Assembly: GCF_000142905.1 (NCBI RefSeq)
Contig: NW_013657664.1
Span: 276,133-340,132, forward strand
Source of the DNA: Thecamonas trahens ATCC 50062
Lineage: Eukaryota > Protista > Apusomonadida
DNA: 64,000 nt
Direction of reading: 5' to 3'
Shown: one piece after another, positions 1-64,000 of the stretch
Layout: every line of letters starts with the position of its first letter
Numbering within the stretch: position 1 is the stretch's first letter
Position numbers and translations under genes: made by a program
Notes under the pieces: generated by a model
The model's database searches: none
What the model saw: only the letters and a program-made list of their open reading frames with translations
Told to the model about the DNA's origin: nothing

Positions 1-99
1 ACCCTCCACCTCCTCGACCTCTACCCCCCTCCCCCCCCTCCCTACCCCCCCCCCCCCCCCCCCCCTCCCCACCACCTTCCCTTCCTCCCCTCCTCGTCC

Positions 100-1164
100 A
101 TGTCAGGCGTCCAGCATGGAGTGGGTGAGGCCGACGCCAAGCCGGGGTGGTCGGACAACCAGGCATTTGCAGTCCGTGCAGCCACTTTGAGTGCAGGCTC
201 AATCACCCTCATTGCGTCGCTGGCGGAGATTCTGGTCTTTCTGAGCAAGCGCAAGCTGCGGACAGGAGGCGGCCCGCTGGTCTTGCTCTTTTGGCTGGCA
301 GTCTCCGATGCCTTTACTGGCGCAGCCACACTCGCTGGTGGCATCTTCCCGCCCAACACCTCGGGCACCTGGTGCACCATCCAGGCCTTCACTCTACAGA
401 CCTCGAACCTTGCTGCTGTCGGATGGACACTCGCCGTCGTCCACAACCTGTATGTCGTCGTCTGCCGCATGGATCTCGACTACGCCCGCTTCTTCAAATA
501 CTACCACATGCTCATCTGGTTGCTTGTCCTCATCCTCGGCTTCCTCCCGCTCAGAATCTATGGGCCGGCAGGCGTGTGGTGCTGGATCGGCTCGCGTCAC
601 GTGGCGTATAGGCTCCTGTTCTATGTCCCGCTGGTCTCATCATTTCCTATCATGCTCGGCGTCCTCGTCCGTGGACGCTACGTCCTTCGCGCCCGCAAAG
701 ACTCGCTCACGCCACTGTTGGCGTCGCGGCGGCGGAAGCTCTACTGGCGCGTCTTTGTCCTCTCGCTCATCTTTGTCTTTTCCTGGACAGCCGCCATCAC
801 CAACCGGACGCTTGAGCATTTTGGACACTCGTACTTTGTTGCCGCGCTCCTTGAGGCTGCGATGGACCCACTGCAGGGCTTCCTCAACGCCTGGGTCTTC
901 TTCCGCATTCCCAAGGTCCGCAACGAGCTGGGCGGGTGCTGTGGCATGGAGATGACCAACTACACCCGGCTCCCCTCGGCCGCATCCTCGGTCAACGGCT
1001 CGAGCACAACGCTTCCACTCTCACCAGGTGTTTACTCCAAATTGAGGTCGCCCATCGCCGACTACGGGTCGGTGAGTGGCAAGAAGGGCGCGGGTACCGG
1101 CGACTACAGCTCGGCGTGGTCTTCGGCCGGCGGGCACGTGTATCTCGGGCGTGGAGCGCCGTGA
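100..1164 (+). CDS. 7-TM GPCR, cAMP-receptor-like (Dictyostelium cAR / GCR1 family)
   Basis: 354-aa intronless ORF with seven hydrophobic segments; family motifs LAVSD, WCTIQAF, GPAGVWCWI, PLQGFLNAWVF. Confidence 0.85.
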   Translation: MSGVQHGVGEADAKPGWSDNQAFAVRAATLSAGSITLIASLAEILVFLSKRKLRTGGGPLVLLFWLAVSDAFTGAATLAGGIFPPNTSGTWCTIQAFTLQTSNLAAVGWTLAVVHNLYVVVCRMDLDYARFFKYYHMLIWLLVLILGFLPLRIYGPAGVWCWIGSRHVAYRLLFYVPLVSSFPIMLGVLVRGRYVLRARKDSLTPLLASRRRKLYWRVFVLSLIFVFSWTAAITNRTLEHFGHSYFVAALLEAAMDPLQGFLNAWVFFRIPKVRNELGGCCGMEMTNYTRLPSAASSVNGSSTTLPLSPGVYSKLRSPIADYGSVSGKKGAGTGDYSSAWSSAGGHVYLGRGAP

Positions 1165-1187
1165 ACAACGCTGTGGCATCCTCTGAG

Positions 1188-4100
1188 CTAGCTGCTGCTG
1201 CTGCCGCTGCTGCTGCTACCGTCAGCCTCGCCCTCGGGCTTTCCGGCCTCGCCGCGCAGCGCCGCGACCCAGTGGCCGAGTGCATCGGCATCCGGGACCG
1301 AGAACAGCTGAAAGCCGCGCTGCGGATGAGCAACGACAAACGAGTGCGGGCGAGCCGAGTCGAGGGTAAACGGATCGACTGACGCGCCTTGGAGCTGAAA
1401 GAACGAGACCGGCTTGGAGTCGTTCATCTTCTTGTACACCCAAAGCGTGCCCTTAGAGGCGGAGATGAAGACATCGGCCCACTTGGACTCTTTGGTGTCG
1501 TCGCGCTTGGAGACAACGCCGACCATCGACGGCTCCGGCACGTCCGTTGCCTTGAACACAACCATCGACTTGAGCCGTTTCTTAGTTGCCTTTGCCCGCG
1601 CCGACTGGCCGTCTTTCAGCTCCTTGCCCATGCCGACGAGCTGGGCATGGCGGAATCCGCCAGAGATCTGCACACCGGCCGACGAGCTCTTGCGGCGGGC
1701 TGGTGGCGCGACCGAGAGCCGAGCTCCGCGGCGGAGCGTTCCGGTCAGAGCCGGGCGCGGGGCCGACGGCGGCGGCGGCGGCGGCGCCTTGCTGGACGCC
1801 GCCGGTCTGCCGACCGAGATGGCTTCGGCTTGCAGGCCGGCGACCCACGCGTCACGCTCACCGCGGTTAGCGCAGGCAAGGATCTTAGTGCCTTGATCGC
1901 GGTGGTAGATGCAGATGCACCACTGCAGCATCGGGTCGTTCTTTTCGATCACGCCAAACTGGCAGCCAGTGAGGAGGACAAAGCCCTCGGGCCGCTCGGC
2001 ATCGGCCGACTTGTAGTAGTAAAAGTGGTGGTCCGAGACCACGCAGTAGCGCTTGGACCACTTGGAGGTCTTGAGGTCGCCGCGCTTGATGAGGTTGCCC
2101 TTCATCGATGGGTTGGCAATGGCGCTGGCCGCAGGCAGGTTCATCGTCTTCATCAGCTTGCGCCGCTCACGCTCAAGGTCCTTTTGCTGCTTCTTGAAAC
2201 GCTGCTGCACCTCGCGCCGCTCCTTGGGTGAGAGCGTGGCGTACTGCTCGCGGCTCATGAGAGTGCCAAAGCCCGAAAGCGCCGACTCCACCTCTTCGCG
2301 CGCTGTCAGCCCTGTCCCTGCCTCGGCCACAAACGACTCGGGCTTGGTCTCCGGCACCACCCGCGGAATGTGGACAAGCAAGAACCTCTGGTGCTTCTCG
2401 TCGGTGATCCCGAGCCGTGCCAGCTGACCTGTTGTTACAAACTGATCTGCGGCCTTGCCGTCAATGTTGTTCTCGCGGAAAATCGTCGAGTAGACCGAGA
2501 GATTGACGTCGATGAGCCACTGAATCATGTCGTCGACGCTGCGCGCCTCACGCCACTCGCGATGGACCTCCGGATCGTCCTCACCGGCATGCCTTGCGGC
2601 CGGCGGACTAGTGAGATCGGCGTTGGACCCGCCGGTCCGCGAAGACGCCGACCGACGCGGCGGCGGCGGCGGCACGAAATCGGAGTTGGCTGCTGCCGAC
2701 CCTGCCGCGCCGTCCTGGCTTTCGGATGGCCGAGCTCGCTGGGCCTGCGTTCGCTTCGGGCGATCCTTGGTCGGATGCTCCAGGCTCTTATCGCGTCCCT
2801 CGGGTGGAGGCGAGCTGGCGTCAAAGTTGAACATCGCCTGCGAGAGGTCGTGCATGGAGATCCGCTTCGACGCTCGCTTGTTGCGCTTTGCCAACTTAGC
2901 CGCAGCCGCGTTGATCGGCGCCCCGTCCGACGCTCCCGCACCAATGTCAGCCGCGTCCGACGAGTTGGTCGACGAGCCGGACGAGCTCGAGTACGAGCTG
3001 GACGACGAACCGTCCGACGACGTGTCAAACGAGATCTTGGTGCCGGCGGCCATCACCGGCGCAGCTGCCGGCTTTGCCGGCGCATTGGCCTTTGCGTCGG
3101 CGTTGGCCTTGGCCTTTGCTTCGGCGTTGGCCTTTGCCTTTGCCTCGGCTTCGGCCTTTGCCTTTGCCTCGGCGTCGGCCTTTGCCTTTGCCTTTGCGTC
3201 GGCCTTTGCCTTTGCGTCGGCCTTGGCCTTTGCGTCGGCCTTGGCCTTTGCGTCGGCCTTGGCCTTTGCCTTTGCCTCGGCTTCGGCCTTTGCCTTTGCC
3301 TCGGCTTCGGCCTTTGCCTTTGCCTCGGCTTCGGCCTTGCGCCTAGCCTCGGCCTCAGCTGCGAGACGGGCAGCCTCAGCCGCGGCGCGCTCGAGACGGG
3401 CGGCCTCGAGACGGGCGAGGTGGGCGGCGCGGGCGGCGGCAAGGGCGGCGCGGGCAGCTGATGCGCGGGCAGCAGACTGGATGACGATGGCGGCAGCACG
3501 CTCGCGCTTCATGCGGGCGACGCGAATGCGGGCGAGACAGGCGCGAAAGGCAGTCTGGACCCGAATGGTGGCCCACAGCCGCTTGCGGAGCCAGGCAACC
3601 CGCTGTTTGGCGAGAAAGACCCGGACCGAGCACTGCATGGTGATGACGGTTTCGCGGAGAGCCTCTGCGCGGGCGGCGTCGAGGACGTTGGAGACGCCGT
3701 CGCGAAGGAAGACCTTGGTCTTGCCGACTTGCCACTGCGCATGCGAGCCAGAAGCGTCATCGACCGGCACGGTAGCCGCAAGGATGGCGCGACACGAGTC
3801 GGCGTCGGCGGTTGCGTCCTTGTTTCCGAGCACAGCGTAGCGGGCCGTAAACTCCTCAAACGGAATCCAGACTGGGTAGGCGCGACGGCGCATCTCGATG
3901 GTGTCGAGCATGCCAAGACAGCGGACCTGGCGGACGACCGTGGCCGAGTCAAACGAGTCCTTTGAGAGCAAGTTGTTCGGCTTGAGACAGCGGACAAAGT
4001 GTGGGGTCGATGCATTGAGCGTGGTCATCAGCGAGTTGAGCGAGCGGATAAACTGCTCGGCAATGCCAGCCTTCTTCTTCTGCGAGCCGCCGCTACCGCC

Positions 4101-6125
4101 ACCACCACGGCCGCGTCGCCCGCCGCGCTTGCGCATCAGGGTTGCAGCCGCATTGGCCATCTCAGCGTCGGTGCCTGCAGCCTCGGGCTCGGCTGGCGGC
4201 GGCTTGAAGAGCTTAGCCACGAGCGGGATCGACGACATGGTGACGAGTTCGTTAAAGGCCTCGACCGGCGAGTCCTTGTTCTTGTTGAGAAAGCCGTCAA
4301 TGGCGTAGGCAACCCGGCCGGCGTAGTGGTCGACCGAGAAGCCGAGCCGTTCCTGACGGCGCTCAAACGAGTAGTGCGGCGTCGGATTGGGCATCTGGCC
4401 AAAGGCGGCGTGCATGCGGGTGAGCAAGTTATCGTCCGAGCCGTTTGGCACCTTGCACTCGTCGGTGAGCATCGAGAGAATGCCAAAGTTCTTCTTCTCG
4501 ATAAGGTCGAGGCACGCCTGATTGTCGACAAAGGCAATGTTCTCGACAGCGAGGCCCTGCTGCGCATACTCATCGAGCTGGAGCTTAAAGGTGTGTGCCA
4601 CAAAGAGCTGCTGGAGCTTCTCGTTGACAAAGTTGATGAGCAGCTGTTCGTACGAGTTGCGCTCAAAGACTTCAAAGCCAAAGATGTCGAGCAGGCCAAT
4701 GGCCGGCTTGGTGTCAGCGCTGGACGCGTCGGACGCGCCGGGTGCGGCTGCCTGGCCAGGGCCGCCAGGCGCGAGCGAGACGTTGACCTGCTTGACCAGA
4801 AACTCAAAGATGGCCTGGTATATGGTCTTGGCACAAGTGTCGCGGACAGCGACGGCTTCAGGCAGAGTGAGGGGCTTGATGTAGACCGAGGCTCGTCCAC
4901 GGGCAGCGACGGTACGCTGGGTCAGGAGCTGCGAAAGGAAACCAGCATCGATGCCGAGGAACTTAGCGATGGTCTCGACCAGCTCGGGCGTTTCGACCTC
5001 GACGGCGTCACCGCGCTCAACGAGGCGGACGTTACCGAGCTCGAGGACGGCGGCGACGACCTGAAAGATGGTCGTCTGGGCGGCGTCGTCAAGGCCGACC
5101 GAGGTGAGGCACGAAACGAGCTCGGCAAAGTCTGCGGCGTCATCGACGCCTTCGAGAGCGACTCGCTCGGGATTGATGTAGGCGTAGTCGGTGACGGTGT
5201 CGCGGAGGGCGCAGGCCTCGCGCAGCGCTGGCGGCGCGCCGCCGAGCAGCTGGTAGAAGATGTGGTAGTTGCGCTCGCGCGGCGACTGCGAGATGATGCG
5301 CGACTTTTCGAGGAGGTAGATGACAAAGGAAGCCGAGGCGAGGGCGCCGCCGGAAGTAAACTCGATCTGGATAAACTTACCGAACCGCGACGAGTTTGCG
5401 TTGCGGGTCGTGGCTGCGTTGCCGAAAGTCTCGAGGATGGGGGAGGCGGCGAGGACACGGGTGGTGAGGTCGTCGCCGGCTTTAGCTGGCGCGACGGCAT
5501 CGGGAGCCTGCGACGAGATGTGGGTGAGATACCGGAGGATGTAGCCGGTCGTCCGGGTCTTGCCTGCCCCTGACTCGCCGGTGATGATGAAGCTCTGCGG
5601 CGTGAGGGTGTCGACAGCGGCGCGGTAGACCTTGCGGGCAACGGCGTAGACGTGCGGGACGTCGTCGTCGACGGCATCCAGGTCGGCGTAGAGATCCGGC
5701 AGCGCCTCGCACGGGTTCATGGCGGTGAGAACCGAGCCGGTGTAGGTGTACACCTCCTTGGCACAGAAGCGGCGATAGAGATTGGCCACAATGTCAGGCT
5801 CGGAGAGAGCCGAGATGGTCATCATGTCCGGCACGCCGCGAGCAGCCGAATCAAAGGGAAACGAGGTGACCGTGACCGAGTTGGGTTTGTTGGCACATGC
5901 CTGAATGGCCTCGCCAGGAGTACCTGCAGCCTCCAGCACAGGTGCACCCTCGATAGGGCTCAGGTGGTTGTCAGCAATGGTACCCGAGACAATGGCAGTC
6001 TCAGGCTCGGTAGCCGCCACCTTGCAAAGTGCCCACCCACCGTCACCATGACGGACCCAGACCAAAGACCCGACCTCCACACTCGCCACATCCACGCTGC
6101 TGCTGTTGCTGCTGCTGCTTGCCAT
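1188..6125 (-). CDS. Unconventional myosin: motor, 3 IQ motifs, Ala/Lys/Glu helical repeat, CPI motif, SAM, PH, CRIB-like, PH
   Basis: Motor motifs GESGAGKT, FGNAATTRNANSSRFGKF, LDIFGFE, PHFVRCLKPN, GKTKVFLR; start taken at MASSSS (6125), just downstream of the poly-C tract; SAM-like QWLIDVNLSVYSTIFRENNIDG; two PH-like domains. Confidence 0.93.
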   Translation of the reverse strand: MASSSSNSSSVDVASVEVGSLVWVRHGDGGWALCKVAATEPETAIVSGTIADNHLSPIEGAPVLEAAGTPGEAIQACANKPNSVTVTSFPFDSAARGVPDMMTISALSEPDIVANLYRRFCAKEVYTYTGSVLTAMNPCEALPDLYADLDAVDDDVPHVYAVARKVYRAAVDTLTPQSFIITGESGAGKTRTTGYILRYLTHISSQAPDAVAPAKAGDDLTTRVLAASPILETFGNAATTRNANSSRFGKFIQIEFTSGGALASASFVIYLLEKSRIISQSPRERNYHIFYQLLGGAPPALREACALRDTVTDYAYINPERVALEGVDDAADFAELVSCLTSVGLDDAAQTTIFQVVAAVLELGNVRLVERGDAVEVETPELVETIAKFLGIDAGFLSQLLTQRTVAARGRASVYIKPLTLPEAVAVRDTCAKTIYQAIFEFLVKQVNVSLAPGGPGQAAAPGASDASSADTKPAIGLLDIFGFEVFERNSYEQLLINFVNEKLQQLFVAHTFKLQLDEYAQQGLAVENIAFVDNQACLDLIEKKNFGILSMLTDECKVPNGSDDNLLTRMHAAFGQMPNPTPHYSFERRQERLGFSVDHYAGRVAYAIDGFLNKNKDSPVEAFNELVTMSSIPLVAKLFKPPPAEPEAAGTDAEMANAAATLMRKRGGRRGRGGGGSGGSQKKKAGIAEQFIRSLNSLMTTLNASTPHFVRCLKPNNLLSKDSFDSATVVRQVRCLGMLDTIEMRRRAYPVWIPFEEFTARYAVLGNKDATADADSCRAILAATVPVDDASGSHAQWQVGKTKVFLRDGVSNVLDAARAEALRETVITMQCSVRVFLAKQRVAWLRKRLWATIRVQTAFRACLARIRVARMKRERAAAIVIQSAARASAARAALAAARAAHLARLEAARLERAAAEAARLAAEAEARRKAEAEAKAKAEAEAKAKAEAEAKAKAKADAKAKADAKAKADAKAKADAKAKAKADAEAKAKAEAEAKAKANAEAKAKANADAKANAPAKPAAAPVMAAGTKISFDTSSDGSSSSSYSSSSGSSTNSSDAADIGAGASDGAPINAAAAKLAKRNKRASKRISMHDLSQAMFNFDASSPPPEGRDKSLEHPTKDRPKRTQAQRARPSESQDGAAGSAAANSDFVPPPPPRRSASSRTGGSNADLTSPPAARHAGEDDPEVHREWREARSVDDMIQWLIDVNLSVYSTIFRENNIDGKAADQFVTTGQLARLGITDEKHQRFLLVHIPRVVPETKPESFVAEAGTGLTAREEVESALSGFGTLMSREQYATLSPKERREVQQRFKKQQKDLERERRKLMKTMNLPAASAIANPSMKGNLIKRGDLKTSKWSKRYCVVSDHHFYYYKSADAERPEGFVLLTGCQFGVIEKNDPMLQWCICIYHRDQGTKILACANRGERDAWVAGLQAEAISVGRPAASSKAPPPPPPSAPRPALTGTLRRGARLSVAPPARRKSSSAGVQISGGFRHAQLVGMGKELKDGQSARAKATKKRLKSMVVFKATDVPEPSMVGVVSKRDDTKESKWADVFISASKGTLWVYKKMNDSKPVSFFQLQGASVDPFTLDSARPHSFVVAHPQRGFQLFSVPDADALGHWVAALRGEAGKPEGEADGSSSSGSSSS
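3085..3337. repeat. Coding minisatellite of 6-nt units (GCCTTT/GCCTCG/GCGTCG) encoding the KAKAEAE/KAKADA repeat of the myosin neck
   Basis: Directly visible tandem repeats. Confidence 0.9.
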
Positions 6126-6553
6126 GGTGGTGTCAGAGGGGAGGAGCGAGGGGGGGGGGAGGGGGGGGGGGAGGGAGTCTAGTCGAATGTCCTCTTCGGA
6201 AGAAGTGTAGGCCGTTGTTTTTGGGTGGGCGAATGGGTGCCTGCCGCACCGCACCGCATGCGTCACACACTGCTCACTACTGGGGATGGGGACGGGGATG
6301 GGGAGGGGGGAGGGGAGGGGGATGGAATCGGGCATCAGGTCGCGGTTAGGGGTAGTGGCAGATCGGGGTTGGGAGATTTGGGGGGGGAGGGGGGATGGAG
6401 GGATGGAGGGATTTGCCTGGTTTGCCTGTGGGTATGGGGGTTGCGTGCGTGCGGCATGCGGTGGGGCATGGGCATTCTTTGGGAAGGCGATGGTGGGCGG
6501 TTGTTGCGGCGCATGGTTGGATGGGCGGGTGCGTATGGTTGGATCGGTGGCTG

Positions 6554-7066
6554 CTACTTTTCCCGGGCGCGGACGTCTACGGCAGTGACGCGGACCTGGT
6601 AGGTGGTGCAGTATGGGTAGCGGCCGTCATCGTCGGGAGTGTTGTGGGCGACGACTTCTGCGGGAAAGCCGGCGCCTGCAAGGACGCCCTTGACGATACC
6701 AGCGACAAAGGCGCCGCAGTTGAGATCGGACATGTCGCGCGGAACAGAGATATACCTGTTGACCAACGGCTCGTTGTCGACGATGTGATACTCCTCTGCG
6801 TCGTCGGACGAGTACTGCGCGAGGGCATCGGCCGATTTGCCAAAGAGGGTGCGGAAGACCGAGGTCTGGATAAGAACAAGGACGTTCTTGAGCTTGACCT
6901 CGCGCTTGCCCGACTTTTCCCTCAGTGAGATGAGGTCCACCATGCGCGCGCCGACCTGGAAGCCCGCAGCATCGAGCTTGGCCTCCAGCGGACCGATGGC
7001 GGTGACCCTTGACTGCGAGTGACGGATGAGCTCCGAAAAGAGGTACGAGAACGACGAGAGGCCGAC
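6554..7066 (-). CDS. TRAPPC5: TRAPP complex subunit 5 (Trs31), last exon; the 5' exon probably lies in the gap
   Basis: FSYLFSELI, LFGKSADAL, NEPLVNRYISVPRDMSDLNCGAFVAGIVKGVL; acceptor CGCAG at 7067, phase 0. Confidence 0.9.
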   Translation of the reverse strand, partial: VGLSSFSYLFSELIRHSQSRVTAIGPLEAKLDAAGFQVGARMVDLISLREKSGKREVKLKNVLVLIQTSVFRTLFGKSADALAQYSSDDAEEYHIVDNEPLVNRYISVPRDMSDLNCGAFVAGIVKGVLAGAGFPAEVVAHNTPDDDGRYPYCTTYQVRVTAVDVRAREK

Positions 7067-7147
7067 CTGCGAGCGGATGGGTAGGAGGTAGGAAGGGGGA
7101 GTGAATAAGTGTGTGTGTGTGTGTGGGGGGGGGGGGGGGGTGGGGAG

Positions 7148-7767
7148 NNNNNNNNNNNNNNNNNNNNNNNNNNNNNNNNNNNNNNNNNNNNNNNNNNNNN
7201 NNNNNNNNNNNNNNNNNNNNNNNNNNNNNNNNNNNNNNNNNNNNNNNNNNNNNNNNNNNNNNNNNNNNNNNNNNNNNNNNNNNNNNNNNNNNNNNNNNNN
7301 NNNNNNNNNNNNNNNNNNNNNNNNNNNNNNNNNNNNNNNNNNNNNNNNNNNNNNNNNNNNNNNNNNNNNNNNNNNNNNNNNNNNNNNNNNNNNNNNNNNN
7401 NNNNNNNNNNNNNNNNNNNNNNNNNNNNNNNNNNNNNNNNNNNNNNNNNNNNNNNNNNNNNNNNNNNNNNNNNNNNNNNNNNNNNNNNNNNNNNNNNNNN
7501 NNNNNNNNNNNNNNNNNNNNNNNNNNNNNNNNNNNNNNNNNNNNNNNNNNNNNNNNNNNNNNNNNNNNNNNNNNNNNNNNNNNNNNNNNNNNNNNNNNNN
7601 NNNNNNNNNNNNNNNNNNNNNNNNNNNNNNNNNNNNNNNNNNNNNNNNNNNNNNNNNNNNNNNNNNNNNNNNNNNNNNNNNNNNNNNNNNNNNNNNNNNN
7701 NNNNNNNNNNNNNNNNNNNNNNNNNNNNNNNNNNNNNNNNNNNNNNNNNNNNNNNNNNNNNNNNNNN
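7148..7767. other. Assembly gap flanked by poly-G (left) and poly-C (right)
   Basis: N run. Confidence 1.
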
Positions 7768-7854
7768 TCGTCGACGACCACCACCACACCACACCATCCC
7801 CCCCCCCCCCCCCCCCCCCCCACCCCACTCACACCCTCGCCACCTCTCTCTACC

Positions 7855-8370
7855 ATGTCGTCTTTCCTCGCCCGTGCTACCGCCGCCATCCGGGCCCGGG
7901 TCGGCGTTGCAGGGCCCACCACCGTCGGCCGCGACGCCGCGGGCAATGTCTTCCTCGAAGCCGATGGGCGGCGGTATGTCGAGTTTGCCGAGGCCGACAA
8001 CCCAGACCCGACCCAGGTCGACCCCATGTGGCAGATGTGGCTCCGCGGCAACCGCCCGGCGCCCACCCCGGACGAGATCGCCGCCCGGGAGGAGGCCCGT
8101 GCCACTATGCGCAAGCGCATCAAGGAGGTCCAGGAGCGTGAGGCCCGTGAAGCGCTCGAGACCATCGCAGAGTTTGGCTCCGAGCACGCCGTCGCAGGCA
8201 TGCCGCGCCCTGCTGCAGCGGCTGCTACTGCCGCTGATGGCGCTGCTGACCCAAAGATGGCCGGTGAGGCCATGCGCCGCGTCGACTCGGACGCCCCGCT
8301 CCCACCCACCGGTGCCTCTGGTACAGGCGATGACTTTCAGCCGGGCAAGTGGACGCCTAACAAGACATGA
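7855..8370 (+). CDS. NDUFAF2: Complex I NDUFA12/NDUFAF2-family protein (likely assembly factor NDUFAF2)
   Basis: VGRDAAGNVF, RRYVE, PMWQMWLRGNRPAPT, C-terminal FQPGKWTP; Arg/Ala-rich presequence-like N-terminus. Confidence 0.7.
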   Translation: MSSFLARATAAIRARVGVAGPTTVGRDAAGNVFLEADGRRYVEFAEADNPDPTQVDPMWQMWLRGNRPAPTPDEIAAREEARATMRKRIKEVQEREAREALETIAEFGSEHAVAGMPRPAAAAATAADGAADPKMAGEAMRRVDSDAPLPPTGASGTGDDFQPGKWTPNKT

Positions 8371-8398
8371 TTGTGATTCATTGCAAGGGTACAACGCG

Positions 8399-9607
8399 TT
8401 AATCGCGCCGCGGCGATGCCGGCGGTGTCTCGCGCCGCGGCGACACCGGCGGCGAATCGCGCTCTGACCGCGGCGATGCAGCCGCGGCTGCGGCCGCCGC
8501 GGCAATTGACGGCGGCGTCCGGTCGCGCCGTGCCCCAGCCGCTGGCAGCGGTGTCGCGTCACTGGTCGGCGAGTGCTCATCCGCCGCCGAAGTAAATGCC
8601 TCGCCACCGGCGCCTGCGCCCGCCGCCGCCAGTGCGCTCGCTGCCGCCTGCTGCTCGGCGATGTGCTCTTGCAGCAACGCGATTTTGGCCTCGAGGGCAG
8701 TTTTGCGTGAGATGAGCTCGCCTTCGCGTCCGCGGAGTGTTGCCACCTGCTGCGCCTGCCGCACAAGAACCATCAGCTCTACCTGCCGGATCTTGATCTC
8801 CAGCAGCTTCGACTGCACCTGTCGCATCGCAGCCTGCGCCTCGACTTGCCGGATCTGCGATTGCAGGATGCGAATCCGCTGCTCTTGTGCAGCTTGCGCC
8901 GAGCTAGACTCGCCGATTGCCCGCGCCCGCCGGCTCGCCGCTCCGCGCGGGGTCTGCCGATCCAGCCGCAGCATCTGCAGCCGCCGCTCCCGCGACCGCG
9001 CCACCGACAGCGACGCCACCGTGACTAGGCTCGGCGCCGGCACCCGTGACCCACGCGCAAGAACCTGCGCCCGCCGCTCCGCCTGCCGCGCCGTCTGCAC
9101 CTCGCGCGACGCCCGCTGCCGCAGCAGCCGCCGCCGCTTCTCCTTGGTCCGCTCCAGCTGCCACAGCAGCCACTCACGCTCCACAAGGTACGCCACCCGC
9201 GGCATTGCCGTAAACGCCGACAGCTCGCCCTCCAGATCCAGCTGCCACTTGCGGTGCACCGCCAGACCGTCGCCCGGCACCGTCGGCACCGGAACCAGGT
9301 ACACCCGTTCCGGCCCGCCGCCGGCGCCCCGGGCCGCCTCACTGCTGCACTCGTCGGCGCCACCGGCTGTCGCACTCGCAGCCATTGCCACCGCCACCGC
9401 CCGCGCCTCACCAACATCGCTACCGTCTTCTCCGGCCCCGGTCTCGCTGCCAGTGTCGGCGCCGGTCGTCGCCTTGCCCGCCGCCGCCGCCGCCTGCCAC
9501 GCCTCCACCCCGAGGACAGCGGCCAGGTACGGCAGCAGCAGGGAGACGTCAATGGTTCCATGCTGCGGCGCAGACGCCCCGCCTACCAGCATCGACGCAG
9601 TTGCCAT
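8399..9607 (-). CDS. Hypothetical coiled-coil protein
   Basis: ~400-aa ORF with heptad-rich Q/R/E/L segments; no family recognised; start uncertain. Confidence 0.55.
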   Translation of the reverse strand: MATASMLVGGASAPQHGTIDVSLLLPYLAAVLGVEAWQAAAAAGKATTGADTGSETGAGEDGSDVGEARAVAVAMAASATAGGADECSSEAARGAGGGPERVYLVPVPTVPGDGLAVHRKWQLDLEGELSAFTAMPRVAYLVEREWLLWQLERTKEKRRRLLRQRASREVQTARQAERRAQVLARGSRVPAPSLVTVASLSVARSRERRLQMLRLDRQTPRGAASRRARAIGESSSAQAAQEQRIRILQSQIRQVEAQAAMRQVQSKLLEIKIRQVELMVLVRQAQQVATLRGREGELISRKTALEAKIALLQEHIAEQQAAASALAAAGAGAGGEAFTSAADEHSPTSDATPLPAAGARRDRTPPSIAAAAAAAAASPRSERDSPPVSPRRETPPASPRRD

Positions 9608-10072
9608 GCTGTCGCCGTCACCGTCACCGTCGCCGTCGTTGTCGCTGTCTCTGTCTCTGCCTATGCCACTTTGCCAGCCGTGCTGTCGCCTTGCCGAACA
9701 CTGGCGGCTTGGCCTTTGCTCTCCGGCCTGCTGTCCTCGGTCCTGCCTTGCTTGTAAAGCACACGTCCTGTTCACCGCTTGTGCTTTCTCTCTCCCTCTT
9801 TCTCTCTCGCTGTCTGGGAACGACAAGTGTGCTCTCTGGCTCTCACCCCCTCGCCCCTCCCCACCGCCACCACAATGTCCCGGCCCGCACTCGCCCCGTG
9901 TCTGATGGCTGCATGCGCGCTGCCTCACCGCCCGTCACTCAAAAAAAGGTCCATCGTTGCAAGCTCGCCGCCAGACTTCTCCGCCAGCTGAGACAGACCT
10001 CTGCCTTTGCTGTACTTCATCGGGTTTATGTAGATAGGCGGGGCGAGCGTGCGTGCGGTTGCTTTGCCGCTG

Positions 10073-13000
10073 CTACCGCTGGGCGCTGTCTCGCGGGCGG
10101 ACAACTTGAAGAAACTCGCCCGTTGACGCACGGTACACTGCGCCGATCTCTGCAAGCTTATCCTCGCGATCACCGACAACGCACACCAGCCTGTCGCGGC
10201 CACCGATCATTCGCCGAAGTGCAATCACGAACCTTGCGGCCGGCGCGTCCGGCACTACAATCTCTGACACGTCACCAAACCCGATGTTCAGTGGCTGCGC
10301 AGACGTCACTAGACCGCGGAGCATGTTGAGCGAGACTTCGGCGGCCCGCCGCGCCGGCATTTGGCCTGTTGCATCTGCCCGTGTCGCAAGCACCTCAGGC
10401 TCTGGCGCCTGCATCAGCGCCGCCCGCGCCCGGTGGCCCCAGGACCGCATCGACTTGCGCGCAGACGCCGCCAGCACGCAGTCGTGCAGGACGTCTGCGA
10501 GGGCAAAGACTAGGATGCCGTCCATCGACACTACAAGCACGTGGTCAATCATCCGCCGCTCGCCGGCGTGCGGCCCGGCCTCCATCTTAGCCACAAAGTG
10601 CGTCACATACTCGCATCCGTGGTCAACGCACCAGCCCGAGAGCCCGGCCTTGAGAAGCGCCTCTGTCCGGGCCGGCGAGACGTGGACTCGCTTCTGCACC
10701 ACGTACTGTCCGGTCCCGGTCGAGTTCTTGAGGCCTTCAAAGACCTTGCTGAGCAAGTCAAACGTGCCGTCGATCGACTTGAGCGGGAGCCCCACAAGGC
10801 CCTTGCCAGTGCCGAGCATTCCGCCCAGCAGCCACCCGCGTCGCTGCGCGCCGTACCACGGCTGAAGCACCAGTCCCGAGCACCCAGACCACAGCCCGCG
10901 CCCAAACTCGAGTGAACCGAGCCCAAAGCCGACAACCACGTTGCGTGGATGCCGCCGCGCCGCCCGTCGCTTCACCGCAATGTATCGGTCATCAAACGTC
11001 AGCCGTGCTGCGCTTCGGGCCACCGTCGACGTGATTTTGTACAGCGACATCAGCGCCGCGTCGCTCACGTTCTTGACCAGCGAGTATGTCCCGCGCGCAA
11101 GGCCGAAGAAAAACGCCCCAGGCGTGTCGTCCATCACTAGCGCATTAAACGGCAGCCGCACAAAGTCGGTGCACCCCTCACGAATCCGCGCCAGCGCACC
11201 CAGCGGGTTGCCGATGACGTCGAGCGAACCCACAAACACCCCCATGTCCGCCAGACCCAGCGTGTTGTCAAAGTACATCTTGCGGAGCGCAGGCACAAGC
11301 TCTGCTCTTGAGACAAACCACTGCATCTGCTGACAATGCGCAAGCTCCAGTGGCGCGCCATCCCGAATGATCGGCCAGTCCATGTCGTTGTCTCCCACAC
11401 ACACCATGATTGAGATTGGGAAAATAACCAGCGCGTCGATGTACATCTCATCAGTCTCACTCCGCTGGAGACCCACAGGCAGCGGGTTCTCGTCCACCAC
11501 GTACCGTGCTCGCCGCACGCTCGGATCCTTCGCCCCGAGTGTCTTCCGCGCTTTGTCTTCGCCGCCAAAGAACGCCCGCATCTCCACGAGCTTGGAGACC
11601 AGTCCGCCGTCGATCTTGGCCACGAGTGGGAGGAGGCGAAGACCGCAGTACTCGATTGACCGGAACCCGTCGTCAATCGACCACTCGAACAGCGCCTCCA
11701 CCATCGACGCGTCCTGCGACCCGATGCCTGCGTGCGAGTCCGCCAGCGCAAGCACCACGTCGTACTCGGCCAGCGGCATCATGTTGTCCACCTGCACGTT
11801 TCCGACCGTCAAGTGCGCGTGTTCTTTGCCGCCAGTCATGTGCACCTCGCACCGCACCTCCTCCAGCGACATGTGCACGAGCTCGCCGCCGCTCGCCTCG
11901 TCTGCAAGCGTGACTCCAGCAGCAGGCACACGGATGCGGAGTCGCGCAGAGCCTGGGTCGTCGTCGTCGCCACCACCGCCGCCGCCACGAGAGCCGCCGC
12001 CGCCGCTTCCCTCCAGGACCACGGCCTTGGTCACACCGCGCATCCGTACCACGTACCTCAGTCGCTGCAGCCCACCGGTGTTGGCGCCTGCCTCTCCTTC
12101 GGGCTCGCTGTCGTCGCCGTCGCTTGCCTCGCCGCTTGCCTCACCCTCCCCGCCAAAAAGCAGCGCATCCACGTCGAGTGCGTCCACGCCCACGCCGTGC
12201 AGCGCCGCGAGATCGCTCGCGTTGAGACTCATTCGGACAGATCGCCGCGACCGCGTCCGCGTCACGACGCCCCGCGCCGCGTTGCTGCTGCTTGTGCCCG
12301 GGATTGAGCCGTAGCCTCTAGCCTCGGATGCCAACGACGTCCACTCTCCGCTACCTTCGAGGTTGACCTCGCCATCGCCAAGCGCCTGGACTGCGAACGG
12401 ATGCGACCAGTCAAGCGGGAGGAGAAGCCGCACAATTTGGCCATCTACCACGCCCAGCCGTCCGGTCGGCGGATCAGCAATCCGAAACTCGCTGACTGGA
12501 TCCCATGGCACCGACGTCACTCGCCCCTCGCCCAGCCGCGCCACTTGGATCCGCCGGTGCGAGACCGAGCTCGGCCAATGCAGCGGCTTCATCTCACCGG
12601 GAACAAGAACCACCAGCTCCTCGGGCTCCTGTGAGAGGCCAGCTGTCGGCGACCGAGGTCCCAGTGGGAGCGTGTGCGCGTGCCGCCGCACCACGAGCGT
12701 CTCCTTGCTCCGGTTGATGATCACCTGCTCCGCGGCCTCGCGCGCTGGGTTGAGCGCCACATGTGAGACAAAGCCGATGTTAGTGACAACCACTTCAAAG
12801 GTATGGTACTCGAATCGGCCGTTGCCGCCCAAGGACGCTAGCCGGACCGTCGATGCCTTGGACTCGGCCTCATCGAGTCCGATCCGGACCGAGCCCCAAA
12901 CGTCACCGCTATCGAGCACCTCGATCGGCCGCTGCAGGCAGTGGTCCAACGCATGCAGTCGATCGCCGGGCTCACCGAGTCCGACCATGACCCGCATCGT

Positions 13001-16000
13001 CCACTTGGCCACATCACGCGTCTCACCGGCGCCCACTGTCACTCGCGAGCCTCTGGCCTCTGCAAGCGGCACCGTGTCTAGCCGCACTACCCGGTCGAGG
13101 TTGTTGATGATTCTCAGCCTTGGCTTCCAGGCCACTGCCCGCGCCGAGCCGTCCAGCACTCGCACCTCTTCAACCACAGAGCATTGTGTGGAGAGGTTCA
13201 GGATGCGGGTCGACTCGGAGGTCAGCGCACCCACAGCATGCCACTCGGGCACGCCGGCCTCGCGGACCAGCAGCGACTTTTCCGCCGGCTCTCCACGCCA
13301 CGAAAATGGGATCTTGCTCCCAGGCTCGAGTGCCAGCACTGCATCGCTCCCGTGCTGCTTCACATCAAGGCTCACCTCGGTATGGTTGACCAGCACATAC
13401 GGAACCAACACAAAGACCGACCGCGCCCCACAACCGCGCGCGTACCGCTGGTTGACCCGAACACTCAGCTCGAGCTCGGGCTGCGCCGTCACGTCGCGGG
13501 TCGACGACCGAACGCCCACAAGAAGCGCTCGTGGGACCTCGAGCGCCACCCCATCCGACCACACGTCGTAGCCCGGCAGCAGCCGGAACGCAAGGCTTCC
13601 GGTAGCTTCGACAAACATGGGCCGTGTTTCGTAAGGTGGAAGCTCATCAGAGCCAATCAGCTCTGTACCCACGGTAAACTCGAGTGGGAACGGCGACCGA
13701 TTGGCGATAACTAGCGGCGGAACCAGCGACGCCGTTTGCTGTGAGCCGCCGGAGCCAAAGCCAAAGACCACAAGGACCGAGAGATCCTGCTGGCTTCCCG
13801 ATGGGCCGGCTTCTCGTGGCAGCCGCAGCGGCGTTACCGAGCCCGGCCTGCCAAACGCAAATGGCGCCGACCATGCGTCTGCGCCGTGGAGCTGGACCTG
13901 CCACGAGGCCTGGGTCCAGTTCTCGTCGTGGCACATCGCTACTGACGCTCCTGCTTCCACGTGCCGCGCTCGCCCAGCTTCAGGCCCTCCCACGCACCGG
14001 ATGGTGACCCGGAATGGCGTGTCGTTGACCAGTGCATGCGCGCATGTCAGCCGGACAATCTTCTTCAGTCCCCGCGCTTCGACAGAGGCTATGACTCCGC
14101 GCGTGAGCGGGACCTCTTGCCATGTCGCCAGCTGCGCCGCCGACGAGGTCAACGAGAGCGAAGACGACGATGCCGCCACCGACGAAAGCGGTGAAAACGA
14201 CGAGACTAGCGGATCTGCAAAGCCCAACCGTGCCGCCGATGCCGTGTTGATGCCCTTGTGAAGAATCACCGTCGATGAGCCGGCCGACGCCAGTGCCAGC
14301 GGATGCGCCGTCTGCCAGCCGGTCTCCCACTCGAGGTCCAGTGCCTTGGGCAAGTACGGGTTGGCGAAAGCAAAGACCGTCGAGCTCGACGGCCCGACTC
14401 GGACTGTCTGCTTGGACCGCGTCTGGCCAAACGTGACAGCTGTCTCAGTCTCATTGATCAGCACGTACTCGAGGTGTGAGAGCATGTCATTTGACATGGC
14501 TGCCTCTTCGCGCGAGAACAGCGCCACGTACTCGGTCATCTGCCGCAGAATCTCCTTGGTGAGGGTCACCTCGACGGCTGTCAGTGCCACAAGCTCAGCT
14601 TCGAAGCGCGACCGCTTTGAGTTCACCGTCCACGGCAGAACCCGACCGTTGATCCCCATCACAAACGGATGGATGACTGTCTCTGGAATGGTAAAATTGA
14701 CGTTGTTGACCATGACCTCGAGCTGGCCCACAGCCTCAAACTCGGCATCGCCCTCCTGCGGAATCGACGCCATACCCGACGCCTCGTCGGCGTACACATA
14801 GAAGAGCACAACCTGGTCGGCGTAGTCCGAGACAACGCTCACGTCCAGCGCCTTGATTCCGACCTTGATCTCCTTGGGCACAAAAAGTTCGTCGCGATCT
14901 CTGCTGGTGTCCGCCATCGCTGTGCTGGCGGCCACCGGCCGCGTCCGTGCTTCGCCGAGCTCGGTTGCGTACCGGTCCACAATCCGCCAGCACACCAGCG
15001 ACTTGCGGACAGAAATCTCCGCCACAATCGGCTCGGCCTCGGCGGTGATGGCCATGAATGGTGTGCCGAGCAGGCCCTGCGCCTTGTACGAAGACGAGAC
15101 CCGTGTGGAGAACGGCTGAATGACTAGCACGTTTTGCGAGACGCGCAGTGTCGCTGGATCTGCCGTCACAAGCCGAACAAGCGCCGCTCCAACAAACGCA
15201 TCGGTCTGGTTGACCGAGAGGTCGTACGCGCACGCATTGTTCTCGTTCGACACAAACATCGTCTGAGTCGCAAGCTCGAGCACCGACGTCTGGCTTCCCA
15301 CTGACGTCTCCTGCAGGACCAGCGACGGGTCGCGGACCACAGCCTTGAGTAGGATCTTGTTGCGACGAAATTCGGCCCACGGACTCGGCTCTGCCGACGG
15401 CTCCGAGTCGAGGCGGACACGCGATGCGGGGAGACTGTCGCTCGACGCGCCCGCGCTTGACGGCCCTGCGACGACAGCCACCATCTGCTCGCTGACCGCT
15501 GCAGCGGCTGCCGCCTGCACCTGCGCCTCTTGCAGCGTTCGTTGAGCTGTCGGAAGGTCGAGGACCGTGCCCCGACCAAGCATTGCCGTCATTGACCGCT
15601 GCATCCGAAGGTAGCGCCGCCGCACAGCCTGTTGCGCACCGAGGGCGGAGAAGAACGTGGTAATGCCGTCCACCACCTGTGGTGCGTAAAGGCCGATCAG
15701 CGGGGCCACGTCCATGTTCCACCGCCGCCGCGCAACGTGTCGCTCTGCCGTTGTCGACCACTCGTACACGCCCTGCGAGGAAAAGGTGATCGAGTCGGTC
15801 GCTTCGGCCTGCGATGCCCGCGAGCTGGTCTCATACACCGACACAACCGTTGCGAGCAGGGCCACGCCATGGTCGGTCTCGTGGCTCCCGGGCGCGGGAC
15901 GCTCTAGCGCGCGTGCAACAGAGCCCGATGCTGCCGAGCTGCAAGCGTGCGATCTGGGCAGTGGTGTACAAGGCAGTTCTGAAGACGATGACGATGACTC

Positions 16001-19000
16001 GAGATCAAGCTCGGTTGCAGCGCCCGAGTCGGAGTATGAGACTGAGTCCAAGTCTGAGCTCGAGCTCGAGCTCGAGCTCGAGCTTGAGACTGTGGTTGAG
16101 GTGGCTGCGGATACTGACGAGCGCACGGCCGAGTCGGTCATTGACGTGAGTCCGTCGTCGCTATCGAGAGGCAGTGGCGACGGTTGACCAATCACTGCCG
16201 ACAAGTCCAAGACCAACTTGCCACTGGCAGTGCTGGGCAAGATCGAAGGCCGCGATTGCGTGCCCGGCGACGGTGAGGCCAGAAACGAGACACCGATCTG
16301 GCCAGGCGAGTCGAGCTCGTCGGCATCAAACCAGCCATTGGCAAGCCCAACTCGTGGCGTTGTGCCGGCTGCAGAGTCAGCCAACGGTGGGGATGGCGCG
16401 TGGCTCATGGTTGGCGTCCGCCACGACGCACTGCGCGGCGTCTGCCGGTCAGACTCCCGCCCGGCCGGCATGCGCGAGGCTGCAAAGCCCTGTGCGAGAT
16501 CCTTGGGCATGAGCACGGTTGTGCCGGTCCCATCACGGACGACAAGCTCACTTGCCACCATCTGGTAGTCCCACCCCGGCTTGAGGCTCCCGTCGACCGA
16601 GCTGACCGAGTCGGCCAGAGCAAGGCGGAGATTCTCGACCAAAAACGTGGTGAGCGGCGGGGCATGGAGGCCTGCGGCCGGATCGGCGAGGGTGAGCGCC
16701 AGCGCCCCAAGCGTCAAGTGTACGCTTCGGGTGTTGCCGACATGGCGCGGCGGAGAGGTCGACGATGCCTGCTGCGGCAGCGGCGGGAGCGGGCGGGCAG
16801 CGCGCGCGACGTCGCCAAAGGTCCGCCGGTTGGAGACACGCTGCGGAAGGCACGTGCGAAACGCGCTTGGTTTTCAGCAGAGTTGATAAGGAGGACCAGC
16901 TGCTCACGCGAGAGCGAGAGCTGGACCTCGGGCATGACGACGGACCACTGCGAGACCCAGGCTTCGAGCGCAGGATCAAGCCAGCGGAGCGAGGCGACAG
17001 CAGCGTCGGTCGGGGCCGCTAGCGGCGAGCGGTGCAGCACGCCATGCTCGTAGACAAAAGCCGAGATGGCCGCACCGCGCCAGGCGGTTGAGACCAGCTC
17101 GCGGTTGAGGTCCAGCCCGCGGCGGCTGACATCAACTTGCTCAACAACTACAGGAACACACTCGACGGTCTCGGGAGTCTCTACAACGAGCAGCTCGCAC
17201 GAAGTGAGCCGCACGTCGTAGTTGGCGCCCGAGACAAACTGGCGGACGTCAAGTCGGGCGTCACGGGCGAGAATGAGGTCGGCAAGCGCGTCTACCACCG
17301 ACGCAGCCTGCTCCTGGGCAGCGGCGGATGCCGATGAGCCGGAGAGCGAGCCATTGGCAAAGGCGACAATGTCTGCCATGGCTGGTAGGAGTAGACAGAC
17401 GCGGACGCCGTCGAGCCTGACCCAGGCCGCGTCAAAGGCAATCTTAGAGTAGGCCGGCGAGAGCCAGTCAAAGGCTTGTGCGCCGAGTGGCGACGCTGGT
17501 GGGATGGCCATGATGTCGGAGAACTGGGTGCAGAACGACTCTGGCCCGAGCTGGAGCGCCGGCGGCATGTTGACTCGCAGGTGCTCGAGTCTGACCACCA
17601 AGTTGGCCTGCTGTCTTCCGCTGGAGGTGCTGACGTGTGCAGGCAGGCCGAAGACCGGCGCCGCCGATGCCATCGGCGTGACTAGAGAGGCAAACGGTGA
17701 GGCCGAGTGCTTAGGTGAGTGGACGTCAAAGGTCTCAACCTGAGCCTTGAGGACCAGCATGGCGATGTGCGTTTCGGCGACGACCTGGCAGCCTGCAGCC
17801 GAAAAGACCGCGAGGGTGACTGGCGGCATGCCGGGCTCGTCATGGAGGAGCGAGATCGCCGCCGACTCGCAGTGAGTCGAGAGGAGGGAGACCATCGGAA
17901 TGTCGGTGAAGATGTCCTCGTCAAGATCAAGGGTGTCGAGCAGGAGAGTATGAGTGGTGGAGTCGGACTGCGGCGGCGCCTCAGCAAAGGTCCGCCACAG
18001 ATAGCGGAGGCGCCCGGCAAAGGCAGACGACTCGACGCGGGTGTGAAACAGAATGCGTTGCTCCATGACCGACTGTAGGTAGGCGTAGTGATGCTGGGTG
18101 AGGCTCAGTGCCACATCCGAGAGCGAGAGCCACAGCTCCAGCTGCGGCAGGTCGGTGCGGCTCTCATCGTCGCCAACGAACCACTCGTGGAAGGCGAGGT
18201 CGACAACGACGTTGAGCGGCGGGAGGGCAAGCCACGGCTCGACGGCGCTAGGGTGGCGGACATCGGTGACGGCGAGAGCGACGTTTTTGCACTGAAGCTG
18301 GAATCGCTGGACGTGCTGCGGCGGGAGGGTGTCGAGGGCATGTGCGAGGGCAAAGGTCGAGGTGATGTCGGTGTCTGCGACCGGAAAGACACCCGCGGGC
18401 GCGACAAACAGTGGGTTCGAGCCAAACACCGAAGGTGGCGGCACTGATGGCGCGACAGTAGCCAGGACAATGTTGTCGGCAGAGAGTCGCCAGGCCTGAG
18501 CCGAGAGCACCATCGGGCCGACGTAACCGTTGTACGGCGGGAGGGCGATCGACGGCGAGCGGAGCTCAAAGGTGCAGAGCATGTCGTCGTAGAGAACCGA
18601 CTCGACGAGCGAGTCGACGCGCTGGGCAAGGCGCTCGGCAGGGACAAGGGCAGAGAGGACCTGCGACGCCGGAGTTACCGTGCTTGCGACTCGACGCAGG
18701 AGCTCGCGGTCGTAGACGGCATCAAAGGCGAGGATGCGCCCAGTGAGCTCGCGGCCAAAGACGACATCCGACTCGGCGCGAGTGTCGAGTTTGAGATGGC
18801 GCGGGATGTGGCGGATGACGTACTTGAGCTTGAGCAACGGCGGCCCTCCGCGGGTGCCCGGGTGTTGTGCGGCGAGTTCAGCCGCCGACGCCGACGAGGC
18901 AACCTGGCTTGTGGGCGAGAGGGCGGTGGTGTAGCTGGGATGCTTGGTCGGAGGCGCATTGAGCTCGCGGCAGACAAGCGACTGCATCGAGACCTGCAGC

Positions 19001-20663
19001 TCAGACTGAGTAAACTTGAGATTTTGCATGCCGTCGGCCGCCGCCGCCACTGACTCGGGATCGAGGGCGAGCCGGCTGAGAAGCTCGGATGGGAGCGGGA
19101 GATTGGGGATGAACGAGATGGTGGGATTGACAAAGACGGCCTCGAAAAACGCGGCTGCCGGCGACTCTGGCTCGAGCAGCTGGACCACCAGCGAGTCGAC
19201 TTGAAGCGAGATGAGGTTGTGCTGAATGTCTTCGGCAGGAGTAAACTCGATCTCCAGGTCTGCGTCGCCGGTGAGCGAGAGCTCGGCAGCTGACGGCGTT
19301 GCAGCGGCCGACTGCGAGGTCATGGACGCAAGCGAGGCCATTGAGGAGCCCGATGAGTCCGAGGCAATCGACGAGACATCGTCGATCTCGCGAGGCTCTG
19401 ACGGCGCAGTGAGCTGGGCAAGCGCCTCTTGGGTGAGTGGGTCGAACGCTGGTGCCGACGTTGAATCGGAAGCCGGCTCGGTGAGTGACGCTGGGCCGTG
19501 AGCCTTTTTGCGGTTGACAATCCGGCGAAGGCGCGAGCCCCATCCCTTGCCCTTGCCCTTGCCCTTGCCTGCTTCCTCGACCTCGGGAGATGTGGAAAAT
19601 GCGGACGCCGGCGGTGGCGGGAGGCTGCGGGGCGGGCGGGATCGCGGTGGGATGGCAGGCGGCGCCTGGGCGGGAGCTCGCTCCGACTCGGGAGTCTTGG
19701 CGGGAGGCAGCGTAGGAGCGGCAGCGAGCGCATCTTGGATGCCAACAACAGTGTGGGCGATGTCCAGGAGATGGCTCTGGTTGACGGCAACGACGACGCG
19801 GCGGGAGTCGATGAGAAAGGCGAGATGCGCCTTGACTGGGAGATTGTCACGGGCATCGGCAAACTTGCCGGTAAAGTGGATGGCGAGCGGGATGTTGTCG
19901 AGGAGGCGGACAATTGGGGGAGCAAGCTCTGCTTTCGGCACGCAGGTGGGGACCAGATCGAGGGTGACGGCAGCGGCGTTGAGGGCCTTGTACAAGAGCA
20001 CGACCGACGAGTTCTTGTTCACCTTGCGCGACTCGCGGAGATCCACGACTTCAAAGTCTGGGTTCGTCGACGCAAGCACTACGTCTTCCAGCGAGAGAGC
20101 AAACATGTTGGGAGCGCCGCTGGTGGCGAGCGTGATGAGGCCTGTGGCAAGGCGGAAGGAGATGCCGTCAATGACCTTGTTGATAAAGCCGCGCTTACCC
20201 TTGCCCTTGCTCTTATCTTTCTCTCTTTCCTTTTTCTTCTTCTTCTTCTTCTTCTTTGTCTTGTCATCATCGCGGACGTCCTCGCCTGTGCTACTCGATG
20301 GCAGTATCGGCACAGCAGCTTCGCGCAGATCGATGCGGACGTGGCCGAGGTCAAAGACGACTGGGTCAGTCTTGAGACGCTTCCACGGCACGATGACTTT
20401 GATGGCCGATGAAGCAGCATTGGCAATGGCTAGCTGCGGAGGTAGGTTGAGGAGGGCAGCAACAGCATCAGGCTTGAGCTCTACAAAAGTGTGCCCGTGT
20501 GTGAGTGGAGCCGCAAGCATGATCAGAGGCGAAGCAGGAGAGGGGAAGGAAGGGCGGCCGTACGGACGTCACGGATCTCCCAGTTGACCATGCGGTCGGA
20601 GGAGTAGTCAACAATGTATGCCTCTAGCCGTGAGCGCAGTGCGCGCTTGACTAGGGCCTCCAT
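10073..20663 (-). CDS. VPS13: Bridge-like lipid transfer protein (VPS13B-like C-terminal half, BLTP3-like chorein N-terminus); intron 20481-20563; apparent frameshift ~16800-16845
   Basis: Exon 1 MEALVKRALRSRL splices (GTACGG..TGTAG) into chorein-N PWKRLKTDPVV; VAB-type repeats (YVLINET, LVIANRSPFPL, YVLVNHT); C-terminal VGSLDVIGNPLG..DFVRLPF..GAFFFGLARG; two long ORFs join with a one-base shift. Confidence 0.85.
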
Positions 20664-20784
20664 GGCCCTCTGTCTGGGTGTGTGGTGTGTGGAGAGTGGG
20701 GTGGTTGGAGTGGTGCGCGACACGTGCGAGTTGGTCGAGTGGCACGAGCGAGGGTGTCATCATGCACGGGGTGGGACGGGCGGT

Positions 20785-21590
20785 TTACTGCTCATCGGGG
20801 GTGCGGGAGGATGATGTGGGCGGCGGTGGGCCGAGGGAGAGGTCCAAAAACATGCCGTTGTCGATGGGAATATGGTAGCCGGGGCCAGACCACGAGTAGG
20901 GGATGGGATCGGCCGACGGCGGACGGGCGACGAGCGATCCTGCGACCGAGTGCACCAGTGCAGCTTCGAGAGGCAGGATCGGGACCGGAACCTCGTCTTG
21001 GGACCGTCCGGAGAGAATATCGTCGAGAAGAGCGCGCATCTCGGCCTTGGTCCGTGGCTTGAGATCGAGGAGCCAGCCGGCAGAGATGAGGTCGACAAGC
21101 AGGCCCGGCGCAGGCGCGGCCAGGCCCTTTGCGGCGCGGCGCTCTGCGGCCGTCACCGGGATGCCATCGATGGACCGCAGCTGCCAGCCAAAGGCCAGCA
21201 GAGTCATGGTCCGGAAGTGGACATGGGAAGCGATGGGGTTGCGAGCCAGCAGGACCGACTTGAGCCGCGGCTGCGGGCGGGCGCCGGCTAGCGACGTCAG
21301 CTCGTTGCCTGAGACGTCCAACTCCTCCAGCACCGGCTGGACACCGAGACCGGCGAGCGAGGTCAGCGCGTTGTCGGAGAGGTACAGGTGCTTGAGATCG
21401 GGCAGCGGCGGCATGCCTTGTAGCGAGCATACACCCGATGATGCTAATGCCAGCGCCTGTGGAGGGGGTGAGTGGAGGGGTGGGGGAAGGGGGGGCGGGT
21501 GGGGGAGGGGGTGGGCATAGGGATGGAGCGTACGCCGAGGCCGACGCACGGGTTGAGCTCGGCGTAGGAGCGGAGGCGGCGAGATGCCAT
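20785..21590 (-). CDS. Leucine-rich repeat protein (SDS22-like LRR with LRRcap); intron 21457-21533
   Basis: LKHLYLSDNALTSL, LEELDVSGNELTSL, LLARNPI..LRSIDG; GTACGC donor and CACAG acceptor give an in-frame join. Confidence 0.75.
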
Positions 21591-21738
21591 GCTGAGTGTA
21601 TGCGTGTGTGTGAGAAAGTGTGTGTGTGGCTGCTTGTGAACGTGAGTGGTGAGGTGTCGGCTGGCGCGCGGGCGTGGCCGACAGGCGCGGTTGTGTGAGT
21701 TTATACGATGGCTGTGCAAAGCAGGTTCGTTGGCAGAA

Positions 21739-22812
21739 TCACTCGGCGATGGAGCCGCGCTGGATGAGCTCAACCTTGTAGCCGTCGGGATCGACGACGA
21801 AAGCGATGGTCTTCATCTGGCCGTCTTGGGGACGCTTGGCAAAGGGCACGCCGGCGGCGTCGAGGGCATCACAGGTAGCAACAAGGTCGTCGACGATAAA
21901 GCCAGTGTGGCCAAAGGCGTACTTTGAGGCGTCGCCGGGCTGGTAGGTAAAGTCGGCGTCCGACTCGGTCCCGTGGTTCCAGGTCAGCTCGAGGACGGGC
22001 GACCAGAGGGTCTTCATAAAGTCAAACGCGGCCTGGGACGACGGATCGAGATCGGCGGGGAGGCGGGCGAGTTCGGCGTCGGAGAGGTGGGCCAGAAAGT
22101 AGAGCGAGAAAGCCGCGTCAGGAAAGTGCTTCTCGGCGATGAGCTGCATGCCAAAGACATGGCCATAGAAGGCGAGCGAAGCTGCCGGGTCCTTGACGCG
22201 GATCATGGTCTGCGAGAGGTTGACGAGACCCTTGCCGGCCGACGGGGCGTCCTCGGCGCGCTTGATGATCTCGATCCAGTAGCCGTCCGGATCGAGGGCA
22301 AAGGCGAGACCCTTCATCCGCCCGCCGTCGGGCTTCTTCTGGAACTGGACGCCGGCGGCCTCGAGCTCGGCGCACTTTGCGTAGACATCGTCGACAAAGA
22401 CGGCAATGTGGCCAAAGCCGCGGTTCGGCTCAATGTTTCCCGAGTGGTAGAGGCCCGGCTGCGGGCCGTTTTCCTCTGATCCGTGGTTGTGCGTCAGCTC
22501 AAGGGTGGTGACGTTGGTGGAGAAGAGCCACGAGTGGGCAGCGTCCGAGCCGGGCTCGCCATCGGGCCCGGCCTGGCCTTCCTCGAGGGTGGCCAGAAAG
22601 TAGACGGTGAAGCTCCACTGCGGAAAGTCGTACTTGTCGACAAGGGTAAAGCCGTAGTGGGTGGTGTAGTGCTCGATCGAGGCCACAGGGTCCGAGACCC
22701 GGAGCATGGTCTGCTGCCAGAACGGCTTGTTGCTCGCCACGGTCGCCACCGCCGCGGCGTCGTAGCTCGAGTTGGCGATGAGCTCACTCGCAGGTGCCAT
22801 AGAGGTGCTCAT
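21739..22812 (-). CDS. GLO1: Glyoxalase I (lactoylglutathione lyase), two-domain monomeric type
   Basis: Two copies of QTM(L/I)RVxDP, LELTxNHG(S/T)E, FGH and DPDGYx(I/V)E. Confidence 0.95.
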   Translation of the reverse strand: MSTSMAPASELIANSSYDAAAVATVASNKPFWQQTMLRVSDPVASIEHYTTHYGFTLVDKYDFPQWSFTVYFLATLEEGQAGPDGEPGSDAAHSWLFSTNVTTLELTHNHGSEENGPQPGLYHSGNIEPNRGFGHIAVFVDDVYAKCAELEAAGVQFQKKPDGGRMKGLAFALDPDGYWIEIIKRAEDAPSAGKGLVNLSQTMIRVKDPAASLAFYGHVFGMQLIAEKHFPDAAFSLYFLAHLSDAELARLPADLDPSSQAAFDFMKTLWSPVLELTWNHGTESDADFTYQPGDASKYAFGHTGFIVDDLVATCDALDAAGVPFAKRPQDGQMKTIAFVVDPDGYKVELIQRGSIAE

Positions 22813-23369
22813 GTTGATTGAGTAGGGTAGTCAAAGTGTGGGACCGGAGTTGGGTGGTGGATGTCGATGACCGGTACGTCTGGGGTAGCGGCTGGCAGGT
22901 ACTCTGCTGTCTGTGTCTCGGGTCGCTCAAGAGGCGGCGCAAACCGGGAAGACCGGCGGCCTTTTTGATGATTCGCCGTCATCTTTACCTTCCTTTGCTG
23001 GTTTCCCCTCCGTGCCACACGCCGCGGGGTCGGATGCGCTGTGTAGGAGAATGGCAGAGGCGGAGAAGGGCGGGGAGAGGTTGAGTCGAGAGCGGGTAGG
23101 TGTGCATGTGTGTGTGTGTAGGGTGTGTGTGACTTGTACCGAGGGAGGGCGGCATGGTTGCTGTCGTGCCTGTCCGGACAGGTGCGGGGCTTGGTGCGGG
23201 CCGAGGTGGACCGGTTTGGGCCGGGCCGTCCGATGGCAGCGGTCGGCAAGCGGCGGCCGACTCTTGGCGGGCTGAGGCGACGTGGCACGATGTGGGGAGG
23301 GGAGGGGGAGCGGATCGTGCGTAGAGAGCGCGCGCTTTGAGTACTTGTCTTGCTCTGGGCACGACAACG

Positions 23370-24437
23370 ATGGCGCCTCGAACGCGGAGCAGGAGTAGGA
23401 AGGGTGAGGAGAGCTCAGGGGCCGCAGGAGCCGGCTTGGCCGGTGGCAGCGGCGGCGGTGTGGATGGGCAGCGGGCTGGGGCTGCGGCGCGGGAGGCTGG
23501 GACTGCGGAGAAGGAGAAGGTTGTTGCGGGCAAGTTCCAGCTGTTCCCGCCGCCGCCAGTGGGCCATGTTGTGTCTGAGATTGTGTCGCCGACGTACGAG
23601 CTTGTGGAGTATGGTGAGGCGCCTGCGGTGCTGCAGTACAACAAGTTTGTGGAGACTGGGTACCGTGCGCATCTGAGCACAGCGCAGGCGCTGGCCTCGT
23701 TTTGGCATCTGCACAACGAGTCGATGAACGTGTGGACGCACGGTGGTGGCTTTGTCTTCTTCCTCGTACTCTTCATCCAGGGGTGGACCTCGTTTGGGTT
23801 TGTGGATCCCATCGAGTATCTGCTGTGGACGTGCCAGACGTCGTCGGCGCTGATCTGCTTCTTCTTCTCGGTCTCGTACCATCTGTTCCAGTGCCACGGC
23901 GAGTGCTCGCTGACGTCGTACAAGGCGTGGCTCTCTTACGACTTGTGGGGTATCCTGTACGCGTACGTGGCGTCGTCGATCCGGCGGGTTTTCTACGCCC
24001 TCCACTGCTACCCGCGCCTCCGCAACCTGTGCCTCATTGTCACGCTCGTCTTTGCCGCCGGCGTGCTGGTCACGGCGGTGACCGGCGCTCTGCTGGCCTC
24101 CCCCAAGATGCGGGTTGCCATCTTTGGCGCGCTCATGGTTGCTGCCAACCTCTCGACTGTCTTCTCGCTGTATCTCTCGGCCGGCTCGGCCGAGGCGCGG
24201 CAGCTGCACATCCTCGCCATTGTGCTGCAGGTAGTGGGCGGAACAATCAACGCGACCCGCATGCCCGAGCGCATCCTCCCATCGTGGATCCGGCGCTCGT
24301 TCACCGACTACTATTTCAACTCGCACGCCATCATGCACGTCGTTGTCGGCACCTCGGTCTACTGCACGTGGATTGGGTGCAATGCTGACTGGCAGTGGGC
24401 GATGCACTCCGACGCGCCGTGCGCTGGCGTCGTGTAG
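23370..24437 (+). CDS. PAQR / haemolysin-III family membrane protein (PAQR4-like)
   Basis: TGYR, HNESMNVWTH, SVSYHLF, RMPER, NSHAIMH; multiple TM segments. Confidence 0.88.
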   Translation: MAPRTRSRSRKGEESSGAAGAGLAGGSGGGVDGQRAGAAAREAGTAEKEKVVAGKFQLFPPPPVGHVVSEIVSPTYELVEYGEAPAVLQYNKFVETGYRAHLSTAQALASFWHLHNESMNVWTHGGGFVFFLVLFIQGWTSFGFVDPIEYLLWTCQTSSALICFFFSVSYHLFQCHGECSLTSYKAWLSYDLWGILYAYVASSIRRVFYALHCYPRLRNLCLIVTLVFAAGVLVTAVTGALLASPKMRVAIFGALMVAANLSTVFSLYLSAGSAEARQLHILAIVLQVVGGTINATRMPERILPSWIRRSFTDYYFNSHAIMHVVVGTSVYCTWIGCNADWQWAMHSDAPCAGVV

Positions 24438-24559
24438 GCGAACAACAAACAATGGCCTCGTGCGGCACTTGACATGCGTTTGCTTGGAAAGGTTTGTGAC
24501 GGGGCGGGGAGGGGGGATGGAGGGGAAGAAAGAGAAGCGAGTCGCCGCATCGAAGCACA

Positions 24560-25839
24560 TTAAGCGGACTTGGCCTTCTTGGCCTTCTTGGCCTTGCCGG
24601 CGTTGACGCGCAGGTAGTTGCCGAAGAGAACAAGGAGCGAAACCATGTAGATGGCAAGGAGCTGAAGGAGCCAGGTCGGGCCGCGGACCGGATCCATCTT
24701 GAGGATGTAGACATCGTAGATGCCCTGGACCATGTTGGCCATAAACTGGAGCATCTGGAACTTGGTAATGTAGAACTTCCACGGGACTTCGATCTTGAAA
24801 ACACGAGCAAGGTAGTACGAGTACATGACGACGTGGACAAACGAGTTGAGGATGATGGAGAAGTACGCCTCGCCAGCCGGGTAGGAGAAGGTCACGATGC
24901 ACCAGACGAGCGCAATGCTGAAGTGGTGGTACATGTGGAGGAACGAGACCTGGCGGTTGTTCTTCTTCAGCACCATGATGACCGTGTCGAGCATCTCCGG
25001 GAACTTGGACATGTAGAAGACCCAGACGATCTTGGCCATGCCGTGCTCGGCGGACGAGTCGAGCGCGTAGTTACCGAACAGGCCGTACTTGAGCGAGACC
25101 GCCTGGTACACAGTCTCAATGCACATGTATGCCGAGATGAGAACCATCGCCGTGTTGTGGATGATGGAGAAGGTGTAAAGCTTGAACGGCTGGAACTGCG
25201 ACATGATGACCTGGCCAACCTTGATGACCACGACGTAGGCCATGAGGACAAGGATAACCCGGAACCAGTTGAGGAACGGCAGGTCGAGCTCCTCCACGTA
25301 GTGGTGCTTCGACGAGAAGATCCAGTTGATGAAATCCATCGCCTGCGGCGCGTTGTCCGTCAGCAGGCCCTTGAACGACGTCTGTCCACCCCCCCACACA
25401 CCCACCGTCGAAACACGCGCGCCCATCCCGCGTCAGTCACCGTCTGCCACCACCTGGCCCCACCACCGGCCTCTCCACCCTGCACTCGCCCAAGTCACTG
25501 CCTCCCGACACGCCCTTCTACTGCAGCAAGCGACCCTTCACTCCTCCTCTCCCTCCACCACCCTCCACGCGCTTAGAGGGGAGGGAGGAGGCGAGGGAGC
25601 GCCGGGTGCCACCATGCGACCTGCGTGTGTGGATGGCGAGGAAAACGCAGGCAGGGTTGCGGGGGGGGGGGGGGGGGGGGGGAAGAGGGGCTGGGGCTAG
25701 GCATGGCAGTCTTGTGCACTTGTGGGCTACGTACCTCCCAGTTGTCGACAACGGCAGTGACGCCGGCATCGGTGAGAAAGTCGCCTGCGGTGCGGACACC
25801 AGCAATGAGGGCATCGGAAACAGGCTCAAACAGCGGCAT
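24560..25839 (-). CDS. ELO: Fatty-acid elongase (ELO/ELOVL); intron 25382-25734
   Basis: FYMSKFPEMLDT, SFLHMYHH, NSFVHVVMYSYY, ITKFQMLQF, C-terminal di-lysine-like tail; 35-codon exon 1 joins in frame via GTACGT..GACAG. Confidence 0.92.
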
Positions 25840-25960
25840 GGTTTGCGGTGTGAGTCGAGTGGTGGCGTGGAGCGAGGCAGTTGACCGTTTGGCTCGTTTG
25901 CTCTTGTTGGGGCAGCGGCGGGCAAATGAATCGATGCTACCACGACGGCAACGCGGTTCG

Positions 25961-27385
25961 CTACTGCGGGGTAGGCGGGGGCGAGGCCGAGGTAGTGGCC
26001 AAGGTTGATGGCTGCTGCTCCTGCTGGCGGATGAGGGTCTCGCGGGTGAAGCACTCGTTGTGGTAGGCGCCCTCGGCCAGGGCGAGGCGCGGATCGATCG
26101 GCGAGCCGGTGGTGGCGACGGTGAGGAGGCGCGGGGCGAGGAGGCGGCCTTGGCGGGCGCGATCGACGCGGAAGGGACGGAAGACCGGCGGCATGGGCCC
26201 CCCGGCATCGCCGCGGGCGATGCGGACCAGAGCGCCGCACACGGTGCAGGGCGTGGAGTAGAGCCGCGCGTACGAGTGGAGCCAGACAAGGAGCGGTGGG
26301 AGCGGCGCAGCGGGGTAGGCCGAGACAAAGTAGAGGTGGGCGGCGCGGACGTGGACCTCGATGGCGTCGAGGACCGGATCGCACGCGCCAGGTGCAAGCG
26401 GCGGGGCGTGGCGCGGGCGGCTGAGCGAGATCAGCGCAGGAATGAGGGTGTCCGACTCGGCAAGGCCGACAGCGCCGGAAAAGGTGATGCAAACCTGGAA
26501 GACATGTGGCAGCTCGAGCGTCAGCCGCGCCAGTCGCGACGAGAGCTCCAGCGGATGATATTTCCAGCTGACAATGCGGAACGAGGGCGCTGCCGATGCC
26601 ATGACCCCCACCAGCTTGGCCGGGAGGCCCGACCGCGAAGGCGAGCCGGAGCCGAGGGGCTTGCGCCGCTTCGACGGGTGCGACGCCGGCGTGATGGCGT
26701 AGACCCGCGGTCGCTTGCGGGATGTCTTGGGCTCGAGCAGGCCCGGGAAGAGCTTGCGCGCGGCGTCAGTGTAGCCGACGGCAGCGGCGCGCGATCTTGC
26801 CCGCGACGCCGCCGACGCCGCCGTCACCATGTCTGCGAGTAGCGCGTCAAGCGCTGGCGGCGCAGCATCGAGAGCCGACGCCGCTGCTGCGGGTGTCAGC
26901 GCCAGCGGCAGCGCCGCAACCGCGTTCCGCAAGCTGCGCAGCCTTCCGAGAGCGTCGACAAGTGCGTCGTGCGCCTTGCGAAGCGCCGCAGGCCGCCGCG
27001 CCGCAATCTGTCCACTCTGCAAACGCCCAGAGCCACCGACTGCGGCGCCATCCTCGCCATCCTCGCCCGCCTTGGTGGCTACAGAAGCTTGCCCGGTGTC
27101 TTGCGTCGGCATGGCCAGTAGCTCGACCACGGTCGAGGCCGCCGAGCGGATGGCGGTGGCAGACGCGGCCAGGTCGGCCAAGTCCGCCCGGGCCGCGAGC
27201 AAGGTCTCCGTCGACTCAGCCGCCAGTGCCGGCTGCGCAGGCGGCAGAGCCGTGGCCGACATTGGCAAGTTACCCCCCAGCGGCGACAATGCGGCCGAGC
27301 CGCCTGCTGAGGGCACCGTCGACGGGCCGCGCGGCGCCACCAGCGGTGCCAGCTCCAGCTCCATCGACCGCGACGCCATGGCCAT
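25961..27385 (-). CDS. MED27: Mediator complex subunit 27
   Basis: C-terminal WLHSYARLYSTPCTVCG...PPVFRPF...AYHNEC matches the MED27 zinc-binding tail. Confidence 0.8.
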   Translation of the reverse strand: MAMASRSMELELAPLVAPRGPSTVPSAGGSAALSPLGGNLPMSATALPPAQPALAAESTETLLAARADLADLAASATAIRSAASTVVELLAMPTQDTGQASVATKAGEDGEDGAAVGGSGRLQSGQIAARRPAALRKAHDALVDALGRLRSLRNAVAALPLALTPAAAASALDAAPPALDALLADMVTAASAASRARSRAAAVGYTDAARKLFPGLLEPKTSRKRPRVYAITPASHPSKRRKPLGSGSPSRSGLPAKLVGVMASAAPSFRIVSWKYHPLELSSRLARLTLELPHVFQVCITFSGAVGLAESDTLIPALISLSRPRHAPPLAPGACDPVLDAIEVHVRAAHLYFVSAYPAAPLPPLLVWLHSYARLYSTPCTVCGALVRIARGDAGGPMPPVFRPFRVDRARQGRLLAPRLLTVATTGSPIDPRLALAEGAYHNECFTRETLIRQQEQQPSTLATTSASPPPTPQ

Positions 27386-27566
27386 GAATGCGTGTGTGTG
27401 TGTGGTGTGTGTGTGTGTGTGGTGTGTGGGGTGTGTGGGGTGTAGGGTGTGAGGGGTGGGGCGGCGAGAAGTGTGGCTTTGGCTGTGGCGCTGGCGCTGG
27501 CGCTGGCTGTGGCTGTGTCGCCGTCTGCCTAGCTCCGCTCCTCGTCGGCGGTCGGCGGTCAGCTGT

Positions 27567-27609
27567 GGGCGACGGGCGACGGGCGACGGGCGACGGGGCG
27601 ACGGGCGGG
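27567..27609. repeat. GGGCGAC heptamer tandem repeat upstream of MED27
   Basis: gggcgacgggcgacgggcgacgggcgacggggcgacgggcggg. Confidence 0.8.
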
Positions 27610-27667
27610 CCAGCCAACTACGCCCCACTCTGTCACAAGCTCTAACCCATTCGACCCCCCCCCCCCC

Positions 27668-27767
27668 NNNNNNNNNNNNNNNNNNNNNNNNNNNNNNNNN
27701 NNNNNNNNNNNNNNNNNNNNNNNNNNNNNNNNNNNNNNNNNNNNNNNNNNNNNNNNNNNNNNNNNNN
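27668..27767. other. Assembly gap (100 N) within poly-C
   Basis: N run. Confidence 1.
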
Positions 27768-27818
27768 CCCCCCCCCCCCCCCCACCCCCTCCTCCCTCCC
27801 TCTCTCTCCCGTCACCAA

Positions 27819-29663
27819 ATGGCTTCTCCGCCAGACCGCCCCCCACCAGACCTCTGCCTGCTCCGCAAACCGTCGCCGCACTCGAACCCAGCGTCGGCCG
27901 TTCTGGCAGCGGTGCGGGGACGGCTGGACGCGGCGGCGGCTGAGCCGTTGCCGTCGCGGCGGGGTCGCCCTTCGCCACCTCGTCCGCGGCGAACGGCCCC
28001 GCAGTCTCCCTACTACTTGCCGCCCACTCAGTCGCTGGGGCTGAGAGATCTGCGGCTGAGGCGCTTGTCGGCATCGGCCGGCGCAAGCACATCGCACCAT
28101 GCCCGCTCCGCCGCTGACGGCGGATCTGTGGTCGGCGACGCAAACGCACAGGCTGGCTGTGATCTGGCGGCGGTGGTCGACACGGCGCATGCATCGCTGG
28201 CGGCAACCACAGACTGGCCGCGTAAGCAGTATGAAGTCCTCCACGATGACAGCGATCCGTTCCGGGTCTCGGACCCGTGCAACGATCCGCCGCCGCCGCC
28301 ACCGCCGCAGCTGAGCACCTCGTTCTGCGATGGCGGCGACGGCACTGGTGAGAGCGCTGGCGATGGCACTGGCGAGAGCGCGACTAAGGCCAGCGACACC
28401 GACGAGTACGAGTATGAGTACGAGTATGACGATGCGCCAGCTTCGCATGCCTCGGACCAGCTGCTTCTCATGCCTGGCGGCGATGTCAACACCCAGTTCT
28501 TCGACGCGCTTTTTCGCAGCAAGCAGGCCGGGCCGCGCAGCGAGTACTCGTACTACACTCACGACGACGTGCCGCGCCGCCCGCGCGCTGACTCGAGCGC
28601 CGCGCTCCGCGCCGAGCTTCGCGCTCATTCCCGCCACCCCAAGGCGCTCACTGCAGTCCGACGGCGGCGACAACTGGCAATTGCTGCCCTCTTGCGCGAG
28701 CCACGGAGCCCCAAAGTCGTTGCCGAGGTCCGGTCGGCACTGCCTGCAGCACCGCGCCGTGCCGCGTCCGAGTCGCCGTCCCGGCACGCCCCGCCGGCCT
28801 CGCCGCCGGCCCGAGTCAACCTCTCGATGTATGACTTTTCTCGCGAGGTCGGTGAGCAGTTTGTCGGGCTCGGCTCCGGCGACGAGGACGATGCGTCCGG
28901 GCGACTCACCGGTCTTGACACCTCTGCAGTGAGTGAGCTCACCGACGGCCTTGCGTTCTCAGACTCGTCACAGTGGGCAGTCCGCGGCGCGCTGCCGCGT
29001 GGCACCTACCTTCCGGGCTACGTTGAGGTCGATGCAAGCAATCCGGTGACCACCATCAACAAGTCGATGGCCATGTCTCGCTCGCCGTCACTGCGCACGC
29101 TCGGGGCCGAGCCCAATGCCGTGGAGGCTGTCGAGCTCCCGCGAACAACGGCCAATGCAGCCAAGGCGCTTATCTCGGCCTCTGGTGCCAACTGCCGCGC
29201 CGCGCTTGACCTCCCTGGCTCGACGCTCGTCCATGGCGTGTGGGAGACGCTCGCCATCGAGTCCGAGTCCGAGGCCGCCGCCGCTCTGGGCGCCGAAGAT
29301 CCGGATGCCGCAGAGACCATCGAGTCAGCTTGCGTCATCCTCCTTCGCATGCATGTCGTCCGCAAGGCTGCTGCCGTTTACATCGGCCTACTCCCTGTCA
29401 CCTACGAGTCGACGCCGCGGACGCTGGTCGCCGAAACCGCGTCGACGCTCGACTTTGCCGACAAGGCCGTGGTAGGCTCGTTCAACCTCTCGCTCGAGCA
29501 CTGCGAGACGCACGACCCCAAGGTCCAGTGGTTCCAGCTCCCGTCGCACCGACTCTCGCACTACCTCCGCCTTCGGTTCATCGGCGTCCACCAAGTGGTC
29601 TCGCCCGACGGCCCGTTCCACCAGCTCGCGCTTCTCCGCGTTGTTGCCGGGCGTGGCAGTTGA
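27819..29663 (+). CDS. Hypothetical protein: disordered N-terminus, C-terminal galactose-binding-like (discoidin/DOC-type) domain
   Basis: 614-aa ORF; C-terminal beta-rich region ending QWFQL..SHYLRLRFIGVH; domain call tentative. Confidence 0.6.
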   Translation: MASPPDRPPPDLCLLRKPSPHSNPASAVLAAVRGRLDAAAAEPLPSRRGRPSPPRPRRTAPQSPYYLPPTQSLGLRDLRLRRLSASAGASTSHHARSAADGGSVVGDANAQAGCDLAAVVDTAHASLAATTDWPRKQYEVLHDDSDPFRVSDPCNDPPPPPPPQLSTSFCDGGDGTGESAGDGTGESATKASDTDEYEYEYEYDDAPASHASDQLLLMPGGDVNTQFFDALFRSKQAGPRSEYSYYTHDDVPRRPRADSSAALRAELRAHSRHPKALTAVRRRRQLAIAALLREPRSPKVVAEVRSALPAAPRRAASESPSRHAPPASPPARVNLSMYDFSREVGEQFVGLGSGDEDDASGRLTGLDTSAVSELTDGLAFSDSSQWAVRGALPRGTYLPGYVEVDASNPVTTINKSMAMSRSPSLRTLGAEPNAVEAVELPRTTANAAKALISASGANCRAALDLPGSTLVHGVWETLAIESESEAAAALGAEDPDAAETIESACVILLRMHVVRKAAAVYIGLLPVTYESTPRTLVAETASTLDFADKAVVGSFNLSLEHCETHDPKVQWFQLPSHRLSHYLRLRFIGVHQVVSPDGPFHQLALLRVVAGRGS

Positions 29664-29866
29664 CCCGGTGAATGCGCCCCCAAGAGTTGCCTCCATCCCC
29701 CCCCCCCCCCCCCCCCCCACCCCCAACTTGTCGCATGTGCGGCTGTTCTGTTCGAACGCATCCACGTGGACCAAAAGGGGCAAAACGTTGCCTTTGCCAC
29801 GAGACCTTCTCTGCACACGCCTCTCTGCACTCGACTTGCTCCTCTCCTCTATACACAACAAGCATC

Positions 29867-30931
29867 ATGCGTCCCGTCCCCATCCCCGGCCCCGTCCCTG
29901 GCCCCGCCCCAGGCTCTCGCTACAAGTACGCCTGGACCCCCCCCCCCCCCCCCCCCCCCCCCGGCCACACACACACACACACTCACTCTTCCCTCCCTCT
30001 CCTCAGCCGCCGCCGTCCGCAGCCGAAAGTGACCATCCACAAGGGTGTGCGGTGCGATATGTGCGGAGCGACGCCCGTCCGCGGCATTCGCTACAAGTGC
30101 TCCGTCTGCGATGACTTTGACATGTGCATGGCTTGCGACGAGATGTACTACGCCTCGCATTTTAACGGTGCCCATCCCATGCTCAAAATCCGCTTCCCGG
30201 CTGGCTCGCCGGGTTTGGTTGCCGACCCGTCACCAGTTCCCATCCCCGGCCCGGTCCCCGGCCCGGTCCCCGGCCCCGTCCTCCCCGGTCCGATCCACCC
30301 TAGCCTGCCCACGCCCGAGTGGAAGTGCAGTGCGTGTACGTTCATGAACAACCTCGCCGACTCGGCGTGCGCCATGTGCGGATCTGCTGCCCCGTCGCGC
30401 CCGCCGCCGCCGGTTGTTGGCGGCGGCGGCCGCCCGGGCATCGGCCAGCCTATGCCCCACGATGCCGTGGCCTACTCGGGCTCGGTCCGGCGCCCGCCAG
30501 TGTCCAAGAAGGGCGCTGTCAAGAAGGCCCCACAGGCCCGCAAGCGCGCCCTCGCCCGCGCCTCAGCCGGCGCGACCAGCTCGTGGAACTGCGCGCACTG
30601 CTCGTTCGCCAACTCGGGCGGCGACGTGTGCGCCGTGTGCTTTACCGACCGCACTGCTGCCGTCGCCAAGGTCAACGACTTTTCCGACAACGCGTACTGC
30701 GTCGATTGCGTCGCCGCCCTGCACAAGGCGCCATCCGACGCCATCGTGCCGGCCGACGCCACAAAGTGCGCCAAGTGCCCGACCTCGTACGGCCGCAACC
30801 AGCTCGGCCGCTTTAACGCCACCTGCGATACCTGCGCTGAGGCCTCGGGCGAATGCGCCATGTGCGCCGGGCCTATCGTCCATGAGCTTCCCGAGCCCAT
30901 GCCGGACTTTGCCGTTGCCTCAGCCTCGTAA
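29867..30931 (+). CDS. Multi-zinc-finger protein: ZZ, two RanBP2-type fingers, CRIPT-like Cys-rich tail; intron 29926-30006
   Basis: HKGVRCDMC..IRYKCSVCDDFDMCMAC (ZZ); WKCSACTFMN..CAMC and WNCAHCSFAN..CAVC (RanBP2); CDTCAEASGECAMC. Confidence 0.8.
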   Translation: MRPVPIPGPVPGPAPGSRYKYAWTPPPPPPPPGHTHTHTHSSLPLLSRRRPQPKVTIHKGVRCDMCGATPVRGIRYKCSVCDDFDMCMACDEMYYASHFNGAHPMLKIRFPAGSPGLVADPSPVPIPGPVPGPVPGPVLPGPIHPSLPTPEWKCSACTFMNNLADSACAMCGSAAPSRPPPPVVGGGGRPGIGQPMPHDAVAYSGSVRRPPVSKKGAVKKAPQARKRALARASAGATSSWNCAHCSFANSGGDVCAVCFTDRTAAVAKVNDFSDNAYCVDCVAALHKAPSDAIVPADATKCAKCPTSYGRNQLGRFNATCDTCAEASGECAMCAGPIVHELPEPMPDFAVASAS

Positions 30932-30988
30932 AGACCTTTGACTTCCCGCGTCGCGGCGCGTTTGGACAACCATTCCGCTCGCTGACGG

Positions 30989-33900
30989 CTAGAGTACAAC
31001 TGGATCGGCGCTGTCCAGAGCCACAGCGTCGCTGGCCTGGAGAATGGCCACAAAGACTCGCTCGAGCTTGGCCGGGAACGACATGTCTGCGGCAAAGAAC
31101 TCAAAGACAGCAATGGCGGCGAGGACAAGGACAAACTCATAAAAGACAAGCTCCTTGCCGAGATTGAGCTCGCCGTCGCGCTCAAACCCGGGACAGCCCT
31201 GCAGCGAGAGTAGCTTGGCGAGCACATCCAGCGTGAGCAGGCCGCGGAGCGGGGTTTTCAGCGGCGCCGTGTCCTCACCAAAAAGTGGCGACGGCACGTC
31301 GGTCGGTGCAGACAGCGCGCCGATGTCGGCCAAAAACAGGGCAAGCGCCCGAAAGGTAAGAACTGCGCCGACGTCGCCGACGTTGCCAAGGTCCGGTGCG
31401 AGGAAGAGGTCACGGAGCGTGGCAGGCGTCAGCCGCGTCATCGTCGTCACCTGCATCGGGCGCTGGGCCAGCCTCGGCGTCGCGTACTGCTGGGCCACAC
31501 TGGCAAACACCTGCTGCAGCACCTTTGAGTACGAGAGGATGAGAGCAAAGCCGTCGGGCGCAAAGATCTCGTTGTCAATGAGCTCAACAGACTCGAGACG
31601 GAGTTGGATCTCCTGGTTGCGCGCGGATTCGGCGGCCTCGTCCACCGCCAGCGCAGCCTCGAGGTCGGCATGCCGGCGCTCGGCGGCCGAGAGCCTGCCC
31701 GACTCGCCCTTGCTCCGCGATAGGCCGGAGCTCGACTTGCGCGACGAGCCGTGGCGTGCCCGCGACCGGCCGGACCGAGATGTGGTACCGCTGTTCCCGC
31801 CATCTGCGCCGCTCGCCTCTGCCATTGGTGAGAGAGTGCCGATGCCGCCACTGGCAAGCGCTCCGTGCTCGCGGGAACGCGAGCGCTTGGCGCGTGATGA
31901 CGACTTGCGTGACTTTTTGTGCGACGATGTCTTGGCCGACTTCGACGACGAGCCGTTGGCGGCTGACCGCCCGTGGCTCGACCGCTTCTTGCGGCCGGCG
32001 CCAAGCGCGGCGGACGCTGACTTGTTGAGCGCACTTGAGGCCGACGCCATGACACGGGCGAGCGGTGAGGCGCGCGGCGCGGCTATGACCGACGACCGGC
32101 GGTCGTACGACTTGAGCTCAGCACCGTCGTACCCAGCAGCGCCGACATGCCGGGCGGCGGCGTGCTCGGAGAGCTGCATGCGCGCCAGAATGACATCACG
32201 CTCCTCGGAAGGAGTGAGCGTTGCGGCGTCGACAAGCCGCTGTGCGGAGAGCTGCGAGAGGGCAGCAGATCGCTCGGCGGCCCGGGCGAGCAGGCTCGAC
32301 TGGCCGTCGAGGACCCTGGCCACGTGGTCGACAATAAACGACTCAAAGGCCAGGCCCGGCTTTCCCTCGAGCATGGCGAGGAGCTTGGCCCACGTGGCGT
32401 CTGAGCCCGGCTTGACGAGCGCGATAGCCGGCGGCGGGTCGGGCGGGCTCATCATGAGGCGGAAGAGCGCAATGCGAACAAGAGTGTTGAGAAAGTCGCG
32501 GAGGAGGACGACCGCATGTGGTGCATGTGGCTGGGTGTACAGCTCGGCTTGGATGGCCGAGTGCGCATACGGCTTGGCCAGGAGCCGGTCGATGTCTGCG
32601 AGCGAGTATGCGTCCGACGGGATGCCGGCATCGACGAGAAGTTTCCAAAGCAGAAAGCGGTCCATGTGGTAGACTGCGTCATCCTGAAACGTGCCTAGCA
32701 TCGAGTAGTACTTGTAAACTCGCCGGAGGTGCGAGATGTGGCGGAGGAGTGCATTCTGGAGCTGGGTCTGGATGGCGGTGGAGAGCCGCTCCAACCGGGC
32801 TTGCGACGGGATCGCCGGCGGCTTGCCGCCGGGCTCAGCCAGCGCCTGCAGCGACGCTAAGATGAGCATCGACGAAAGGTCCGAGATGAGGAGCACAATC
32901 GACGACGACGACAAGAGAGAGTGTGAGGCGCGGTTGAGCGGCGAGGCCGCGTTGAGCGAGGCGCGGGTGATCTCGTTGCCGGAGGCGTCGACCATGCGGT
33001 CGTTGTCAAAGGTGCCGTCAAAGACGGTGCCGTCCTCAAAGGCAAACACGCCGCGGCCATGCTTGACATTTGCTCGCCACGAGCCCTTGTACACGGCACC
33101 CGACGCGTAGGTAAAGGTGCCAAAGCCGTGGCGGGCACCGTCGACAAAGGCACCGACGTACTTGTTGCGGAGCATAAACTGCGAGCGCGCCGAGCGCTGC
33201 ACAAACCAGGTGTGCTCGCCAGTGCCATACGGCACGCCATTGCGCCACTCGCCAGTGTACTGCTGGCCGGAGGAGAGCCAGAGCATGGTTCCGGTCCCGT
33301 GCTTGACGTTGTTGAACCACTCGCCCTGGTACACGTTGCCTGAGGCATAGTGCATGGTGCCTTTGCCATGCTTGGCGTCGCGCGCCCATGAGCCCGAGTA
33401 CACACACGCGCTGGAGCCATCATAGCTCATCGTGCCGTCCCCCTGGCGGAGGCCCTCGACCCAAGCGCCTTCGTATCGGAGCCCGAGCGCCGGTGCCTCA
33501 AACACGCCGTGGCCATGGCGGAGGCCGTCACACACCTCACCCTCGTACCACGAGCCGTCGGGCCAATCAAACCGCCCGCTACCAGTAATGACATTATGCT
33601 CAAAGGTGCCGGTAAAGACCACGCCATCGGGCCAGGTGTACCTCCCCGAGCCGTGGAGCAGGCCGCCGTGAAATGCGCCCACGTACAAGGCGCCCGAGAC
33701 AAACACGGCCTCGCCCTCACCCTCAAGTTTGCCATCAAGCACCGGACCATTCGCCTCGACAATGCCGGCGGCCCAGATGCGGGCATCAAGCGGTGGCGGG
33801 GGCGCCGTCGCGTAGTCGATTGCAAACGAGACGAGCGAGTCGACAGCGGCCCGGGCCACGCCGCGGGCCTCTGCCCGCCGCTGCGCCGGCGTCAGCTCTG

Positions 33901-34129
33901 GCGGGCCGTGCGAGTACTCGGAGCCTTCCGAACCGTACTCTGACTCACTGCCGCCGTCCGACCTGCTCTCCTCGGTGCCAGCCCATTCATGGCGCTCACC
34001 CCGACGCCCTCCGTGCCCTCCGCCCGCTCCAGGGAACCCGCTCTTGCCGCTCCCGCCTGCACCCGGCGACGGCAACAGCGCCGCGCCCGACGGCAGGTTG
34101 AGCGGATTCAGCAGCGCATACGACGACAT
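30989..34129 (-). CDS. RSPH10B: Radial spoke head 10 homolog B-like MORN-repeat protein
   Basis: About 10 MORN repeats (YxGxWxxxxKHGxG) followed by LRRVYKYYS..LWKLL..LADIDR..LLRDFLNTLVRIA. Confidence 0.78.
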   Translation of the reverse strand: MSSYALLNPLNLPSGAALLPSPGAGGSGKSGFPGAGGGHGGRRGERHEWAGTEESRSDGGSESEYGSEGSEYSHGPPELTPAQRRAEARGVARAAVDSLVSFAIDYATAPPPPLDARIWAAGIVEANGPVLDGKLEGEGEAVFVSGALYVGAFHGGLLHGSGRYTWPDGVVFTGTFEHNVITGSGRFDWPDGSWYEGEVCDGLRHGHGVFEAPALGLRYEGAWVEGLRQGDGTMSYDGSSACVYSGSWARDAKHGKGTMHYASGNVYQGEWFNNVKHGTGTMLWLSSGQQYTGEWRNGVPYGTGEHTWFVQRSARSQFMLRNKYVGAFVDGARHGFGTFTYASGAVYKGSWRANVKHGRGVFAFEDGTVFDGTFDNDRMVDASGNEITRASLNAASPLNRASHSLLSSSSIVLLISDLSSMLILASLQALAEPGGKPPAIPSQARLERLSTAIQTQLQNALLRHISHLRRVYKYYSMLGTFQDDAVYHMDRFLLWKLLVDAGIPSDAYSLADIDRLLAKPYAHSAIQAELYTQPHAPHAVVLLRDFLNTLVRIALFRLMMSPPDPPPAIALVKPGSDATWAKLLAMLEGKPGLAFESFIVDHVARVLDGQSSLLARAAERSAALSQLSAQRLVDAATLTPSEERDVILARMQLSEHAAARHVGAAGYDGAELKSYDRRSSVIAAPRASPLARVMASASSALNKSASAALGAGRKKRSSHGRSAANGSSSKSAKTSSHKKSRKSSSRAKRSRSREHGALASGGIGTLSPMAEASGADGGNSGTTSRSGRSRARHGSSRKSSSGLSRSKGESGRLSAAERRHADLEAALAVDEAAESARNQEIQLRLESVELIDNEIFAPDGFALILSYSKVLQQVFASVAQQYATPRLAQRPMQVTTMTRLTPATLRDLFLAPDLGNVGDVGAVLTFRALALFLADIGALSAPTDVPSPLFGEDTAPLKTPLRGLLTLDVLAKLLSLQGCPGFERDGELNLGKELVFYEFVLVLAAIAVFEFFAADMSFPAKLERVFVAILQASDAVALDSADPVVL

Positions 34130-34204
34130 GGACACCTTGCGCCTCCTCCGTCCCAGGTCCGTGCAAACGGAGTGGTGGAGGGAGATGTGTGTGTGTGTGT
34201 GTGT

Positions 34205-34237
<33 letters not shown>

Positions 34238-34695
34238 AAAAAGGACGGGGGGACGGTTGTAGCTTGCCCCTCTTCCGTGGGCTGCCGTTTGGCGGTTTGG
34301 TCGTTTGGCTCCTCCCCGGGGAGACACGGCTGGCTGGCCTCAAGCCAGAGGGATTCGATGAGTGGAGGGAGGTTTTGATCTGCATATCAACCTCATCACG
34401 AGCCAGAACGCCCGCCCCTTGTGGACTGTCTCGACGGCGCACGCTGTTTGAATCCTCGTCTGCTCCGCCTTTGCCTCGCCTTGTCCCCGCCTCTCCATCT
34501 GCCCGCCCGCCTCTCGAATTGGGCAAGGCCATCCATCAAAGTCACTTGGCGCGACAAGGCCTGACCCCACCCACCACCGCCCTCCCACCAACCCCGTGCA
34601 CGACGGCCAGGGCCGCTTTAACCTCGCCAGCCACCACTCTCATCCCCGTCACCGTCTTTCACCTTCGAACAGTAACGCGCTAGCCCACACTCATC

Positions 34696-36048
34696 ATGGC
34701 GGCAACAGGCTCGGCCGGAATGGCCGGACTCGGACTGGCGGCGGTGCGGAAGCAGCTGAGCCAGACGCTCGAGGTGACGGCGCTGCGGCTGCCGGTCCGG
34801 CTGTGCAACAAGTTCCGGATGGCGCTGGCGGATTACTCGCTTGTCTTGCCGCGGACAAGAGTCATTATCGACGACGATCAGAGCGTGACCGGGCGGAGGT
34901 TCCCTAGCCCGCAGCCTGGCGAAGACGACAGCGACGAGTCGGCAGCGGGCAAGACCAAGCTCTTGCTGTTGGCGCCCGAGATCGATCTGACGCTGGCGCA
35001 GCTTCCCGAGGCCGCACGGGCGCTGGTGGCTGAGCACAAGCTTGAGCGGGTGCCGTGGAAGGTGGTCAAGGGCTACGAGCTGATGACGGTCCAAGAGGTG
35101 CTCGACCAAGTTCTGCCCGAGGGCCTGGTTCGGCAGTCAGCCTTCTCGACCATCGGCCACATTGCCCACATGAACCTCCGCACCGAGGTTCTCCCGTACA
35201 AGAAGCTTATCGGCGATGTCATTCTCGACAAGAACACGCACCTGCGTACGGTGGTGAACAAGGTCGACACCATCGACAACACCTACCGCAACTTTGCCAT
35301 GGAGGTCATCGCTGGTGAGCCCAACACGGTGGCCACCGTCCGCGAGTCCGGCTGCACCTTTACCTTTGACTTTGCCAAGGTCTATTGGAACTCGCGGCTG
35401 GCGACCGAGCACGAGCGGCTGGTCTCGGTCTTCAGCCCGTCAGACGTCATCGCCGACATGTTTGCCGGCGTCGGCCCGTTTGCCCTCCCGGCCGCCAAGA
35501 TGGGCGCCACCGTGTACGCCAACGATCTCAACCCGGCGTCTGCCGAGGCGCTCGCCGCCAACGCCAAGGCCAACCACGTCGACAAGAAGATCCACGTCTC
35601 CAACGCGGACGGCCGCGACTTTATCCGCGATCTCATTGCCCGTCGCGTCCCTTTTACCCAGGTCGCTATGAACCTTCCGGCCATCGCCCCTGAGTTCCTC
35701 GACGTCTTCATCCACGCCTTTCCGCGTGACGCCTACCCGGTCCTCCCGCGGGTCCACTGCTACTGCTTCTCCACCGCCGCAGACACTTCGGCTGACGTCC
35801 TCGCCCGTGTCACCGGCGTCCTCACCTCTGCTCCGCTCGACTACTCGATCTCGGTTGTCCGCTCCGTTGCTCCGCACAAGGACATGATGCGCATTTCCTT
35901 CTCGCTCCCGCCCGACACCGTGTACGCGCCTGCCATCGCCGACACCTCTGCCACCCGCAAGCGCCCTGCTGCCGACCTTGATGACGAAGCTGCTGGCGAG
36001 TCGTCGCCGGCCAAGAAGGCCAAGGGTCTTGGCGGTGCCGATGCTTGA
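34696..36048 (+). CDS. TRM5: tRNA (guanine37-N1)-methyltransferase
   Basis: IGHIAHMNL, VVNK, FDFAKVYWNSRLATEHERL, DMFAGVGPF, ANDLNP, MNLP, VHCYCF. Confidence 0.96.
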   Translation: MAATGSAGMAGLGLAAVRKQLSQTLEVTALRLPVRLCNKFRMALADYSLVLPRTRVIIDDDQSVTGRRFPSPQPGEDDSDESAAGKTKLLLLAPEIDLTLAQLPEAARALVAEHKLERVPWKVVKGYELMTVQEVLDQVLPEGLVRQSAFSTIGHIAHMNLRTEVLPYKKLIGDVILDKNTHLRTVVNKVDTIDNTYRNFAMEVIAGEPNTVATVRESGCTFTFDFAKVYWNSRLATEHERLVSVFSPSDVIADMFAGVGPFALPAAKMGATVYANDLNPASAEALAANAKANHVDKKIHVSNADGRDFIRDLIARRVPFTQVAMNLPAIAPEFLDVFIHAFPRDAYPVLPRVHCYCFSTAADTSADVLARVTGVLTSAPLDYSISVVRSVAPHKDMMRISFSLPPDTVYAPAIADTSATRKRPAADLDDEAAGESSPAKKAKGLGGADA

Positions 36049-36483
36049 ACGCAAAGTAAATATACAGCTCATCGAGCCTGTGGCTTGCAACGACTTTGAG
36101 AAAGCAAGCTGGCGTGCGGCGGGTGGCCGGCCGGCGAGCGGCGGGTGGTGCCACCCCACTTGCTCGTTCCTTGTACGTGACGACCAGCGCCGGGGGGGGA
36201 GGGGGGGGGGGGGGGTGGGCATCCCCTACGACATACCCCCGCCCCCTCCCCCCTTCCAACATCCTCCCATACACTCTTGCCCATTACAGCTATCACCCCA
36301 TGCATACCATGTCTCTCCAGCTAGAGCATGGCTTTATGGATGGCTTGGGCATGGCCGGTGGGCGCGAAACCGGACAAAGGCGTGTGGACTTTGCCCTGTG
36401 GAGGAGGAAGGGCAGAGGGGAGGGGAGGCGGCTTTGGGCTAGGGAGAGACTGACTCTGGCATGGATGTCATACGTGTGCGTAT

Positions 36484-36488
<5 letters not shown>

Positions 36489-36527
<39 letters not shown>
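36489..36527. repeat. (TG)n microsatellite
   Basis: About 19 TG units. Confidence 0.95.
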
Positions 36528-36529
<2 letters not shown>

Positions 36530-36588
36530 TTGTTGTGGCGGTTGTTTGTTCTGCTGGCTGTGGTCGACTTGTGGCGGCAGGCCTTCCC

Positions 36589-38648
36589 ATGCCCGTGTGC
36601 TGCCAATGCGGCGAGACCAAGACCCGGTCACAGTTCTCGCGCAGCCAGCTGCGGAAGGCCGAGGGCCGTCGATGCCTGTTGTGTGTTGAGGAGTCGTCGA
36701 CCAAGCCGCGGAAGACGACATCGCTGCCCAAGGCCATCCGCATGGCTCCTGGCGACGAGGTGGCCGACGGGAGCGGGGCGGAAGCCGCCGCGAGCACCGG
36801 GCTTGGCTCGGGCTCGGCCGAGGCTGCAACTGCGGCGCGGCCGCGGAAGGGGCGGAAGCGGCGCAGACGGCGTGGGCGGCGCGGCGGGCGGCGGAATCGC
36901 AACCGGAGGCGCAAGGAGGCGATTCTTGCAGCGGCGCAGGCCGAGCTTGCCACGCCGCTCTCGAACCAGACGGAGCCGCTGGTCGAGTCGTCGCTGGCGC
37001 GGGCGACACAGCTTGGCGACGTGACGCTTGTCAAGATGCTGGAAGCTGTGCTCTCGTCGCTGCGGTCGGTGCAGGATTCGGTGCCGGACATTGGCGCGCC
37101 GCCGGTGCTGGACACGACCGAGCCGATTGCGGTGGCTATCGACGTGGGCGAGGAGGTGGCGGTGGAGCTGTCGACTGGCGGACGTGAGTCTGGCTCGGGG
37201 CACACCTCGGACGAGGTCCACACGGTGCTGGAGCTGCTGCAGACCCCGACCCGCGGCTCGATTGCACGACCGGGCAAGTTCAACACTACGCTCCCAGATT
37301 CTGACTCGTTTGCCTCGGAAGAGTACGATGAGGACGACGGCGACGTTGCGGGAGAGCTTAGCCTCGGCGGAAGCACGACCGGGCCGGCGGCGGAAAGTAA
37401 GTCGCCGGTGTCGAGTGCAGCGGCGCTGCCGTCGGAAGACGTTGACCTGTTTGACCGGCTCGAGTCGGGCGTGCCAGACTCGGCACAGCTCTTCTCGCCG
37501 GCCGGCTCGGACTCTGGCGACGACCTGAGTGCGTCGAGCGTGGGGCAGGCCAGGCCGCTGATGCGGCCGACGGCGAGACTGGGTGCGACGAGCACTCGTT
37601 CGACGGCGAGCACGGGAGCGACGATGAGGGCGACGCCGACTCGGAGTTTGACGCTGGAAGCGAGGACGAGTACGATGCAGGATCAGAGGCGTCGTGGGAA
37701 GACACGTTTCCGTTTGAGGAGAACATCTTTGCGCTCAACCACCGGTTTGTGTTTGTGGAGAACATTGCGACCACCAAGGACATTGTGGTGTACCGGGCGC
37801 TGGACCGCGAGACAAAGAAGCTTGTGGCGATCAAGATTGTGGACGGGCTTGAGGGCGAGAAGGAGCCCAAGGAGGTGCGGATCTCGGCAATTGTGTCTGG
37901 CCATCCGTGCGTGGCGCACATGATCGAGTGGTATCCGATTCCGTCGACGCAGTGCTACGCGATTGTGTCCGACTGGGTTGAGGGCGTGGAACGCGAGGAG
38001 ATCAAGCCGCGGCACGCGTGCCTGTACATTCGCGACACGCTGGCGGCGCTGGTGCACGTGCAGGACAAGGGCATTCTCTACCGCGATGTCAAGCCTTCGA
38101 ACATGCTACTGCGGCGAGATGGCAAGGGTGCCATCATGATTGACTTTGACTGCGCCACCTTTTATGACGGCGGGCGCAACCACCTGTCGCAGTTGGGAAC
38201 CGAGGGCTACATGGCGCCGGAGATGATGGCGATTGCCGAGTTGCGCAACGAAGGCGTGCCCGACGAAGACATTGATGGCTACGGGCTTGAGGTCGACGCG
38301 TACTCGGTGGGCATTCTCCTCGGTGAGGTGCTCTTCCGCAAGGAGGACGAGGGCGAGACGTCCAAGGAGGACTTTCTGCGGTACATCTCGCTGCTGCCGC
38401 ACTCGCAGCAGCAGTTGCCGCAGTACGACTTGCTCCTCAAGCTGCTGGAAAACGATCCGGACAAGCGAATTGACCCGCGCGAGGCGCTCCAGCACCCGTT
38501 CTTTAAGGATCTGCCGCCGATCGGCTTTGGCTCGCTTGAGTTCTTCGACTCGAGCGAGGGCGAGGAGTCGGATGACGACTCGGCTGGCGACGACGATTCG
38601 CACGACGGCGTCAGCGGCAGCGGGAGTGGTGGCGACGGTGACGAGTGA
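36589..38648 (+). CDS. Ser/Thr protein kinase with N-terminal Stc1-like zinc-finger motif; apparent frameshift ~37541-37556
   Basis: VAIK, YRDVKPSN, IDFD, GTEGYMAPE, DAYSVG, DPDKRI; N-terminal CCQCGETKTRSQFSRSQLRK..CLLC; the kinase frame stays open upstream through an acidic linker. Confidence 0.8.
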
Positions 38649-38653
38649 GCTCT

Positions 38654-40017
38654 TCACGTGTGGGTGGTGGACGGCAAGTGACGTGCTGTCATCGGTGGCG
38701 GGCGGGGCCGCTGCCGCCATGGGCCGAGTGCAGCTGCCAGCCCCGGGGCCACAAACGTAGCTACGTTGGTGAGCCAGCCGGCATCGGCCGGGTTGGCAAA
38801 CAGCCCGTCGTCGTCTGCGAGGTAGCTGAGCTTGTGGGCGTTATAATACTCGTTGGTGGTGAGTCCTGCGGCGATGAGCCGGGTCTGGCGGGCGAGGAGG
38901 TTGATTGTGAAGGGCAGCGCGAGGAGGCAGTGGACCACGAGCCAGAACGTCCATGGATAGCCGGCGTACATGGCGGCGACGAAGCGGGCGGCGGCGACGA
39001 TGGGGTCGTGTGGCTCGGCCGCGCCATAGCGCAAGTGGGCGAGACTAGTGGCGTTGACGTAGAGGCAGGCAAAGGCGATGAAGAGGAGATAGGTGACGTT
39101 GACGGCCCACACAAAAAGTAGAACATGCGGTGGTTGGCGGCGCCAACGCAGGTGTTGGCCCACAGGCAGTGGTGGTCGTGGCGAAGGATGCAGACGTTGC
39201 AGACGGCGCAGTGCTTGGCGCGCCGCGGCATCAGCACATCGCACGGAATGCAGTAGTTGGGTGGAAGGCTACCGAGCGTGAGGAGCGTGTCCGGATTTGG
39301 AAGCTCGGCAGCAACAGCGGCGAGCATGGCGCGTCCGCGGGCGCCGTGCGGGACGGCACCGGGCTTGGACGAGAGGAACGACGCGTAGCCGTAGAGCATA
39401 AAGTTGCCGACGCCAAACATGATCGACGAGAGCAGCAGGTGCGAGGAGGTGAGCCGAAAGTAGACGACCCAGTACGTGCCGCCGAGCGCGACGCACATGG
39501 CCAGGGCCATGCCCACAAACCCGGTGTTGGGCGAGCCGCGCCGCGGCATCAGCGCCGCCCGCAGCCGCCGCCGCCACATGAAGCCACCAGCGATCGCGCC
39601 CAGCCACAGCGCGGCATGGCCAGCCCAGTGACCGACTGCCGCCAGCAGCGCTAGCCAGACCAGCAGAGCAGAGCCGGCGATGAAGCCAGGTTTCCACGGC
39701 TCGGCAGCTGCGGCTGCAATGACGGCCGCATCGGCGCGGCGGGCAGCAGCAGCAACGACGAGCGCCGGTGGGGCGTTGGGTGGCAGTGGCGCATCGGGAT
39801 TGCTAGCTAGCGGAGCAAGAACCCGCTCTTCGGCGCGAGCGAGGAACCGCGCCACGCCTGTGTGATGCCTCTCTGCCGCCGCAGCGCGGGCGGGCGTGCC
39901 ATCGGGGCCGGTGGCAAAGACGGCGTGTGGCGGCAGAGCGGCCAGCGCCGCCACAACTCCCACACCGTCGCCAAGTGCAGCCGCCGTCCACAGCTCTGTG
40001 GCGTCAACCATGGACAT
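38654..40017 (-). CDS. DHHC palmitoyltransferase with degenerate N-terminal ankyrin repeat; apparent frameshift at 39113-39117
   Basis: CIPC..PRRAKHCAVCNVCILRHDHHCLWANTCVGAANHR; GLTTNE motif in the downstream frame. Confidence 0.88.
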
Positions 40018-40092
40018 GCCCGTGGGAGGGGAGGGGAGGGTGTTGGGGAGTGGTGGGAAGGAGGGGTGAGCGGGGCTTGCGCCATGTGTGTT

Positions 40093-40125
40093 CAGATCAG
40101 ATCAGACCAGATCAGATCAGATCAG
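40093..40125. repeat. (CAGAT)n pentamer repeat in the divergent DHHC/CDK5RAP1 intergenic region
   Basis: cagatcagatcagaccagatcagatcagatcag. Confidence 0.9.
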
Positions 40126-40264
40126 CCTCTCCCCACCCCCCCCCCCCCCCCCTCCCCGCACCACCTCCCTTCTTTGTGGAGGTTGTTGTCACCGCTGTCG
40201 TCAACGTTACCGCGACCACGACCTCACTCGTCTCTCTCACTCCATATCGCGAGTCGACAGGACT

Positions 40265-42075
40265 ATGTTTGCGGTGCATGGTGCGCTTCGGACAGGAGTG
40301 CGTGCTGGATGGCGGACGGTGATGCCTGCGGGTGGGGCGAGCGGAGCGCGGCGGTGGATGGCGGGCGCAGCGGGGTCGGGCGAGGCGGCGATGGCGGGCG
40401 GTGCAGGTGGCGATGATGCGGCCGATGAGGCTGCAGGCGTTGGTGCAGGCGGACGGCAGCGACCGCGGCTGGAGGCACTGCGGGCCAAGCTGATGGCGGA
40501 GGAGGGAGTGTGGCCAGCCGGCGCGGGCGCGACTCGGGCGAGCGTGCGTGGCGGGGCTGGCAAGCGCGGCAAGACGAGGCAGGAGGGAGGCGGGAGCGGA
40601 CTGGCGGTCCACATCCAGACGTATGGGTGCCAGATGAACGTGGCCGACTCGGAGGTTGTGCGGGCGGTACTGGAGGATGCCGGATACGAGTTTGCGGCGG
40701 ATGCGGACGCGGCAGACGTGGTGCTGCTCAACACTTGTGCCATCCGCGACAATGCCGAGGCCAAGGTGTGGCGGCGGCTGCGGGCGCTGAAGGAGCAGGC
40801 CGAGGCGCGGACGGCGTCGGCACAGATGCGGCGTCGGCGGGTGGGCCTGCTGGGATGCATGGCGGAGCGGCTGAAGGAGCGGCTGCTGACCGAGGAGCGG
40901 CTGGTCGACGTGGTTGTCGGCCCGGACGCGTATCGTGACCTGCCGCGGCTGCTCGCGCAGGCCGAGGAGCGCGGGCGGCGATCAACGTGATGCTGAGTGC
41001 GGACGAGACGTACGCCGACATTGCGCCTGTGCGCGCGGATCCGGGGGCCAAGTCTGCCTTTGTCTCGATTGCGCGCGGGTGCAACAACATGTGCGCGTTT
41101 TGTATTGTGCCGCGGACACGCGGTCGCGAGCGGTCGAGGCCGATGGCGTCGATTTTGCGCGAGGTGGAGGCGCTGGCGGAGCAAGGCGTGCGCGAGGTGA
41201 CGCTGCTCGGGCAGAACGTCAACTCGTACGCGGACCTGTCTGCGGCGCCTGCGCCGGGTTTTGAGACTTTTGAGCTCTCGTCGGGCTTCTCGTCGATTGT
41301 CAAGCGCGATCAGGGCGGCGTCCGGTTTGCCGAGCTGCTGCAGGCGGTGGCGTCCGTCGATCCCACGATGCGCGTCCGGTACACCTCGCCGCACCCGCAG
41401 CATTTTCCGGAGAAGTTGCTGCACGTCATGGCGGAGACAGCAAACGTATGCAACTCGATCCACATGCCGGCGCAATCGGGCTCGGACAAGGTGCTGCAGT
41501 CGATGCGGCGCGGGTACACCTTTGACTCGTACATGGAGCTCGTGGGTCGGATCCGCGACATTGTGCCGGGAGTGCATCTCTCGTCGGATTTTATCGCCGG
41601 CTTTTGCGGCGAGACGCAGGCCGACCACGAGCAGACGCTGCGGCTGATGAACGAAGTGCAGTATTCCAAGGCGTACATGTTTGCCTACTCGATGCGCGAG
41701 CGGACGCACGCGCACCGCAAGCTTGTCGACGATGTGCCCGAGGAGGTGAAGAAGGCGCGGCTGGCCGAAGTCATCCAGACGTTTCAGACCAATGCTGCAG
41801 AGCTGCATGCGCGCGAGTCGGGGAGCAGGCATGTGGTCCTCGTTGAGGCGCAGTCAAAGAAGCGGGCTGGAGGGCTGGTGGGGCGGACCGACTCGAACCT
41901 GACGGTTGCGTTTGACGGGAGCAGCGCGCTGGCACAGCTGGACGGGCCGGGAGTGGCGCCGCGGGCACCGCAGCTCGGCGACTACGTGCAGGTTGAGATC
42001 GAGAGCACCGGCTCGCACACCCAGCTCGGCCGCGCCATCGGACTGCAGAGCGTGCCGTGGGTGGTGTCAGTTTAG
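40265..42075 (+). CDS. CDK5RAP1: Mitochondrial tRNA methylthiotransferase (MiaB / CDK5RAP1); apparent frameshift ~40970-40981
   Basis: [27 protein letters not shown], radical-SAM [27 protein letters not shown]-like C-terminus; presequence-like N-terminus. Confidence 0.93.
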
Positions 42076-42081
42076 AGTGTT

Positions 42082-43589
42082 TCAGCGGAAGATGGCCGGC
42101 GGCAGCGAGGCTGTGTGGCGGTGGCCGGACTGAGTCGGGCGGGACGCCGAACGGGAGCTCGGATTGGTGTCTGTAGCAAAGGGTACAAAGTCGCCAGTGG
42201 TCCAGATGCGGCTGCGCGAGACGCGGTGCCACTTGGAGTGTGAATACTTTTCCCACACGCCCTGAAGCTGGGCCGACGGCTCGTTGGCAAGCACTCCGGT
42301 GAGGTCCAGAATACAAGCCTGGAGGTCATCGGAGGTGAAGCCCGAGTAGTAGGAGAGCGACGGCGACCAGTAGTTCCAGCCGCGGGTGGAGAGGGCGAGG
42401 CAGAGCGAGGCGGCAGCAGTGAGCGAGGGCGGGTACTTGAGAAAGTCGTACGAGTGGATGGTGCACTCGCAGTAGTAGCGGGCAAGCGAGAGGATCTCGT
42501 CGGGCAGGTCGTCGACGGCGCGCGCGTAGCGGACAAGGAATGGCAGCGGCGTCGAGACTACAAGCTCAAACTTGAGCGTCTGCAGGATGATGGTCTCCAT
42601 TTGGATGACTTGGGCCCGCGAGTAGGTGTTGTCGGTGATGAAGACAAAGTCCTTGACCAGCGGCGGGTAGATCTCTTCAAACTTGGAGGCAACGAGCATG
42701 GCGGCGACGCCGACAAGCTGCAGCTTGCACCGCTTGACGTTGCGCTTGGAGAGGAAGCGGTCGATGTAGTTGATGGTGAGGAAGAGGGTTTCGGACTTGA
42801 GCCGGTACTCCTCGGCGACCTCGACGAGCCAGTCCATGAGGATAGCCCGCATCGCCGGCGTAATGTCGCGCTGCGCCGCCATGTAGTTGGGCAGCGGCGC
42901 CGTCCGCGTCTCGTTCTCCCGCAGCGCGGCGTACACATCCTCGGCGTACTCGGCGCAGTAGTTGGGGTCCGACAACACCGTCGCGTCGATGTTGGCCACC
43001 TCGTCGACGACTCCTGTGCCCGACGCCGACGCCTCGAGCGACATCGGCACCACGCCCGTCGGAGTGTCCACCGACAGCGCCGACCCGTTCATGCTCTCCT
43101 GAACGCTCTGCATCGAATCGTTCTGTGGCAGGTCATCCCTCTCTGGTGAGCGTGGAGCATTCGAGGGGAGGGCGAGCCGGCGCGGGGCGGGAGTGAAAAC
43201 GAAAAAGGGCGGGAAACACAATGCATGTTTGGCGCCAAGACGGCCGGGGCCACTCCCTCCGCCGCAAACACTACTGTAGCCGGACGGGGCAAGCAAAGAA
43301 GATAGACAGACTGGGACAAGGGCAATGAGCTAGCGTGTTGTGGACAAGGGTGGCATGCCGAGTGTGGCGGGAGTGGGTGTCGGAACCGGGAGGTAGGCGT
43401 GGCTGTGTCCACGGGTGGAGGCAGCGGGTGATGGGCGCGCCATCATGGCGCGCAATTGCGTACCATTGAGACATTCTTCGTGAGCGCCACCAAGGCCCGC
43501 GCATCCTCCGCAAGCGAATGTGTAAGGTAGGACGAGGACGAGGAAGCCGTGCTCGTTGGTGCTGGGTTGTAGTTGAACATCGACGACAT
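42082..43589 (-). CDS. CCNA: Cyclin A; inferred intron 43123-43463
   Basis: MRAILMDWLVEVAEEY, KLQLVG, SKFEEIYPP, FITDNTY; exon 1 (42 codons) inferred from a GTACGC donor and is less certain. Confidence 0.9.
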
Positions 43590-43872
43590 GATGCGTCGGT
43601 GATTGGGGGTGGGAGGGGGTGGGTGGGTGGGGTGGTGGGGGAGTGGAGCGTGCTTGGCTTGGCAAGAAAGCGCGGGCTCGGCCCATCGTTGCAGTCCGCC
43701 GCCTCCCGCCACGGCCGGGGAGGACATCACGCCGTCGTCATCGCCCTGCACTGGGTTTAGGGGTTTGTGACACGGGTATTTTAGCGGGGCCATGTGTAGG
43801 CGGCGAGTACGACTTGGGGTATGTGCGGATATCAAGGCCCCCGGGGCGGGGGAGGAAGCGATATCCTTGGGG

Positions 43873-44802
43873 CTAGTCGACGAGTGGGTCGCGGGCGCCG
43901 AGGACGACGTCGCGGAGCGTGTTGTTGGCGGCCCAGTTGACGCCCGACTCGAGGATGAGCGACTGGAGGACGTTGCGGAAGATGAGCGACTTGCGGTTGA
44001 GGAACTCGAGGTGGTTCTCTGCTTGGACGACGGAATGATTGCGGCGGGCAAGGTCGCGGATCTTGGCGTCGGAGAACTTGGCGACGGCGGCGCGGAGCGA
44101 GCGGTTGTGCTCTTGCAGGGTGCGGTCGTCCATGTAGATCTGGGCGAGTTCCTTCTCGTAGATGCGGGTGGCGGCGGTGAGCTCGGCAAGCTCGGTCACC
44201 TTTTGGTCGCGGGCCTTGATAAGAGCGACGACGGCGGCGTTGGCCTTGCGGTCGTAGTCTGAGGCGTGGAGCTCGTCCTGCGGCCACACATTGCTGGCCT
44301 CGTCCGGATGCAGCAGGGCCCGGGCAAGCTCAGACTGGTGGGTCCGCTCGATGAGCAGGTCCTGGCGGCGCAGCTCGAGAGTAGCGTGCAGCAGATCGTC
44401 CCGCAGCGCTGCGTTGGCCTCGACAAGGCCGTCGAGCAGAGCATCGACGGTGGAGCGGCCCGAGTCGACCGCAGCCGAGACTCGGGCGTTGAGCTCCCGC
44501 GGCAGCGATTCGAGGGCAGCTGTCACTGTTCGCGCGTCACCGGCCTGCTCTGCAAGCCACCGCTCGACCTGCAGCAGGAGGATGAGCTCTTGCTCGTCGC
44601 GGGTGAGCGCCGTGTCGGGCGCGGTTGAGGATGCGCCGGCGGGGAACGCCATGCTTGTTGCGTACAGAGACTGCGACGGGGAATGAGTGTGAGGATGTGG
44701 ATGGGAGGGATGAAGGGAAAGGGGGCCGGGGGGGGGGGGGGACGGGCGTACTTTGGCGGTGGAGGTGAGCGAGCCGTAGAGGTCGTCGAGGGCGGTGGTC
44801 AT
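43873..44802 (-). CDS. CENPH: Centromere protein H (CENP-H/Fta3)-like; intron 44671-44751
   Basis: Coiled coil followed by IFRNVLQSLILESGVNWAANNTLRDVVL, matching the CENP-H C-terminal motif. Confidence 0.75.
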   Translation of the reverse strand: MTTALDDLYGSLTSTAKVRPSPPPPGPLSLHPSHPHPHTHSPSQSLYATSMAFPAGASSTAPDTALTRDEQELILLLQVERWLAEQAGDARTVTAALESLPRELNARVSAAVDSGRSTVDALLDGLVEANAALRDDLLHATLELRRQDLLIERTHQSELARALLHPDEASNVWPQDELHASDYDRKANAAVVALIKARDQKVTELAELTAATRIYEKELAQIYMDDRTLQEHNRSLRAAVAKFSDAKIRDLARRNHSVVQAENHLEFLNRKSLIFRNVLQSLILESGVNWAANNTLRDVVLGARDPLVD

Positions 44803-46312
44803 GGCGGACGGGAATCTACGCTGTGTGGGGTAGGGGGCAGCGGGGAGGGGAGGGAGGCGTGTGTGTGCAGAGGGAGGGGAGGTGGATGCTGTGTATGTGC
44901 GTGGGTGGTGGTGGTGGTGGTGGTGATGTGGGTGGCGGTGGTGTGGTGGTGTGGGTGTGGGTGTGGTGGTGGTGTGGGTGAAGTGTGCAGGTGTGGCGCC
45001 AGCGCGATGTGGCGGGCAGCGGTCAAGAGATACCGCTGCCACGAGTTGCTATCACTCACGAGTGGCTGACCGAGGTTAAGCAGCTGGCACCGTGCTTTGC
45101 TAAGAGCTCCGATGGCGTTGACAAAGTCGGCTCGGGAAGAGCGGGAAGATACCGACTGACCCGTTCGATGACGATGCGCGACAATGACGACGGGCACTCT
45201 CTGGGCACACAATTCTTACCTTGATCTCGGGTGTACGCGAGTCTGCAGCTGCACATGTACGCGCGGATCACCGTGTCATCGGCACGATGGTCTTGCACTG
45301 AAGGCCAGACCAGTAGATGCAAGGAACACTTGCAAACCGTCGAGCCAGCGGAGCGACCGCTCGACCGGCAACTGAGAGTGTGTCGTCTCTGGTTTCGTAT
45401 GCTGTATTTTTGGGATGGCTGGCTTGTTGTCTTGAGCGGCTGCCTTCTTGGTGTGCTGATATCGATGACGATGCTGACAGTAGCTATGGCCATGTTGCTG
45501 AAGCGCTGCGGCTCGGCCGCTCTAGAGTCGACTCGGTGTGAGAGAGACGATTCATGCGACCATGGGACAGTGAATGAGCTTCAACGAACTGCAAAGATAA
45601 AGCCAGGCCAGTTGTAGAGGACAAACCGGGGAACGCTGTGTAGGGGTAGGTGAACATGGTTTGAAGTCTTGCTCTGCATCAAGCACAGTCATTGTCTTAG
45701 AAGGAGGAGGAGTAAGTGATCTCAGCGGCAGAAAGACCTCTTGCGTGGTTTGTATTGTAGATGCAATGACGACATTGGCAGTTAGGCGTGTGCAAGCTCT
45801 TGCAAGCATGAGCGGCGGATATGTTCTCGCCCGCCCTGAGCGATACACCCTTGCTCTTGGACTCTTCATTGCAACATGACTAACTACATGTATGGTGCAT
45901 GAGGGAGTACCACGGGATGGTAAATGAAGGGACAGACGCACTCGTAGTGGGATAGTGTTGTTAGCGATGGTCCGCTGGGCAAGTTTGGGTGTGCAAGCAA
46001 TTTTTGCCGGTGTGACGTGTCCGCGGCGCTAGTGTGCTTCGATGTGCTCTCACGGGATAGAAAGCAGTCTACAACCCATGGCTAAAGCTGACATCAATGC
46101 ACGTGCCACAAACATGCCTGATGTGGGGCTGACGAACAACATCGGTCCTTATTTCGTTGCACAGAGGCTCTGAAAGTGGGGCGTGGGTTAGGCGTCGGGT
46201 CGCCGCACGGTGTCGGCGAATTTGCGGCGGCTTCGGTCGACAAAACTAGCAGCGGCCTTCGCTGTGGAGACCAAGTCTTGTAACCTTTGAACCACCAGCA
46301 AGGACCGACATA

Positions 46313-49213
46313 ATGGCGTACACGTACTCTGGCTACGACTCGTACGACTACTCGTCGTCTGGGATGGACGATGTTGGGGAAAAGGTGAACGAGCCGCCCG
46401 ATGTGCTGGCAGCGGGAAAAAGAAACAAGGCGGGCGGAAAGGCAGGCAGCGGGGTGATGCTGATGGAGCAGCTTGCGGCTGAGGTGACCGATGATGAGCC
46501 GGCGGTGACTTCTGCGGAGCCGATGGATGCCGGAATAGCGGAGACGTCGCTCCAGACGGGGCTCTCGCCGGCGCAGGTGGCTTCGTTGCGAATGACGCAC
46601 GGGTACAACGAGGTTGTAACAAAGCCGACGCCGGCGTGGCTCCAGTTTGCGCTGTTCTTCTGGGGCCCCATGCCGTGGCTCATCGAGATTGCGGCGGTGC
46701 TCTCGATTGTGGTGGGCGACTGGAAAGGGCTAGGCATCATTGTCACGTTGTTGGTGATCAACGCCGTCATCGGATTCCACGAGGAGCGGCACGCCGGCGC
46801 GGCTGTGGCGGCACTGCAGGACTCGCTTGCGCCCGACGCCACAGTCCTCCGAGACGGCAAGGTGCGTGTTATTCCTGCGCGCGAGCTTGTGCCCGGCGAC
46901 GTGATCATGGTCAAGGGTGGCGACATTGTGCCTGCAGACGCAATCGTGGTCCCGCTCAAGCCTGTCGGAATGACGGCGGCGACGGCGTCGCGAGTGATGG
47001 TGGATCAGGCTTCGCTGACCGGTGAGTCGCTGCCTGTCTCGCGGTCGTACGGCCAGCGGCTGCTCTCGTCGTCGCTGGTCAAGACCGGCGATGTGACGGC
47101 GCAGGTGACGGCGATCGGGGCCGAGACTGTGATCGGCAAGGCCTCGTCGTTGGTCTCGGAGGCCTCATCGAGCGCGCCCAAGGGGATCAAGAAGACTCTG
47201 GTCAAGCTCTCCAACGTCATGCTCGTCATGGCCTTTGTGGTCGCACTTGTTCTTCTTGTCCACGGTCTTGTCCTCCACCGCGATCTGCTTGAGCTTCTCC
47301 AGCTGGTCCTAGTCATTGTCATTGCCGCCATTCCGGTGGCCATGCCAACGGTGGTGACGGTGACAATGGCCGTCGGCGCGCACCAGCTGGCGCGGGCCAA
47401 TGCGGTTGTCACGGAGCTGACCTCACTCGAGCAGCTTGCATCAGTCGACATCCTCTGCTCGGACAAGACCGGGACGCTGACACAGAACAAGCTCTCGCTT
47501 CACGACTGCGTCGTACCGACCAAAGCCATCACCATCGACGACGTGCTCGACGCTGCGCTCTTCTGCTCGGTCAATGACGACGATGCGGTTGACCATGTGT
47601 TCTTGCAGGCCGGCCGAGCCCGCGCTGCAGGCGAGCCTTGGATCAACGTCTCGCGCACGGAACAGCTCCACAGGACCGAGTCCATCCGGGTCCCAGTCAC
47701 CAACTCGGAGGTGCTCCTCCGGCAAGCGCGGGCGGCTTCGGTAACCATCGATACGGGATCGGCCGGGACTCAGCACCCGGTGGCAGCAGGCGTTCGCATC
47801 CTCCATCGTGTTCCGTTTGATCCGGCGGTGAAGCGGACCGAGGCCACCATTGTTGATTCGCGGTTTGGCGAGCCGTCGGTGTATCGCGTGGCCAAGGGCG
47901 CGACCCATGTGATCGCAACTATGTGTGGGCTTGACGACGACGTCAACTACTCGGCATCGGTTGAGCACATGGCCAACCGCGGTTACCGGTCGGTGGCAGT
48001 GGCGCGATCGGTCTCGAGCTCGCCCGACGACCCTGACGCGCAATGGGAGCTTGTCGGCCTCTTTGCCATTTTTGACCCGCCGCGCATCGACACGGCCCAC
48101 GTCGTCCGGCGATGCCACGAGCTCGGCATTGAGGTCAAGATGCTCACCGGCGACCAGTCGATCATTGGGCGTGAGACGGCGCGGCTCATCGGGCTCGGCG
48201 ACAACATCGTGACCGCTGACGAGCTCTTCTCCGACTCGCTTACCGACGCTATCAAGGCCGAGCGGGCCGAGGCGCTCGACGGTCTCGGCGAGGTCTATCC
48301 CTCGCACAAGTATGCTTTTGTCTCTCTTCTCCAGTCGCGCGGCCACGTGGTGGCCATGACTGGGGACGGCGTCAACGACGCGCCGGCGATCAAGGCTGCC
48401 AATTGCGGCATCGCCGTCGAGGGTGCCACCGCGGCAGCACAGTCGGCGGCAGCAGTGGTGCTCCTCAATCCGGGCCTCTCCGCTATCATCAACGCGGTCG
48501 AGGAGGCGAGACGGATCTTCACTCGCATGTCGTCGTACATCACCTTCCGCATCGTCGACTCTTTCCACGTCTTGTTCTTCCTCGCCATCTCGATCCTCTT
48601 CCTCGACTTTGAGCTCGACTCGATCCACGTCGCCATTCTTGCCATTCTCAACGATGTCTCGCTCGTCTCGATTGCCTTTGACCATGCCCGTGACTCGGCA
48701 CGCCCGCTGAAGTGGAACCTCCCGTTCCTGCTCATCCTCGGTGGCGTCCTCTCATGCGTCATGATTGCCTCTACGATCGTCACCTACTACATCGCGCACA
48801 AGGCCTCGTGGGGCTGGCAGCTCCAGGTCGATGCTACCAAGACCGCAGTCTACCTCCAGATCTCGGTCTCGGGCCACCTCGCCATCTTTGCTACCCGCGT
48901 TCAGGACTCGCTCGCCGTGCTCTATGCCCCGTCGCGGGTTGTCGTCGGCGGCGTCCTCGCCTCGCAGCTCGTCGCCACTGCCCTTGCTGGCTTTGGCATC
49001 CTCATGGAGAAGCTCGCCTGGTCGCACGTTGCCGAGATCTGGGGCATCGCTGTCGCCACCTTTCTCATTGTCGACTACGTCAAGCTTGTCTTCCACATCT
49101 TCTTCACCGACGATGACGAGACGAGCGTCGCTGCCCCCGCGCGCGCTCCTGACAATGCTGCACCGCCAGCGGGCTCGGTCGCCACCGTAGCCGCGCAGGC
49201 TAAAGACCATTGA
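46313..49213 (+). CDS. PMA1: Plasma-membrane H+-ATPase (P-type IIIA)
   Basis: FWGPMPWLIE, TGESLP, IPVAMP, CSDKTGTLT, FDPPR, MLTGD, TGDGVNDAP, ILNDV. Confidence 0.95.
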   Translation: MAYTYSGYDSYDYSSSGMDDVGEKVNEPPDVLAAGKRNKAGGKAGSGVMLMEQLAAEVTDDEPAVTSAEPMDAGIAETSLQTGLSPAQVASLRMTHGYNEVVTKPTPAWLQFALFFWGPMPWLIEIAAVLSIVVGDWKGLGIIVTLLVINAVIGFHEERHAGAAVAALQDSLAPDATVLRDGKVRVIPARELVPGDVIMVKGGDIVPADAIVVPLKPVGMTAATASRVMVDQASLTGESLPVSRSYGQRLLSSSLVKTGDVTAQVTAIGAETVIGKASSLVSEASSSAPKGIKKTLVKLSNVMLVMAFVVALVLLVHGLVLHRDLLELLQLVLVIVIAAIPVAMPTVVTVTMAVGAHQLARANAVVTELTSLEQLASVDILCSDKTGTLTQNKLSLHDCVVPTKAITIDDVLDAALFCSVNDDDAVDHVFLQAGRARAAGEPWINVSRTEQLHRTESIRVPVTNSEVLLRQARAASVTIDTGSAGTQHPVAAGVRILHRVPFDPAVKRTEATIVDSRFGEPSVYRVAKGATHVIATMCGLDDDVNYSASVEHMANRGYRSVAVARSVSSSPDDPDAQWELVGLFAIFDPPRIDTAHVVRRCHELGIEVKMLTGDQSIIGRETARLIGLGDNIVTADELFSDSLTDAIKAERAEALDGLGEVYPSHKYAFVSLLQSRGHVVAMTGDGVNDAPAIKAANCGIAVEGATAAAQSAAAVVLLNPGLSAIINAVEEARRIFTRMSSYITFRIVDSFHVLFFLAISILFLDFELDSIHVAILAILNDVSLVSIAFDHARDSARPLKWNLPFLLILGGVLSCVMIASTIVTYYIAHKASWGWQLQVDATKTAVYLQISVSGHLAIFATRVQDSLAVLYAPSRVVVGGVLASQLVATALAGFGILMEKLAWSHVAEIWGIAVATFLIVDYVKLVFHIFFTDDDETSVAAPARAPDNAAPPAGSVATVAAQAKDH

Positions 49214-49455
49214 AAGAACGTGTTGCGGGAGTGCTTTTTAGCGAAGATCGGTTCCCATCGTAGGCAAGACGTGGAGGGAAAGGAGGAGTCAGCGCGTCGT
49301 GAGCCGGCGGTCAGCAGCGGTTCGTCAACAGTGGTCGTGCCATCCATCCATCCTTGGGGAGGTGAGGTCGGAGCAGGGCAGGGGTGGGCGGAGAGGGGGA
49401 GGGGATGACAAGACGTGCACAAGACGACACACACACACCTCCAGATACGTAAGAC

Positions 49456-50420
49456 ATGGCAGGGGAGAAGACGACCAAGACCAAGAAGGCGACCAAGGCC
49501 AAGGCCCAGGTGACGACAGAGGCCGGCGTGGACAAGTCGAGCAAGACAACGTCGGCGGGCGGCAAGAAGCCGAGCAAGAAGAGCAGCCGCAAGCGGCGGG
49601 CAGAGGAGCGGGCGGCGGCTCGGGCGGCAGCCGAGGCTGCGGCGGCGATGGACGATCTGGCGGGTGGCGGAAGCGACGACGGCGCGGACGACGAGGGCGA
49701 CGATGGGCGCAAGACCAAGAAGGTGCTGGACGAGGCCGAAGTGACCGAGTACGTCAAGGCCATGAAGCGGCGGGGGTGGTGTACCTCTCGCGGCTGCCAC
49801 CGTTCTTCAAGCCGCCGCAGCTGCGCGATCTGCTGGGCAAGTACGCCGAGGTGACGCGGATGCACATGGAGGAGGAGGACGCGGCCAAGGCGCGGCGGCG
49901 GAAGAAGCTCGGCGGCAACCGGCGGAAGAACTACACCGAGGCCTGGGTCGAGTTTGCCTCCAAGAAGGATGCCAAATCAGTTGCCACCATGCTCAACGGC
50001 AACCCGATGGGCGGCTCGCGGCGCAACTACTACCACTACGATCTGTGGAACATCAAGTACCTGCCGGGCTTCAAGTGGCACCACCTCTACGAGTCGCTGC
50101 GCATCGAGCGCGCCACCCGCGAGCAGCGCATGGCTCACGAGACGACGCAGGCCCGCCGCGAAGCCGAGTTTTACATGCAAAAAGTCGAGCAGGCCAAGAC
50201 GCTCGACGCCATCGACCGCCGCCGCGAGCGCCAGGCCGACCGCAAGCGCAAGCGCGCCGGCGATGCCGCACCCGCTGCCTCCCCTGCTGACGCCTCGACC
50301 CGCCGCCGCTCCAAAATCCATCGCAAGTTTGCCCAGCGGACCATTCACGAGACTGCAGGCTCGTCGGGCTCTGCCCGGCCCAAGATGTCGACCCAGAAGC
50401 TCTCGTCGCTCTTTGGCTGA
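49456..50420 (+). CDS. ESF2: Pre-rRNA-processing protein ESF2/ABT1; apparent frameshift at 49772-49776
   Basis: GVVYLSRLPP, YTEAWVEF, DLWNIKYLPGFKWHHL; the N-terminal exon frame joins if one G is added. Confidence 0.9.
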
Positions 50421-50429
50421 GAGCCCACT

Positions 50430-51524
50430 TTACTGCGGCTTGAGCTTGGCCACAGGGCGCCCGCCGAGCGCCGCGACGATGCGCGCGAGCAGGCCACTGC
50501 TACCAGCCGCGGCCAGCTGTGGTGCCGCTGCCGCCCCCGGCCGCAGATGCAGGCCGCCGCGTCCGCAGGGCGCCCTCGTCGGCCACGGCGCCGCTGCCCG
50601 CGCACATCCAACTGCGCATGCCACGTACCCGACCGCGACCGCGATAAGGCCCGATACCGCCGTCGACGCCGTCGGGAGCCACGAGGCGAGAACTCGAGCG
50701 CGGTGGAGTGCAAGCGGGGCGTGGTCGACGTCGCCGGCGCGGCCGAGCGCCTCGCAGGCGACCGGAAGCGCCTCACAAAACGTGGTCTCGAACATGCCGC
50801 GGAAGGCCTCCATCCGCGCCGTAGCCTCGCTGTACGCCACCTCGTGTTTCAGCGCAGCGTGCGCATCGTACGCGGCACGGGTGAGGTAGAAGCACGCCGA
50901 CGCCACCCGCCGGCAGTCGGCCACCCGCTGCGCGAGCGCTGTCTCGGACGCGCACATCGCCGAGTACACCGATCCCGAGTTGTCAAACGAGACCAGCTCG
51001 AGCGTGGCAGCGTCGATCAGCTCGGGCGTATGCAGCATGTCGGCGTAGCCCGCCAGGCACACCGCGCCGGCCGCGTTGGCGCGCAGCACGTCTGGATGCC
51101 GCCGAGAGAGATGCACGTCGAGGTAGTGCTCCGAGGTAAATGCCTTGCCGCACAGCTGGCAGCCCCAGAACGAAGCCTCGGCCGGATTCTTGGCCTCCTC
51201 GTGCCCGGCGTACACGTCCTTGTGCAGCGCCAGGGGGCACTGCGCGGCGATGGCCGAGCTCGGGAGCCCGTACGGCGCAGCCGCCAGTGGCGCCAGCACA
51301 AACTCCTCCAGCACCTGCCGCACCACCCGCGAGCCCTCACGCGAGCATCCATCGACGTTGATCACATGCCCATGGGAGTCCTGCCCTCCCAAACTTCCAG
51401 AATTGGGCGTTGGGGTCGGCCCCGCCGTCGGCGCGGCTGTCGGAGCGGCGCCTGTGATGGGCAGCGCCGTGAGCGCGGTTCCCACGACGAGGAGCGCAAC
51501 AGCGAGCGATAGTCTCGTTCGCAT
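50430..51524 (-). CDS. Signal-peptide, single C2H2-like finger, C-terminal TM protein of unknown function
   Basis: Hydrophobic N-terminus; CSREGSR..CPL..D.Y..HE..WGCQLCGKAFTSEHYLDVHLSRRH..CLA; C-terminal hydrophobic segment. Confidence 0.75.
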   Translation of the reverse strand: MRTRLSLAVALLVVGTALTALPITGAAPTAAPTAGPTPTPNSGSLGGQDSHGHVINVDGCSREGSRVVRQVLEEFVLAPLAAAPYGLPSSAIAAQCPLALHKDVYAGHEEAKNPAEASFWGCQLCGKAFTSEHYLDVHLSRRHPDVLRANAAGAVCLAGYADMLHTPELIDAATLELVSFDNSGSVYSAMCASETALAQRVADCRRVASACFYLTRAAYDAHAALKHEVAYSEATARMEAFRGMFETTFCEALPVACEALGRAGDVDHAPLALHRARVLASWLPTASTAVSGLIAVAVGYVACAVGCARAAAPWPTRAPCGRGGLHLRPGAAAAPQLAAAGSSGLLARIVAALGGRPVAKLKPQ

Positions 51525-52109
51525 ACGGTGGAGGAGGAGGAGAAGGTGGAGGAGGAGAGGGGTGAGGGGTGAGGAAGAGAAGAGTTGCCGGCGGATGGCC
51601 TTGCAGCCCCGGAGCCAGAGTGGTAACCCCAACTAGGAGGGAGGGGGGGGGGGGGGAGGGAGGGAGGGCAGGATCCATCGCCAGCCTGCGTCTGGCAGCT
51701 GATGCGCAATCTTTGATTGCAGGCGAAGGGCAGCTTGGCGTGGGGGTTCTGGCCAGCCCAAGCAAGCCTTCATGACGGGCTTGTGTTGCCTTTATCCCCA
51801 GCCCCCAGCCCGAGCCCACAGGCCCAGCCCCCATGCTATCCGATGGTCGACTTTGCCAGTGCCCTTGCTTCCACCAGGCCCATCTCCTGCCTGCCCCGAC
51901 CAGGCCTCGGCGCCTTGCTCGGCTCTTTGCCTGCAAGCTCGTGGCTGATTCACGTGGTGCTCCGCGTGCCGTTCGCCTCCACCACCAAGCCATGCTCACT
52001 ACCCCAGGCGTGGCAAAGAGCCACCTTCACAGCCCCTTTCCCTGCCTTCCCCCTCATTTCCCCTTTATCCTCCCCCCTCCCCTCCTCCCCTCCCCCCCCC
52101 TCTTCTTCT

Positions 52110-52516
52110 NNNNNNNNNNNNNNNNNNNNNNNNNNNNNNNNNNNNNNNNNNNNNNNNNNNNNNNNNNNNNNNNNNNNNNNNNNNNNNNNNNNNNNNNNNN
52201 NNNNNNNNNNNNNNNNNNNNNNNNNNNNNNNNNNNNNNNNNNNNNNNNNNNNNNNNNNNNNNNNNNNNNNNNNNNNNNNNNNNNNNNNNNNNNNNNNNNN
52301 NNNNNNNNNNNNNNNNNNNNNNNNNNNNNNNNNNNNNNNNNNNNNNNNNNNNNNNNNNNNNNNNNNNNNNNNNNNNNNNNNNNNNNNNNNNNNNNNNNNN
52401 NNNNNNNNNNNNNNNNNNNNNNNNNNNNNNNNNNNNNNNNNNNNNNNNNNNNNNNNNNNNNNNNNNNNNNNNNNNNNNNNNNNNNNNNNNNNNNNNNNNN
52501 NNNNNNNNNNNNNNNN
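52110..52516. other. Assembly gap
   Basis: N run. Confidence 1.
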
Positions 52517-52916
52517 TTGAGTAACGTACGTTCCTTCCCGTCCCTCCTCCCCCCCCCCCCCCCTTTTTTCCCGCAGCCACCTGGCGGCCACACGCAGGCG
52601 TACTTGGGATACACAGGACACCCCTACCCCCATGCGCCGCAGCAAGTGACGCTTGTCTATCTGATACGGGTACAGTCCAGGTGGGGCGTCTCTACACCCC
52701 GTTGTAGGCGTAGTACCCCCCCGTCCGGACCGCCCCGAACTCGCTCGCCCCAGCCCATTACTCGGGATCCAGTCAGGCGGGCGGCCAAACTGTATGGCGT
52801 GGCGGTGGTGGAGAAGGAAGTCGGTGGGGCAAGCTGCCGCGTGGACCACATGCAATAGCAGTACTCACCCACAAGCCACAACATACTGCTGCGTGAACAT
52901 GGTGGTATGTGTACAG

Positions 52917-55900
52917 ACGGTGCACCAGATGCTGGAGTACTGCCTCGGGCTGACCCACAATGGTGCGACAGACGGGTCGGACTCGTGTGACGACCTGACC
53001 GATACCACGGCCGGGACTGACGGGGCCGGCCCGGTCTCGCCGAGGTGGGCAACCGGGCGGCGGCGGAGCTCGTCGCTCGGGGCCAAGAACGCGCCGTCGG
53101 GCCTCCGCCCGTCGACGGTCTCGGCCGATGAGTCGTCAGGCTCGGCGGTCTCGGCGCAGGCCTTTGCGTTTGACGACGACGATTTGCTGCAAGAGATGGA
53201 GTCTGAGGCTGCAGCCACGTGCTCGTCCGACTCGTCGGGCGCGGACCTGCCCAAGTCTGTGCAGAAGCGGCTGAAGAAGGAGCGCGAAAAGGCCGAGAAG
53301 CTGGCGCGCAAGGAGGAGAAGCGCAAGCTCAAGGCGCAGCGCAAGCAGGAGAAGCAGTTGGAGAAGGCGCGCCGCTCTTCGCGCCGCTCGCTGCTCAAGG
53401 GCCTGGAAAAGGCGACCGAAAAGGTGGAGCACTCTCCGGAGAACATGGCCACCTTTGCGCGCGTCTCTTGTGACGTGCTCACGTGCGGCGTCGCCGAGCT
53501 CTTCACCGCCTTTAACAACATGAAGACCCGCAAGTACCTCTACGGCACGCTCTTTTCGTTCCTCTCGAAGAACACGGTTGATGCCACACAGACATCCTAC
53601 TTTACCCGCATCGTGTACGCACTGCTGCAGTGGCGGACGCCGCAGACCCTGGTGTTTATGAAGCAGCATCCGCGGTTTGTTGAGCGGGTCGTCCACCACA
53701 TCGAGGCTCCTGGCATGGTCGACCTGCTTCTGGTCATCGCCAAGTGTGGCAACACGTCGGGCACTCTCGACTGGCTTGCAGACTGCCACCTCGTCCCGCG
53801 GCTGCTCGAGCTGCTGGAACCGGCCTACGCCGATCGGGTCTGTGTCACGCTCCGCAAGCCGGCAACCGCATCGGCGCTCGGCAGCTCGGCATCGGCATCT
53901 GGTGAGCTTGCAGCTACCGACAAGTCCGCAGCCGCTAGCACCTCGTTCACATCACCGTCGGGTGAGGTAACGGTCAAGACCTTTCCCGCCGACGTCGAGC
54001 TCAAGGACGTGCTCGCCGCCTTTGACATTCTCTCTGGCTACGCCGTCGATCAGGTCGCCGAGTCTGCTGTTTACACCGACGGCCCGCTCCCGGTTGGCCC
54101 GTACGTGGTCATCCCGGGCGCGGCGCCGGTCGAGCAGACAGGCGAGAAGCCGACACTCCCGGCAGCAGCCTCGCGCCGGGCGCGGCTCTCGTCGCTCAAC
54201 CTGGACCTCGACTTTGACATGCGCAAGCTGGAGCGGGTGCAGGGTAACCGAGCGCGCGCCGATGCCATGGACGAGAACGCGCTCTCCATGATGCACACCA
54301 ACGTGGCTCGGGTCCTTATTGGGCTGGTTCAGCTGCTTGAATCGTCCCCCGACGACGGCGACTCGATGCTGGCCACCTCGCTCCACGACCCGTCCATTGG
54401 CCGCCTTCTCCTCACCAACATTTTCTGGGGCGCCTACCTCGGTGGCGAGTCGCTCTCGGCCTTTACTTACGGCCTCCACGTGCTCACGGTTCTCCTTAAC
54501 CAACTTGTGGCCAACCTCGACTCGATCTACGTCGCCGCACCGGCAGACACCGGGCCGGCAGGCGGGGCCAGCCACGGCCGGGGCGAAGCCGGATCGGCGC
54601 GAGACAAGGCCAAGAGCAAGGCCAAGGGCAAGGGCAAGAGCCGCAAGGCCAAAGGTCGCAAGGTCCACGGCAGCGACGGAGCTGATGACGCCAGCACTGG
54701 ATTGGACTCGTCGTCAGCCTCGGGTCTCGACTCATCGTCTCCCGAGGCCTGCTCGTCGGACGCCGGCGGGCTGGTCACCACGCTGCGGTCGGCGACGACG
54801 TCTGACGACGGCGACGCAAGCTCCGGCTCGGACGCCCAGTTTTTCCCGCCGGGTCTCGAGGTGCTCGCCTTGGTCGAGTCCAGCACCCTGCGGTCGCGCG
54901 AGGAGCTCACGCCGCTTCTGCGGGCCATCCACGACATGCTTGACGACTTTTTCATTCTGCTGCTGCGGACCGAGACGCTTGCGGCGCTGGAGACGACAAC
55001 TGGGCTCCTGGATCCGCCGCTAGGCTCGACTCGGCTCAAGGTGGTGCGGTTCTTCTGCCGGCTCCTCCACACCCGGGCGCCGCTCATCGAGTTTGAGATC
55101 ATGCGCCGCGGCATTCTCAACGAGTGCGTCGAGCTCTTCTTCCACTACGAATGGAACAACTTTCTGCATCTGACTGTGTCCGAGATGGTGCTCTGCGTCT
55201 TGCAGTCGCCGTCGGAGCCGATTGTCCAAGCCCTGCTCACCTTTACCAAGCTGCACACTCGGCTACTCGATGCTGTCGATGGCAACGCCGCCGACCAGGC
55301 CCAGCCACTCGGGTGTCGCCGTGGTTACATGGGCCATGTCACCCTCATTGCGCTGCACCTCTCGCACGCACTTCCACTTGCGGACATGCTCCGCGAGTGC
55401 GACCGCTGGATGGCGTATGTCGACGGCGAGCTGCAGTCAACGTCTGACGTCAACACCAACAGCATCTTTGGTGTCGAGTACGAGTCGCTCAAGTCCAAGC
55501 GCCAGCTCATTCTCGAGGGCAAGCTCTCGCCTGCTCAGGCGGCGGCGCAGGTCGAGGCTGAGCGCAACCTCCGCGAAGAGTCGGACAGACAGACTGCAGC
55601 TGCAGCTGCGGTTGCTGCTGCTCCGGCAGACACGTCGGGCAAGGACGCGGCTCCGGCCGCCAAGGCCGGCGCGGGCGAGGCGGCGGGCGATGACACCGGC
55701 ACGCCGACAGCCGCCGATGCTGCCGCCACGTTCTCGACCCTCATTCCGCCGCCGGAGGATGCGCCACCGCCGCCGGTCCCGACGCCAACCGACCCCGCAG
55801 CTGCGGGGTCGGAGAGTGCTCCCGGCGCCGACAGGGCGGGTGCTGCCGACGGCGAGAATGCTGCTTCCAGCAGCACCGCGGCCGCGACTGCGGCCGCGGG

Positions 55901-57404
55901 AGCCGTGGTAGCTGCAGGAGCAGCGGCCGCTGGCAAGGACGGCGACGATGATGCTGGAGCGTCGTCGTCGGGATCGACGTCGGAGGCTGCAGACCTCTCT
56001 GCTGGCGGCGGTGCTGGCGAGAGCAGCGGGCGGACCGGCGAAGCGGACGGCGGCGTCGACGGCGGTGAGGTTGCGGCTGACGACGCGGCGGCCGAGACAT
56101 CGGCCATTCTCGACTCTGAGTCTGACGCGTCGGTGATGCTTGTCAACAAGAAGAACGACATCTATGGCGATACGGCACTGCACGTGGCCGCGGCAACCCG
56201 CAAGGTCGGGGTGGTGGACCTGCTTGTGGCACGCGGAATGGACGTCAACGCAACGAACAACTCGGGCTACACGCCTCTCAACCGGGCCTGCTGCATCTCG
56301 CAGGTCCTGCTCAAGGACATGGACTCGCGCAACGAGCTGCAGCAGGTGGTGCGGCTGTTGCTGGAGCACGGTGCCGATCCGGAGCGTCCCAACCGCAAGC
56401 AGCAGACGCCGCTCGACCGCGCGGCACACTACGGACACAAGGACGTGGTGCAGACGTTGCTCGAGGCGCAGCCGGCGACGGCGGTGAACACCAAGGACAT
56501 GATGGGCATTTCGCCGCTCTACCGCGCGCTCAACAACGAGCGAACCGACATTGCCGGGCTCCTGTTCTCGGCCATGGGCGGCATCGGCTCGCCTCTGCCG
56601 TCGGGCCTGGTGGCGTTGCTCGACGATCCCGACCACCGGTCGATGCTGGCGGTTGATGTGCGCCCGCTGCTGGCAGTCGGTGCGTATGTCGAGCTTAACA
56701 ACAAGGGCATCACGCTGGCGTCGCTCCGCGAGCGCGGGCTGCTCACCCGCGCCGCCGACGTCTCGGCGCTCATTTACGGGCCCGACGGCGCCGGTGGCGG
56801 ACTCTCGGCCATCGAGATCAAACGGGTGCTGGCGGCGGTAGACGCCGCACTGGCGCCCGAGGAGCTTGCTAAGGTGCCCGCCGAGGCTGTCGAGGCGGCG
56901 CGTGGCGAGATGATGGCGCTGCGCGACGTGGTGGCCCTCGCGGCGACCCAGTGCGCGGCGGCGGACATGGTGGTGGCCATGTCGCAGGTCGCCGACGTTG
57001 GCGAGCTGCACGTCTCGCTCCCGCCCGCCGTCGCATCCACATTCCAGGCGCCCGACATCGGTCTGAAGGCCGAGGCTGTGGCTCAGACTGACGCACTCCG
57101 GCTGGCGGTCCTCGCGCACTTTGCGGCGGCACACCACGGCATCGCGGCCATCCCGCCGGGCTTTATCGAGCGCGCGCAAGAGGCGTCGTCCAAGTCGGCG
57201 TCGTCCAAGTTCAAGCGGCCACGCGGCGTGACCCATCCGCCGGTCCGAGCCCTCGACTCATCGTCAGACTCTGACGGCGAGAGCGGAAGTGGGAGCGGCG
57301 GCGTCCGCACTGGCAACGGGCGCCGGGCGTCGACGCTCGACTCGTCGGACTCGGAGCTGTCGGACTCGACCGACAGTGAGTCTTCGTCGGACAGCAGCGC
57401 ATAG
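52917..57404 (+). CDS. SIT4/PP6 regulatory subunit (SAPS domain) with C-terminal ankyrin repeats; 5' exon not located
   Basis: PPLGSTRLKVV, LFFHYEWNNFLH, RRGYMGHV (SAPS); GDTALHVAA, GYTPLNRAC, TPLDRAA, GISPLYRA (ANK); putative acceptor GTACAG at 52916 with ACTCAC upstream. Confidence 0.85.
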   Translation, partial: TVHQMLEYCLGLTHNGATDGSDSCDDLTDTTAGTDGAGPVSPRWATGRRRSSSLGAKNAPSGLRPSTVSADESSGSAVSAQAFAFDDDDLLQEMESEAAATCSSDSSGADLPKSVQKRLKKEREKAEKLARKEEKRKLKAQRKQEKQLEKARRSSRRSLLKGLEKATEKVEHSPENMATFARVSCDVLTCGVAELFTAFNNMKTRKYLYGTLFSFLSKNTVDATQTSYFTRIVYALLQWRTPQTLVFMKQHPRFVERVVHHIEAPGMVDLLLVIAKCGNTSGTLDWLADCHLVPRLLELLEPAYADRVCVTLRKPATASALGSSASASGELAATDKSAAASTSFTSPSGEVTVKTFPADVELKDVLAAFDILSGYAVDQVAESAVYTDGPLPVGPYVVIPGAAPVEQTGEKPTLPAAASRRARLSSLNLDLDFDMRKLERVQGNRARADAMDENALSMMHTNVARVLIGLVQLLESSPDDGDSMLATSLHDPSIGRLLLTNIFWGAYLGGESLSAFTYGLHVLTVLLNQLVANLDSIYVAAPADTGPAGGASHGRGEAGSARDKAKSKAKGKGKSRKAKGRKVHGSDGADDASTGLDSSSASGLDSSSPEACSSDAGGLVTTLRSATTSDDGDASSGSDAQFFPPGLEVLALVESSTLRSREELTPLLRAIHDMLDDFFILLLRTETLAALETTTGLLDPPLGSTRLKVVRFFCRLLHTRAPLIEFEIMRRGILNECVELFFHYEWNNFLHLTVSEMVLCVLQSPSEPIVQALLTFTKLHTRLLDAVDGNAADQAQPLGCRRGYMGHVTLIALHLSHALPLADMLRECDRWMAYVDGELQSTSDVNTNSIFGVEYESLKSKRQLILEGKLSPAQAAAQVEAERNLREESDRQTAAAAAVAAAPADTSGKDAAPAAKAGAGEAAGDDTGTPTAADAAATFSTLIPPPEDAPPPPVPTPTDPAAAGSESAPGADRAGAADGENAASSSTAAATAAAGAVVAAGAAAAGKDGDDDAGASSSGSTSEAADLSAGGGAGESSGRTGEADGGVDGGEVAADDAAAETSAILDSESDASVMLVNKKNDIYGDTALHVAAATRKVGVVDLLVARGMDVNATNNSGYTPLNRACCISQVLLKDMDSRNELQQVVRLLLEHGADPERPNRKQQTPLDRAAHYGHKDVVQTLLEAQPATAVNTKDMMGISPLYRALNNERTDIAGLLFSAMGGIGSPLPSGLVALLDDPDHRSMLAVDVRPLLAVGAYVELNNKGITLASLRERGLLTRAADVSALIYGPDGAGGGLSAIEIKRVLAAVDAALAPEELAKVPAEAVEAARGEMMALRDVVALAATQCAAADMVVAMSQVADVGELHVSLPPAVASTFQAPDIGLKAEAVAQTDALRLAVLAHFAAAHHGIAAIPPGFIERAQEASSKSASSKFKRPRGVTHPPVRALDSSSDSDGESGSGSGGVRTGNGRRASTLDSSDSELSDSTDSESSSDSSA

Positions 57405-57489
57405 CGCTCGCGTGTGTTTGGTAAAGGCACTCGCTTTGCAAAAGAGTTGGTTTACGTGGTGAACTCAACTGAACCGAGCCGAGCAAGCA

Positions 57490-59021
57490 CTACAGCTTGA
57501 TGCACACCGTTTTCTGCTCGGTGTAGAATTCGAGCGAGTACTCGCCGCCCTCACGGCCGACGCCCGAGTGCTTCTGCCCGCCAAACGGAACGCGCAAGTC
57601 GCGGACGAGCCAGCAGTTGATCCAGACAGTTCCAACGTCGAGAGCCTGGGCCACAGTGTGAGCGCGGGTGAGATCGGAGGTCCAGACCGAGGCTGAGAGG
57701 CCATACGCGACGGCGTTGGCGTCAGCAATGACGGCGGCAGCACCGGCGTCTGCGGATGAGTCGTCAAAGCGGATGACGCCGACGACGGGACCAAAGATCT
57801 CCTCGTTGTTGCAGCGCGCACTCATGTCGAGGCCAGTGACGACGGTGGGAGAGACGTAGTAGCCGTCGGCGAGATGGGACGGAATATCGGCCGGTGGGTC
57901 AGGCCCGCCTGCGGCCAGAGACCCGCCCTCCTCGACCGCCAGCGCAATGTACGAGAGCACCTTCTCCTTGTGCTGAGCCGAGACGAGGGCGCCGAGGTTC
58001 GACGCGGGGTCGGCCGGATCACCGGTTTTGAGAGCGGCGACGGCGGCGAGGAACTTGGCCATGAATATGTCGTAGATAGAGTTTGCGACAAAGAGGCGCG
58101 AGCCGCAGAGGCAGATCTGGCCTTGATTGGCGAACGAGGCCTTGACTGCACCGGCGACGGCGGCGTCGATGTCGGCGTCGGCAAAGACGATGTTGGCGTT
58201 CTTGCCGCCTAGCTCAAGCGAAAGCTTCTTGACATGCGGGGCGGTGGCCTTGGCGATGCGCTCGCCGGTGGCGGTGGAGCCTGTGAACGAGACGAGTGGG
58301 ACGTCCGGGTGTGCGACGAGCGGGCGCCGGCACCGGGCCCGTCGCCAAAGACCATGTTGACGACGCCCGGCGGAATGCCGGCCTCGTTGAGGATGTCGCA
58401 AAGGAGAAAGGCGGTGAGCGAAGTGAACTCGGACGGCTTGCACACGCATGTGTTGCCTGCGGCGATGCACGGCGCAATCTTGAAGGAGAGTAGGTAGATG
58501 GGCAGGTTCCAGGGCGAGATGAGGCCGGCGACGCCGACAGGCGATGAGACGGTGTAGTTGACGGCCGGACCGGGCGGCCCGTCGATTACGGTCGACTTGT
58601 CCGTCGCATGCAGGATGGCGGTGGCGAAGAAGCGGAAGTTGTGCGCCAGCCGCGGGATGTCGACCCGTGCGGCGAGGGCCACGGGCTTGCCGTTGTCATA
58701 GCTCTCGGCGGCAGCAAAGGCGGCGGCACGTGCGTCGACCAGCTCTGCCACCTTCAGCAGAAGCTGCGAGCGGGTGGCAGCGGGCGTGGCGGCCCAAGCT
58801 GGAAAGGCGGCCTTTGCCGCCGCCACGGCCGCCTCCACGTCCTCCTCCGTCGACGCCGCCAGCTCGCCGTACGCCTTGCCTGTGGCCGGACAGAAGTTGG
58901 CCATGTACTCTCCGCGGGCCGGCGGGCAGACCTTGCCACCGATAAAGTTGTCAATGCGGGTGGCGTCGAACGCCGGCGAGCATCCTGTGGCCGGCGGTGC
59001 GGCGTGTGCGTTGTCAGCCAT
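57490..59021 (-). CDS. ALDH8A1: 2-aminomuconic semialdehyde dehydrogenase (ALDH8A1-like); apparent frameshift at 58322-58324
   Basis: PVGVAGLISPWNLP, KPSE, SFTGS, LELGGKN, NQGQICLCGSR, EEIFGPV, PFGG..SG.GREG. Confidence 0.9.
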
Positions 59022-59275
59022 GGCTGGTAGTGGTAGTGGTGGTGGTGGGGAGGGGGGCGGAGACGAGTGTGCGGTGGGCAGCAGGGGGGCGATGCGATCC
59101 GACGTGGCGTGTGTGGCACACGGTGTGTGTGTGTGTGTGTGTGGAGGGATGCATGCGATGGCCATTGCAGTGCCTGTCTCCTGTCTGTGTCGGGATGCTC
59201 CGACCAGCGAAGACTGGCTTCACAGGCACTGATGGACATGGCCATGACACAGCTGATATCAGAGCCATGACACAC

Positions 59276-59277
<2 letters not shown>

Positions 59278-59309
<32 letters not shown>

Positions 59310-59328
59310 CTCTCTCTCTTTCTCTCTC
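59278..59328. repeat. (CA)n(CT)n compound microsatellite
   Basis: Directly visible. Confidence 0.9.
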
Positions 59329-59470
59329 TTTGCCTCTTCATCGTCTTGCATCATTATCACTACCTGCCATACTGTGACCTTCACTGTGTGGTGTGACCTC
59401 AGATGGACCCCCCCCCCCCCCCTCCCCCTTCCCCCCCTTCCTCCTCTCCCCTCCACTCGACTCGTGTGCG

Positions 59471-61502
59471 ATGGGCAACTCATCATCGTCCACTGCCGAA
59501 GTCTTCACCTCCAAGGCTTCAGCAAAGCACATCCATACCTCGCCCCTTGGCCTATTTACCACATACAAGGAAAAGGATGGGTACGTCGTCCTCCCCTTCC
59601 CCCTCCCTCCCCTTCCCCCATCCCCTTCCCAGTCATTCCTTGCCTTTCGCTGCCTTCCGCTGCCTTGCCGCATTCGCATGTGCCACTCACCCTGCCCTTC
59701 CCCCCGCCCCCCCCCCCACCGCCCCGCCCCTCTTCAGCATCTTCCTGGCGGGAAAGCTGTTCATCCTGTGGGCTGCTGACGATCGTATCGTTGCCCCCTC
59801 GCTGTCACCCAAGGACGAACGCCCGCTGTTTGGCATGCTGATCTTGCTCGAGGCCGCAGCATCGCCTGCCATGTCGCTTGAGGCTGCGCGAAGGATCGTC
59901 GACGTTGCCGGGCGTTCCATGCCTGGGCCGGACGTCCCGCTTCACATTCTCATCGAGGCCGAGTTGTACGATGTGCTGGCGGCAGTGATGACCCATCGTC
60001 ATGCGCCGCATATGTACTGGTCGGACGATGCGCCAGAGATCGTGACGGTCTCGGACGGCATGGGGGCGAGCTCGTCGAGCCAAGCCAAGAAGCGATCCAA
60101 GAAGGAGCTCAAGGGCAAGAAGAAGCAGGCCAAGAAAGGCCGCGTGGGATACATTGATCTGAAGCTAGACAGGGAGGACTCGCGGAACATGCTCCCGCTG
60201 CAGCTGGCTGTCATGCGCGAGGCCGTGCCCGCGCTCGACGCGCTGCTCGCCGGCGGCGCCAACATCAGCGCGGCGAACAGCACCGGTGAGACCGCACTGC
60301 ACATGGCTGCGAGCACGCGACGCGTTGTTTCGATGGTATCACTCTTGCTTGACCGCGGCGCGTCGCTGGAGAGCCGCAACGCGGTTGGAAACACGCCGTT
60401 GATGTGTGCGCTCGAGACCGGCAACGCCAGCGCAGGAAGGTTAATCTTCGAGGCTGGCGGGCCGGCGCTGCTGGCGTCGACCAACTCGATCGGGCTGAGA
60501 CCACTGCATGTGGCCGCCCTCTCGGGCTCGGTCGACGTGCTTAACATGGTGCTGGACGCCGGGTGTGATCCCAATGCACCGGCAACCGGAGAGTGCGAGG
60601 GGCTGACTCCCCTGCAGGTCATGGTGGCACCTAGCATGTACATGGGGGGCTCGTCCTCGTTCTCACTTTCTGTCGCGAGGCAACTGCTTGCCCGTGGCGC
60701 CGAGGTGGCGATCGTCGCTGGCGAGGCGTCGTCGAAGGGCATTGTACCGACAGTCGAGGGCGATACGCTGGCACATCTCGCGGTGCGGGTGTCGAACCTG
60801 CCGGCGCTCCGCTGGCTCCTTGTCGACTACCCGGGCTTGTTCACAATGGTCAACTCGCTCGCGCAGGTCCCCCTTCATGCTGCGGTCGAGGGTGGGCGAA
60901 CTGATGCCGTTTGGGTTCTCTGTGCCATCCCGCTCGACCAGGACGTCGGCCTCCATGTTGTGGACGCCAACGGCAATACCCCAGGTGCGATCGCCCTCGC
61001 TCGCGACGACATGCGCATGATGTACCACATCCAAACGCGCCACATTGCGCTACTCGATGCGCAGCTCAGCGAGCTTCGTGTCACGTCGCTTGTCAGTCAC
61101 ACTCCTGTGGCTCCCTCGGTTCCGGCGGCGTCGTCGGCCTCGGCCTCGGCGTCCCCATCGGCCCCTTCGTTAAGCCTGGTCGCCCTTCACGCCGACCGCG
61201 ACCACGCCCTTGTCCGCGTCTCGGCTCTTGAGCGCGAGCTGGCGGCGGCGCAAGCCGAGCTCGAGGCTCTCCGCTCAGACGCGGCTGCTGCGCGAGGTGC
61301 CTCGTCGGCGCTTGCGCTTGACGCCATGTCTGAGGAGCAGGCTCGCGCGCTGACCTGCTGCATCTGTCTCGACGACATGGTGGGCATGGCGTTTGTGCCG
61401 TGCGGGCATGTCTGCTGTTGCATCGAGTGCGCCGCCACTGTTTCGGACTGTCCCATGTGTCGCACAGGTATCTCGTCGCGGCTCCAAGTCTATCTCAATT
61501 GA
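59471..61502 (+). CDS. Putatively myristoylated ankyrin-repeat RING (C3HC4) E3 ligase; intron 59581-59737
   Basis: MGNSSS N-terminus; [24 protein letters not shown]; coiled coil; [25 protein letters not shown]. Confidence 0.85.
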
Positions 61503-61640
61503 AGAGCCACCGACACCAGCCACCCCTCTCCCACCCAGCCACCACAACCCACCCAGCCACCACCAGCCACCACCACCCCTTCCCCCCCCTCCCCCCTCCC
61601 CCCCCCCCCCCTCCCCCCTCCCCCCCTCCTCTCTTCTACC

Positions 61641-63010
61641 ATGGTGGTCCTCCGGGCCCTCAAAGCCCTCGACGCATACCCCAAAACCCTTCCAGACGCC
61701 AAGGCCCACTCCAAGACCGGCGGAGCACGTACGCACATACACACACACACACTCTCCTCCCCCCCCTTCCCCCCCACCCTACTCTACACCTCGACTCACC
61801 CTCGACATCGCCGCACGTGACAGTGACGCTTGTGGTGGTGGTCCTCACACTGTGGCTGTTCTCATCGGCGACGGTCGAGTACTTGTCTGGTACGACGGTG
61901 TACGACGCGGCGGTGGACACGGAGCGGACGGCCCATCAGCAGGTGGTCATCAACTTGGACATGACCATCGCCACCCGCTGCGAGTTCCTCTCAGCTGATG
62001 TGGTGGACGTGACTGGTGCACACGACGGCGATGGCATGCACGAGCTCCAGCACCAGCCAGTCAAGTGGGCTGTCGACGTGCCGTCGGCCGACAAGGTCGA
62101 TTCGTTCTGGAAGACGCAAAAGTCGGCACTGCTCCAGCTGCACGACGTCATCCGCCTCGCTGGCATTCGCATGCCGCTGGCCGGCCTGCCTGTTGCAGCA
62201 TCAGAGAAGGTTGGCGGAAAGCCGCCGTCGCTGGCTGAAATTGTCCGCAAGTCGGCAACCGGCCATGAGGCCGAGGGCGAGGCCCACAAGCTCCCGCTCG
62301 TGGCTATCGACAAGAAAAGCTCCAACTCGTCGCAGCTTGTCAAGCCCGACAGCAAGCCCACACCCGATGACATTGCCAACCTGCGGAGACAGGTCGACGG
62401 AAACGTCCTGCCCACCGCCCACGTCGACGCCTCGTTCAACGCTTGCCGGCTCTTTGGCCACCTCACCGTGTCCAAGGTCCGCGGCAACTTTCACATCACC
62501 GCCGGCCGCTCCATCGAGCGCGGCGGCGGACATGTCCACGACATGCACTCAGTTCCGGCCGGCGCCCTCAACTTTACTCACCGCATTCACCGGCTCTCCT
62601 TTGGCGAGAACTTTCCGGGCATTGTCGCGCCGGCCGATACGCTCGTCTACCACACCACCCACTCGCTACAGATGTACCAATACTTTGTCAAGGTGGTGCC
62701 CACGCTGTACAAGGCCTCGGCCGCTGACGTCGTCGACACCAACCAGTACTCGCTCACAGCCAACTCGCGTGCCATCGATCACTCGCGCGGGCAGCACGGC
62801 ATGCCCGGCATCTTTTTCAACTACGAGTTTGAGCCTGTTCGTATCACCGTCTCGGAGACCTACTCCACTTTTCTCCACTTTATCACTCGGTGCTGCGCCA
62901 TCATCGGCGGTGTCTACGCCGTCTCGGGCATGCTCGTCACCGCCATCAATGCCCTCCTCGACTCGGTGGCGGTCAAGCTCGGCCACCGCCGTGGCATCCT
63001 CAAGCTGTAG
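61641..63010 (+). CDS. ERGIC2: ER-Golgi intermediate compartment protein (ERGIC2/Erv41-like); intron 61729-61823
   Basis: LDAYPK..GG, ACRLFGHLTVSKVRGNFHIT, NFTHRIHRLSFG, YQYFVKVVPT, HGMPGIFF, CAIIGGVY. Confidence 0.88.
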
Positions 63011-63034
63011 CCCGTAAAGTGGGCCTTTCGTGAC

Positions 63035-64000
63035 TCACACGTTCTCTTTTGCCTCCTCGCGGGGCTTGGCCGCTCGACCGGGGACATGCCTCGCCCTCTT
63101 GGACGCGTGCGTCTCGCCAGCCGGCAGCGGCTTGTCGAGAACCACCACTCGCTCTTCAAACGTCTCCCATGCAGTCGTTCCGCGGCGGACAAGCGGGTTG
63201 CGCCACGGCGGCCGATGGTCCTTGGGGGGCGACGTCGGCAGAGGCGCGGAGCTCGGCGGCGGGACCAGATCCGGTGCCTGCGGCTGGACCGGCGAGTCGA
63301 ACTGCCACAGCGGCGAGTTGAGGCCGAGTCGCGAACGAACAGCCTGGATGTACTCGGCCCGGTCAACCGGCTCTTCGCGACCTGGCGTCTGGGGCGGGTT
63401 CTGCGAGCCGAGCGGCGCCTTGTGGCGCGCCATCTGTCGCGAGTTGTCGTTGATGGCCGGCGTAAAGTCGAGCTGCGTCGCAGGGTCTTGAGGGGGTGGG
63501 TGGTACGGGACCTTGGACAGCACATATGCGGCAGGACCATACGTGTCCGGAGCAGAAAGGAACGTTTGCATGACTGTCTTGAACTGCAGCAGCGAGACGA
63601 GGCCAAGCGAGGCCTCTCCGACTTTGTACAGCCGCTGGAGCAGCGGATCAGCCACCGTCTTGGGGAACGGAAGTTGCGCGGGCTCGTGAAGCTCAGCAGT
63701 CCGGATGAATGACGAGGTTTCCATGGAGCCACCTGAGATGTCGACAAGCCGCTCAAAGGCACACGCTAGGATCTTGTCGGTCCGCTTGCGCGCCTTGACC
63801 CGCGACGCTGGGCGGACTTCGACCAGCTCCGGCTGCGGCGCGGTAACACGCCGTTTCGGGGTCTGGTACAGTCGCTCATGGACTGGACCTTTGGATGCTG
63901 CGATGGTCGCCGAGCTCTCGTTGATGAGCGGCTTAAAGTATGCCTGGCCGGTGACCTTGTCGCGGAGATCAAGCCCCTGTTCGAGCTGGAGCTGGTGGAT
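63035..64000 (-). CDS. Partial hypothetical protein (3' part) with FxPxIN / RLY motifs
   Basis: Frame is open from the window edge to the stop at 63035; FKPLINESS..ERLY and FTPAINDNS. Confidence 0.65.
   Translation of the reverse strand: MHQLQLEQGLDLRDKVTGQAYFKPLINESSATIAASKGPVHERLYQTPKRRVTAPQPELVEVRPASRVKARKRTDKILACAFERLVDISGGSMETSSFIRTAELHEPAQLPFPKTVADPLLQRLYKVGEASLGLVSLLQFKTVMQTFLSAPDTYGPAAYVLSKVPYHPPPQDPATQLDFTPAINDNSRQMARHKAPLGSQNPPQTPGREEPVDRAEYIQAVRSRLGLNSPLWQFDSPVQPQAPDLVPPPSSAPLPTSPPKDHRPPWRNPLVRRGTTAWETFEERVVVLDKPLPAGETHASKRARHVPGRAAKPREEAKENV

What the first reader, a model, noticed from the sequence alone, without database searches (positions are those of the whole stretch)
2727..2783. 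Myosin tail carries a capping-protein-interaction (CPI) motif
Seen: the tail contains LEHPTKDRPKRTQAQRARP. Known: the CPI consensus LxHxTxxRPK..P is used by CARMIL, CD2AP/CIN85, CKIP-1, CapZIP and FAM21 to bind and allosterically loosen actin capping protein, and CARMIL acts with myosin-I as a separate adaptor. Inference: motor and capping-protein regulator are fused here, giving a myosin that could deliver or uncap CP at barbed ends. I do not recall a CPI motif inside a myosin.
Basis: partly seen in the sequence, partly recalled or inferred. Interest (0 to 1): 0.8.

Follow-up and report, generated by a model that had tools for sequence, protein, structure and literature searches.

The report
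Myosin tail with capping-protein-binding motif
A myosin motor of the protist Thecamonas trahens carries, in a floppy stretch of its tail, the short sequence that other proteins use to grip and loosen the actin capping protein. Every computer test I could run supports binding, and this would be the first myosin with its own capping-protein regulator, but no related species or bench data exist to confirm it.

Summary
One intronless ORF (window 1188-6335, minus strand, 1715 aa) encodes a myosin, and LEHPTKDRPKRTQAQRARP is residues 1185-1203 (window 2727-2783). The genome is Thecamonas trahens. The core LxHxTxxRPK is complete and matches human CARMIL1 (LEHFTKLRPKR) at 9 of 11 positions, including the two residues whose mutation abolishes CARMIL1-CP binding. 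The distal Pro sits 2 residues late, and there is no CSI motif. The motif lies in a predicted disordered linker between an A/E/K helix and a SAM domain, upstream of two PH domains. It is the only in-frame strict core in the genome; about 0.16 are expected by chance per proteome. The only Pfam hit on the segment is CARMIL_C (E 3e-4, below cut-off), and the top PDB hits are CARMIL1 CP-binding peptides. The genome encodes CP alpha and beta with the CPI-contact residues conserved. A complex prediction scored 0.74 against 0.00 for controls, with H, T, R and P of the motif on CP beta S39/D42/Y62. No ortholog or paralog of the tail exists in any library searched, so conservation is untested. Verdict: probably (about 0.6) a genuine CPI motif in a myosin, which would be a new variant of a known kind.

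The parts
1188..6335 (-). Whole myosin ORF, 1715 codons plus stop, no intron detected. The open frame runs 1812 codons. The true start may be Met71.
   Evidence: GC3 is 0.64-0.86 across the ORF (0.75-0.86 from residue 169 onward).
3702..5831 (-). Motor domain, residues 169-878. P-loop GESGAGKT (253), switch I NANSSRFGK (312) and switch II DIFGFE (550) are all intact.
   Evidence: Pfam PF00063 E 2.9e-190; motifs
3450..3638 (-). Three IQ-like motifs (residues 900, 926, 952); neck and light-chain binding
   Evidence: regex
3051..3449 (-). Ala/Glu/Lys-rich helical repeat, about residues 963-1095. It could be a coiled coil or a single alpha-helix; this is not resolved.
   Evidence: sequence read; inference
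2541..3050 (-). Predicted disordered linker, residues 1096-1265: a Ser-rich stretch, a basic cluster (KLAKRNKRASKRIS), the CPI motif and a polyproline run
   Evidence: charge-hydropathy falls below the Uversky boundary; 71% disorder-promoting residues
2727..2783 (-). CPI motif LEHPTKDRPKRTQAQRARP, residues 1185-1203. Core L1185, H1187, T1189, K1190, R1192, P1193, K1194.
2652..2672 (-). PPPPPRR, residues 1222-1228. It has the form of a class II SH3 ligand (PxxPxR), 19 residues after the CPI motif.
   Evidence: sequence; the function is inference
2376..2540 (-). SAM domain, residues 1266-1320
   Evidence: Pfam SAM_2 E 7.4e-06
1827..2108 (-). PH domain 1, residues 1410-1503
   Evidence: Pfam PH E 4.4e-20, two stretches
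1251..1538 (-). PH domain 2, approximately residues 1600-1695
   Evidence: second PH stretch; boundaries read from the sequence

Best explanation
The gene encodes an orphan-class myosin of Thecamonas trahens whose disordered tail linker contains a working capping-protein-interaction (CPI) motif of the CARMIL type. Shown by the sequence: an intact motor, three IQ motifs, a long A/E/K helix, a disordered linker with the CPI core, a polyproline run, a SAM domain and two PH domains. Inferred mechanism: the CPI peptide wraps the stalk of the CP alpha/beta heterodimer. Its central Arg1192 sits in the pocket formed by CP beta S39, D42 and Y62, as in the CP-CARMIL and CP-CD2AP crystal structures. As with other CPI proteins, binding would allosterically lower CP's affinity for barbed ends and concentrate CP wherever the carrier sits. 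Here the carrier is a membrane-binding (PH) actin motor, so CP would be held, delivered or stripped at membrane-proximal barbed ends that the motor walks towards, for example in the ventral pseudopodia and filopodia of this gliding flagellate. In effect, the CARMIL-myosin I-CP linkage of amoebae would be built into one polypeptide.
For: 1. The core LxHxTxxRPK is complete. It matches human CARMIL1 at 9 of 11 positions (LEHFTKLRPKR).
2. PDB phmmer with a 61-aa segment returned CARMIL1 CP-binding peptides as 4 of the 5 hits among 177,635 sequences. The best was 3LK2_T at E 0.13.
3. K1190 and R1192 correspond to CARMIL1 K987 and R989, whose double Ala mutation abolishes CP binding (PMC3784379; numbering from 3LK3_T).
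4. The only Pfam family hitting the 121-aa segment is CARMIL_C, at E 3.2e-4 over residues 1172-1214.
5. The motif lies in a predicted disordered linker, as CPI motifs do (PMC5491179).
6. It is the only in-frame strict core in the genome, with about 0.16 expected by chance.
7. CP alpha and beta are both present.
8. The CP beta residues that contact CPI motifs are conserved: vertebrate R15, S41, D44, Y64 and Y79 are R13, S39, D42, Y62 and Y77 here (PMC4598739; PMC2897767).
9. The complex prediction with the organism's own CP gave ipSAE 0.74 (runs 0.73-0.75) against a best control of 0.00. The runs agreed in at least 66% of contacts and the partner pLDDT was 57-59. In calibration the mark was reached by 51 of 78 solved complexes and 2 of 108 mismatched pairs. 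The lowest-error contacts are partner residues 20-26 (H1187, P1188, T1189, K1190, R1192, P1193) with CP beta 8, 39-42, 154, 156, 169 and 193-195, and residue 62 is also in the interface.
Against: 1. The distal Pro of the consensus is displaced: Ala at +7 and Pro at +9.
2. There is no CSI motif.
3. The Pfam hit is below the curated cut-off (20.9 against 25 bits), and the PDB E-values are only 0.13-1.9.
4. No ortholog or paralog of the tail was found anywhere, so purifying selection on the motif is untested.
5. The nearest paralog, AMSG_00585, and its metagenomic ortholog lack both the motif and the SAM domain.
6. CP-CPI complexes are solved, so the prediction may score from memory. The tool was not calibrated on peptides, disordered chains or four-chain jobs, and CP alpha had to be given as two exon products.
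7. A chance match somewhere in the proteome is not negligible (about 0.16), and the scan looked at many windows.
8. There is no expression, splicing or binding data.
Confidence: 0.6

Rival explanations
1. Chance match. A basic, Pro-rich disordered linker happens to spell the 6-residue CPI core. It does not bind CP in the cell and the linker is only a spacer.
For: About 0.16 chance matches are expected per proteome, and about 2 in six frames of the genome; three meaningless out-of-frame or antisense hits were indeed found. The distal Pro is misplaced. No orthologs exist to show constraint. The nearest paralog lacks the motif. The profile and PDB hits are sub-threshold.
Against: The match goes beyond the minimal core to E, K and R, as in CARMIL1; a 9-residue identity is expected about 3e-5 times per proteome, although this is a post hoc figure. 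It lies in an actin motor, in a disordered region and next to membrane-binding domains, which is the setting of known CPI proteins. The complex prediction puts the core residues on the crystallographic pocket, while controls scored 0.00.
Confidence: 0.28
2. The basic stretch (KRNKRASKR ... RPKRTQAQRARP) serves another purpose: a nuclear-localisation-like or membrane-binding basic patch, or a basophilic-kinase phosphorylation site that regulates the tail. Its likeness to a CPI motif would then be incidental.
For: Two basic clusters lie within 50 residues, and there are Ser/Thr residues in RxxS/T contexts (KRASKRIS, RPKRT). CARMIL also has a basic membrane-binding domain next to its CBR (PMC5491179).
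Against: None of these functions requires the L, H, T and P core residues. No tool result supports any of them specifically. They are also compatible with CP binding rather than exclusive of it.
Confidence: 0.07
3. The motif binds CP, but CP serves as the cargo adaptor or anchor rather than as the regulated target. For example, the myosin could dock on the CP that caps the Arp1 minifilament of dynactin, or on capped filaments, and so link the myosin to dynein-dynactin cargo.
For: CP is a dynactin component (general knowledge; PMC3583065 appeared but was not read). The binding evidence is the same as for the main explanation.
Against: No evidence here separates this from barbed-end regulation, and dynactin genes were not examined.
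Confidence: 0.05

Closest known systems
CARMIL1 (LRRC16A) CP-binding region, CPI motif (PDB 3LK2, 3LK3, 3AAE, 2KZ7)
   Same: The core LEHxTKxRPKR is identical at 9 of 11 positions, including the K987 and R989 equivalents. It lies in a disordered region of a protein that also has PH-type membrane binding and a proline-rich stretch downstream. The top PDB hits and the only Pfam hit are CARMIL.
   Different: The host is a myosin, not a PH-LRR-HD scaffold. There is no CSI motif (RxDEGxEEFFxKR). The distal Pro is shifted by 2 residues. The Pfam score is below the cut-off. CARMIL reaches myosin I through an SH3-polyproline contact, whereas here the motor is in the same chain.
Amoeba myosin I-CARMIL-CP-Arp2/3 complex (Acan125, Dictyostelium p116)
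   Same: It brings together a myosin motor, a CPI motif and CP (PMC5491179).
   Different: It is a non-covalent assembly through the myosin-I SH3 domain. The myosin here is not class I (no TH1 or SH3 domain) and no Arp2/3-activating VCA-like region was seen.
CKIP-1 (PLEKHO1), and CD2AP/CIN85
   Same: A CPI motif combined with a membrane- or adaptor-targeting module; CKIP-1 has a PH domain. The proposed logic is the same: CP is recruited to membranes.
   Different: These have no motor domain and the sequences outside the motif are unrelated. This comparison rests on the literature, not on an alignment made here.
Samd14 / Neurabin-1 (SAM-domain proteins with a CP-binding segment)
   Same: A CP-binding segment and a SAM domain occur in one protein (PMC9282853).
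   Different: The Samd14 segment is non-canonical (3 of 7 consensus residues) and lies far from the SAM domain. Here the core is canonical and lies 63 residues upstream of the SAM domain. No homology was tested.
Thecamonas trahens AMSG_00585 (P0004) and its metagenomic ortholog P0003
   Same: This is the closest myosin head (44-46% identity). The layout is the same: head, neck, charged helix, polyproline, PH domains.
   Different: It has four PH domains, no SAM domain and no CPI motif. It is a paralog in the same genome (100% identical to own locus L028), not an ortholog.

Membership tests
CPI-motif proteins (CP-interaction motif, LxHxTxxRPK(x)6P) | Core consensus L-x-H-x-T-x-x-R-P-K | tested here: met
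   L1185, H1187, T1189, R1192, P1193 and K1194 are all present. The consensus is as quoted in PMC9282853, PMC5491179 and PMC4598739.
CPI-motif proteins (CP-interaction motif, LxHxTxxRPK(x)6P) | Distal proline exactly seven residues after the Lys ((x)6P) | tested here: not met
   Position +7 is Ala1201 and the Pro is at +9 (P1203). phmmer needs a 2-residue gap to align it with the CARMIL1 Pro.
CPI-motif proteins (CP-interaction motif, LxHxTxxRPK(x)6P) | Residues equivalent to CARMIL1 K987 and the central Arg (R989; CD2AP R493), which are required for CP binding | tested here: met
   K1190 and R1192 are present (alignment; PMC3784379; PMC2897767).
CPI-motif proteins (CP-interaction motif, LxHxTxxRPK(x)6P) | The motif lies in an intrinsically disordered segment | tested here: met
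   By charge-hydropathy and composition, residues 1140-1265 fall on the disordered side while the head, SAM and PH domains do not. This is a composition-based test only, because the structure prediction job failed.
CPI-motif proteins (CP-interaction motif, LxHxTxxRPK(x)6P) | A cognate CP alpha/beta heterodimer is present with the CPI-contact residues intact | tested here: met
   F-actin_cap_A E 5e-62 and F_actin_cap_B E 3e-99 in the own genome. Beta R13, S39, D42, Y62 and Y77 correspond to vertebrate R15, S41, D44, Y64 and Y79.
CPI-motif proteins (CP-interaction motif, LxHxTxxRPK(x)6P) | The peptide docks on the CP stalk at the crystallographic CPI site | tested here: met
   The complex prediction scored 0.74 against a best control of 0.00. 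The interface includes beta 39-42 and 62 contacting H, T, R and P of the core. This is a prediction and may reflect memory of solved complexes.
CPI-motif proteins (CP-interaction motif, LxHxTxxRPK(x)6P) | Measured direct binding to CP and allosteric weakening of capping | not testable with these tools
   This needs purified proteins.
CPI-motif proteins (CP-interaction motif, LxHxTxxRPK(x)6P) | The motif is conserved within the carrier protein's own family | tested here: inconclusive
   No ortholog of the tail was found among 1.84 billion representatives (best hit 96.9 bits, PH domain only), in the word search, in the metagenome scan or in the own genome.
CARMIL family | PH-LRR-HD scaffold architecture | tested here: not met
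   Pfam finds Myosin_head, SAM_2 and PH only. A separate CARMIL-like PH-LRR gene lies on contig C71.
CARMIL family | CSI motif RxDEGxEEFFxKR after the CPI motif | tested here: not met
   It is absent from residues 1204-1265. It is also absent from the CARMILs of lower eukaryotes (PMC5491179).
CARMIL family | CARMIL_C (PF16000) at or above the gathering score | tested here: not met
   20.9 bits against a cut-off of 25, covering only profile positions 191-234.
Myosin superfamily | Myosin head with P-loop, switch I and switch II | tested here: met
   PF00063 at 634 bits. GESGAGKT, NANSSRFGK and DIFGFE are present.

The most novel reading that the evidence does not exclude
In apusomonads the job of regulating capping protein has been built into a membrane-binding actin motor. 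This myosin carries the only canonical CPI motif in the T. trahens genome, while the genome's CARMIL-like PH-LRR protein has none. The motor itself would then ferry, position or strip CP at the barbed ends it walks towards. That would be a single-chain 'Rosetta stone' of the amoeba myosin I-CARMIL-CP complex, in the sister lineage of animals and fungi.
Probability: 0.3. Interest if true: 0.75.

Novelty: new variant of a known kind. Interest (0 to 1): 0.55.

Why it matters
CPI motifs are the main way cells decide where capping protein acts. All known carriers are scaffolds or adaptors, and myosins reach CP only indirectly, through CARMIL. A myosin with its own CPI motif would join force generation and barbed-end control in one molecule. 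It would also give a simple, testable system (one peptide, one heterodimer) in Thecamonas, the closest sequenced outgroup to animals and fungi. That bears on how the CARMIL-myosin-CP link arose. If the motif turns out to be a chance match, the case is a useful caution about calling 6-residue linear motifs.

Tried and rejected
1. Orthologs: none were found. I tried a word search with the tail, a full HMMER scan of 1.84 billion representatives with residues 1140-1715 and a JGI metagenome scan. One hit (P0139) seemed to span the CPI and SAM regions, but it aligns only through its SAM domains and has no motif.
2. Paralogs of the tail in the own genome: only PH-domain hits.
3. Other CPI carriers in the genome: CARMIL_C (PF16000) gave no genome-level hit, and the two weak CAP-ZIP_m (PF15255) hits are stop-ridden noise.
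4. The three other DNA-pattern hits were rejected. One has Ser for Arg, one is antisense to a cNMP/RasGAP ORF, and one is out of frame with an OSCP1-like exon.
5. The CARMIL-like gene on C71 has no CPI motif in any frame of its 3' end. Its LSITQRTRSKYSDRSDRIP stretch matches only 3 of the 6 core positions and was not pursued.
6. Reciprocal search with P0004 against the own genome failed twice. I replaced it with tblastn on the fetched myosin loci.
7. Structure prediction of the tail: the job was interrupted and the tool then became unavailable, so disorder rests on composition only.
8. CRIB-like stretch: no Pfam PBD hit.
9. An in-frame intron removing the motif: no canonical donor/acceptor pair was found, and GC3 looks coding.
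10. CP alpha is a two-exon gene. I searched and folded it exon by exon, by reference, as two separate chains. The joined protein was never built, so the step with the spliced CP alpha was left out.

Full report
**What is there**

Window 1188-6335 on the minus strand is one uninterrupted ORF of 1715 codons. Pfam finds a myosin head at residues 169-878 (E 2.9e-190), a SAM domain at 1266-1320, and PH domains at 1410-1503 and near the C-terminus. The P-loop, switch I and switch II are intact, and three IQ-like motifs follow the head. After them comes an Ala/Glu/Lys-rich helix of about 130 residues. Next is a 170-residue linker that charge-hydropathy and composition place on the disordered side, whereas the head, SAM and PH domains fall on the folded side.

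GC3 in the linker (0.75) matches the rest of the gene, and no canonical in-frame intron spans the motif.

**Whose genome**

The best database myosin head is Thecamonas trahens AMSG_00585 (P0004, 46% identity). That protein is 100% identical over 893 residues to another locus of the window's own genome (L028, contig C2). The genome is therefore T. trahens, an apusomonad and sister lineage to animals plus fungi. The window's myosin is a paralog of AMSG_00585. The genome has about 25 myosin genes.

**Is the match more than chance?**

- On local ORF composition the strict core LxHxTxxRPK has p = 2.4e-8 per position. That gives about 0.16 expected per proteome and about 2 in six frames of the genome.
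- A degenerate DNA pattern over all 28.7 Mb found four hits, against none for the reversed pattern.
- One of the other three hits has Ser for Arg, one is antisense to a real ORF, and one is out of frame with an OSCP1-like exon.
- The myosin therefore holds the only in-frame strict core in the genome.
- A chance match somewhere in a proteome is not rare enough to dismiss, so the case rests on the further evidence below.

**Likeness to known CPI motifs**

- phmmer of a 61-residue segment against all PDB chains returned five hits, four of them CARMIL1 CP-binding peptides from CP co-structures (3LK2, 3LK3, 3AAE, 2KZ7). The best E-value was 0.13.
- In that alignment, LEHPTKDRPKR aligns with CARMIL1 LEHFTKLRPKR, and a 2-residue gap is needed before the distal Pro.
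- Using 3LK3_T numbering, K1190 and R1192 are the equivalents of CARMIL1 K987 and R989, whose double mutation abolishes CP binding (PMC3784379).
- The central Arg is the residue that salt-bridges CP beta D44 in the crystal structures (PMC2897767).
- Scanning a 121-residue segment against all of Pfam gave one family only: CARMIL_C, E 3.2e-4 and 20.9 bits, below the 25-bit cut-off, over residues 1172-1214.
- The published consensus ends (x)6P. Here the Pro is at +9, so that feature is not met.
- The CARMIL-specific CSI motif is absent, as it is in CARMILs of lower eukaryotes.

**The partner**

The genome encodes CP beta (E 3e-99) and CP alpha (E 5e-62, two exons separated by a 626-nt GT-AG intron). 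CP beta aligns with vertebrate CapZ beta at E 4e-100. It keeps R13, S39, D42, Y62 and Y77, the equivalents of the R15, S41, D44, Y64 and Y79 that contact CPI motifs (PMC4598739; PMC2897767).

**Predicted complex**

I gave the tool four chains, all by reference: CP alpha exon 1, CP alpha exon 2, CP beta, and myosin residues 1168-1215. The spliced CP alpha was never joined.

- The score was 0.74 (runs 0.73, 0.75, 0.74) against a best control of 0.00.
- The runs agreed in at least 66% of contacts, and the partner pLDDT was 57-59.
- In the tool's calibration the mark was reached by 51 of 78 solved complexes and 2 of 108 mismatched pairs. Those counts hold only roughly for a four-chain, peptide-type job.
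- The lowest-error contacts are partner residues 20-26 (H1187, P1188, T1189, K1190, R1192, P1193) with CP beta 8, 39-42, 154, 156, 169 and 193-195. Residue 62 is also in the interface. This is the crystallographic CPI pocket.
- Because CP-CPI complexes are solved, a pass may come from memory. It shows that the model treats this peptide as a CPI motif, not that it binds.

**Conservation**

This test could not be made. I searched in four ways:

- the word search with the tail;
- a full HMMER scan of 1.84 billion representatives, where the best hit was 96.9 bits on the PH domain only and none reached E 1e-30;
- a metagenome scan;
- the own genome.

None gave an ortholog or paralog of the tail. 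The paralog AMSG_00585 and its metagenomic ortholog P0003 share the head-helix-polyproline-PH layout but have neither the motif nor a SAM domain. The CPI-SAM linker is thus specific to this gene as far as present data go.

**Context in the genome**

A CARMIL-like PH-LRR gene exists on contig C71. Its Carm_PH score is 26.8 bits in the genome search and 22.7 in the protein scan, so the call is marginal. It has no CPI motif in any frame of its 3' end. No CARMIL_C or CAP-ZIP_m match was found elsewhere in the genome.

**How it most likely works**

Shown:

- the domain layout;
- the complete CPI core;
- the presence of CP with a conserved binding pocket.

Inferred:

- The PH domains hold the tail on phosphoinositide membranes.
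- The motor engages actin.
- The disordered linker presents the CPI motif to the CP stalk.
- As with CARMIL, CD2AP or CKIP-1, bound CP has reduced affinity for barbed ends and is concentrated where its carrier sits.
- The myosin would then position, deliver or strip CP at membrane-proximal barbed ends.

The polyproline run 19 residues after the motif and the SAM domain could recruit further partners; this is untested.

I put the probabilities at about 0.6 for a functional CPI motif, 0.28 for a chance match, and the remainder on other roles for the basic stretch or on CP acting as an anchor rather than a target.

**Novelty**

Full-text searches found no report of a CPI motif inside a myosin: 33 papers mention the CPI motif, capping protein and myosin together, and none of the 20 listed does. 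No paper combines 'CPI motif' with 'unconventional myosin'. The two pan-eukaryotic myosin surveys that include T. trahens do not discuss capping protein. The mechanism would be the known CPI one, and the carrier, a motor, is new. I therefore class it as a new variant of a known kind, with moderate interest until binding or conservation is shown.

Noticed in passing
G000:C71, locus L009:4355-7300 (-): A CARMIL-like gene of 981 aa with Carm_PH (marginal, 22.7-26.8 bits) plus LRRs. It ends in GGMV and Q/G/M-rich repeats and has no CPI motif in any frame of its 3' end. The genome's CARMIL homolog therefore seems to lack the CP-binding region that defines CARMIL function.
   Followed up: partly
window 1632-1667 (-), residues 1557-1568: ISGGFRHAQLVG lies between the two PH domains and resembles a CRIB core (ISxPxxxxFxHxxHVG), but without the Pro and with Leu in place of the second His. 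Pfam PBD gave no hit, even on the isolated 100-residue segment.
   Followed up: partly
window 2850-2891 (-), residues 1147-1160: A basic cluster, KLAKRNKRASKRIS, lies 25 residues upstream of the CPI motif. It could be a membrane-binding or NLS-like patch, or a basophilic-kinase site. It recalls the basic membrane-binding domain next to the CARMIL CBR.
   Followed up: no
G000:C49:271955-273925 and C49:279546-281516 (L021, L022): Two myosin heads 7.6 kb apart have identical Pfam scores (733.6 bits), which suggests a recent tandem duplication. The genome holds about 25 myosin genes in 28.7 Mb.
   Followed up: no
L002:1669-2294 (G000:C23): The CP alpha gene has a single phase-0 GT-AG intron of 626 nt that is strongly C/T-rich (long CCCTCC runs), placed between the stalk helices and the body of the protein.
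   Followed up: partly
L005:1501-1530 (G000:C3) and L007:1501-1530 (G000:C24): Two perfect LxHxTxxRPK strings are artefacts of reading frame. One is out of frame with an OSCP1-like exon and the other is antisense to a cNMP-binding/RasGAP ORF. They are a concrete example of the chance rate of this motif in six-frame translation.
   Followed up: yes
window 6126-6335 (-), residues 1-70: The first 70 codons (Pro/Ser-rich, PLPSPLPIPVPIPS) look like a 5' leader rather than protein. Met71, followed by an SH3-like N-terminal stretch, is the more likely start.
   Followed up: no
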